The translations under genes and the position numbers were made by a program. A stretch of DNA of 63,578 bases, counting the filler, from Hyphochytrium catenoides (Eukaryota; Protista; Hyphochytriomycota): NCBI GenBank assembly GCA_900088475.1. It is 9 parts of 9 records of this genome, joined end to end, with 100 filler letters (N's around TTAATTAATTAA, not from the genome) between each part and the next. Parts side by side here need not be neighbours in the genome. Positions count along the whole stretch, not along the records: positions 61,256 to 63,578 come from FLMG01002814.1; 8 more parts are not named here. The stretch is one strand, 5' to 3'. The notes under the pieces were generated by a model that was not told the origin of the DNA, did no database searches, and saw only the letters and a list, made by a program, of their open reading frames with translations. Shown here one piece after another: positions 1-63,578 of the stretch (within the stretch, counting starts at the first letter, position 1; the number at the start of each line of letters is the position of its first letter).

Positions 1-274
1 CTGCGGAGTGTCATAGAAGCGCTCCTCCAGCATCTGGAAAGATAGTGACCGCAGACTGAAGGGGACACCAGGGTTAGGAAATAGACGACTAGGGCAGCTT
101 GAGGGGCGACCAGAGCAAAATGTCGCCGCAAGACTAAACCTCTTGGGGCAGAAGAGGGAAGATGACAGAAGAGAGACTCATCGGACGAAGAGCAAGAAGG
201 GTTGCGTGGCCTCTAAAGGAAGGGAGGAACTGGCCTGTGAGCTACAAAGAGGGACAAGGATGAAGTTTGCTTAC

Positions 275-710
275 TCCTGTTGAATCTCATGAGTGAGTCC
301 GTTCAGTAGAGGCAGCTGCTCGTCAGCGTTGAAGACCAAGTCGTCAGCAATGTCCTTTATCGCCAAAATGACGTCTTCTTTGCCGTCTGTCAAAGCGGGT
401 GCCTCCTCGATCCTTGATCCGCAAATTTCCTCAATCTGTCTTAGAAGTGGAGCACGATGCTGTCAATGAAAAAGAGAGAGAAGAGAAAGAGTTTTAAACG
501 GTGGATGGACTATTAGTATCTCATAGTTATTGGTGCTTTGACCGACAAGCCCGTTTACCTTCATCAAATCCAGTCCACGTGTCCTCTCATAGACGGCCAT
601 GTCAGCATCCCTGCAAAGAGCAAGCCATTGTCAAAATAAGAAGCAATCAGAATCGGACTAGCAAGACAGTCAGAGAGAGACTGAGGAAGAGTAGGATGAT
701 ATGAGTGAGG

Positions 711-760
<50 letters not shown>

Positions 761-1854
761 CGAAAGGGCTGAGAAGGGAGAGTCCCTACTTGACGGCTTT
801 GCACGAAGCTTTGGTCGTATCGAAGAGGTTATTCAGCGCTTTGGGGATGGTCCAGATGGAGACAGGCTGTAAGTTAAACCAGCCTGGGCCCGTGCTGTCC
901 GGGTACAGGGCCTTCGCAAAGACAGCAGCACTCTGTAAGCACCGGTCGGCGGAGTCCGCGCTGTGAGGTAAGCAGTTCCAGAAAGAAAAGAGAGGAGAAA
1001 ACAGAGAAGAGAGATGGCAAAATATCAGCTTTAGAGTCAAACAGGTGAGCGAGAAAAAGAGAGAGAGAGAGTTATGCCGATCCCTGATAGCACATGGTGC
1101 CCAGCGGATCAAGGGCGGACGAAGAGGAGAGAGGATCAGCACAAGATAGAGACGAGTAGGGCGAACCAAGAGAGAAACGGCTCGATAGACAAGGCCCTGA
1201 GCCTGAGAGAGAGCACACGGGGACATGATGCACGCGAGGAAGTGAGGACGAGACCGACGGAATTTCTTAATTCAGCTTTTATCTCTCCCTCTCTCCCCCT
1301 CTCTCTCTCTCTCTCTCTCTCTCTCCCCCTTTCATGTCCTATATTGCTCTTTTCTTACATGAACTTTGTATGGAAGGAGACGTCAGCGGCACCGCCATAG
1401 GTTGGCGGCAGATACTTCATATCATGGACATAACGCTGGCGGACGAACTGCCCGAAGGAAAATATTTGCTGCATACCTTTCCAATAAAAGCGTATCGATG
1501 GAAGAGAGTAAGAGAGAGAGAGAGAGAGACAGACAGAGACGGCGATCAGCCCAGCCAATACTACCTCAATTAAGCCTCAAGCACGAGATTAACATAACTC
1601 TCTCTCTCTCTCTCCTTCTTTCTCTCTCCTTCGCGTCCTCTCTCTCTCTCTTGTTCACGCTCTCCCTCTCTCTTCTTTGCCACAATCCCCTCCATAACCG
1701 TTTGAGCGTCTTACCTATCTCTGTCAGCTGAGCATAAGGCACACGATAAGAATGGTGGTTGTCAAGGTCATTGGGACAGAGTTTGGCAGTCACTTCATTA
1801 GGAGCACGGCTACCGTGCCGCGTGAGAGATTGGACCAAGACCAGCTTGCTGCAC

Positions 1855-1885
<31 letters not shown>

Positions 1886-2348
1886 AAGAAGAGGGAAGGG
1901 GAGAGAGTAAGAGGGAGAGCCGGAAAGGTTATATAAGAGTGCAGGAAGAGAGATAGAAATTGAGGCGACACAAAGTTGAAAGTGAAAGAGGGAGAAAGAG
2001 TAAGAGAGAGGGAGAAACAGAGACAGAGAGAGAGAGAGAGAAAGGATAAGAGTGCGGGTGTCAGAGAGAGAGAGATTAGAGCGCGTGACAGAGGGGTGGA
2101 AAAAAAAAAGGAGAGAGAGAGAGAGAGAGAGACAGAGAGAGAGAGAAAGAAAGAAAAAAGAGGGAGAGTGAAAGAGAAGAAGCAGCTAGGCTAGCTCAAT
2201 GTCCTGTTAGCACAAGCCTCAACGTCTCCTAAGAGAGAAGCAGCATGGGAGAGCAGACTAGGGAGAGAGCTTGCTGTTCCTTTTACCTTTCACTCTCAGC
2301 GACAGCGGCGACCAGCAGCGCAGTAAGAAGACTCAAGCTGCGGGCCAT
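275..2348 (-). CDS. Secreted histidine acid phosphatase (HAP branch 2), multi-exon; 3' end runs off the left edge of the window
   Basis: Exon1 2348-2287 MARSLSLLTALLVAAVAESE (signal-peptide-like, GTAAAA donor) splices in frame to exon2 1848-1715 SKLVLVQSLTRHGSRAP...YAQLTEIG (catalytic RHGxRxP motif and the following QLT-x-G). Further exons: ~1476-1381 GMQQIFSFGQFVRQRY, ~960-790 ADSADRCLQSA (the R-x-x-x-SA motif), ~612-559 and 400-275. Internal boundaries between exons 3 and 4 are uncertain. Confidence 0.85.
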
Positions 2349-2525
2349 CGTGGCTTCTTTCCTCCTCCTCTTTGCCTGTCAAGCGCTGCTGCGGGCAACT
2401 AAAGGTCAGTGAGGACTGCGGTGCCCAAGAGGCAAATAGTGGAATGGATGATGGCGGATGAAGGCGGCGGTCGGCGCTGCTGAGAGAAATGCAGCATCCT
2501 CCCTCTCTTGTTCTCTCTCTCTCTC

Positions 2526-2575
<50 letters not shown>

Positions 2576-5426
2576 TCTCGCTCTCTCTCTTTCTCTCTCT
2601 CTCTCCCTTGTTCTCTCTAGCTTGTTTCTCTCTCTCCCATGTTTGTCTCTCTCTCTTCTTTCTTTCTCTCCCTTGTTTCTCTCTCTCCCTTCTTTCTCTC
2701 TCTCTCTCCCTTGTTTCTCTTTGTTTCTCTCTCTCTCTCCTTGTTTCCCTCTGTCTTCTTTGTCTCTCTCTCTCTCTCTCTCTCTCTTCCTCTCTCTCTC
2801 TCCCTCTCTATGATTCGACGACCAGAGAGAAGGAAGTTTATCCACAGCTCCAGGCAGTAGTAATATATAATACAGCTATCAACACCCCTATGGAGGATCA
2901 TATTATTGCGGAGCAAAGGGCGTCACAAAGGACACCTTGAAGGGACAAACCACGAACAAACTCTTTTTTTTGTATAAATTCACATAAATCTTTCAATAAA
3001 TCTTTCATAAACCTCCATCTCCACCTGCAAAGCAGGTTCTGATGCGGAATATTACCCATGCAGAGACCAGAATGTAGCAAATAGATATAGCTATATCTGG
3101 AATACAATCCTAATCATCCCGCAAGAAGGATCTGTCTAATAAGGCCTTTAAAATAAATATTAAAACAGCATTTGGCCGCTGTTTGGCCTTCATCTTTTCT
3201 ACTCTTCGATTTGTTGCCCTGTGTACCTGCTGCAGAGCACGCTCCTCCTCCTCCTCCTCGTCGTCGCTCCTCACTCCGTTGTTGTCCTCCCTTGCTTTGT
3301 TCTCGAGTCTTCTTTCTTCTTCCCACCACCGATCACTTTTCCGACCACCAGCGGCAGGGAGGAGAAGAGGAGGCAGCAGCAGCAGGACGCAGGACGGCGT
3401 GCTGCTCACTCGCCTTTGGTTGGTCATCATCATGGCAAGCAAGACGAGCGTCATGATGATGATGATGATCTGATGATGCATTATTATCAGCGGAGGAGGC
3501 TACTCACGCCGATTTATCACCGTTATCTATAGCCTCCTCCTCCTCCTCCGTTGTACTCCCATAATCCGACGACGTCTGTCATCATCACGACTACCTCCTC
3601 CTCCTCCTATTATATATACTACTACTCGTCGTCGTGGTGTGACTCAACTACTATTGTTCCCACCGCCCTCCCAGGGCAACACCACCTCCTCCCCTAATTG
3701 CCCCTCCTTCTGCCGCTGCCCCTTTCCCGATCCGCACCAGCACAGCAGGCAGCACCTCCCCGCAGAAGGAGGAGGGTAAACGAAGAAGCAAGAGCGAGGA
3801 TTCGTCAAGGCGAAAGACGAAGATAGACGACGGTAGCAGCAACAAGTGGTAGCTACGTTTATAATAGGTAATAGGAACGGTGGCAGCGGCAAAGAAGAAG
3901 GCTGATGATGGTGATGGAGATGAGAGACAGAAGAAGAAAGACAACCAGCAGCAGAGGAGGAAGACGAAGAAAGAGCACAAACGGAAGAAGCAGGAGAAGA
4001 AAAAACGAAGGGGAAGCAATTGGAGGAAGGGGAAGAAGGAAGAAGCAGCAACGAGAGGGATGGTCCTCCTGTTAGCCTCTTGCTGCAACAAGCGGAGCGA
4101 AGATTTCTAACGTAGACTTATAATGATGGTGAGTGGTGGGCGGCCAAGGCAGGCATTGCAAGCAGCAGGGTCTTCAATAAAAGATAGTGCCACTATTGGA
4201 GGATGATGATGAGCACTAGCAGGCCCGTGTTCCCGGCGGTTCACTAGTAAGTCTCGGAACCCCCCTCCCAAGTCGTTGGAGCTGTCTACTAGTAGCCACC
4301 GTCATTCAGTTGGTCCGTCAAGAGCACTCCTCCTACTATATCCTCCATGATGCGGCATAATAATAGGTAGATTAGTAAGGGAAGCGGACACCGAGGACGA
4401 TTTCGTACAGGTGGAAGAGAAGAGCTGGCAGCATCATGATGAGGTAGTATGTCACATACCAGAATAGGAGAAATAAGCAGGAGCAAATGACGAAGTGAGT
4501 GGGTCGTCGGTAGTGAGCGAGCCTCTATCCTTGGCGGCCCCCATCTCATCGTCCTCATCGTCATCACATAGTACTACTAGAAAAATTCTATAATTAGCTG
4601 GCAAGGAGGAAAGAAGGAACGAAGAAAAAGCATCGGCAGCCCAGCGGAAGAGTCAGCAGAAGAAAACAAGAGATGCCAGAGAGGGCCCCGAACTAGTGAG
4701 GAGGAAGAAAGAGGATTGTAGCTTGTAGCTTGTATGACTTTATATATGCGGTTAGCACCTCTTTCTACTAGAGTTAATGGGGACGTAACATAATAAACTA
4801 GAGCGAGGAGAATTGCTGGTTGATGATGATGAGGAGAACGAGAGAAGAAGAGAGATGCCAGTATCTGTTTCTGAAGGAGAATCGATGAATATATATACTC
4901 GCGTGGATCATCATCAGTGAGTCCATCTCACTCCTCCTCTTCTCCTTCTTTTTCCTGCGCTGTTAGCATCCTCGGTTCACGGGAGCAGCTATCAGGGCTA
5001 TAATGATGAGAAAGGTGATAACGTCTTACTTATTGACGAAGAACAGGAAAACGATGATCCTCGGAACAATGATGGCCAGGGACGACGAGGACGAGGAGGA
5101 TAATCGTCACAAGGAACAACAAGCAGCAGAGGAGGAAGAAGAAGGCCAACAGCAACAACAAGAGGCAAGAAGAAGAAGTTCATCATTAAACAAGAAGCAT
5201 GGTGACGACATCATGAAGAAGGAGCAACAAAGAAGAAGGGAAGAAGAGACGACGTTCTGAAGAAGTAAAAAAGAGACAATAATATATATTATATTGATGA
5301 TGCATCCGTGCTATTATTATTAGGCAAAGAGAGGATGTTCGGAAGAAGAAGAGAGAAACAAGTAAGGGCATAGGCAAGGAAAGAAGCAAAGAGACAAAGA
5401 AAAAGAAGAGAAAGAGGAGAGAGAGA

Positions 5427-5520
5427 AAAGAAGAGAAGAGAAGAGAAGAGAAGAGAAGAGAAGAGAAGAGAAGAGAAGAGAAGAGAAGAGAAGAGAAGAG
5501 AAGAGAAGAGAAGAGAGAAA
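5427..5520. repeat. (AAGAG)n pentanucleotide microsatellite
   Basis: Near-perfect AAGAG tandem run seen directly. Confidence 0.95.
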
Positions 5521-7195
5521 CAAGAAGACGAGCAAGGCACCACCTCCTTTTCTACAGTGCGTGCACCGTCCGAATGTTTGTCCGTTCACGCTGTAGCCAA
5601 TCATCCATAATAATTCGTTGGCTTGCTTATCAAGAATATAGTAGGCTATCCATCACCTCATTATCCACAATCTTAAAGGCAGTAGCGTGGTTATATGTGC
5701 CCGAGATACAGTACACCCTTAGCCCTCAAACCATGCTGATTTGAAATAGGCTAACCATGGACAACCCTCACGAAGTGTGTCAGTAGTCAATAGATAGAGG
5801 CTAGCCTTAGATCACGTCACATAGCGGTGGGCTGGGCCTGTGTGACCAGTGTTGGAGCTAAGAAAACAAGGGACATAGGCCAGCGTCTCGCATAATACTC
5901 TTACTACCCCCACACCCTACCCCGACAAGCCTTAGTGTGGTGGCTCACTGGTCAGTACTATTACTACGGAGCCTCCAAGAAATGGTCGAAGAGACACGCC
6001 AGCCGACCGTTACAAGCCCTTCGATATTACTACAATTTGACCCTTTTTGCCCCACACACTTACAGCACAACGAGGCAGGCGTTTATAGCGAGTAGCTACA
6101 AATATACCCACCCACCTGCTGTGACTCTAGCAACTATTATTGCGCGGCGCAACAGACACGATCGAGCAGCCATCACCTTTCTGACAGGGAGAGCACCTGA
6201 TCCTTCGCCGCATCTGGCGCTGTTGCTGTATTTCCTAGAAGTAATTATCCTAATCGTTCGCCGTCTGGTCCCGTTCGTTAGGCTGATGGGCTTTCACTTG
6301 TGGAAGCGGCGATCGAAGGNNNNNNNNNNNNNNNNNNNNNNNNNNNNNNNNNNNNNNNNNNNNNNNNNNNNNNNNNNNNNNNNNNNNNNNNNNNNNNNNN
6401 NNNNNNNNNNNGAGAGAGAGGGAGAGAGAGGAAGAGAGAAGAGAGAGGTGAGAGAGAGAGAGAAGAGAGAGAGAGAGAGGAAGAGAGAGAAAGAGAGAAA
6501 GAGGAACAAAGAGAAGACAAGAATGGGACAGAGAAAAAAAGGAGGAGAAAGAAGAGAGAGAGAAAAAAGAGAACGGAGGGAGAGAGAGAGGAAAGAGAGG
6601 CTGAGATAAGCACAGAGAGTGTGGGAGCAGAGAGAGAAGAGCGGAGAGAGACGAAGACAAAGCAAGACAGGTAAAAAAGAGACAGAGAGAGTGAAACGAG
6701 GAGAGAGAGACGACAGAAAAGGACGAAGAGAAGAGAGAAAGATAAAGGGAGGAGAGAGAAAAGGAGAGAGAGAAAAGAAGAGCAATGAACCCTCACGCTG
6801 AAGAACTTCCTATGGTCACAATGATCCACTTGCACCTGCTACGGCTGTGACGGAGCTCAGAGAGAGACACAAAGAGAGAGAGAGAGAGACAAAGAGAGAG
6901 GGAGAGAGAGAGAGAGAGAGAGAGAAAGCAAGAGAAATAGGAAGCGAAGAGTCGGAGCAGGAGGTTTCGTTTGGAGAGATCCAGAGAAGGCTCCTTGCAG
7001 ACAGAAATAGAGCCGAGGAGGAGAGAAGAGAGAGACAGAGACAAAAGAGAAAAAGAGAGAGAGAGAGACAGAGAGAGAGAGAACAGAAGAGGAAGCTTCG
7101 TCGTACTGGACGAGCAAAGGAATGTCGAGGAAGGAAGGGAAAGTCTAACGTTCAGTCGACCAGACACTGATGATCTCTAGCCTGTCTCGCTCCTG

Positions 7196-7227
<32 letters not shown>

Positions 7228-7350
7228 CAGAAGCCATCATCATCATCATCATCAAGACACAAGAGCAAGAGAGAGAGAGAGAGACAGAGACAGAGAGAGA
7301 GAGAGGAGCAAGTGTGCACCACAGTCGCAGCTAAAGGGAGCTAGCGAATC

Positions 7351-7450
7351 NNNNNNNNNNNNNNNNNNNNNNNNNNNNNNNNNNNNNNNNNNNNTTAATT
7401 AATTAANNNNNNNNNNNNNNNNNNNNNNNNNNNNNNNNNNNNNNNNNNNN
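7351..7450. other. Artificial scaffold linker (N44-TTAATTAATTAA-N44). Identical linkers occur at 30836-30935, 35375-35474, 43191-43290, 44507-44606, 55774-55873, 59890-59989 and 61156-61255
   Basis: The same 100-bp N block with a central 12-mer giving stop codons in all six frames recurs eight times, and genes are truncated at these points. Confidence 0.97.
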
Positions 7451-7455
7451 AAGAG

Positions 7456-7492
<37 letters not shown>

Positions 7493-7593
7493 GAGTGAAA
7501 GAGACCATAGGGAGAAGGGAAGGCAAGGCGGAAGGAGGCAAACCGTTTGCGGCCAGAGTTGGAGAGGACAGAGCCAAGCGGGCGAGCTCTTAC

Positions 7594-8063
7594 CTCCACA
7601 GAAGGAGAGAAGATAGAGGAAAGCATCTTGACAGCTCTCATGCACCTTCTCCAGAGTCAAAGTGCGGTCCTCAACAGCGGCAGCGCTGTCTCCTAAGGAG
7701 GGGAGAAGACACACCGTGGGCGAGAGAGAGACATCGGGCCAATAGACAGCGGCCGAGTAAAGCTCCGCCTCCATAGCTCTGTCTCTGTATGCTATGTAGG
7801 GGAATAACCTATGACCATGTGGAGAGTGCCGCAAGCTCTCTCAGAAGATGGCTCCCAGAGAAGAGACACAGAAGAGATCCAGGACGGAAGGCAGAGAGAA
7901 CGAAGAGAAGCGGTGCTAGCAATGTGAGACACCAGAAGAGAGACGCTAGCAAAGAGACAAGCAGGGGCGGTCCTTTTGGAAGAGGAGGGTGAGCAAGGGG
8001 GATGATGGAGAAAGGGTCGGAGAGCACAAGAGTGCAAGAGAGAGAAAGGTAGGAGAGAAAGAA

Positions 8064-8130
<67 letters not shown>

Positions 8131-8300
8131 AGAAGAAGAGGCAGGAAACTCGAGTTGCAGTTTGTCTCCTCTGTCATGGCGATCTTCTGTCTCTTTATAT
8201 TTGGGATTTGGACAGCTAGGCTTTTGGATAAGATTCACTTCTAGGGTACCAATCCAGGATGAGGGATCTCTTGCTGATTCTGATTGAAGAACGGTCACCT
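7594..8300 (-). CDS. Probable exons of an uncharacterised spliced gene, truncated by the linker
   Basis: Complex-sequence island ~7791-7594 (YRDRAMEAELYSAAVYWPDV...DAFLYLLSFCG) is bounded by an AG acceptor and a GTAAGA donor. A second island lies near 8300-8215 between microsatellite tracts. No family recognised. Confidence 0.35.
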
Positions 8301-9064
8301 CTGGTCCTCTCTGTCTCCCCTTCTCTCTCACTCTCTCTCTCTCTATTCCATGAATGGCCCTCTTCCCTTACAGACCTCTTCGTATGTGCCCACTTCCTCA
8401 TTGCTCGGCCAGCTCATGGCTCCGCCCTACTTCTTCCATGTCTCTCCTTCTCTCCGCTACACTTAGCTCATCGCGTCATGACGTAAGAGGATCTGGCTCT
8501 AGACTGAGCTTCAGAGCTAGTCTGCCACAGCGTCGCCTCTCTCTCATTCTCTTTTGGTTCTCAAAGTCTTTCCCCAGGATGGAGCCTTTCTCTCTGTCTT
8601 CTCACTGCTGTCACCAAGCGTAGGACCAGTATTGGTCTCAGGGTAGCACTAGAACGAGTGGCGGAAAATAGGCGAGACCGGCGCAGAGGTTATGCCGGCA
8701 CTGACGAGAGAGAAAACGAAGAGAAAGAAAGGACGAGAGAGACAGAAACAAACAGAAAGGGAGATGCGCAAGAAGCAAAAGAGAGAGCTAGAGAGAGAGA
8801 GAACAGAATGTTCCGCCACAAGGAAAGGACAAAGCAACATGCTAGCTTATGGCAAATAAATAGTCTCTGTGCCAAACAGATGCGCAGGGAGAGGGCAGGA
8901 GAGAGAGAGGATAAAGAAAGAGCATTTAAGAGAGAGCAAGAGAGAGAGAGGGGAAGAGAGAGAGAGAGAGAGAGAGAGTGAGATGACCCTGGTGAGTCCT
9001 CCTCTTCTTCGGTCTCTCTTATCTAGAGGGTCGCCTCAGAGTCTCGCTGTTCCAAGGGTTTGCA

Positions 9065-12000
9065 CTAGGAATAACCTTTGACTGCTTGTCTTCCCTCCTT
9101 GTCCGAGAGCAGCGGCGAGTTCTCACTCTGTCCCTCGACCACAACCTCCAGCTTCCTTTCTCCGCCATCCTCAACTCTAGGCGGCCGATAACAGCGCAGC
9201 AAGAGTGAGGACATTACTACGGAGACAGAGGACATCGCCATCGAGGCTCCTGCAGCCATGGGAGGGATTGTGAGGCCCAACGAAGGGAAGAGCACACCCG
9301 CGGCAAGAGGGAGAAGAAGAACGTTGTACCCGAGCGCCCAGAGATAGTTCAACTGGATTCGAGAGAAAATCTTCCTCGAGAGATCGATGCCAGTTATCAC
9401 GTCGCTGATCTTGGAGCGGACCAGAACCATCCCTGCAGTCTCTACCGCGATCTCTGTGCCCCCACCAACGGCGATCCCAAGATCAGCTTGAGCTAGAGCT
9501 GGAGAGTCATTGATCCCGTCTCCTACCATTGCCACGATCTTTCCCTCCGTCTGGAGCTCTCTCACGGCTGCGGCCTTGTTAGAAGGGAGAACCTCAGCTT
9601 TGACTCTACCTCGTGAGATGCCAAGGGAGAGAGCGACGGCATGTGCCGTTCTCCTGTTGTCTCCTGTCACCATCCACACTTCAATGCCCATCCGTTCTAG
9701 CGCCAGGATAGTAGCAGCGGCTTCCGGTCTTGGTTTGTCGCCTATCCCAATAGTGCAGGCGACGGCTGAACCTACAGCCACATAGACAACGGTGTTGCCT
9801 AGGGCCTCGAGACGAGAGACGGACAGCGCCAGAGACGGAGGAAGAGGAATAGAGAGGTTCTCCATCCAAAGTTGGTTGCCAATCGCTACCTTCCTTCCTT
9901 CTATCGTACACTTGATGCCTTGGCCAGACTGCGCTTCGAATGATTCTTAGGAGAGGCCGATGAGGACAGTCCACAAGGTGTTTGGCGAAGATATGGCCAG
10001 AAACGGGAAAGAGGAGCAAGAAGGAAAAGAGAAATGAGTGGAAAGAGAGAACGAGAGAGGGGGAGAACGGGAGAGAGACGGAGAGGCAACACACGTTAAG
10101 GTCAGGAGACTGGACAGGGGAAGGTTAAACCCAGCAGAGCACCGAAAGGAATTAGAAGAGGAAGGGAAGCGAGGAAGACCATCAGGTTGGGAAAGGTAGC
10201 AGGTTGCAGGATAAGGAATTCCCGTTGACAGTCCCCTCCTTCTAAGCTGCTTCTAACAGACCACGTCTCGCCGCTCTTTCTATCTCTTTCTCGCTATCCC
10301 GCTCTCTCTTCTTTTGAGTTTATTTACCTGGCTGCACAAGGGGCCTGGCGACCCTCTGATGCTCCTGAGCATAGTTCACGATGGCTCGGCCCAAGGGATG
10401 CTCACTGCTGAGTTCACACGAGGCTGCAAGCCAGAGGATCTCCTCCTCCTCCAACTCTTCGCTCCACATTGAGACAGATCTTACCTCCGGTTTCCCTATC
10501 GTTAGAGTCCCTGTCTTGTCAAAGATCATCGCCGTCACTTTGTGCGCCACCTCTAACGGCTCTCCTCCCTTGATGAGCACGCCTTGCCTAGCGCCTACAC
10601 CCGTTCCTACCACCACAGCGGTTGGCGAGGCGAGGCCAAGCGCACAAGGGCAGGCGATGACAAGTGTAGCTATGCCAAAAGAGAAAGAGAAGCTGAAGGC
10701 AGAATAGTGTGGAGCGTACCATTCCTTCGGAACCACGCCAGTCAGACAGAAACTGTACCAGACTATGAACGTGGTTAGAGAAAAAACGACGATGCAGGGA
10801 ACGAAGATGGAAGAGATCTTGTCCGCATACGCCTGTATAGGCGCCTTGTTTGTCTGCGCCTCCTCGACGAGCCTAATAATGTGAGAGAGCGCGGTTTCGC
10901 TTCCCGTTCCTGTTACTCGCATGTGGATCAAACCAGTCATTATGTACGTGGCACCCAGCACTCTGTCTCCCACCGTCTTGGTCACGGGAGAGCTCTCTCC
11001 TGTCAGCATACTCTCATCGACGGCAGCCCTTCCCATAACTACTTCTCCATCCGCTGGGATAGCTGCGCCTTGAAGGACCTTCAATACATCGCCTTTCTGC
11101 ACCAAGTCTATGGGTATCGTCCTCTCCCCTACAATGTAGCCTTCTTCATTGAACTCCAAGAGAACTGCAGTCTTCACCTGTAGATCCATTAACTTCCTTA
11201 GAGCTTCATTAGTTTTTCCTTTGGCTACTGCCTCCAGATACTTTCCTAGCAGAATAAACGTGACCAGTAGCGCGCTGGTTTCGAAGTATTCTGGCGCTTG
11301 CAGTGCACCCTCTGCACCTAACAGCCCGCGTAGAAGAAGGGAGAAACCATAGAGATAGGCAGCGAGAGTGCCCATAGCGACAAGGAAAGACATGCCTACA
11401 GTTCTCCGTTGTAGCGCCTTGTACGCATCTGTAATGAATCTCCAGGCACAGAAGAACTGAACGGGAGTGGCCAAGATCCAGTCCAGCAAGGCCTTAGCGC
11501 TGACTCCAGCGATGACGTTCTCGTCAAGCCCGTGACTGATACTAGGGATGTAGGAGAGTACCATGTTGATGACAATGATGGGAAAGGAGAAGATAAGAGC
11601 GATAAAGAAAGAGTGCTTCCAGCCCTCTCTCTCTTCTTGCCTCCTCGTATTCAGTTCCTCTGCAGCGTTCACATTTTCCGGGATATAAGTGGCGTCATAG
11701 CCCACGCCTCTCACGGTAGAGAGAATGTCCCTGAGCCCTATCTCCTCTTTCTTATACGTCACAATAGCCTTGTCAGTTGCCAGGTTGATCTTCACTGAAG
11801 AGATCCCCGGCTGAGAGCGGAGGGCGCCCTCTATAGTCGAGACACAGGAGGAACAGGTCATTCCTCCTACGTGGAAGGTTGCGGTTTCCTCCTCCGCTCT
11901 CGCAGCATTCTGCACCCGTAGAATCTTGGCAGAGTAGCCCACATCCTCGATCTCTTCCACCAATCTTTCCCCTGTCACAAGCTGGGCATTTATCTCCACC

Positions 12001-13022
12001 TCAGCCTTCTCCGTCAACAGATTAACTGACACTGACTGCACCCCAGGCATTGTAGCTAGCAGGTTTTCTATGGTCTGCACGCAGGAGGAGCAGGTCATTC
12101 CGCTCACGGCGAGTGTCACGCGGCTGTGAGATGGAGAAGAGGCAACTCTCGGCAGACTCCTCTTCCTTACACTTCCCACAAAGCTATTTAGTCTCTTGGG
12201 GCTGCTGTCTCCGTTGCTATTTTCCTTGGCGAGCTCCACATCAAAGCCCAGCCGTCTCACCGCCTCTATTAGTAGTTCTGGGGCCACCGAGGCGCTGAGG
12301 ACGCGAAGGGTCCGATGAGGGAGCTCTACGTTCACACTTTCCACGCCAGGAAGAGCCGAAAGTTCATGCTGCAACCGCAAAGCTCCTTCTTTGGAGAGCA
12401 AACCTTGGATCTGAAGTTTCGTCTGTGTAGATCCTGGCAGAGAGACCACCAGTTGTTTATCGCAGGTCCTTGTCTGAATCGTCTCTACTGCATCTGCAAG
12501 CTGGTCAAAGCTCACATGGCTCCCTGGCGCTAACGTGACATAAGCCTTGGCGTTTTCAAAGTCCACTTGGACGTCCACGACACCGTCTACAGAGGCCAGT
12601 GCTCTCTTTGTCAGTGCGGCACAGCGTGGCTCACATTTCATTCCTTGGACGTTCAAGACAAGGACTGGGTTGGAAGTCTCCTGCACAGTGACCCCATGAA
12701 GCTGCACCTGGAGCTCAGAAGTCGATCCACCTACAGAGAGCAGCTTCAGGTCAAACTGGGGCCCAGCTTGTGTGTGGACCGCCTCTTCCAGAGACTTCAT
12801 ATCTACTTCATGGTCATTGCTCTCATAGAGGACGATAGCGCGCTTTTCTGCGAAGTTGACTGTGGCGCTGGAAACGCCAGGGACCGAACTGAGCGCGGCC
12901 TGAATCTTTTTAGCACAGTTCTTGGTACATTTCATGCCCTCGACCTGCAGAACAACCTCAACCTCCCCGGCACTCTGCTGTTCCCCATCCCTTGCCTCTA
13001 CCATGGTCCTCCTCACACCCAT
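9065..13022 (-). CDS. P1B-1 type copper-transporting ATPase (ATP7/RAN1/CopA-like), 2 exons: 13022-10328 and 9945-9065
   Basis: N-terminal HMA domains (GMKCTKNC, GMKCEPRC, two GMTCSSC), TGES, transmembrane CPC, DKTGT phosphorylation site, SEHPL, TGDN, GDGINDSP, and the YN and MxxSS Cu(I)-specific TM motifs. Intron 10327-9946 (GT..AG) restores the frame (QP-E-SFEAQSGQG). Confidence 0.96.
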
Positions 13023-13918
13023 TTCTCGACACTCTAGTATAACGCCGCCGTCTCGCCAATCAAGAGCCCGGCAGAGAGAACCTAAAATGAATTAAACACT
13101 GTCAACCAATGACGAGAGGAGAGGAGTGATCAGAGATAAGCCCAGACATCAGCAGACCCAGGCGAATAGACTCTTCTCTGAGCTCCAGCCTCCGGTTCGT
13201 CATTGGGAATCAAAGCTTCATCTGAACTCATCTGCAGCTTCAATCAGCGCCACCGGACAAAAAGCACACTTTTATGGGAAGAAAGGTTACCTCCTACCAA
13301 AAAGCGCTAATCTACTCGAGACTAGCGTACTTATTCGAGCTTTAACATAAGGTAACCTTAGAGGATGTCTGTAACCCGAGTAAACCTTTCGAGTTTATAA
13401 GTATAGTTTAATGCACTGTATATATCCTAGATGTAATCTGTGAATGAATCAGAGAGAGAGATATGGGAAAATTAAAAAACTCGGGTATCGTATCTGATGA
13501 GGTGGTAGAGATAATCAATAGCAGTGAACTAGATACTCGAGTACTTTAATAAGTCTTTGTGTAAACAAGGTGAAGACCTCCCCCAGGACAGGCTTGACTG
13601 TGGTTGATGGGAGGACCTTTGATCCTTTCTCCAGAGCGCGCCACCGCGCCAGACGCCACCACCACCGAAAGGGCAGACAAGGCGAAGGAAGGGAAAGACA
13701 GAGCGTCCGTGGACGGAGGCTGTCCTGCTAAAGGAGCCAGGACTAAAGCTTACAAGGAGAGAAAGATAGATAGGGCAAGGGATGATGAGCGGAAGACAGA
13801 CGGCAGAGGCCAGCAGGGAACAACCGCTGTTAACTATACAGCGAGGAGTCCATTGAGGAGCAGGAGACCGTGCCTTTGAGTCCGATCTACGTTGATGAGC
13901 GGGTCATGGAGCGGCCTA

Positions 13919-16900
13919 TCACTTCTTGACATAGAATAACATATAGCAGCTACGCTGGCTAGCTTCTGATAGCAGCTGCGCCTCTGACGTCTGTGGTAAA
14001 AAAAAACGTGCGAGAGGGCGGAACGGTAGAGTCAAGGCAACAGCATGAGGAGCAAGAGCGGGACGTGAGGATGAAAAAGGTGATGCAGACATTTCTTCCA
14101 CTTACCGATGAGACAAACGTGTCATCATATCGACACCAGCCGTCAGATGAAGACGAGCTATCCCGAACATCAGCCACATAGTGACCGGCGAAGGCATATG
14201 AGCCAAGATGATGAATAATGCTCTATGAAGCGGAGGTCAGCAAAAGAGTCGAAGGGAAAGCAAACGAGAAAGAGTGAGATCAGTCTGCGCTTGAGCTTAT
14301 CAGAATAAAGAAGCGAAAACCTGGACACCTAGAGAGGCGGCTCTAATGCTGCAAAGCGAAAGGAAGAGGAGAGGAGAAGGCAGAGCTTCAAACATCGACG
14401 GACGGAGAGAGCAAAGGCTGTTCAGGGGAGAGAGACAAGAGGTCTGCTGCGGTATACCTGCAGTTGGTACTTGTATCCTGTGTTCTGCGTCCACATTGAG
14501 TCCTAATAAAGAGACAGTGGCAAGTCAGCAACGCCTTGGACACTCCTAACGACTGTTTTACCGCTCCTTACCTGAGTCTTCTCGGTAACTATGACCGTGG
14601 TGGACACAGAGACGTGGAAGTAAAGGTAAAAAGAAGAAGACGAGTATGAGTGACACAGGTGGAAAGACCAGCAAGAGCGTGTTAACTGCGCGAAGCATAC
14701 CAAAGTGAGCAAACATGTAGGAGGACAGAGCTTTGTCGAGTAGAAAGAGGGAGAGGAGAGTGTGCCTATAAGAGGGGACGTGGCGAGCAACGTCAGAAGA
14801 GAGAGGAGGGTGCCCGATGTAAATGTGCTACCTTTGAACTCATCTAAGTCAAGCTCTGTGGGAAACTGAACCGGGATATGCAGCTTGGCGGTCTCTGTCT
14901 CTGATATCATCTGCAATAACGCACCAGAAAGACCGTCAATCATCAAATAAAAGGCGAACAGTTCTTCTCCCGCTGTTATCTCGTATGCCTATGTCTGAAT
15001 GCCCAGGATATCTTGAATCTATCTCCTCCATTTCCCTTGTCCCTTCGTGTCCTATCCCCTTTTATCTTTCGCTCTTTCCTCTTGGGTGCAGCATCATAGT
15101 GTACGACTTACATCAAAGCGCTTTAGATGCAGCACCAGCACTTGTGGAGCCACAGCAATCTCATAGGAAACCGTGGCACGGTTGTGCTTGCACTTTTCGC
15201 AGTTCAACTCCACCTCCTCAGCCTTGAGGTTCTACGAAACGCAGTTCACGGTGAACATTATAGGTTTTTGGAAGAGGAGGAGGCAGCTGAACAGACAAGT
15301 CAACGAACAGGCATTGAAGTGGAGACGCACGACGGAGAAAGCCAGAGAGTGCTAATGCCAGCACGGCAAAGACTCAAGCGAGAAAGTTACGGGCATAGTG
15401 GCTACAGTCGATTGTCAAAGGTAGTGAAGCACTCCGAACTAAATCCATATCGCGGGGGACTGAGAGAGCAGTGTGTAGACAAAGATTGATAAGCATAGAG
15501 AAAAGCCAATTGTGGCGCATTAGACGGTACAAAATGCCCTTGGTAGTAAGCCAATCTTGTGCCTCCTACATTTCTAAGCAGCTCCAGAGCCGACGTCCTG
15601 AGGTCCTCTGGGGATCCATTGCCTGTGTAGAGCTTCAGAGAGAAGTCATAGAAGTACTCCTTCTTCCTTCTTCGATAGTTGCAGTTTCCACAGCTAATAA
15701 CAGAGTCAACGACCGTCCGAAAGTACTTCTCAGTGAGGGAGCGAGGAGGAGAAGAGGAGGGGGTAGATAGGGAAGGATCGTCGCACTTCTTCCTCTTATC
15801 CTCAGGAGTAATAGTTAAAGCCTTCTTCGGTCTGAAGGCAAGCTCGGGAGTGTTGGTGGACCTTAGAAAGCGGGTGATAGTTGACATCTCTCTTTCTCTC
15901 ATCGGTCTCTTCTTCAGGGAGGACGAGGAGGGAGGGGGAAGAGCTGGAGCCGGAGAGACAAGAGAGTCTGACTCTGGATTAGTAGCAGGGGAAGGAGAGA
16001 CATTAGATGGAGGATCCTCCTTTGCGGGTGGGGTGAGGTCTGACTCTAGTTCTTGAATGAGGTCCACAAAGAACTCATGCGCATCCTCTTGATCATTGCT
16101 GCAAAAGCGAATATCCTACGGTGAGAAGAGGCGCGGGAGAAGCTGCCAAGGAAACAGAAAGACCAAGAGAGAGAGAGACAAGGAAACCAAAGCTTGAGAC
16201 TTTTCAAGTGAGGAGAGGCTATGGAGTACGATCAAATGAGGTGTCTTGCGGAGCAGAGAAATTAGAGAGTCCACAAGAAAGCATTCATCTAAGTGATGAG
16301 AGAGCGGAGGAACAGACCTTGCAAAACGACCAGAGCGCTCCGCAATAACTCCTTTCAAAGCTCTTGGATTCACTCTTGGCGCCTTTGCCGCTAGCTTATC
16401 AGCCACAGCGACGAGTTCCCTAAGAAGCCGTCCTGAAAAGGTGCCCACGGGCCTTTGAGACAGAGTAATCTCATATGACGCTTTACAAGGGGTTTGCTTT
16501 TACCTCTCGTCTTGTCCTTATCAATGGGCACCAGTTCAATGGCAGGTGTGAGAGTCCCTGCCGGATTATTCTCTTTTCCTGTCTCATCCTCAGCTGGAAT
16601 TCGATATAGTGGATCCTTATGGAGGTCAGCGATGAAAGGTCGAAGGGAAGCGATTGCCTGGAAGAAGAATTTAGATGGACAGGAGAGAAACAGGGGGCAA
16701 CAAACGTTTTCTTGTTACTTAGGCAAAGTGAGATAAAGATCGAGGAAGGCGCTGTAGCATAATGATTGGAAAGAGAGGGAGAGAGGCACGACGGTCAGCG
16801 TAGAGGAGCTGGGGACCTGCATCACTGCATTGAGATAGCAGTTATTGCCAAAGTTTATCAGGGTTCCCTGATGACCTCTTGAAGGGGACAGGGGCTGGGG

Positions 16901-18653
16901 GACTTGCATGGGCTGGAGGGGACTGGACAACCGGCTTTCCTCCTTTCTGCAAGTCCAAGTCAAAGAAGCAGACATCAAGGTAGTTAGAGCGTGATAAGGA
17001 GGCAAACAATGTAAGAGAAGAGGGGAAGGGATGGTTCTCTCAGGGAAGGCAATATAAATCAGGACATGGACATATAGCATTATGAGGAAGAGAGCAGTGG
17101 AAATTTCGTTTTGCACCAGAGGCGCCATAAGAGGAGAACGAAAGCGTGGGAACTATTAGAGGCCTCGAAAAGTACTCTTCAGGCTTTTGCAGGTTCAAGT
17201 GCTTGAGCCGTCTGAAGGGGAGGAAGACGTAGGAAGGGAGCCACACCTGGTGGACCTGGGAGGACTCTCAAAGGTAAACTCCACCTCTTCACCATCGGTT
17301 TGTGGCGCTGTGGTGACATTCATTGACTCCTTCTCCCTAACCTGCTTTCCAGGGCTGTGAAAGAAGGTTTCAAGTTTGACAGCAGGAGATAGTCGTCTCT
17401 TCTTCCTGAGGGCCATCAAGGCAGGAGAAGCCGAGGACGCGATGAAAGGAGGTTCCTTAGAGGAAGGAGTGCTGCCTTGGACAGGAGACGTTTGAGAGAC
17501 ACGAGGAGGGGTGATTTGAAGCGAAAAGGTCTTCTTCTCTGGTGTCTTTGGTTGGACTTCAGAGCCTCGTTCTCCTGATTGTTTGAATGGAGGGGACGTG
17601 CCCCTCGGTAGGAAGGCATAGGCAGAGAAAGGGCGTGAAGGACTCCTCCTTCCATAGGTCCGAACTGCCCTCCTTGGAGGAGATATTTGGAGCTTGAGAG
17701 GAGGTTTTGGGGACGCGGAGGATTGAGGAGAGACACGAAGGGCGGTAGGGGCAAGTGGCGCCGCTCTAGGAAGAGCAGGAAGTGATGGCGAGACAAATTT
17801 CTTTAGCATTTCCTCTATTTGCTCGTATTCTCCTTCTCTTGGACGGCAGTCGAATACTTTCTTGACTTCATTTTTGACGTAGGTAAGAGAGAGAGATTTC
17901 TTTTCTTCCGATACGGCCAAGCTTCCCCGCTTCGCCTGGGAGAAAACGATGGAGCGAAGAGCAATAGACAAAGAAAAGCCTTGTAAGTCCATCTAAAGTG
18001 TGAGACAAGAGGATTAGATTTTGTCCTTCAGAGCCCGCCAATGACTGGAGAGGTACAAGGCTTTGGACTGGACGAGTTGAGTGACCTCACAGTTGTCTGG
18101 GCGGCCGGCAGCGGCTATAGAAAGGGACCGCCAGGAAGAAAGGAGTAGATACTACCAGGAATCAAGAGGGGAGCTTTGCCCTTGTACCATGCGAGACACA
18201 GGGGAATGAAGATGATAGAACTTACGAAGAGAAAGTGTTTGAAGCCTGCGACCTCAAGAACCTCCATCCGAGCCAGCGAGTAATCTTTCCTTTCCTTAGC
18301 TCTCTCACTGGAGAAAATGACAGTGAGGCTGGGCTGTAGCGGTATCACCTCTTGCTTTCCATCCAAGATCTTCGNNNNNNNNNNNNNNNNNNNNNNNNNN
18401 NNNNNNNNNNNNNNNNNNNNNNNNNNNNNNNNNNNNNNNNNNNNNNNNNNNNNNNNNNNNNNNNNNNNNNAAGAAGAAGAAGAAGAAGAAGACCCAGGAA
18501 GCGTGAGAGCATGTCAAAATATAGACAAAAGAGGAAGGTCCTCTCTGTCAGGCTAGTCCTCATCAAAGAAGGCACAGTTATCTTGTCTAATGCTCTAAAG
18601 TTTACCTCGTGAACCGCCACAAGTTGGGATGAGGGAGCTTCCAAGCTCGCCAT
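13919..18653 (-). CDS. Ubiquitin-specific protease (peptidase C19), USP26/29/37-like architecture, multi-exon; 5' exons uncertain
   Basis: Cys box GTLINFGNNCYLNAVMQ (~16870-16817); QEDAHEFF (~16090); Zn ribbon CGNC and CEKC; VLVLHLKRF (~15130); VQFPTELDL; His box IIHHLGSYAFAGHYVADV...WCRYDD (~14220-14110); terminal YMLFY then TGA at 13919-13921. A long Ser/Pro-rich exon lies in ORF 17195-17992. The start ATG at 18653 is followed by a GTAAAC donor but is tentative. Confidence 0.88.
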
Positions 18654-20188
18654 ACTTTCTTCCTGAGCTCTTTCAAGCTTTCACCCTTTCCAGCCGCGGC
18701 CAGCAAACGGAGGGACCAGTGCCAAGAGATTGAGCTAGAATCAGAAAAAGCAGCAGACGAAGAAAGCGGTCTTAGCGTCCTCCTCTCGATATTCAGCCCG
18801 CAAGCTTTCCAGAGTCAGCAGACGCAGACAGAGCTCAGGCTGATTCCTTTGGACCTCTTAAGAGAGATCTTTAAAGACCACGGCGGCTGGCTAGTGCACT
18901 GCTCGAGGAGATGAAGGATGTGTACCATGAGGAGAGAAACGGACGACTNNNNNNNNNNNNNNNNNNNNNNNNNNNNNNNNNNNNNNNNNNNNNNNNNNNN
19001 NNNNNNNNNNNNNNNNNNNNNAGAGAAAAGAGTCACGCTGAGAAGTATGAAGGAAGATGTAGATGGGAGGAGCGAAAGTCAAAGAGAAAGAAAGACAGGG
19101 AGAGAAAGAGTAGAGAGAAACGGTGGAGACAGGGAGAGAGATAGGGAACAGACACAGACCCTGAGAGCGAAAGAGAAACAGAGAGATAGAAGGAGAAAGA
19201 AAAAAGAGACAGAGTAAGAGAAAAGGAGGGAGAAAGAGAGCAAGAGACAGAGAGACAGAGAGACAGAGCCCAGCGAGACAAAGAGAGAGAGAGATTGTGA
19301 AGCGGCAGTGGAGGATTCAAAGCCAGAAGACCAACCTCAAAAACGCGGGAACTTTCAAGTCTCCCCCTGGACTTTCCCACTTTATCCATAGATAATATAG
19401 AGACAGTAAGATTCTATATTTCTAAAGGCCACCGCCCATTATTTGTATTAGCATTGCCTTTATTACTAATAATGACCCTCGGTAGATCCTGCCCTTACCG
19501 GCTCACTGAGAGGGGAAGAGGATAGAAGAGGTTCTGATTCGTGGTCGGACGGTATAAGAACAGGAAAGGGAGAGAGAGACAGAGGAGGGAGAGACAGACA
19601 AGAGAGAGGCACACCAGTAGAGACATAGACGAAGAGACTGAAGAGACATCAAAGGGCAATAGACAGAGTAGGAGGAAAGAATGGAGAGAGAAAGGAGAAA
19701 CAGAGGCCGAGAGAGAGGGGACAGAGCGGGAAAGCGAGAGGGAGCGAGAGAGACAGAGAGAGAGAGACAGACAGAGAGAGAGAAAGAGAGAGACAGAGAG
19801 AGGGACAGAGAGAGAGAGAGAAAAGGGGACACAGAGAGAGAGGGAGAGAGAGAATGGTACAGTAGTATGGGGGTTTGGGGAGAAGAAGAGGACAAAGAGG
19901 GACTGACGGTATCAGTGTGAATGCAATGCTGAAGCAGGGATTCTGATCGCCGCCGCCTCATGCTCGGCCCAAGATAAGACTCTTGCTCCGCAGTGCTCAG
20001 TGCTCGCTCTGCTCAAGGTCATCAAGCGAGTGAGATGTGCGCTGGATGGCAGTGATAGGAGTCACTCTCTCTCCTCCTTCATCCATCGCAAGAGCAAGCC
20101 CGAGCAGTGGCACCTGCTCTTTCTGTCTTCTCTCTTCTCTCTCTCTTTCTCTCTTTCTCTCTCTCTCTCTGTCTCTCTCCCCTCCCTG

Positions 20189-20219
<31 letters not shown>

Positions 20220-20271
20220 TCTCTCTCTCTTATCAGTCAGCATTTGTTAGTCCCATTGCCGTTCTCTCACT

Positions 20272-22185
20272 ATGAACAAGGAGGTGGCAATGACAGTGCC
20301 TGGACAGAAAGCCTCCCGTCGGCGGTGGCGCTGCTACCGTCGAGAGTGTTTCGCGCTTCAGGAGAGACTGGAAAACCTTCTGGGGAGTGAGATCGCGGAT
20401 GAGGTGTTCCAGGGCATGGTATGAATGCATTGCAGATGTGCCTCTTTCTCTTTGTTCTCGGTCTCAATGGGCGTCGGCGCCTTTTCTGGTGTCTTCTCTT
20501 CTAAGGTAGGGTCGTGACTCTTCTTACCTCTCTCTTTCTGTCTCTTTCTATGGAAAGTATGTGAAGGGACGCGTGATCGGGGCGGGGACGCTATCTGAGG
20601 TCTATGAAGCTGTGGACAGAGTCACCAAGATGAAGGCACGAACTGCAAAGATTGAACGCCTGCTAGACTCTCCTGTTTTACCTTCTTTTCAAAGATAAAG
20701 TTTGCGGGCCTATACTCTGTCTTCTCTTCCTATGTGTCTCTTCTCCACGTCTGTCTCTCTCTGTTTCTCCCCTTTGTCTTTCTCCCTTACCCTTGACTCT
20801 CTTTGTCTCCTTTCCCCTCCTCACTCCCATCCCATTCGCTATACGTCTTTCCTCATCTGTCTTTCTTACACTTTCTGGTCTGTCTCTCCTCGCTCTCTGT
20901 CTCGAAAGGTCGCGCTTAAGCTGATTCCCAAGAAGAATCTCATCCTGGAGCGCTGCAGTGTCTCTTTCTCTCCCACCACAAAGTTGTCACCCCGTTCTTC
21001 AGAGCGCGCGGTGGTCAGAGTGAGGAGGAGGCTCGTCCGTCTGGCAGATGAGCTGGAGATTCTTCGCCAGCTCTCTCATCCTAACATTATTCCCTTCATA
21101 AGGGCGATCGAGACGCGCTCTTCCTTCTGCATCGTGACGGCGCTGGTCAGCGGCAGCACAGTGAGAGAGATGCTCTCAAATCTGAGACTGGTACGACGGC
21201 AAAATGTGCACTTTCTTTCTTTGTCCTTGCGCGTCGGCGCCTTGCCATCTTTTCTCTCTCCGTGTTCCTTAGTGACAGCTCTGGCTCTTTCTTCTATCGA
21301 TAGCTCTAAACACGCTATTCTTTTTTGCTCACTCACTCTCTCTCCCCATTCAGAACATAACAGAGGACCTCAGCCGGACCATCTTCCGCCAGTTGGCAAG
21401 CGCCGTCGCCTACCTTCACAAGCGAAGGATTTACCACTGGGATATCAAGCCTGAGAAGTAAGAAAGTGATACATAGTTCCTCGGCGAAGGCTATCTCCCT
21501 TTCTCCTGTCTCTCTCCTTTTTGGGCGAAGGCATCGCTACGTCTGTCCTATCGGTTCGAGAAGTTTGCCGGAGAATTCCTCAAACTGATTCTAGCCATCT
21601 AACGCTAGCCTTATGTGCACTCTCTTTCCCTTCAGTGTGCTCGTAGACCGACAGTGTCGAGTTTTTCTCATAGACTTTGGCTTTTCTGAGAGAGAGGGAC
21701 ACCGACACGAAGACGACCCAGCACGAGGGACAATCTTCTACTCTCCTCCAGAGCTTCTCTCTCGTCGACTCAGAGGGCCTAATGGGTTGGAAGGAGATAA
21801 GATAGATGTCTGGTCCTTAGGCATTGTTCTTTGTGAACTGCTGAGCCACCGAAGTCTCTGCGTTTATTCATACAAAAGCTCCTCGGATCTCAAAGACAAG
21901 ATCCTCAAAGGAAGCTATAGAGTTGCTCAAGGAGTAAGCGACGAAGGGAGACGTCTGATTGATAGAATGCTAAGAACCAGACCGGATGACAGAGCCACCG
22001 TAGAAGAAGTACTGCAGGATCCATGGCTGCAACATCAAGAGACCACGCAGAACGACGACTGGAAGGAGAACCAGAAGGGAGCTACCAATACTTGTGACGA
22101 GCAAGGGAGAGACAAGGGCAAGAGCATGCGAGAGCAGCTCTGCTCAGATCTCCAAATGGAGGAGGATCCTGCTGACTGCAGCTGA
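20272..22185 (+). CDS. Ser/Thr protein kinase (CAMK-group-like, non-RD), 5 exons: 20272-20418, 20558-20635, 20909-21190, 21354-21457, 21636-22185
   Basis: The spliced frame gives Gly-loop [27 protein letters not shown], catalytic [27 protein letters not shown] and [12 protein letters not shown]. Confidence 0.9.
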
Positions 22186-23296
22186 TATCCAGTCCTCTTC
22201 AGGCTCTGCTGAACCCGCATTAGCGGCGTAAATATGCGTGGGCAAGAGGATGTTGGCCGTGCCTTGTCAAGCCCCATTGAACCTGAGCGTTCCCTGGCCG
22301 TTCACCCTATCGCCAGGATCGCCCTCAGCTTTGTTCTATTAGTTACTCTCATCGCCAAGGTTTGGCCACACATCTTTCTCCCTCGCACCTAACTGATCTA
22401 GCTGATCACCTGTGCCATAAGGCTAATATAGACTCATTAACCCTGTTTGTCTCATAGCCTCTTTGTTTGCTTTGCACTTCATAAGGCGCTACGTTATCAT
22501 CTTACTTGATGGAAGGAGAGCTCCACTCCGCTTTCCCGAGACCTTACCGTTGCCTAGGGTGGACGTTGAATAGCGCTCCCAGATCATCATTGGGCTGGTT
22601 AGATACAGCTTATAATAGTGGATGGCTTTCAAAGTCCTTGGTGTCTTTCGCCGCTCCATTCGCATTGGCGGCCCGTGCGATGATAAAGATGTTGATGACT
22701 AGCATCCAAAAAAGGCCTGAGAGTATAGAGTAACGACGGTTGACCGTCCAAGATACCTCCCAGAGGTTAGCTCTGGTATCAACATACGGACAGATGATAG
22801 GGAGTTGACTAGTGGATCAGCTAGACTCGAGGTAGGTTAAAAGATATCGAGGGCGCGTCTCTATCGGACAGCATTCGAGGACTGGAACTGGCTCTTTATT
22901 GTAGGATTCACATACTCTACCTGCGAAAGGCCACGGAGCTCGGCCCTTACCTCGCTAACGCTATATCTGAGCCCACTTTTGACTTTTCGAACTTCCTACC
23001 TGACGGCTGATTGTCTCTTAAGGGTGAACCACCACCTCTACAGCTAGGAAATGAAGGGGCTAGCCTAGATCTTTTCCGTAGGAGAGACATCTCAAAGAAG
23101 AGGCACATTTTGCTATAATGCCCATTTGACTGTCTCCTCTCCGCTCCCTTTGCCGCTCACTTATCTGATTCCTGCTCCTTCCTTAGTTCCCGTGACAAAC
23201 TTGTGGGTTCTTCTCTCGCCTCCGCCCATGGCCCATGCCAATCAACGTCTCCCCTAGTGTCGCCCTGTAGGCTTGCCTGTGTATACTATGTATCTG

Positions 23297-25532
23297 CTAC
23301 ATCAGCGTAAGATCCCACTTGTTGATGCAAGCATCTGCTCCAGCAGAGACAAGGAGGTTCTCTGCCTCAAATACTAAGGCAGTTACCCCAGCCTTGTGTG
23401 TGAACTCTAGATGCTTCACCTTCTCCCCTTTTTCTACACTCCAGAGGTAGATTGACTCATCACTGGAACCGCTGGCAAGAAGAGAAGAAGAAGGAGCCCA
23501 AGCTAGAGAAGTAACTCGGGTAGTATGATACGTCCAAAGCCCTTGAATGATAGCGCCTCGGGTCCGTCTGTCCCATACGCAGACCTCTCTGTTGCTGTCC
23601 CCAGCAGCGAGCTTTGTGCCGTCTGGAGAGTAAGAGAGAGCAGATGGAGACCCACGATGGCCTGAAATCTCTGCTACCTCCTCCAGTGCGCCATTTGACT
23701 GTAGAGAGAAAACGTGAATCTTTTTATCTTCCTTTCCTCCTACAGCTACCTCATCTCCCTCGGGGGACATTGCGATGGAAGTTGGCGTCCACCGAAACTC
23801 CGGGGATTGGAAAACAACCTTTTCTCCCTTCAATACTGTCAGTCCTTTCGAATGAGCCACCACTGCTAAGTCTTGTCCGACTGCTGCCGCCACTGATGAA
23901 GGTTGGCCGGCAAGAGTGACTTCTCCCACGGAAGAGCCATCACCCGTACTTATTCTGGCCACATCATCCCATCCTACGGAGACAAACTTGCCATTACCGA
24001 AGGAAGAGACAGAGGTGACCTTGCCCTTGTGAGAGGCGACAGGTCTCGCAGTTTGCCCATTCCAGGCACAGATTAGTCCGTCATAGCTGCCAGACAGAAG
24101 AGTGCCAGTCGAGGCATCAAAGGAGAGACTTTCAATCGTTACTTGGTGGCCGTACACTATTCTCTTGGGTTTGGAAGTGTTAGACTTGTCCAGAAGGTTT
24201 AGATGCCCAGAGAGAGAAAGAGAGACAAGAACTCCTCCTGGACCCCAGACAATGCCGTTCTGCATGTCAGAGACTTGAGGAGAAGGGCTGATTGTGTATG
24301 TCACCACCAAAGTATCACTGGCCACATCCCACACTTTGACAGTCTTATCGCCTGAGGCAGTGGCGATCTGCCGGAAGAGGACGAAAATGACGGCGTAAGG
24401 TTGGAAAGAAGGAGGGTCGTTTGCACAGAAGGTAAAAGAGAGGAAAAATAGTCAAACGGAAGCCACCCAGCATTGCTATTCGTTAGCCAAAGACAAGCAG
24501 CAGACACCGTCAGTATATGGAACAGGGTTTCCAGGCAATAGATGCAAGAAGGGCGACCAGTTATACGTATAAGGCGGCGAGGTGAAGAGGTCGGAAACAC
24601 TAAGAGGAGGGCGGAGTGATAGCACCGTACGATGAAGGATAAATTTAAGATCCACATTCCGAAGGTTCTGACGAGAAGAAGAGAAGCCTTACCAGCTTGC
24701 TATCAGGGCTCCAGGAAACCGCATAGATAGACCCCGCGTGGCTCACAGAGAGCTCCTTTACCAATTCGCCCGACTTTCCATCATAGAGAATGGCCTTTCT
24801 GTCTGATCCCACACTAACAGCGAATTGTCCGTCAGGAGAGTAACGAATAGCGTTTACGAAGTTTGAGTGCTTGCCCAAGTGGCTGTGCTTGAACTTGAAA
24901 GGTGGGCCTTCGTAGAAGCATACATTCATATCTTCACTCGCCGTCATGATGCGGAACGGGCGACAAGGACGATAATCTACACTAATTATCCGCTTCTGAT
25001 GTCCAACAATCTCGCCCACAGAGTTCCCGGTATCCCACATAAAGACCTTGGCAAAGAGAGATCGACCGTCACCAACAGCGACAATCCTTTTGCTCTCGGG
25101 ATCCCAAGCTAGATCTTTGACCTCACCGCCAAAGACCACAGTTTCGAGCTTTAATGTGTGCTCAGGATTGTCATAGGACCAAACGCGCACTTTGCCACTA
25201 GCGTCTCCCGAAGCAATCCAGTAGCCATTCGGAGAAAAGCGAGCTACCGTGACGCGTTCATTATGTCCTCTGTAGACGAGAACGTCCTTTGGGTTCTCCA
25301 GATGGCGCACAATGACAACTTTGCCCGCGCCGTAGATGAGCTTAGGCTCTTTAGGGTGAAATCCGAGCTGAGTTGGCACACCTCTCTCAGTGCTAGGATT
25401 TGGCACGAAGGTTGACTAAAATGATGCGGTTAAAATGGCGCGGAGCTTCTCCTATAATTGCATTTCAACTGTGCTTACCACGAGGCATTTGTCCGGAGGA
25501 CGCTGTGTCTTATCCGTGCCTGCCGACGCCAT
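23297..25532 (-). CDS. WDR1: WD40-repeat actin-interacting protein 1 (WDR1/AIP1), 3 exons: 25532-25479, 25415-24693, 24367-23297
   Basis: AIP1-typical N-terminus PNPSTERG, SPNGYWIASGDASGKVRVW, RPFRIMTASED..FYEGPPFKF and multiple WD repeats. GT-AG introns keep the frame. Confidence 0.93.
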
Positions 25533-26026
25533 AGTGGGCCTCGAGATTCCTCTAGATCGGTATTCCCGGGCTTTGGTGAAGGATCTGGGTCTGTGGCCGC
25601 TGCTGAAGACTGCCTTATGAAGCCAAGGCTGGTCGGATAGCAGAGCTCTCTTGCATCGGCCGATGAAGCTTCCCAATGGCAGATCTCTGGCAGCGGCTCT
25701 GGCACCCGACCCGCATTTCTGGCAGATTGTGCAGATCTCAAGAGTAACGCATCTTTTCCGTTAGCGGTATACGGGGCCTCGGACCCTGGGTGTACGACGC
25801 CCTTCACAAAGTAAAGTGCCTACATTTAATTATGGAGTGTAAGACTAGGAGCCACTCACACCTCGGTGGGGGACGCCTCCCAAAGGGACTCTGTTCTAAA
25901 TAAAGCCAGGGATGGAAAGGCGTTGAGGAGAATAAATAGCGTTTATTACGAATATAGTCGCATGTTGTGGCAGCTGTGGTGCTTCTGATCTGACGCTTGG
26001 ATCAGAAACTTCAAGCGGTGGCATCA

Positions 26027-27637
26027 TCAGCAAAGCTCAAGGTAAATCGCGCGATGATCGCTGTAGAAAGAGACGACGTTGCGGAAGAAGTTCTCCCTTG
26101 TTGACTGCCGCGTCTCAATCTTCCTCCTTCTTTGCCATTCTAATGCCGGTGGACTCTCATCCTNNNNNNNNNNNNNNNNNNNNNNNNNNNNNNNNNNNNN
26201 NNNNNNNNNNNNNNNNCCAGCCGGAAGCTCCAGCACCTTGGCGCAGCAAACCTCGGCTGTCCTTGCTACCATGAAGTTATCATAGCAGTGGCTCTGCCCT
26301 CCAATGGCAGCAAGCATAGAACGGCCCAGATTAGTCACATGAACCTTCGGATCAAGGGCCAATAGATATCCCCTGTCGTGTCCTACCGCCGCATACATGC
26401 GGTCTTCGCCGTCAGCATTGGTAAGGTTGAAGTCACCGCACACAACGAAGTCTACGTTTAGCGGTGGTTCATGAGGTAGAAGGTCCCTAACGTAACCCAG
26501 CTCAACGGAAGGGTCAGGGTGGAGATGTACGCTCACAATCACCAACGGTTTCTTTCTCCCGTGCAGAGAGAATGTAGCATAGACTGGCATTCTGCAGAAC
26601 AAGGGTTTCACTTGTCCAGCGGCAGCGAATCTTCGCGAGGACGCTGACAGCTCACTTGCAGAAAAACCGCATCGAAGCGCCAGATCTTGGGGCAAGCAGA
26701 CTGCGAGGTTCTTTCTGACAAAGTTACTCTTGTCGTAGAGCGGAACCCCAATTGCACTGCTAGTAAGAGAAACTCGGGTGCAGTCAAAGATGAAACCAGT
26801 GCACTCTCCCTGCCTGTTGTTCTGCAGCCCTGAATCCTGGGCCACATAGCGCCTGCCACTGATAGAGCTCATCCTCTTGGCAAGGTGGGTAGTGGGAGAG
26901 TTCCGGCTCTTTACCTCTTGGACTACGAGGATGTCAGGCCAGTCTCCCCGGTAAGAGTCACAGAGATTTCGAATCCGCTCTTCAATGTTCTCGTTTTGAG
27001 ACGAAAAGTCCTTGATGTTATGACTGATAATCACCACAGGTGGCTCTTCACCTCCTTTGCCGGCACGCACTCTTTCGTTTGAGAGCGCGATAACGGGCGG
27101 GACAAATCTCTGGGGCTTGTTTCTCCGATCCTTCTTCTTAGGGGCCAGATTTCGGAAAAAGTCCTTGATGGCCGTGCCAAGCTTCCCCGACGACTGCTTT
27201 CGATCCCGTTGCTCTGCAGCACTAGTTGGTTGCCGCCCTATGGTAATTCCCACCACATCCTCCGGACGTCGAGTTTCCTGAGCCGGCAACCCATCGTAAG
27301 TTGGCAGCCTGTAGGGCGTAGTAGTGTGATGTTGGCCTGTGGTTGCGGAGGCGCTGCTTACAACAGCTGCTGGAGGGGGCCGTGACTGAGATGGAGGAGG
27401 AGCAGGAGGAGGATGTTGTGAGGGTCCTCCTCTTGTCGGCGTTCTCTTGGTGGTACGTTTGCTTAGCTCTTTCTTCCACTCTAGGATGGCGGCCACTATA
27501 TCCGCCTTTGAATGTCGAGGTCCAATCTGGATGCTCCGTTCCTGGCAGATCTGCCTAAGCGTACCATTGTCGAAAGCGCTAAGCTTTACTTGTGCATAAC
27601 CCTTAAGGTCATAGGGAAGGGATGACGGGTCTGTCAT
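26027..27637 (-). CDS. Intronless endonuclease/exonuclease/phosphatase (EEP, DNase I-like) protein with N-terminal SAP/HeH-like DNA-binding motif
   Basis: EEP motifs appear in order: SHNI, DILVVQEV, GE..GFIFD, RMPVYATF, VSVHL, VCGDFN, YDNF, YSDHRAI. The N-terminus LSAFDNGTLRQICQERSIQIGPRHSKADIVAAILEW fits the SAP/HeH pattern. The ORF contains an N gap near its C-terminus. Confidence 0.85.
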   Translation of the reverse strand: MTDPSSLPYDLKGYAQVKLSAFDNGTLRQICQERSIQIGPRHSKADIVAAILEWKKELSKRTTKRTPTRGGPSQHPPPAPPPSQSRPPPAAVVSSASATTGQHHTTTPYRLPTYDGLPAQETRRPEDVVGITIGRQPTSAAEQRDRKQSSGKLGTAIKDFFRNLAPKKKDRRNKPQRFVPPVIALSNERVRAGKGGEEPPVVIISHNIKDFSSQNENIEERIRNLCDSYRGDWPDILVVQEVKSRNSPTTHLAKRMSSISGRRYVAQDSGLQNNRQGECTGFIFDCTRVSLTSSAIGVPLYDKSNFVRKNLAVCLPQDLALRCGFSASELSASSRRFAAAGQVKPLFCRMPVYATFSLHGRKKPLVIVSVHLHPDPSVELGYVRDLLPHEPPLNVDFVVCGDFNLTNADGEDRMYAAVGHDRGYLLALDPKVHVTNLGRSMLAAIGGQSHCYDNFMVARTAEVCCAKVLELPAXXXXXXXXXXXXXXXXXXXDESPPALEWQRRRKIETRQSTRENFFRNVVSFYSDHRAIYLELC

Positions 27638-28818
27638 TGTAGGCAGGACAGTATGGTGACGGGCTATGAGGTTCTCAGGCAGTAGTAGAAAAGTGACAGA
27701 GTGACAAAACTAGGGATCAGGAGGCCGCCTGCCTGACTCGGCCCACCTTCCCTGGGAGTGGCCTGCTTATCCTCTTGTTCCAATAGCTTTCTTCACCACC
27801 CGAGCAGATAATAAATTCTGGGCGCAGCAGCCTGAAAGGAATGATGGCCCTTAGCCATCATCTCTGCCATATCCTCCCTTGTCCGTGCTCCTGCAGGACC
27901 AGCTCCTGCTGCTGCTGCTGTCGGGCGATGGCCGGCGCAGGCACCGACGTCAAAAGGACTGACCACTGTGAAGAACTGCCACTTCTGCTTGCACACCTAC
28001 CATCATAAAAAGGTGGAGATCGGGAATGAATGTGTGAGTTCAAGGGCGAAAGGGGATTGGTCTTTTTCTTTTGAGTTTACCCAGGTTTCCCATTGTGGGC
28101 ATTCTGAAACGCCCACAGGAAAACCAGAAAGAGAACTATTTGTAAGGATCACAAGGGACTTGGTGAAAGATATCTGCTTATCGGAGTTAACTTATGTAGC
28201 CATTGGTATATCCAAAATAAGGCTCTTCAAGCTGACTCCGAAGCATGATATATAGCTTATTATTTGTAATATATGAGTCCGAACTTTGGCTTTCAGCTAA
28301 TTTGGAGTGAAGGGGCTTTCTATGGTCCCAACCTCGGAGTTTCGCTTTGGTGCAATCCTGTTGGAGCCTTTTTATAGGACGGGACACTTCAGGTTGACTG
28401 TCTTTATAGTAGTAAGTTTGGGATGATGGATACCAGGAAAAGGGAGAAGTGCCAGGCACCACACACCTTACAACGCCAAAGCTCCTGGAGGATTGCTGAA
28501 CCAGGACGCTCAGAAGCTGTTGGCCAACAGACTGGGAAGTGGAGAAGCGAAGCTTTTCTTTCCTCATTCATGATCTTCCGCTTTTTGCCCCTGCGAACCA
28601 CTCAGATCCTTGCAGCTTTAGACAGCCCCTTATCCCTTACCATACAAGCTGGTAGGGTGCTTAGCGCGTGGTTCTCAGCTAGGACACATTAGCCAGGCCA
28701 GGATTTGCAAATTTTTATTGCGTGGAGCTGGCAAGAACACAGGTTGCCGCTTCATCGGGATCATTGTAATATTGTTATCTCTTGATAAGAACGGCATTCG
28801 TATCTTTAGTGCGGAGAG

Positions 28819-30158
28819 ATGAGCCACTCACACGATCACGACCACGATGGCCACGACCACGACCATGACCATGACCATGACGAGGAGCATGAGGAGGAGG
28901 TCACAGATCTTAGCAGTTCTGACGTCGTTACCCGGTATAAGATGGCTGCGGATATTGTCAACCTAGCGCTTCAGGGAGTTATTCAGCAGTGCACTCCTGG
29001 AAAGAAGATTTCTGACATCTGTGCCTTTGGTGACGCTGTTATTGAGCAGCGATGTGCTGCTGTCTTCAAGTCAAAGAAGATTGAAAAGGGTGTGGCTTTC
29101 CCGACCTGTATTTCTGTTAACGAGCAAGTCTGCCACAATTCACCTCTCTCTGGAGAATCTGGAGAGCTAAAAGATGGAGACTGGATCAAGGTGGACCTGG
29201 GCTGCCACGTGGATGGCTACATTGCTGTCGCAGCGCACACCTTTGTTATCCAGGATCCAGAGGCTGAGATCACTGGAAAGGCTGCTGACGTACTCCTTGC
29301 CACTTACTATGCTACGGAAGTTTGCAAGAAGCTTATTAAGCCTGGCAACACGAACACAATGGTTACAAAGGCCCTTGACAAGATTGCTGAGTCATTCGGT
29401 GTCAATCACGTTTCAGGCACCTTGATGCACCAGATGAAAAGGTAATAGTTGCCAAACTCCTCTTGCCTTTGCACGCATATCAGTTCTACTTTGCTCTGAC
29501 TTCGATCTTTACTAATCGATTTTATTTCGTAGATTTGTTATTGACGGCAATAAGGTCATTGTTCAGAAGGACGAGGTGGAGCAGCGTGTTGAGGAGGTCA
29601 CATTTGAACCTAACGAAGTCTACGCCATTGATGTATGCTTCTCCAGTGGCGAGGGCAAGGTAAGTTTGAAAGCTCTTGGTCCTGCTTTAATGTATCGCTT
29701 ATTCTGTCCATCTACAGCCTAAAGAAGGTGCCTCCAGAACAACTGTTTTCAAGAGGGCAGTAGACAGAAACTATCGGTTGAAGATGAAGGCTTCCCGCTA
29801 CGTCCTTACTGAAGTCAACAACCGCTTCCCCACTATGCCCTTCTCCATCCGCGCCCTCGGCGATGAGAAGCAAGCAAGAATGGGTGTCGTTGAATGTGTC
29901 AACCACGAACTCCTTTATCCTTACCCAATTCTCTTTGAGAAGCCTGGCGACATTGTGGCTCACCTGAAGACCACAGCGCTCCTCCTTCCTTCAGGAACAT
30001 CCACTGTTACCGGCGTCCCTCTGCCACTAGACAAGATCAAATCAGACAAGACTGTCGATGAGGAGACCGCAGCTATCCTAGCCACATCATCCAAGAACAA
30101 GAAAAAGAAGAAGAAGAAGGCATCTAAGAAGAAGGAGGGCGAGGAAGCTGAGGAGTGA
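28819..30158 (+). CDS. PA2G4: Proliferation-associated protein 2G4 / EBP1 (M24-fold, non-peptidase), 3 exons: 28819-29441, 29533-29659, 29718-30158
   Basis: DVVTRYKMAADI, KGVAFPTCISVN, VDLGCHVDGYIAVAAHT, HQMKRFVIDGNK, LKMKASR, FPTMPFSIRAL, ELLYPYPILFEK and a C-terminal poly-Lys tract. Introns are GT-AG and in frame. Confidence 0.95.
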
Positions 30159-31553
30159 TCAGCTTAGTCTTTAGTTATCTAGGACCTTTTAAGTGTTAAG
30201 AATGAAGTAGTAAGGGTAAATTATCTCCTATCAGAGTTGAGGCAAAGTTCGGGCGCTGTTTTCTGAATTCAGCGAAGTTCAGCCCCCGTTCATATATTGT
30301 CAAGGATTGGCATCCGAGCGTGCTCTGCCAGGTCTAGGTACTATCCCGCGTCCTTAGCCACAGTGACCAGCAATTGAAGCTTAAACATGAATCCAGTTAG
30401 TGACGTCAAAAGGACAGGCAGCGCACCCTATAGCTATATGTGTGGAGCATGTTGAGCACCCTAGCCCATTTCTCCTGTCGTTCGGACCCTTATCGAGGAA
30501 ACCCCGCATGCGAGCGTAGCGGTCATGTGGCAGACAGACGATGTCAAGTAGAAAGATCCCAACAAGGCAAGGCTTGTGGTTGAAATCTAAACCTCAAATG
30601 CAGAGCTCAAGGTCTAACATCGATTAGTGAGGCTGAGGTCATCGACTAGCTCATCTGAGCCCAATAACACGCCCTTGCATTCTTGCTTCAGTGCGGAATA
30701 GATATCCACTGCCTGGCTGCATTTACTCCTTTCCACATTGACAAAGGTAGCCACTCGCTCAGCCTCTCTGCTATCCGGGTACTCCCTATATCCCTACTGT
30801 AACAAAAGTTGCGTCACTTAAGTGATGCAACTTTTNNNNNNNNNNNNNNNNNNNNNNNNNNNNNNNNNNNNNNNNNNNNTTAATTAATTAANNNNNNNNN
30901 NNNNNNNNNNNNNNNNNNNNNNNNNNNNNNNNNNNAGAGAGAGAGAGAGGACGACGTAAGGAGAGCACGATACAAGGAGAAAAGGGTTGAACGGAAGGAA
31001 AAACTAGGGCACAAAATGGCAAAATGATAGAGAGAGAGAGAAGCGGGCGTGTGGAAGAAAGACAGAGGGGAGAAAGAGAGAGGATAGGGAGAGAGATTGA
31101 AAAAGAGACTGAAGAGAGAGAGAAGCGCAGAATAGAGAAAAGGAGACGATACAGAGACACGTAAGCCAGGGCACAAAGAGAGAGGAGCAACGAGGAAGGG
31201 AAGGGAGCAGAGCCAGTCTCGTGTCTGCGGAAGGCGGCCAATGGTTACAAGAACAGAAAGAGAGAACGGTAGACAGAGAGAGAGGAACAGAGTAACTATC
31301 CAGCGGAGAGTAAATACAGCGAGAAAGTATGGCATAAAAAGACAAACAGGGGAGAGAAGAGTCTAGGCGTAGGGTAGAGAGCGAGAGAGGAGCGAAGGAG
31401 CGAATGCAAAAAAGTAGACGAGTATGAGAAAGAGAAAAGGAAGATTCTAGCGGCAACAGAGACGAGAGTCACAGAAGTAAAGAAGGGAAGAGTGAAGGGC
31501 TGAGACAGAATGTAAGTCGAACCTGAAGGAATAGTGGACAGGAGAGTAGAAAC

Positions 31554-31593
<40 letters not shown>

Positions 31594-31623
31594 NNNNNNN
31601 NNNNNNNNNNNNNNNNNNNNNNN

Positions 31624-31957
31624 TCAGTCAGCTCGCCATAGGCAGGGGAGCGACTGTCTCCCCAGCGGCCGTTAGGATACTCGTCCCAATCTGCCGTGCG
31701 GGCGACGTAGCTCGTCTTTCGGAGAGAGACGCAGAGAGAAAGAGAGAGAGAGTTTTTAGGTTCAGAGACGGAAGGATAGGAGTAAGCAGAGGCCATAGGG
31801 AAAGCGAGATGGGGAGGGAGAGAGAGAACGGAGAGGGGAGACGGATAACAAGGAAGACGGAAAGGAACGGAGATAGAAGGCAAATGCGAACAAAGAAAGC
31901 ATGCGGAGAAGGAAATGCGCGAGCGCGCAGAGAGAGAGAGAGAGTGAGTGAGAAAGA

Positions 31958-32012
<55 letters not shown>

Positions 32013-32788
32013 AGAGAGTCCGAGAGAAAGGAACACCAGCCCTTACCTGTCTGTATGCCCAGAAGATGGGTCTGATCTCTTCTGCTCTGCTATTAGCTCC
32101 AGACTTTCTCCCTCCTCCTGCACTAGATGTAGACTGCCAAGGCAGTTCTCTCTCGTATGGCTTCGGCACCTTGTTGAGACCCTGAAGAATTCTATAAAAA
32201 GCAAGAGCAGGAGAGATCAAGGGGAAAGAGAGACAGAACGAGACGGAAAAGAGAGAGAGACAGAGAGAGAGAAGGGGGAACCAAGAGAGAGAAGAACGAT
32301 TGAGCGCAAGCGGAGCAGGTTATCGCAGCCACAGGAGTCGAAGAGGAAAGGAACAGAAGAAGAGGTTCAGTACCGAAAAGACATAAGGAGATATATTGGA
32401 GACGAAAGAAACTAGCCAGCCACCCTACTCTTATATTAGACAATTGGCCCTCGAGAAGCAAACAAAGGGCTACGAAGAGAAGAGAAAGGCAGACAAGGTG
32501 GCAAAGAGAGAAAGAGAGAGAGAGAGGGGGGGAGAGAGAGAAAAGAACAGAGAGAGAGAGAGAGAGAGAGAGAGAAGACAGAGAGACACAGAAACATGAG
32601 AGATCTACCTCGTGACTGCATGTGCAAGGTTCATGGTATAGAAATGCAAGTATCTGACTCCATTGTCCATCAGTTTCTGCCATGTCTCTATTCCGAGCTG
32701 TACCCCGTACTCCCGCACCGCTGCATCGTCATTGCAGATCAATGACAGATCTTTCTCCACCTAAAAAGAGAGAGAGAGAGAGAGAGAC

Positions 32789-32836
<48 letters not shown>

Positions 32837-34331
32837 CGAAGGAGATATGAGAGCCACAGAGCGACAGAGAGGTAAATAGGATGGAGAGAGAGAGAGAGGA
32901 AGAAAAAGATTGATGAGAAAGGAGGAAGATGGAAGTAGCGGTAGTGGTAGAACATGGAGACAGACAGTGCAGAGAGATATACCCCTAAATCCTTTCTCAG
33001 AATCCAAGAGATATTCATCCACACTGCTCGAAGAGAGAGAGAAAGAGAGAGAGCGAGAGAGGAGACGGGATAGGGACAAGGTAGTCACGGAAGAGAAAGG
33101 AAGAGAAGAGAGAGAGAGACACGGACGAAAGGAAAGACGACAACGTGAATGTGGAAGGGAGAGAGAAAGAGGGACGCTGAGGAGAGGTCTCTCTCCCCTC
33201 ACCTTGGCAGGAACCTTCGTCTTGCACCAGGAAGTAAACTTTTTGAAGGACTGATAATTCTGAATGGGGAGATAACCTGGTAGAATGGGGATGGTGATGC
33301 CTAAAGGAGGAAGAAGCCGCGGTTGTGGTCAAGAATGGGGTGGAAAAAGAGAGAGAGAGAGAAGAAAGGAGAAAGAAATGAAAGAGAAAGAACAACCAGA
33401 GCGTTGGTGACAGGTGTGGCTCAAGGCACGTGAGAAGAGAGAAGGGACACGGACTCCAAGGAAGAATTGATTGGAGGTCGAGCCTCAGGAACGACTAGAC
33501 AAAGACATAGGAAGCGAAAAAAGAAAAGAAGAGAGAGGGCAAAAAAGAATTGTAGAGAGCTAGAGACAAATAGGCGAAGATAGCATAGACATCATAGAGC
33601 GTCTGAGAACTAGAGAGAGAGAGAGAGAGAGAAAAGTGTAAGAGAGAACTAGACAAAGGCGCCAGGAATACAGAGCCTGCCAGCAGAGTGAGAGAGATAA
33701 ACACACAAAAAGAGAAAGAAAGAGAGAGAGGAAGAGCAAGAAAAAGAGGCAGAGGAGACTAAGAGAAAAAAGAGGCGGAGGACTTACCTATGGCTCTGCA
33801 CTTCTTGATCCACTCGAGGAGGTTGTCAGCATCGAAGAATAGCTGGGTGATGATGAAGTCTGCGCCGGCATCTTGCTTCGCCTTCAGGCGCTGCAGATCT
33901 AACATAATGGCCTGGTTTGGACGTTTGCAAATGTGAGCAGAGAATCGGCAAACTGGTCTCTCTCTCTTTCTCTCCGCCTCTCTGTCTCTCTCTCTTTGCT
34001 TTTATTTCCTCTGGACCGCTGTTCCCTCTTCGGAAGACGCAATCATAACTATCTCTTTCCAGTTTTGCCTGTCCTAATCTTCTCTTCCACGCATCGACAG
34101 CTGCTAGAAGAGGTGCTTTCTTCAATCTTTAACATTCTTCTTCTCTTACTTCCTCTTTTGCTATCCTTTCCTCTTCTCTCTTTCTTCTCTCATCTTGTTC
34201 CTCTTGATCTCTTTTCTCTCTCTCATGTTTCCCTATCCCAAGCATCCGTAATCTCCCAGCTATTGTTTCTATGATCCAACGCTTGCCCCCAACTAGCACC
34301 CGACGCTGTCAAGAAGCTGTCCCACCTACTT

Positions 34332-34362
<31 letters not shown>

Positions 34363-34512
34363 NNNNNNNNNNNNNNNNNNNNNNNNNNNNNNNTTCCGGA
34401 ATCCTCCGTCTATGGGCTTCCACCTGCTCTCACCTATAGGAGGATCACCTCTGAGGGCAAGGATATTTCGAATACCGGCCTCTCGACAGTTCCGTAGGAT
34501 CCGTTTCAGGTC
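31624..34512 (-). CDS. MTHFR: Methylenetetrahydrofolate reductase, eukaryotic type; internal exons only (scaffold fragment)
   Basis: Exons encode [13 protein letters not shown] (34512-34394), [19 protein letters not shown] (~33905-33788), [51 protein letters not shown] and [24 protein letters not shown] (start of the regulatory domain). Confidence 0.93.
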
Positions 34513-34533
34513 CTGGAAGACAGAGAGACAGAA

Positions 34534-34571
<38 letters not shown>

Positions 34572-34727
34572 AAAGAGAGAGGAGGGAAGAAAGAGGGAAG
34601 AGGAATGAGACGGATCGAGCAAGGAAAGAACAGAAAGAGATAGCCCGGAGAGAGACAGAGAGAGTGTAAGTTAGAGAGCAACGGAAGTAGAGAGACAAAA
34701 GTGTGAAAAGTGAAGGCGAGGGAGAAG

Positions 34728-34769
<42 letters not shown>

Positions 34770-35342
34770 AAGAGAGGGGGAGAGAGAGANNNNNNNNNNN
34801 NNNNNNNNNNNNNNNNNNNNNNNNNNNNNNNNNNNNNNNNNGAGAGAGAGAGAGAGAGAGAGAGAGAATAGGGAGAGGAACATAAGCCGTGGAAAGAGAC
34901 AGAGAGAGACAGAGAGAGAGAGGGAGAGAGAGAATAGGGAGAGGACCATAAGCCGTGAGCAGGCGCCAGACAGCAAAAAGAGGGAAAAAGAGAAAGAGAG
35001 AGGGAGACAGAGAGGAAGAGAGTGTGAGAGAGAGAGGAGAGAGAGGGGAGAGAGAGAGAGGGAAAAAGAGATAGAGGAAGAAAGAGTGAGGCATTCAGCA
35101 GACAATTAAGCGGTAAGCGAGAGGGGAGAAGGAAGCACGATGTGTAGGAGGGAGGGGAAAGTGTAAGAAAGAAAGAGCTAAAGAGAAATAGAAAGGCGGG
35201 AAAAGAGAGAGACAGAGAGAAAAGCAGAAAGAGAGGGAGGAGAGAGACAGAGCACGAAGGGAGCAGACGGGCGAATGAAAGAGCAAAACAGTCAAAAGAA
35301 GGGAGAGAGGACTATCGAGAGAAAGAGAGGGGAAGAGAGAAG

Positions 35343-35374
<32 letters not shown>

Positions 35375-38300
35375 NNNNNNNNNNNNNNNNNNNNNNNNNN
35401 NNNNNNNNNNNNNNNNNNTTAATTAATTAANNNNNNNNNNNNNNNNNNNNNNNNNNNNNNNNNNNNNNNNNNNNGAAGTAAAAGGCAAGAAAAGGTCTCT
35501 CTGCTCTTTCTCTGACTGCCGGCTGAAGATGATGCGGTCTTCTTTGTAAGAGGTGCCATCGAATGAAGAAACGAGCCAAAAAAACTCTCTGTTGTTTGTT
35601 TTTCTATGAAGGGAAAAGTCCAAACTGTCCTGTGAGTACTTGTAGGAGGGGAAAGCGGTTCCCTGCTTTCTCTTCGTTTCTTCCCGTCGATCCTTCTTTC
35701 TGCTTGTTAATCGCGGCTACTGCTTGTGCTTTCCTCTTGATGATGAGTAATAAGAGCACAGATGATAGAAGAGAGCGACTACAGCTGTAGCAAAAAGTGA
35801 CTTCGTCGTGTTCTTTGTCGATGGAAGAAAGAGAGAAAGGGAGAGAGAAGAAGTAGGAAAGAGCAAAGCCCACGCCTGCTATTTCTTATTACTTTATCTT
35901 GAGCAACAGAGGAGAGAAAAGAAGAGAAACAGGAGAAAACATGGCTGGTGGCCGTGAGTTGGCCGAAGTAGGCCTCCAAGCTCTAGAGATGAGAAGAGAT
36001 GTTTATAATAAGATGATGATAAGCAAGGGCAACAGCTGCTGCCGGCCGCTCCTGGCGCCGAAGAAGAAGAAGATCAGCGGCCCACGATAATGGGGAGATG
36101 AAGAGTCCTCCACTACTACTATGAGTCAATCATCAGGGAGAAGAAGAGAGGATGCACGACAGAGAAAGACCGTCTGTGGGAAGTGGAAGAGAGGTGAACA
36201 ACTATAGGTCGAAGGTTCTGCAATTGAAGAAAGGTCTTCGCCTCGTATATTAAGTGACTATCCATGAGGAGGACGGTGGTGTCAAGAGAGAGAAGAGAAG
36301 ACGTGATAAGTGGGGCGAGAGAGGGAGAGGAGAGAACCAAGAATTGAAGAAGAAAAGTAGCCCAGTGAGCGACTCCGTTTCGCTTCTTCACATAAGGAGG
36401 AGGAAAAGGAAGAAGAGAACGACGGAGCCTTACCTATTCTGATGATGGATAGCAAACAACTAGTCGACGACACCGCTAATGAAGATGATGGCTAGCGGAA
36501 GAGGTAGGAGGACGGACGATGTAAGAAGAAGAGACTCGGATTTATTGATACTCTTCTAGGGCAATGTCTCTTCCTTAGAGTAGAGGAAGAAAGGAGGAGG
36601 AGAACACGAGGAAACAACGGAGGGAGAGGAAGAAGTGCGATGGAGAGACAGAAGGAAACGCACGTTCTCTTTAAAAGTTCCATCATCCCCGCCATGACGG
36701 GGCATGCATCTTCACAACGTCAACAGGAGAATAATGATGAAGGAACTCTCCCAAGAGGACGATTCAGCGATACTGATGAGAAGAAGAAGTGCAAAGGTCT
36801 CCAGGAAAAGGAAAACTCAACGCTGGAGATTGGGACCTTGTTTGGCTGTAGAGACCAGAACAGTGATGACGGAAGGAAGAGAGAAGAGGCTCTCCTTCCT
36901 CTTACTTTTTCCTCTCCTCTGCTCGTTAGCGATAAGGTAATCTTACTTTCTGCTGCTCTCCTCCTCCCACTGTGCATCCCATTTTCTGCTTCTTCACGCT
37001 CTCCGCTGCGTCTATTTGACTCTTTGTTCTTCCTTAAAATTGCTGCAACCCCGTTCTTTCTGCTCTCACCTCGCACCCTGCCTGTCTCTCTCTTTATTTA
37101 CTCTCCTCATCACCTCGCTCACATACTTTCCTCTTCTCTCCAAATTTCTCTCTCTCTCTCTCTCCCTTCCCTCTTTTTCTCTCCCCTCTCTCTCTGTTCT
37201 TCTGCGTCTCATCTTTTTCTCTCCCCGGTCCTGCTCCCTCTCTCTTCACTCTTTTGACTGCCTCCCGATTTTCGTTGTCTTTCGCTCGCCTCTCCTCCTC
37301 TTCTTTAGACCTCTACTTCCGTTGCCTTTGAAAGTCTGGGAGTGTCTGCTTCTGGTACACGCGCAGGTCTTTACTTCTTTCTCCATCTCTTTCATCTCTT
37401 CCTTCACTATGCACTGGATCTTCACAATAGGAAGATATGGAAGAAGAAATGAGGCTCATCAGCTGCAGCAGCAGATAGATGGGCTAAGACAAATGTGATA
37501 AGGAGATAATAATGAGAGGCCCTGGACCAATCCTTCTCCTCTGTTATTGACTATCTGCGTCGTGATATGTCTCTCTCTCTATATCATATCTTCGCCTCAA
37601 CGCTAGGAGGGTTGACTCTCCCCTCTTTTGCCCGTTTTAATAGAAGGTCACTCTCCCTTCTCCTCCTCTCTCTTCTTCTGCTCCGTGCTGATGATATAGC
37701 GAGCTCGCAATGTTATAGCTCTGCTTGTGGCTTGCTGCTTTGCTGCTGTTGCTGCATGCTGACCATGCAGCAAGCTCCATCGATGTTCGCTAAGTTTGCC
37801 TGCTAATAATCTACCTACTTTCTACTGCCTAGGAAGTAACGCGGCGTAACACGGCGGTGGCTTGCTGCTGTTGCTGCTGGTGCATGCTAACCATTGCGGC
37901 AAGCTCCATCGATGCTCGCTGGGTAAGCCTGCTGCAGTCTGCTATAATCATCTACCTATCTTCCCTATTGTTGTCTAGCTAGGAGGAACTAGCGCAGTAG
38001 TGGTGCTGCTGGTCCTGCTGCGCGGCGCACGTCTGCAATCTGAGAACTTGTTCAACAAATCATCTGCAAAGATCTCCCCCAGTACTTGATATTGTCGCCT
38101 TTATTTTTCGGCTAGACAGAGGCAGGCTAATGAAACTAATATATAAGGCACACTAATCATAGAGAGGTTCATTGAAAATAGCTAAAGGTCTATTATTGTC
38201 GCATACTGCTCCACAGAAATAGACTGGATTATGTATGATGGGTCAGTAGTCCTGGGGAAGCTCTGAAAGTGGTTGCTGGGACGTTACAGCAGTCGCCTTC

Positions 38301-39745
38301 AAGGCCGCTAACGGCAGTCGAAACCACCCTGTTTCATGTCATATATGACCCTATCATCTCCTCATTTTCTAACTCGATCACTTTCAATACCTCCTTCTAG
38401 GAAGCCGGTAGATTAAATTTAATCTGTCTCATTGTTTGTCATCTCTCGAGTTGACTCTGTCTGTCAAATGGATGCTCTCTGTCTTACACCTTCCTCCTGG
38501 TGTTCTTTGTGCAGCCTTTCCTCCTCTCCTCTCCGCCGCAGATCACGGCCTGGGCGCTGCCTCCGCCATCCTCTCACATTGCAAACTCACATGCAGGTGC
38601 AAGACCAGAGAGAGAGAGAGAGAGAGAGAAAGAAGAGAGAGGAAGAGAGAGAGAGAGAGAAAAGAGAGAGAGAGAAAAGAAGGAGAGAGAGAGAGAGAGA
38701 GAGAAAGAAAGGAGAGAGAGAGAGAGAGAGAAAAAAAGAGAGAGAGAGAGAGTGAGAGAAAGAGAAAGCGGTCGACACAGGACGTTGGGATGGCGAACCG
38801 ACAGAGACATGGAAGCACTTTGGTCTATAAAACAATGAGGAAGATAGAGAAAGAGAGAGAGAACGCGATGGGAGAACAAAGTTATATAGAGGAGAAGGTG
38901 AAAGAGAAGGATGAAAGAGGCAGTTGCGTCAGTCAAACAGATTCCTATGAAGAGAAAGGGCAAGCGAAGGAGAGATAGCGATAGAACTGAAGAGTCAGGA
39001 GAGACATAGACCTCCATCACTGAGCGTTGTCTTCCCTTTCGGTCAAGCTCTTGGGACATCTCATCATCACTTACCTCCAACCCTGCCCATCTCTCACGTT
39101 CGCTAACCACTGAACGATAACGTGAACTGCGTCCTCCTGGTAGGGCCATTTTTCAACCTCATATCTCTCTCATTTCTCTCTCTCTCTCTCTCTCTTTCTC
39201 TTTGTCTCTCTCTCTTTCTCTGTGTCTCTCTCTCGCTTGCTGGCATCGTTCTTTTCTCTTTCTTCCTCTTTCTTCTTCCTCTTTCGTTAGTTCTCGCTCT
39301 CCGTTAGTGTTCCACCTTCATAACCTACCGTTGTCTTTCTTCCCTTTGATAGATGTTCCTCTCGCTGCTTTCTTCAGGAAAGCTTGCTAAGGAATCCTGG
39401 TTCCAAACCTCTCCACTCTGCATTTTTCCATCATTGCGGAAGTCACAGCTAACGCGATAACAGCATCCTCGTGGGAGATTCAGATCAAAGACAGAGCTGG
39501 AGCATCTAATAGAGAGAAAAGGAAGAGTCTCTCTCTCTTCAGCGAAATCGCCTCTGTCCGTTTGTCCCTGACTTCGGCTGGCACTGGTAGCGTTCCCACT
39601 GTCTACCACTTAAAATAGAAGAGGGCAGTCTTTGCCTTCTCTCTTGCCTTGCTCGGTCTCCCTGCCAAAGCACGGAGTTTCCGAGGACACGTGAGAAGCA
39701 TCTTCTTCTCTCTTCTGCCCTCTCTCTCTTTGCTTTTATATCATA

Positions 39746-40777
39746 ATGAAGGGGCCCATCACTCTCTTCTCCCTTGGCCTATCTCTTGCGCTTCTCTCCC
39801 CTACCATCATCGCCCAGATTCCCTGCTCAAGCTTTGATCAGTGTCCCAACCCTGATCCTTCGAAGAACGCGATAGTAGGCTGCGGATGCCCTGAAGGTTT
39901 CCCGTCTACCGTCTGCGTGAAGAGAGAGAATGACGCTTTCTCTTTCGAAGGAGGCATCTGCTACGTCCTGACAGAGACAGACAACACTTGCAAGGGAGAA
40001 GGAGGACCGTTAGACAGCTTGACAGGCTTTCAGGAAGATTGTCTCGAGGGAGAGGCGTGCATATCCCGTCCTCCCTTTCGGCAGAAGTGCGTCCGGGCCA
40101 CGGCTGCGCACATTCTTCTCCCTTCTCCTGCTCCTACTGATCTTCCCTCTAAAGCCATAGAGCTTCCTTCAGGAGTAGAAGGAGAGAATCCTCCGTCTGC
40201 AGAAGAGCCTACAGCTGAGCCCACGAGTGGCCCTTCGGAGCCCTCTCCTGAACCGACCCAGGAGCCCACGGTTTCTCCTTCGTCGGAGCCGGCCCCTGAG
40301 CCAAGCGAGGAGCCTACGGTCTCTCCCTCATCTGAACCTACCCCTGAGCCAAGCCAAGAGCCTACTGTCGCTCCTTCGGCTGAGCCTACTGGGGCACCCA
40401 CAGCAGAGCCCACAGCTGCGCCACCTACTAGCTCTCCTACTGTGGAGCCTTCCCCGGTCCCAACACCAGCCCCCACGCCGCAGCGCACCCTTCCCTCAGG
40501 AGAGCCAGATTGTGGGTTAGGTGCCCTTCCTGTGTCTGTGGAGTATGGCTCTGTAGGGTGCGCGCCAGTGCCCATCTGTACAGGTGGCTTTCCCCACGGA
40601 AATTGTCCAGAGGGTAGCGTCTGTGGCATAGTAAGCAGTGGCGTGCCCGGCTGTGTGCTGAAAGACAGAGTGAAAAGAGAAAGACGCTCTCTTTCCCAGC
40701 GAGCTCTCAAGGCGGCGCTGCTGGTTGTCAAAGAGGTGGCTGCACGATACCGGGAGGTGGAAGACGCAGCCTATTAA
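39746..40777 (+). CDS. Secreted Cys-rich, Pro/Thr/Glu-repeat mucin-like protein (343 aa, intronless)
   Basis: Hydrophobic N-terminal signal-like segment, a Cys-rich N domain, EPT/EPS repeats, and a C-terminal Cys module PVSVEYGSVGCAPVPICTGG..GNCPEGSVCGIVSSGVPGC. Confidence 0.8.
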   Translation: MKGPITLFSLGLSLALLSPTIIAQIPCSSFDQCPNPDPSKNAIVGCGCPEGFPSTVCVKRENDAFSFEGGICYVLTETDNTCKGEGGPLDSLTGFQEDCLEGEACISRPPFRQKCVRATAAHILLPSPAPTDLPSKAIELPSGVEGENPPSAEEPTAEPTSGPSEPSPEPTQEPTVSPSSEPAPEPSEEPTVSPSSEPTPEPSQEPTVAPSAEPTGAPTAEPTAAPPTSSPTVEPSPVPTPAPTPQRTLPSGEPDCGLGALPVSVEYGSVGCAPVPICTGGFPHGNCPEGSVCGIVSSGVPGCVLKDRVKRERRSLSQRALKAALLVVKEVAARYREVEDAAY

Positions 40778-41439
40778 TTCCTTGCCAGTGATCCTTTGCC
40801 TCTCTCGTTGTAACTTTGTCCTATTTTAAACGACTTAATGTATCCTCATGACAGTACGTTGAGAGTTTATGCGCCCGATCCTCGTTAGCGCTCAGTCAAA
40901 GACGAGCCAGCCTCTCTCTTTTCTCTCCTGTTGGTCGCCGGCATGTGCCATGCCTACTACGGAAAGAGGCACAGGGGATCCCAGAGAAGCTACTGCTCAC
41001 AGACAAGCTCTACTTCTTCAGGGTTGCCCCTACATTGCAGAGCCTCTTCAGTTGTCTCTTCTGCTTACCAATCGGGCATATCAAAAGTCTCCATCTTTCC
41101 ACGTGCTAATAGGGAGATTGCATAGTGTACGAGAGCAAGGAAAGAGCAGCCTAAGGCATCACACTTGACCTGCAGCATAAAAAGCCATCTTCTAGTGGCA
41201 CAATGGGGACAGTGGACAATATATTGATGTTGATGGTTGATCGCACTTTGATCAGAGGTCAAAGGACATTGGGACGCGCTGAGAAGCTTGAGAGATACTA
41301 TCTCTAAAGGTCAGAGGGTCTATAAATAGGATGACATGGAGACCTTGCGGAAAGAGAGAGGCGCAGACAGAGCGAGAGAGACACTAGCAACAGACAAAAT
41401 AAAAAGCCATGACAGGTCGACTGAGACGAGAGCGGCCCT

Positions 41440-42084
41440 TTAGCAGCAGCTCTCGGTAGGCGCACTCCGGCTCTGCTTTTTGCTCTTGAAGACCCCGCTC
41501 ATCTTGCTCCAGAGAGGTTTCTTCCTAGAGGAACTTTGCTGAAGAACTCTCTGCAGAGTGTCCTTCTCAGCTCTTAGGTTGACAGAAGTGAAGGAGCTTT
41601 CTGAAGAGACAACTGTTGATGCTTCAGAATCTGATGCAGAAGGAGAGATGGAACCCTGAGAGCTTGAGCTCTTTGCAGCAAAGCCACTTCTTCTCCAGTG
41701 CCGGATGATATGAAGCCATCTTCTTCGTCCTTCTGCTGAAGCAGCAGCAACCACTAGGCGAGTCTTCATCCCCAGACTCACAGTTCCGTCTGGGAGATAG
41801 AGGATCGGGACAGAGTCTACATAGAAGCGATGCTCGATGCCGGACAAGCTGGGCAGATAACAATCCGCAAAGATCTTACTGCCCGTGAGCTTGATCTGTC
41901 CCACAAACGACCCTTTCTCTTCAGTGTAAAAAGAGAGGACGCCGTCCTTAAGCTCAAAATAATAGAGATTGCCTCCGCATTCTTCGCCTTCTCGGGTGAA
42001 GTTGAACTTTATCAGATAGCCGTTCTCCACTTCTGAATCTTCGAAGGGGTTTGGGCTCACGGACTCGGGATTGGCATTGACCAT
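41440..42084 (-). CDS. PH-domain protein (about 214 aa from ATG 42084), intronless
   Basis: ENGYLIK...YYFELKDGVLSFY...GQIKL...HRFYV...LVVAAASAEGRRRWLHII matches the PH-fold pattern, including the C-terminal helix Trp. Confidence 0.8.
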   Translation of the reverse strand: MVNANPESVSPNPFEDSEVENGYLIKFNFTREGEECGGNLYYFELKDGVLSFYTEEKGSFVGQIKLTGSKIFADCYLPSLSGIEHRFYVDSVPILYLPDGTVSLGMKTRLVVAAASAEGRRRWLHIIRHWRRSGFAAKSSSSQGSISPSASDSEASTVVSSESSFTSVNLRAEKDTLQRVLQQSSSRKKPLWSKMSGVFKSKKQSRSAPTESCC

Positions 42085-42792
42085 AGCTCTTGGTTCTTGA
42101 TGAAGTTTTCTCTTAAAGAGAGAGAGAATCCGAGAGTCTCCACCTTCTAGTGAGAAATTTACAGAGCTCTGACGGAAGCTGCAGCAGCGTGCAGGCGACG
42201 AGCTGCCGAAGTGAGGAAGAAAGAAGCGCAGCAAAGACCTTTTCCTTTCTGGGGACACCTATCAATAGTAGAAGATGATAGGAGGAGACGAGAGAGAGAG
42301 AGACAGGAGAGAGAGAGAGAGAGAGAGAGAATAGGTTTTGATTGGGGAGATTAATCAGAAGATTGCCGTGTAATATAAGCGGCTGATGAGAAGATCGCTT
42401 TCTGGCGCTTCGAGTGTCGTTGAGCTTTTGATGAACTGGAAGAATCGAGCACCATCTGCGCGTGAGTCGGAAGCTGATTCCTAGAGAGACATCTTTCCTC
42501 TTGTCTTCCGATCACATGCTGACGTTCTCTCTCCCTTTACACTTGCTCTTTCTTTTCTTCTCTCGCTCCTCTCTCTTTCACACCTGTCATCTCTATGCAA
42601 TTGATAGACAGGTAGCGCTCTGTGTAAACGTTTGTGTCTCTCTGTCTCTCTCTGCCTCTCTCTCTCTTATTCTCTCTCTCATATGCTCTCTCTCTCACTC
42701 TCTCTCATATATACTCCCTCTCTCCCTCTCTCTCTCTCTCTATTCTCACTTCTCTCTCTTTCTCTCATATATACTCTCTCATATACACTCTC

Positions 42793-42892
<100 letters not shown>

Positions 42893-43489
42893 TCACTCGC
42901 TCTCTCCCCTGTGTCACTTTTCCTCATCCATCCCCTCGCACTTCTATGGTCCACGTCGGCTCTGGTGAGGAGAAAGATTCGTCCAAAGTGTATATACAGT
43001 AAAAACCTTAGGGAATGCGGGGCCCGAATCTCATGGACCCTCCGGTACAGCCAATCAGAAGACAGATCAGGTGATCAACGGTATCCAAACCTGGATAATG
43101 ACAGGATTCTACCCAGGTTAGCTAAGTTATTCCCATTTTAACACGCGATCTCTGTAACAACCTATAGATTTTTGATGATTATTGCTGGCANNNNNNNNNN
43201 NNNNNNNNNNNNNNNNNNNNNNNNNNNNNNNNNNTTAATTAATTAANNNNNNNNNNNNNNNNNNNNNNNNNNNNNNNNNNNNNNNNNNNNCCGCGTATCG
43301 CCGGGAGATATCCCAGGCGTTCTTTGAGGAATGCAATGGCAAACTCGTTGCATATGTGGACAAGTATGGTTCTTCCATATCTTCCTTCCGTAAAAGGAGA
43401 GAGAGAAAAGCAGAAGCAGCATAGCATAGCCTCTTATAGGTACCAAAGAGTATGGAAAGTGGCTAATCACAAAGTTTAAGTGCAAACGC

Positions 43490-44506
43490 TTTTTTTTTTT
43501 ACTTCTTAGTAAGAAGAAGTAAAAGATGAAGAAAGAAGAAGAAGAAGAAAAAGAGGAAGAAGGAAAGAAACAAGGAAGGCTATGACGCCTTGGTCACTTC
43601 CTCCTCAACCTGATCTCCGCCACACTCATCATCAGTGAAGGAAGAATCATAATTGATCTCTTCAGTAATAACCTGGGGAGAAGGAGGAGGAGGAGGAGGT
43701 GAATCATTATCAATCACAATGTCATCATCAGCAACTTCAAACGGCGCAAGGCAAGCAAGAGAGAGAAGGCTCCAACTGTTCAGGAGGAATACGCTTCAAA
43801 ATCTGGCGCATTTTCCTCATAAGTTGCCATAGAGATTCTCGTGTGAAGGCGTAAAACCATAGCCAAACGGGACCATTGACCAAGGTGCCGAGAAGCATCA
43901 AGAGCAGAGCGGTCACATTGAAGCTTCACCAGATTGCTTATACAATCAACAACACCCGGCATAGCACCTCCAAAGAACTCCCAAACCAGTGGAACAAGTT
44001 GCAGCCCGACCGCCCGGCAAGGTGCCTCATACTTCTTCAGCTTTGCCTTTTCAGACAAACGACCTTAATAGCCAGCGTGGACTGCTGCATAAGGAAGGGT
44101 TCTAGATAGCAGCGAATCCGTGATGGACACATCAAAAGCCGTATGCTGATAGGAGGCGGAGAAGCCACGAACCAACATATCTCCTGGTTTCAGATTTGAC
44201 CCCGGGAGGAGGTGACGGGGCTCGCGAGAGACTTTGAGGCCAGAGTCCCGAAAAGCATGAAAGAGAAGATCCTGAACGCGGCGATGACGCTGACTAGCGC
44301 CACCACCACGACCACAAATGATACCGTGATCACCAAAAACATCCATAGGGCAAGAGCAAGTCTGGCAAGAGACACGCACGGAAGAGCGGACGAGAGGGAT
44401 GGCAAGAAAACGCCAGAGCATCACCCGGAACACCAAGGGGCATGAAACCTTTAACTTGCAGCCAGGGAATGGGAGCGGCCCGAAGGAAAGCCCCTGCATA
44501 AGGGAG
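43490..44506 (-). mobile_element. 3' end of a non-LTR retrotransposon with restriction-like endonuclease (CRE/NeSL/R2-type), degenerate, with poly(A) tail
   Basis: CQTC..D..GDHGIIC zinc knuckle, RH, EP, KPGD..FDVS (PD-D/ExK core), EKAKLKKY and VPLVWEFFGG. There is an in-frame TAA at 44065-44067, a pyrimidine-rich 3' UTR and an A11 tail (T run 43490-43500). Confidence 0.85.
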
Positions 44507-44687
44507 NNNNNNNNNNNNNNNNNNNNNNNNNNNNNNNNNNNNNNNNNNNNTTAATTAATTAANNNNNNNNNNNNNNNNNNNNNNNNNNNNNNNNNNNNNN
44601 NNNNNNTCTGCTTATCCATTTCTTCTCCGCTTCGTCGTTGAATGGGCTGATGCATATCCTTTGTTCATTATTGTCCCTTCTTGCCAG

Positions 44688-44960
44688 GAGCTGACCAAAC
44701 TATGGGAGTTTGGGGAAAGACAGCAGGTGGAATCTGAGGTCCAGGAGCTCCACCAAGAGGACACCAATCAGACTGACCAGGATAGCAGCAGTCGGGAGGC
44801 CAAGGAGGAGGGAGAGGTAGCCACATTGGTGACCTCAAGCAAAGAGCCCGAAGGGGGACTGAAGAGACCAGTCTTTGAACGTCCAGAGCTCGCGGAGCCT
44901 GTCATCGGCGTGTTCCTCGACGACGAATTAGCAGGAAACAATCAGGACGCTGAAGGCTGA
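44688..44960 (+). CDS. Probable terminal exon of a truncated gene (acidic C-terminus)
   Basis: Pyrimidine-rich tract and CAG acceptor precede ELTKLWEFGERQQ...DAEG*. The upstream part is lost at the linker. Family not established. Confidence 0.35.
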   Translation, partial: ELTKLWEFGERQQVESEVQELHQEDTNQTDQDSSSREAKEEGEVATLVTSSKEPEGGLKRPVFERPELAEPVIGVFLDDELAGNNQDAEG

Positions 44961-45028
44961 TGGATTGCACGCGGCCTCACGTTAATGGCTCTCTCTCCCC
45001 TAGCTGGCTATGATTACTTCTCTGCTTT

Positions 45029-46073
45029 CTAGTCAACGTCCAGGGCCTTTTGGACTTCGCTACAGATCCTTTTGAGGGCTTGGAAGTCAGGGCGGCAACT
45101 CTAAATGAAGGGCGGGCGGGCAAAGAGTTTGGGTACTAAGATGATATGTGCAAAAAGGCGTCGGGCAACTCCTAAAGAGACGTACCTCCAGCAATAATTG
45201 CAACCTGTCCTCTCCCTTGATCAACAGCGCGACATAGACTACTACGTCAGAGAAGGAAATAGCTTCGTTTATCAGAACTGAGTCTATCTGAGGAACTTCT
45301 ATCACCTATCCGTATGGGTATCATTGTCAGTAGGAAGGTAGAGAGATCGGACTGAGAATAGGTTGATATCGAATGGGAAGCGCCGCAAAAGAGCTAATCA
45401 TAGGGTGGAAGGGCGTGAGAGGAGCTCACAGACTTGCGTTCTCAGACTGCTCACTGCATAGCGCCCAAGGCGAGAAAAATCTCTATGGAAGAAGAGACAG
45501 ATAGACTGAAGGACGGCCGAGGTGGACTCATGGATCCGGGGAGCTGTTACCTTTGAGACCCGACGCCCAGAATAGTATTCCTTCGTCATCTGAAGCCCGA
45601 TGCCCGGCAGGATGAGGATGAGCTCTTAGTTAGGGAGAAAGTGGAGGTGCGTGGGTACGGGTCATGAGTAGAGAGTTGACCGTCAGCAAGACGTTCAGAA
45701 AGGTAGTTTTCTGAAAGAATAGATATGTACCTGCTGTTACCCGTGTCCGCCTTCTGAGAGCCGTCACCCCTGCTTGGACCACCAGCCAACCGGTCAGGGA
45801 GAGAATAAAAGGATAACTGAGGAGCGGAAGAGAGGAGTCCCGAAGCCGGAGCGGGTCTATCCAGTAGCATATGGCCATGACGCCGATACTCCCGAGAGCA
45901 GTAACGACTTGGAACGTGGCTGTAGGTCCATGATGCCGCCCTCCGCACTCCACCCTAATCTCAACCGCTGATAGAGGCAAATAATTGGCATCTCAGCGCC
46001 GTAGCGGCAGGAGGGTAGGATAGGCACACAGGGCATGGATACCTGCTGATGCTTGCTTTATATCATCTCCCAT
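45029..46073 (-). CDS. PIGH: GPI-GlcNAc transferase subunit PIG-H / Gpi15, about 5 exons
   Basis: Spliced product: MGDDIKQASA|AVEIRVE.. two TM segments ..|ELILILPGIGLQMTKEYYSGRRVSK|VIEVPQIDSVLINEAISFSDVVVYVALLIKGEDRLQLLLE|SCRPDFQALKRICSEVQKALDVD*. This matches the PIG-H pattern (GxQ...SG...INE....YxALI). Confidence 0.8.
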
Positions 46074-46531
46074 AGTGCGTACACTAACTTGACAGCGGCT
46101 GGAATGGTCCATCTGACCGACCTCAGGCCTGTGCAGAGTGCAAGTCGGCAGCTCCTCAGCGCCCGTCCTTTGGGGATCTACAGTGCTGGTGGCAGCGGTC
46201 GCAAGGGAGCGCGGCCAGCCAGCTTGCGATCGCTGCTGCTCTGCCTCTGCGTGCTCTTCGGGAGCCCAAGGCGATTCATAAAGCGATGCTGGGATGTTTG
46301 CAGGCTATGAAATGTTCAGTTGATATATTTCCTCGGTGCCCGTTGCCCAGTATTTTAGGCTATAAATAGGCTCCTGAAAGTTACAAAACTGCATGAAAGC
46401 ACGCGTATTATTCCTCTTCTTTCATTGAGTGACACCGCATTCCCGCCAAATTTGATCTGTTTGAGACCTCACACAGGCCCGGTTATTGCACTCTCTCTCT
46501 CCTTTCTCCTTTCTCCTTTCTCTCTCTCTCC

Positions 46532-46571
<40 letters not shown>

Positions 46572-47089
46572 GTCTCTCTTTCTCTCTCTCCTTTCTCCCT
46601 CTTTCCCTCTGTCTCTCTGTCTGTCTCATTTCTCTCTTGTCCTCTCTCCCTGTCCTTTTCCCTATCTCTCTCTGCGCTCTTGCTTGTCGCTTCTCCTTTC
46701 CATGACTTCTCCGTTATGTGTTCCTGACCAGGCAGGCGATTGAGGAAGCACCATGTGGAGCGGCTGTGGTCCCGGAAGCTCATCTCCTTCTCTCCGCCTC
46801 CGTCTCCTATTCCTGCGGTGGTCCAATAGCTCTCTCACCAAGAGAGAAAGCCGATAGACACGTACCTACTCCGCCCATCTTCGGGACCATTGGCCTTGGT
46901 TGCCGCCTCTTCGTATTGAACGAACGCGATTTCAGAGCAACTCACAAAGGTGTTCGAGCGAGCCGCCGCTAGCTGAGCCCCAAACAAACAATTACTGGCG
47001 AATGACCCGCTATCCAGAGCTGGTGATCTAGACTGACCCTGGCTGCTCAAGGCCAGCTTCACCCTTCGTCCGCCGTCCCTTCACTAACA

Positions 47090-53340
<6,251 letters not shown>

Positions 53341-54287
53341 AATACTTGTGCCGTACAAAGCCTCACCGCCAGACTGCAGGCAACGAAGGGAAGAGACCAG
53401 GGGCTGCGTGCAGAAGAGGGAAAGCATCTAGCACCAGAGGCCAGGGTAAAGCAAGCCACTACTGTTGGCTTAAGCCCTAAGAGAGGACGAGCGGAGCAGG
53501 AACGGCAAGTAGGGACTGACAAGCTCTACTTCCTTCTCCTACATCCCTGATGGTCTCTCTCAACCTGTTTTATAAGCCTTTGTGCTACCTTAAAACTCAC
53601 AAACAAAGAGTCAGCCAGCGTCTGCTTCACTCTCGCTGCAGCTCCTTCGCCTTCTTCTGTTAATTTCCCAAGTCCCACCTTCTTTGCCAGTCAGTCATGT
53701 CTTTCTCTGGAGATGGAACGAGGCTAAGCGACGGAGAGGCAGCTGGAAGCCTTCTTTCTAGTGCATCACATGCAGAGGGAAACCGACTACCTAAAGGCGT
53801 GAACAGGGAGGCGAGCCCTCTGCCTAGATAACATCATCTCAGCAGCCTTCCTTATGCCAGCGATCCCACCAACTGAGCTGAACCATAAGGACCATGGAAG
53901 AAGAGAACTGGGAAGAAGGAACCATGCAAACAAAGATAATAGACAGAAGGCGACGCGCGCGAGATACTGCGAGAGATGCGAAGGCATGTTATGGGTAGCA
54001 CACAGGAAGTACATCCACGGCCCACCTTCCACGGCCAAGCGAGCCTCTCTTCTCTTCTGTTCCCCGAGCCGAGTAGGTGCGGAGTGTCCTTGCGATCTAA
54101 GCCGTCGAGCCTCTCCTTCAGCCTAGCCAACAGAGAAAGAGAACCCTTATCCGCTTTCCTTCTCTGTATGCTCATAATCAAAGGTTTACTGAAAATAGGT
54201 CCTTGATGTCTGACTGGAGAGAGAGAGAGAGAGAGAGAGAGAGCAGGCGCAATGCGTAGTATCCACTACCGCCCGGCTCTCTCCCTT

Positions 54288-54689
54288 TCACTTTCCCTCC
54301 TCCCGGGATATTTGTGGCTGTCTACTCTGCTGTGCCTCGATCAAAGATTTGAGAAGGAGAAGGAGCCGACTGATGAGCTCAAAGATCCCAAGACAGACAA
54401 TGAAGAGACAGCAGAGGTCTAAGGGCTCTCTGACGTACTTCTCCCAGAGTTCTGGATCGATGTCTTCGCTCTTCCTTCTCACCCAGAGAACTAGCGAGGA
54501 GAAAAGGCGCGTATAGAACGACAGGAACTGTCGGCAGTAGCTAAGGACTGCAGAATGCAGAGTAGAACTAAGTGCAGAGAGAGGGAGATCGTCAAGTCCA
54601 TAATAGAGAAATAGTAGAGCGAGAGGAGGGAACAAAGCGTAACGAAATAGCGGCGTCGAAGGCTTTCGTGTCTCCGTCATCTTCACCAT
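54288..54689 (-). CDS. Hypothetical membrane protein (possibly first exon of a spliced gene extending towards ~53790)
   Basis: 133-aa ATG-initiated ORF in complex sequence with two hydrophobic segments. No family recognised. Confidence 0.4.
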   Translation of the reverse strand: MVKMTETRKPSTPLFRYALFPPLALLFLYYGLDDLPLSALSSTLHSAVLSYCRQFLSFYTRLFSSLVLWVRRKSEDIDPELWEKYVREPLDLCCLFIVCLGIFELISRLLLLLKSLIEAQQSRQPQISREEGK

Positions 54690-55420
54690 CTCTCCTCTCC
54701 CTTGGGTCTCTTATTACTCCCTTTGTTCTGTCTTCCTGTCTTCCTCTCCGTCCTATTGCTTGCTCAGGATCTTTTCCTCTCCCGACCGTCGCCGTCGACT
54801 CTTCTCATGCATCCAAGTCCCGAGAACTCATGGGTAAGGGCAATCCTGGAAGCTGCGCGGCGCCTGGTAGTGCGAGAGCTGCCCCATCAGCCTACACCAT
54901 CCCGCGCCATTCCAGAGACCAGAGACCCAGACCGAGGCCAAGCTCACAGGCTCAACTGCCGCAGGCCGCGGGCCAGGAGAGCATCCAGCTTTCTCCTCTC
55001 TCTCTCTCTCTGCTGCGCTCTGCACTCCTACAGGCGCAGGCAGGCCAGGGTCCTTCCTTTACCAGGGAGTCCGCCAGTCCGCTTCTCCTCTGAAAGTGAA
55101 AGGCCATCACCGGACAGGCCCGGGACCGAGCCCGAGTTACTGACCCGGGACCAAGCCCGAGTCAGTGACTCAAGTTGAGCCCGAGTCAGTGACCCGAGAC
55201 CTCGGGGACTGTACAGTAGGGCTTGGTAGTGTGATGGTAAACAACGTACAAGAGCCCAAGATATAAAGAGAGAGAGGAAGAGAGACAGGGCGAGAGAAAA
55301 AGATCGAGGAGGGAGAAGGCAAAACGAAGAGAAACAGTGTCGGAAGAAGAGGGAAGACAGAAACAGAAGGGAGGGGGGAGATAGATAAAGAGAGAGAGAG
55401 AGAGAGCGAGCGAGCGAGCG

Positions 55421-55489
<69 letters not shown>

Positions 55490-56659
55490 CAAGCAGCGAA
55501 GCAAGCAGTGAGAGCTTGGAAAGCGAGTGGGATGCAAAGGCAACAACTTCAAAATAAAGAATAAAGAGCATATAGATCAAGAGCCAGAGCTCGGATGAAG
55601 CGCACCATCGACTCCGCGTAGCTCCAGCGGCCTCGGCTCTCCGGTTGTGTCAGCCTGACACTTCCTAGGATAGCTCTCATTCTTCTCACTTGCTTTTTGT
55701 CGCACCTGCTCTCTCTCTCTCTCTCTCCCTCGCCATGGCCGTGGCCGGTACTATTGCCAGCGTGATTGGGTTGNNNNNNNNNNNNNNNNNNNNNNNNNNN
55801 NNNNNNNNNNNNNNNNNTTAATTAATTAANNNNNNNNNNNNNNNNNNNNNNNNNNNNNNNNNNNNNNNNNNNNGAACTGTGAGCCTCTTAGAGCTCTTGT
55901 CAGCTTCTGCTCTCAACAGAAGCTTCAGGCACTGTCACCCAGCTCTGTAAAGTTCATCATTGGTGAGCCCGAAGGGCGAAGCTTTTTGGTTTAGGTTTTT
56001 GCGTCAGGCGGTGCAGAATTTTTCCCCGATTTGTTCGTCCGCGTCTGTCTGAGTGAGTGTGAGTGAGTGAGTGAGTGATGAAATATTCAGCGAAACTTTA
56101 TCAACTCCTCGAATGCTGCAAGAGTCGCGTGACATGTTACCTTCACCCTCAGCTCCTACAGCTAAAAAACAGGATTGTAGGTGATGCGTCTCAGGTAATA
56201 TGGGGCTACAACACAAATTCGGGTAGACGCACGCGATGTGTCTCGGTTTATAGTGATACGCCTCGCGTTACAAATTCGATTTATGTTCATAGAAACCCTT
56301 TCGCTCCTGCTCTGACCCCTTTTATATCTCCAAAGTACACAAACAAAGATTTAAACCCAAAGAAAAAGCCCAAACAGTGATTAGTAAAAATCCAAATAGT
56401 GAAATTTTGATCACAAACACACAGACAGACACACAGACAACACGAAAAAGTCCATTTGTGCTGAAGCCCCTGTGGGTTAAAGTTGAGGCTCACCCTTCGG
56501 GCTCGCAACAATTATTTGGAATAGTTGTCATAGTCAGAATAGGTTTAGATTGTGGGACCCCACTTGGGCTTATCAGTAGAGCATTCTCATCTAAGGACAT
56601 TGTCCAGTCATCCCCTACAAATCTAACATGGCGGAGATGAAGATAGGGTCATTGTGGGT

Positions 56660-56760
56660 CCGCCAGAGTCAATGATGGAGGCAGGGCTTCCGGAGAACTT
56701 GTGGACAGAAGCTGTTCTAACAGCAGTTATCTGCGAAACCGAAGTCCCACGTCTGTTCTA
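56660..56760 (+). mobile_element. Ty1/Copia integrase C-terminal fragment (frameshifted relic)
   Basis: SMMEAGLPENLWTEAVLTAV, then a frameshift, then YLRNRSPTSVL. This is the characteristic Copia integrase LPxxLWxEAVxTAxYLxNRSP motif. Confidence 0.8.
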
Positions 56761-56770
56761 AGGCTCAAGC

Positions 56771-57690
56771 TGTTGGATATGTATGGGATGATTGGACAAT
56801 GTCATTAGATGAGAGTACTCTACTCATAATCCCAGCTGGTGTCCCACAATCTAGAGCTCTTCCAAATTATGCTAACTATTCCTAATAAACCCTAAGGTGT
56901 TCAGTCATAATGATATCCTTGTCCAGAACAGTCAGTCCGGGAGGTATTCAGGGGTACTGACCATAAGCCATAGATATAAACAGGAACTGGAACTTGGGTA
57001 GCTAAGATTGCCAGCTTGTCGCATAGCTGCGCCCTCAGACTCCAAAACCTCCCCCGCAGCTCGAAGTCCCGATAGTGAAGGGTCGCACTTACGCATCATC
57101 TTTGGGTGCGAGGCTCTTCGTTCACATTCCATCGGAGCAGAGTAAGGGTAAGCTAAGCCGTAGTAGGAGCGCTCCAATGGTGCGTGTAGTCTTTCGTCTA
57201 AGTCCTATCGCTTGGCTGACCCAGCCTCAGGTTATCGGGAAAACGTTCTCTCCAGGGACTTGTTCTGCAATGACGAATCTTTTCCAGGCCTTAGCAAAAG
57301 AGTTCATCTTGAATTAGACAAAGATCAGCTGCTGCAGCTCTTGAAAGAAGGCCAACAGGTGTTGGAGTCTGAGGGCACAGCTATGTGGACTACAAGATGG
57401 CAAACTTATATACCCAAGTTTCAGCTCCAAACTCCCAGTAGAAGCCGAGATATCAACCAAACGAAATGTCCCTGTTGATATCTATGGCTTATGGTCAGTA
57501 ACCCGGAATACCTTCAGGACTGTCTGTCCTAGACAGGGATATCTCTATGACCCCACCATAATATCTTAGACTTTATTAGGAACAGTTGGCTTAGTCAGAA
57601 TAGCTCTAGATTGTGGGACCCCAGTTGGGCTTGTAAGTAAAGCACCCTCATCTGATGACATTGTTCAATCATCCCATACAAATCCAAGAC
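56771..57690. mobile_element. Foldback-like element with long diverged inverted repeats (about 56771-57050 versus 57357-57690); third partial copy at 56518-56627
   Basis: Reverse-complement matches seen by eye, e.g. TGACCATAAGCCATAGATAT / ATATCTATGGCTTATGGTCA, CCCTCAGACTCCAA / TTGGAGTCTGAGGG and TCCCACAATCTAGAGCT / AGCTCTAGATTGTGGGA. Confidence 0.7.
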
Positions 57691-58283
57691 AGGAGGAACA
57701 CTGTAAACCCGAAACTGGTCACTTTCGAGTCGCTTTGGTGTAAAACGATCATTTTTCGGTCACTTCTGCTCGCTGTGAAGCTGAATGCATCTTTTCAGTC
57801 ACTCCTGTACGCTGTACCTCGTAGTTCAACCCCATCTGGGTGTAATGGCCCATGCACCCCTGCCCACCCACCATTCAGAAAATGACCAAGAGGGGGAAAG
57901 CCCCCAACTTTTGTATCCATGTGGGAGCGAGGTTCATCCCTGAAGCTTTATTTTGATAATGGGGAAAACTCCATTGCCCTACAACCTTCCCCTACAGATT
58001 TAGTGTTAAAGCCTTTGATCATAGTAATAGGTGCATGACGTCCCAGGTTATTGTCATGCCTAAACTCTCTTAATAATCTCTAAAACCTTGACTTAGAACT
58101 TCTTTTCAAAAAAGTGCTCTCTGCAGTTGGAGCTTCAGAGATCTGGAGAAGCTTCAAATTTCAAAACTCATCATCATCCTGTCAGCAGTCAGCAGAGACG
58201 ACCCTTCCCACGCTGGCGCAGCCTGTCCATCGATCGAGGAAGATTCATTTCGGTCCATCGAGAAAGATTCACTCCCTCGTCTT

Positions 58284-58463
58284 CTGCAATTGTGATCGAT
58301 GGGAAAAGCCCATTGCCCTTACGTGACCATCGAGGAGGATTCATTCCCTCGCCTGCAATTGTGGTCGATGCGAAAAGCCATTGCCCTTACGTGACCATCG
58401 AGGAGGATTCATTCCTTCGCCTGCAACTGTGATCGATGGAAAAAGCCCATTGCCCTTACGTGA
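58284..58463. repeat. Tandem repeat of a ~68-69 bp unit, about 2.6 copies
   Basis: CTGCAATTGTGATCGATGGGAAAAGCCCATTGCCCTTACGTGACCATCGAGGAGGATTCATTCCCTCGC recurs at ~58284, ~58353 and ~58421 with few substitutions. Confidence 0.9.
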
Positions 58464-59989
58464 AGGCCTCGACCCTTCTTCAAAGCGTCTAGTAGCTCCT
58501 CCCTTGTTTCGTGGCTCCTCAAAGAAGCCCAATGCAGCTGCTTTACTGCGATGAACCTAATCCTAGCCACCCCCACCGGACTAAATACTCTTTACGGTGA
58601 CAGCCTACTGTACTACCTCCTGTTACTCATCACTACTTCTTCGCTTCCCATAGAGCCCAATGAGCCCAAGAATCCCGAATGCTTGGAAAGCTAACACCTT
58701 CTGACGGATACAGCAGCACAATGAGCCAGGAGAAGTGATAAGCCCCTGCAGGTAGTCTCCGTCTGTCTATTTGATCATATAGCGACCCTTCCTGCTAGTA
58801 TAACGACAGGTGCTTTCACGTCACACGCTACTTCTTGCTCCACCCCTGGCTTCTTCCTGAAAAATAGCCGCGGGTATTTACGATCTTTTGAAGGTCTTTC
58901 ATTGACATTCTCTTTCCCTAGAGTTCCCTCTTCTTGCTCTCTACTTGGATATTTATCGGTCACATCACCGTACCTGGCAGCTAATTATTGATTTGCAATT
59001 CTTTGCTGACCGTGTCTCATCAAGGCTTCAGCTCAGGAGCGTTCTTTGCCCATCCACTCGAACCACACTTTCATTGCGTCGTCCCAGCTATCTATCTCAG
59101 TCTACTAACTTTCTCTCTCGGCCACTGGCAATGAGTGTTAACCCACTTTCTCCTTTTCTAAAGCAGATTGCTACTCCTCACATTCCCGTCCAGATTTAGT
59201 GCAGCCGCTGCTGTTGTGCCACTGCTGTCGGTAAGCTCTCGTCTGACTTCCCTCCTAGAACTTTTTTCTTCCCATTTCTCCCGAGCCTTTCCTTACAACT
59301 TCTTTCCCCTTCTTGGGTGTCTTTCCTGTCTGGCATTACCACGACAGAGGTTCTGCTGTTGAGTCTACCGATGTATCGCTCTCTATGGCCTCCGATAGCC
59401 CTGTTACGGAATCGTATATCAACTGCTAGCCTTCACGACTCCTGCTGGTTTTCTAACAGTTAAGCCCGCTGTCTCCTTTCACCTCTTCCCTACAAATCCA
59501 GTCAGCGCACAGCTAATATGCCAGATGGTGAGCTCACTCTAAAGATTGAACACTTCTTATCTTTTCATTTCAGCCCCTTGGTTTCAGTCTTATCCCTTCA
59601 CTCCTCATTTTGGCCGCGCTTGGCTTTGAGTTCTTCCAAAGCTGGCTAGATACCCTCCATTCTTTCCCTTTCTGCTTTACGGCCACTCTATCCGGCGGAA
59701 GGGAAAGAGTTTTTAACTATTTTTTGCATATGTCCCATCTCTTACCCTCCTTTATCACCCTGATCATCCCCTTACAGATCAAAAGAAGCTCGGGCCTGGT
59801 GGCCTAGTTAACTTACATGGCGCGGAAGAAGTCCAAAAGAAGTCCAAGCTTGTGAGCGGGCTATCCTGTACCAAGTTGTACGGTAAGGANNNNNNNNNNN
59901 NNNNNNNNNNNNNNNNNNNNNNNNNNNNNNNNNTTAATTAATTAANNNNNNNNNNNNNNNNNNNNNNNNNNNNNNNNNNNNNNNNNNNN

Positions 59990-60416
59990 GAACTTGTTTT
60001 CTGACGCTGGCACTCCCACTCTCTCTACCGCCCCGATGCCTAGGCGGCCATCCGCACCGTGACCCCAGGTGTACACCTGGGCAAAGAGAAGGAGCAAGAG
60101 AGAGAGGAGAAAGAGAGAGAGAGAAAGAGAGAGAGAGAAAAAGAGAGAGAGAAACCGAATAAGAGAGATAAGTAGAGTGCCCAGAAGCAAATGATAATAA
60201 AGGAAAGAGGCCTGCCTTGTGATCTAGAAATAGAACAAGGAGTTGACAGAGAGAAAGTGACAGGGAAGAGAGAGAGAGAGAGAGAGAAACGTTCACGTAA
60301 GAGATGGCACGCGCGAGAGAGAGCGAAAGAAGTGGGTCAATATTGATGGGCTTGTGGTAGGGAGTGGAGGAAATGAAAGACAGAGAGAGAGCAGAAAGGA
60401 AAGGGAGAGAGCGAGG

Positions 60417-60452
<36 letters not shown>

Positions 60453-60818
60453 CAACCTTTCCCGAGGACGTGAGTGCTACGGAGTGGCTCTGACCCGCCT
60501 GGACCTGAGAGACTGCGCCGTGAGGCTGCAGCTGCTCCACCAGCGCCGCTGTCGGACGGTGACAGAAGTCAGCGTGACCTAGCTGGCCAGTGCTGCCTGC
60601 AGAAGAGAGAGAGAGAGATGAGGGGAGAGAGAGAGAGAGGGGAAAAAGAGGAAAAGAGAGAAAGAAACAAAGAGAGAGCGAGAGAGGAGAGAGAGAGAGA
60701 GAAAGAGAGAGAAAAGACAGACAGAGAACGGAGAAGATATAAGGGATAAAGGAGAGAGAGAGAAGGACAATATGAAGGGTTAGGACTCGTAGGGAATTTC
60801 AAGACNNNNNNNNNNNNN

Positions 60819-60868
<50 letters not shown>

Positions 60869-61105
60869 CTTACCGAATCCCCAGGTAAAGCAGTCTCCTC
60901 CTTTAGACCTTGCTATGCCGTGGCTGGCGCCTACTGAGAGCTGGGCGACATCTTCTCCCTTGAGAGAAGAAATGAAAACTGGAGAGAGAAAGAAAGGAGA
61001 GGCAGCCTGAGAGAGAGAGACAGGGATTCCCATCGGCGCCACGCCTCCTCCTCCCCAGGAAAAGACATCGTGATCGTCCGTCACAGCGAACGAGACATCG
61101 GCTCC
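59990..61105 (-). CDS. RCC1-repeat (RLD) protein, internal exons only: ~61105-60873, ~60596-60457, ~60076-59990
   Basis: VFSWGGGG, VAQLSVGASHGIARSKGGDCFTWGFG|STGQLGH, VSQVQAGQSHSVALTSSGK|VYTWGHGADGRLGIG are RCC1 repeat consensus sequences. Introns are GT-AG and in frame. Confidence 0.9.
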
Positions 61106-61561
61106 CTAGAGGAAGAGTCGCAAACGGAACATAAGAGAGAAAGAGCCAGAGAGAGNNNNNNNNNNNNNNNNNNNNNNNNNNNNNNNNNNNNNNNNNNNNT
61201 TAATTAATTAANNNNNNNNNNNNNNNNNNNNNNNNNNNNNNNNNNNNNNNNNNNNGAAATTTCAGCAATTTGCTGATAGCGTATCGTTTAGCGTACCCCG
61301 GTGGAAGTGCTCTATAATAACGGGGTATATTTGGTTCTTTAATTTTAGTTATGGCTGCCAAACAGCCTCCAGGGAGTGCTTCGAAGGCGGGAATCTGTTC
61401 TTGTCTTATATTGAGCTGATCAGGTCTAAAGTTTTATCGGAAAAGCTCCATTAGTTCCAGAGACCTGGCAACGTTCCGGAAAGGAGATTTCCCCATATAT
61501 ACGTTGTACAGACAACTGTAGCACTTCCTGAGCCTCGCATCCGCTGAAGGTCCTAGTAAAA

Positions 61562-62411
61562 ATGCTTTCCGAAGACAATGATGGGGGAACAGAAAGGAAG
61601 TCTCCGAGGAGTCGTGCTGCTACGGACAATGATCAACCAGAAGAAGGCGACCTAGCGGTGTCTCCTCCTGCCAAAAGGCCTCGGGGCCGGCCCAACAAGA
61701 AGAGCTACTCCTATACAACCCCACCAGCAGCTACTCAGTCAAGACCATCTTTTGCTGATGCTCCTGTTGCGTCTACCTCACAGCAGGGTACAAATGTAAG
61801 CTCTAGGGGTGCCAAGATCGAGGATCAGGAGGAGGAGGATGGGTCTGCCCTTGACCAGATGGAGCCAGAGATGCAGAGGCTCCAAGGGCTGATACCAAAA
61901 TCGAGAACGGGAACCAAAAAAGTGATTGAGTACTTCAACACCGAAGACGGACGAACTCTACGAATGTAAGTGGTGGGAAGCAAACGGCCTTACGGGGGAG
62001 CGCTAGCTAAATAATATCTGTTGGCGGCCTTACAGGAGCCGAAGCTTTCATTGGATGAACAAACCGAAGAGGGACCGTGAAGGACGGACAGTCAGCAACC
62101 CCCGAGAGTGCCTTGTCTGCAACCACCGCACAGTCTACGCTTGCAATAGTTGCTTGCAATTCCTATGTATCAAAGGTGAGAGAAAGCACCACCGCTATCT
62201 TGGTACCTAGAAGAGCACTTAATACTCCCGCATGGTGTGATTTGACTACTCATCAGGGCGACAGAATAGAGAGTCTTGTTGGTATAATTTCCATAACCGC
62301 AAGGAGCTGAAACGCGAAAAAGACAAGGACGAGGCTCTGAAGGGAAAGGCGATGAAAGCAAGGGGTGGCAGAAAAAAGAACGAAGACCGCAAGAAGCAGT
62401 TCTCAAGCTGA
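61562..62411 (+). CDS. AT-hook + piggyBac-type Cys-rich zinc-finger protein, 3 exons: 61562-61965, 62036-62175, 62257-62411 (232 aa)
   Basis: GTAAGT..TTACAG (70 nt) and GTGAGA..CATCAG (81 nt) introns give one stop-free frame: KRPRGRP AT-hook, then RECLVCNHRTVYACNSCLQFLCIKGRQNRESCWYNFH, then a basic tail. Confidence 0.75.
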
Positions 62412-63578
62412 AGAAGTTGAATGGGAAGGAGTCTACAGCGAGGATGAAATTGGGGCACCGGCCACCAGCATTTAGCGTTGATGATGAACCCAATTCCCCT
62501 GTTGGCCCACATTTGAAGGTTTGTGGGTCTATGTAAACAGTGTCTTCCCGCCACCTCTAAGCAAATAATGCCATCTTTTAGCCTCCAAGCAAGTACTCTT
62601 CAGCCTCGTAGGCCAAGGCTCTTACAAGATAGACAAACAGTAGAGCAGTTGGAGGACTAGGAAGGACAAGGCAAAGGACAATCCCCTAGGCACTAATAAG
62701 TTCTGATGAAGTTCTACCTGATGGAGCAAGGTTTGTAACATCATAGCAGATGGCTGCTAACGGCCTGCAGCATTTTGTATTGTAATAATCAGGGAACTAC
62801 AGTTGAGTTAGGACGGTTCGACGCTGTCTCACTTTAACGTCTGCCTCCTTGGTTGTCTCATCATGATCTGTCTCTCCTCGGCCTTTAGTCCCCTCTCTCC
62901 TCTCTCTTTGTCTCTGTCTTCCTCTCTTTGTCTGTCTTTCTCTCTCTCTCTCATTTGCCTCTCTCTTCCCCCTCTCTCTCACGGTCAGCTGTCAGCCACT
63001 CTCTCTGTCTCTCTCTGCCCTTATCTGCTTCCCCTCTGTTTCTCTCTCTCTCTCTCTCTCGCTCGCTCTGTGTCTGTGTGTGTCTCTCTCTCTCTCACTT
63101 TCTCTCTCTCTCTCTTTCCCTCTCTGTCTCTCTGTCTCTCTCTCTCTCTCTCGCCCCTTCTCTAATCAGAATTTCGAAAGCGAAAAACTCCCGCGCTTTC
63201 TCTCCCACCCACCCGAAGGCCCTAAAACCTTTCCCAGAGAAGTACCAGGTACCAAAGCCAAAATATTCAGATCAAATGGTCAATAGGCCCACCCACCCAT
63301 GGTACTATTTTTCCTCTCCTTCCCTAGCAGCTCCCTTTCCTCATCTGGTCCGCCAGAAGGCAGCAGGAAATTAATCCAAAACATTAGTTTCATTTCTTTC
63401 CCTCAGAGCCTTTGCTGAATTAAGTTTGTTTCGCATCAATAGCAGTATTTCATGTTGATGGATCTGTCCGCCCTGGGTCAAGGCAAAAGTTTTCGCGGGA
63501 ACGGAAGGCGAGGAGGTCAGGTCCACTCGATTGTTAGGGCGTTTGACCTTTCAAGAGAGAGAGAGAGACAGAGAGAGA

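Follow-up and report, generated by a model that had tools for sequence, protein, structure and literature searches.

A probable three-exon gene on the plus strand

The window analysed here is a 63,578-nt stretch of DNA from Hyphochytrium catenoides, and the piece considered lies at its right end (61256-63578; 2323 bases, about 50% G+C, zero N). On the plus strand of this piece an open reading frame extends from an ATG at 61562 to a TAA closing at 61969, and this TAA sits inside a consensus splice donor (AAT/GTAAGT, the slash marking the exon boundary) that places the donor of intron 1 at 61966. A first-pass annotation had proposed a hidden spliced gene at this position, with two introns and a product of 232 residues, and our analysis upheld this structure, as the exons fit together in phase and the junctions are uniquely consensus-like. 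The features of the locus are listed below.

61496-61501, plus strand: TATA-like box TATATA, 66 nt 5' of the ATG, identified from sequence only
61562-61965, plus strand: exon 1, 404 nt (134 full codons and 2 nt), ATG with A at -3
61673-61702, plus strand: AT-hook KRPRGRPNKK, residues 38-47 with RGRP at residue 41, a motif read from the sequence
61966-62035, plus strand: intron 1, 70 nt, GTAAGT...TTACAG
62036-62175, plus strand: exon 2, 140 nt (46 codons), carrying the upstream His and five Cys of the finger
62049-62168, plus strand: first part of the predicted finger, from the His5 codon (62049) to the Cys44 codon (62166-62168), H-x19-CxxC-x7-CxxC-x4-C
62176-62256, plus strand: intron 2, 81 nt, AAG/GTGAGA...CATCAG/G
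62257-62411, plus strand: exon 3, 155 nt including the TGA stop
62277-62294, plus strand: last part of the predicted finger, Cys-Trp-Tyr-Asn-Phe-His (C-x4-H)
62295-62408, plus strand: Lys/Arg-rich tail, 16 K+R and 7 D+E in 38 residues

The exon lengths sum to 699 nt (404+140+155), which corresponds to 232 codons plus stop, and the intron phases of 2 and 1 agree. Open stretches of the three exon frames are confined to 61532-61966, 62007-62207 and 62241-62408, so that a continuous product needs both introns to be removed. Within each exon the annotated frame is stop-free and the other two frames hold 1-6 stops each. Enumeration of frame-compatible GT/GC..AG pairs returned many possible combinations, but the junctions listed above were alone in having an extended donor consensus together with a YAG/G acceptor, and for intron 2 the sole alternative GT donor was a weak one (TTG/GTACCT). 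We consider the gene model itself to be probably real. The product of this short eukaryotic gene of three exons appears to be a small nuclear protein that may bind DNA or chromatin.

The opposite reading is that no functional gene exists at this locus, which would then hold a decaying piggyBac-like remnant or a chance open reading frame whose 'introns' are coincidental GT..AG pairs. Frame-restoring pairs of this kind are indeed common by chance, the model is an orphan on a 2.3-kb contig that ends in a microsatellite, with relatives not found, and exon 2 lacked even a self-hit among 1.84 billion representative proteins. A coincidence of this sort would nevertheless have to account for extended consensus in both donors (AAT/GTAAGT and AAG/GTGAGA) exactly at the frame closures, for YAG/G at both acceptors, for introns of similar size (70 and 81 nt) with no other consensus-like pair available, for three exon frames free of stops where the other frames contain 1-6 each, and for a splice that places C-x4-H in register with the remainder of the finger. 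We therefore regard a non-functional locus as distinctly unlikely.

Both introns showed further features. Intron 1 ends in a tandem acceptor (CAG/GAG/; 62035-62038) in which a second in-frame AG occurs 3 nt downstream, and this second AG at 62038 would allow a NAGNAG variant that remains in frame with one codon dropped. Within the same intron, 12 nt of the acceptor region occur twice as a direct repeat, at 61985-61996 (CGGCCTTACGGG) and at 62025-62036 (CGGCCTTACAGG), with the AG present in the second copy only. If intron 2 is retained, the frame of exon 2 continues for 11 codons (62176-62210), including two adjacent His, before it reaches a stop, and the resulting 57-aa reading is a possible short isoform.

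The 5' end of the gene

An in-frame stop lies 10 codons 5' of the ATG, and the TATATA at 61496-61501 is a possible core promoter. Together with the A at -3, these elements would fit a gene starting at ATG 61562. An additional 5' exon suggested earlier (ATG at 61351, with a GC donor) proved to correspond to a 22-codon open reading frame and is best treated as speculation.

The contig begins only 306 nt 5' of the ATG, and this short upstream sequence raises the possibility that the three exons are the last ones of a longer gene, encoding a full piggyBac-like transposase or PGBD, whose core exons lie past the left contig edge. Two AGs between the in-frame stop and the ATG (61548-61549 and 61555-61556) could in principle act as acceptors for such a gene, but neither has a pyrimidine tract like those of the two accepted acceptors, and the A at -3 and the TATA-like box 66 nt upstream both argue for initiation at this ATG. 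The sequence encoded by exon 1 is likewise difficult to reconcile with hidden core exons, as its 134 residues are acidic, disordered and AT-hook-bearing, without similarity to the core. In piggyBat the linker between core and cysteine-rich domain (CRD) is shorter than 20 residues (PMC11707139), and here 134 unrelated residues would have to occupy that position. A longer gene of this type is in our judgement very improbable.

An acidic first exon with an AT-hook

The exon 1 peptide is acidic (pI 5.3), rich in Ser, Pro and Glu, and contains zero Cys and zero His. The AT-hook reported by the first-pass annotation is present in this peptide with a canonical core, as KRPRGRPNKK combines Arg-Gly-Arg-Pro with basic flanks, although the short Pfam AT_hook model reported no match on exon 1. 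No Pfam family, and hence no DDE_Tnp_1_7 core, was found on exon 1, and this blank agrees with the earlier statement that no transposase core occurs between the ATG and the finger. Relatives of exon 1 were absent from the word-index protein search, the PDB and the metagenome and viral contig scans, and the ESM Atlas assigned no family to this exon (best score 0.84).

Ligands, spacing and charge of the finger

The putative zinc ligands are distributed over two exons, with H5, C25, C28, C36, C39 and C44 in the exon 2 peptide, where H30 is to spare, and C7 and H12 in the exon 3 peptide. The whole pattern reads H-x19-CxxC-x7-CxxC-x4-C-x9-C-x4-H, and its eight ligands would be enough for two zinc ions. 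A spacing of H-x16 before the first Cys had been given previously; this figure was a miscount, the actual distance being x19. Since no Cys or His occurs downstream of the last finger His, the upstream His is needed to complete the ligand set.

Intron 2 splits the finger between its fifth and sixth Cys, and the motif had been described as completed only across the splice junction. Splicing does bring C-x4-H into register, but the word 'only' needs a caveat, as read-through of intron 2 also supplies two adjacent His.

With 10 K+R versus 4 D+E, the region of the finger is basic overall, exon 2 having a pI of 9.6, and the Lys/Arg-rich tail that follows is like a nuclear localisation signal and may function as one. 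Among 2000 dinucleotide-preserving shuffles of the piece, CxxC-x5-12-CxxC appeared in an open frame in 13, and the same arrangement with a fifth Cys 3-6 residues further on appeared in one; the Cys cluster is not a product of chance.

Comparison with piggyBac cysteine-rich domains

Loops between the fifth and sixth Cys of PF13842 domains are, we assume, usually 3-5 residues long, compared with 9 in this finger. Several local motifs that we take to be typical of PF13842 fit this finger, including a His-aromatic pair some 15-20 residues before R-x-C-x-V-C, and further on T-x-Y-x-C-x-x-C, L-C and C-aromatic-x-x-aromatic-H.

Two types of piggyBac CRD are relevant to this comparison. That of Trichoplusia ni piggyBac is described, in PMC5861402 as cited through PMC8086355, as CxxC-CxxC-CxxH-CxxC with a PHD-like fold, its binding site being a repeat close to the ends of the transposon. 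The PiggyMac CRD forms a circularly permuted cross-brace with ligands H701, C712, C715, C723, C726, C737, C745 and H749 (PMC8086355), and in the CRDs of PiggyMac, piggyBat, PLE-wu and PGBD2-4 a His precedes the first CxxC 'at a variable distance' (PMC8086355; PMC11707139). Cryo-EM of piggyBat showed a CRD of the PiggyMac fold class, akin to C1 and HIT fingers, that recognises, as a pair and in a sequence-specific manner, an imperfect palindrome within the left end (PMC11707139). The PiggyMac CRD is acidic, showed no DNA binding and bound the H3 tail weakly (PMC8086355).

As defined in PMC8086355, the ligand order of the PiggyMac/piggyBat class (upstream His, CxxC, CxxC, C, then C...H) is also that of the finger described here, and its predicted layout matches this class and not the T. 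ni piggyBac type. All eight ligands occur in the same order as in the CRDs of PiggyMac, PgmL, Tpb2, piggyBat, PLE-wu and human PGBD2-4 (PF13842), the x7 spacing between the CxxC pairs is shared with PiggyMac, and the finger has the same C-terminal position followed by a basic tail. In its basic charge it resembles the DNA-binding CRDs (PB CRD) and differs from the acidic PiggyMac CRD. The differences from the class as a whole are that the finger is not preceded by a DDE_Tnp_1_7 core, that the stretch from its fifth to its sixth Cys is longer (9 residues), and that it is split by an intron and has no significant sequence or profile match; in addition, the PiggyMac CRD ends in C-x3-H whereas this finger ends in C-x4-H. 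The earlier description of a piggyBac-type finger that binds terminal inverted repeats (TIRs) was therefore correct as to a CRD-like layout, but the class concerned is that of PiggyMac and piggyBat, in which DNA binding is not a given.

Family assignment of the finger

The one positive lead to piggyBac for exon 2 came from the ESM Atlas, where the first match (score 0.93) had 175 features in common with a PF13842 cluster. PF13842 was named on 13 of the 30 matches listed, the other 17 being unnamed, and the ten best named matches all agree, a degree of neighbour agreement that also arises for a third of shuffled proteins. The 'recognition' value of exon 2 was low (2138), with 91% of known-family proteins reaching a higher level. 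Clusters of short eukaryotic proteins (62-109 aa) with PF13842 are also listed in the Atlas, so that finger-only PF13842 open reading frames do exist in databases, probably for the most part as element fragments.

Profile searches gave different signals. In Pfam scans of exon 2 and of exon 3 on their own, with the domain split by intron 2, PF13842 did not appear at E<=10. For exon 2 the sole match was zf-B_box (PF00643; E 0.12, 12.9 bits versus a cut-off of 24.1). The intron-2 read-through matched an ANCHR-like B-box (PF22586; E 8e-4, 20 bits versus a cut-off of 27), with zf-MYST and zf-UBP also appearing below their curated cut-offs; the ANCHR-like B-box, the best Pfam match overall, depends on intronic codons and is still sub-threshold. 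AlphaFold2, run on the 57-aa read-through with no alignment, gave an uninformative model (pLDDT 44).

Sequence searches retrieved no relatives. With the 46 residues of exon 2, phmmer found no genuine relative among 1.84 billion representative proteins, returning one spurious match and no self-hit. A query of this length needs about 45 bits to reach E 0.001 in a library of 1.84 billion, and given this low power the blank excludes close relatives but not distant piggyBac CRDs. The word-index protein search with exon 2 retrieved no relatives, queries of the PDB by sequence, made with each of the three exons and with the read-through, returned nothing meaningful, and metagenome and viral contig scans with the 57-aa read-through were blank. 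By phmmer and PDB searches with exon 2 as query, neither a piggyBac-like transposase nor a PGBD was detected as similar in sequence. The piggyBac-type designation proposed for this finger thus agrees with the ligand layout of one CRD class and with the PF13842 neighbours in the Atlas, and is without a profile or sequence match to piggyBac.

The single spurious phmmer match, P0001 (761 aa, E 2.7e-11), was rejected as a translated tandem repeat (about 67 residues) in which 11 short CxxC-containing stretches were summed, and is a case of repeats inflating phmmer scores.

These results have to be weighed against the view that the gene encodes an ordinary lineage-specific nuclear protein with no transposon ancestry, its finger being a member of some other family (B-box, HIT, MYND or an undescribed one) and its likeness to a piggyBac CRD a matter of convergent Cys spacing. 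The only Pfam signals obtained were zf-B_box, ANCHR-like B-box, zf-MYST and zf-UBP, no piggyBac protein was retrieved by any sequence search, and the fold of the piggyBat CRD resembles HIT and C1 fingers (PMC11707139), so that spacing discriminates these families poorly. The Pfam matches were however all below curated cut-offs, and the best of them leans on intronic codons. Among the 30 ESM Atlas clusters nearest to exon 2, none was of the B-box, HIT or MYND families. Fingers of these three families have all eight ligands after the first CxxC. Here only seven ligands follow it, the spare His30 included, and the PiggyMac class offers a precedent for the upstream His that is present. A B-box (PF00643, PF22586) would share the first half of the pattern, CxxC-x7-CxxC-x4-C, but the second half of its ligand set is absent here and both scores (12.9 versus 24.1, and 20 versus 27) fall short; neither a score at or above the Pfam cut-off nor eight ligands after the first CxxC was found. 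On balance, an unrelated finger is rather unlikely, and the most likely ancestor of the finger is the C-terminal CRD of a piggyBac-like transposase (PiggyMac/piggyBat/PGBD2-4 class), the catalytic core having been lost.

Proposed function

The explanation that we prefer is a self-contained three-exon gene whose product of about 232 residues would consist of an AT-hook-bearing N-terminal half that is acidic and disordered, a basic cross-brace finger with two zinc ions, and a Lys/Arg tail. That this is a finger-only DNA-binding protein derived from a piggyBac tail is a tentative reading, to which we would give somewhat less than an even chance. Such a gene may stem from an element that underwent internal deletion, or it may be a host gene built from a transposase tail. 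The sequence itself shows the arithmetic of the gene model, the motifs with their charge, the non-random Cys cluster and the missing core; transposon ancestry, DNA binding and a repressor role are what we infer for this protein. The label 'repressor' is to be understood in the same sense, and 'domesticated' is not supported here, relatives being absent from every collection searched.

In the mechanism proposed, the basic tail probably carries the protein into the nucleus, where the AT-hook would lie in the minor groove at AT-rich stretches and the basic finger would read a specific site, possibly palindromic and perhaps as a dimer like piggyBat. Having no catalytic domain, the protein would not cut DNA and could act by site occupation only. 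In a genome that harbours cognate piggyBac-like elements, finger sites near their ends would be occupied and the transposase hindered, as KP does for P elements; if there are no cognate elements, the product may be an ordinary DNA- or chromatin-binding factor. Alternatively, the protein could be a chromatin reader, by comparison with the weak H3 tail binding of PiggyMac, but the PiggyMac CRD is acidic and the finger here is basic, which favours DNA over a chromatin-reader role. The more specific proposal of a functional host gene that retains the piggyBac DNA-binding tail only, combined with an AT-hook, and that either represses resident piggyBac-like elements or is a transcription or chromatin factor of a new type, appears unlikely.

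Comparison with known transposon-derived proteins

The closest parallel in concept is the KP repressor of the Drosophila P element, a protein of 207 aa that comes from internally deleted elements and competes with the transposase (PMC7776569). The likeness lies in a small protein that has a site-specific DNA-binding zinc domain without the catalytic part. KP differs in belonging to another superfamily and in having an N-terminal THAP finger where the present protein would have a C-terminal CRD; it is encoded inside an element with terminal repeats, whereas none were found around this gene, and repression has been shown for KP and is what we infer here.

Possible piggyBac ancestry would also relate the gene to the domesticated piggyBac genes (PGBD1-5, PiggyMac, Tpb2, Lia5 and KOBUTA), and the loss of catalysis would be shared with Lia5, PgmL and PGBD2. 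The domesticated piggyBac genes surveyed in PMC5381638 all retain the transposase core, with PGBD1 and PGBD5 having lost the finger, and their domestication rests on orthology, with a single copy at the same position in several species, and on Ka/Ks values that indicate selection (PMC5381638). Lia5 keeps both domains and lacks the catalytic residues (PMC3775806). In comparison with PGBD1 and PGBD5, where the core was kept and the finger lost, the gene described here would be the reverse, with the finger kept and the core lost.

If the piggyBac derivation is true, the THAP proteins (P element) and ZBED proteins (hAT), which are analogous derivatives of other superfamilies, would have a piggyBac equivalent in this gene. 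It would indicate that the piggyBac superfamily, as P elements and hAT do, can donate its site-specific DNA-binding module alone, with the host or a self-limiting repressor as the recipient. The gene would also provide a small natural protein for probing the targets of PiggyMac/piggyBat-class fingers, where DNA (piggyBat) and histone tails (PiggyMac) are the two candidates. The weight of the case is limited, as it consists of one orphan gene model, with relatives not found, on a contig of 2.3 kb.

Surroundings of the gene

TTAA-flanked inverted repeats were absent from the 2.3-kb piece, in which five TTAA sites occur and the best pair agreed at 7/16 bases, and any such repeats could lie outside the piece. 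Pfam found no family and no DDE_Tnp_1_7 core on the other open reading frames of the piece, and Rfam found nothing on it. Both hallmarks of a piggyBac-like element, the DDE_Tnp_1_7 core and TTAA-flanked TIRs, were thus absent within this piece.

An imperfect (CT)n microsatellite of about 260 nt (62893-63152) lies 3' of the gene, and its (GA)n complement forms the right contig end (63553-63578). These two microsatellites account for all long 'inverted repeats' reported, and the right contig edge is probably an assembly break in simple repeat. The sequence beyond the (CT)n microsatellite (63176-63540) holds no open reading frame with a family match and contains short C-rich motifs, of which CCCACCCACCC occurs twice.
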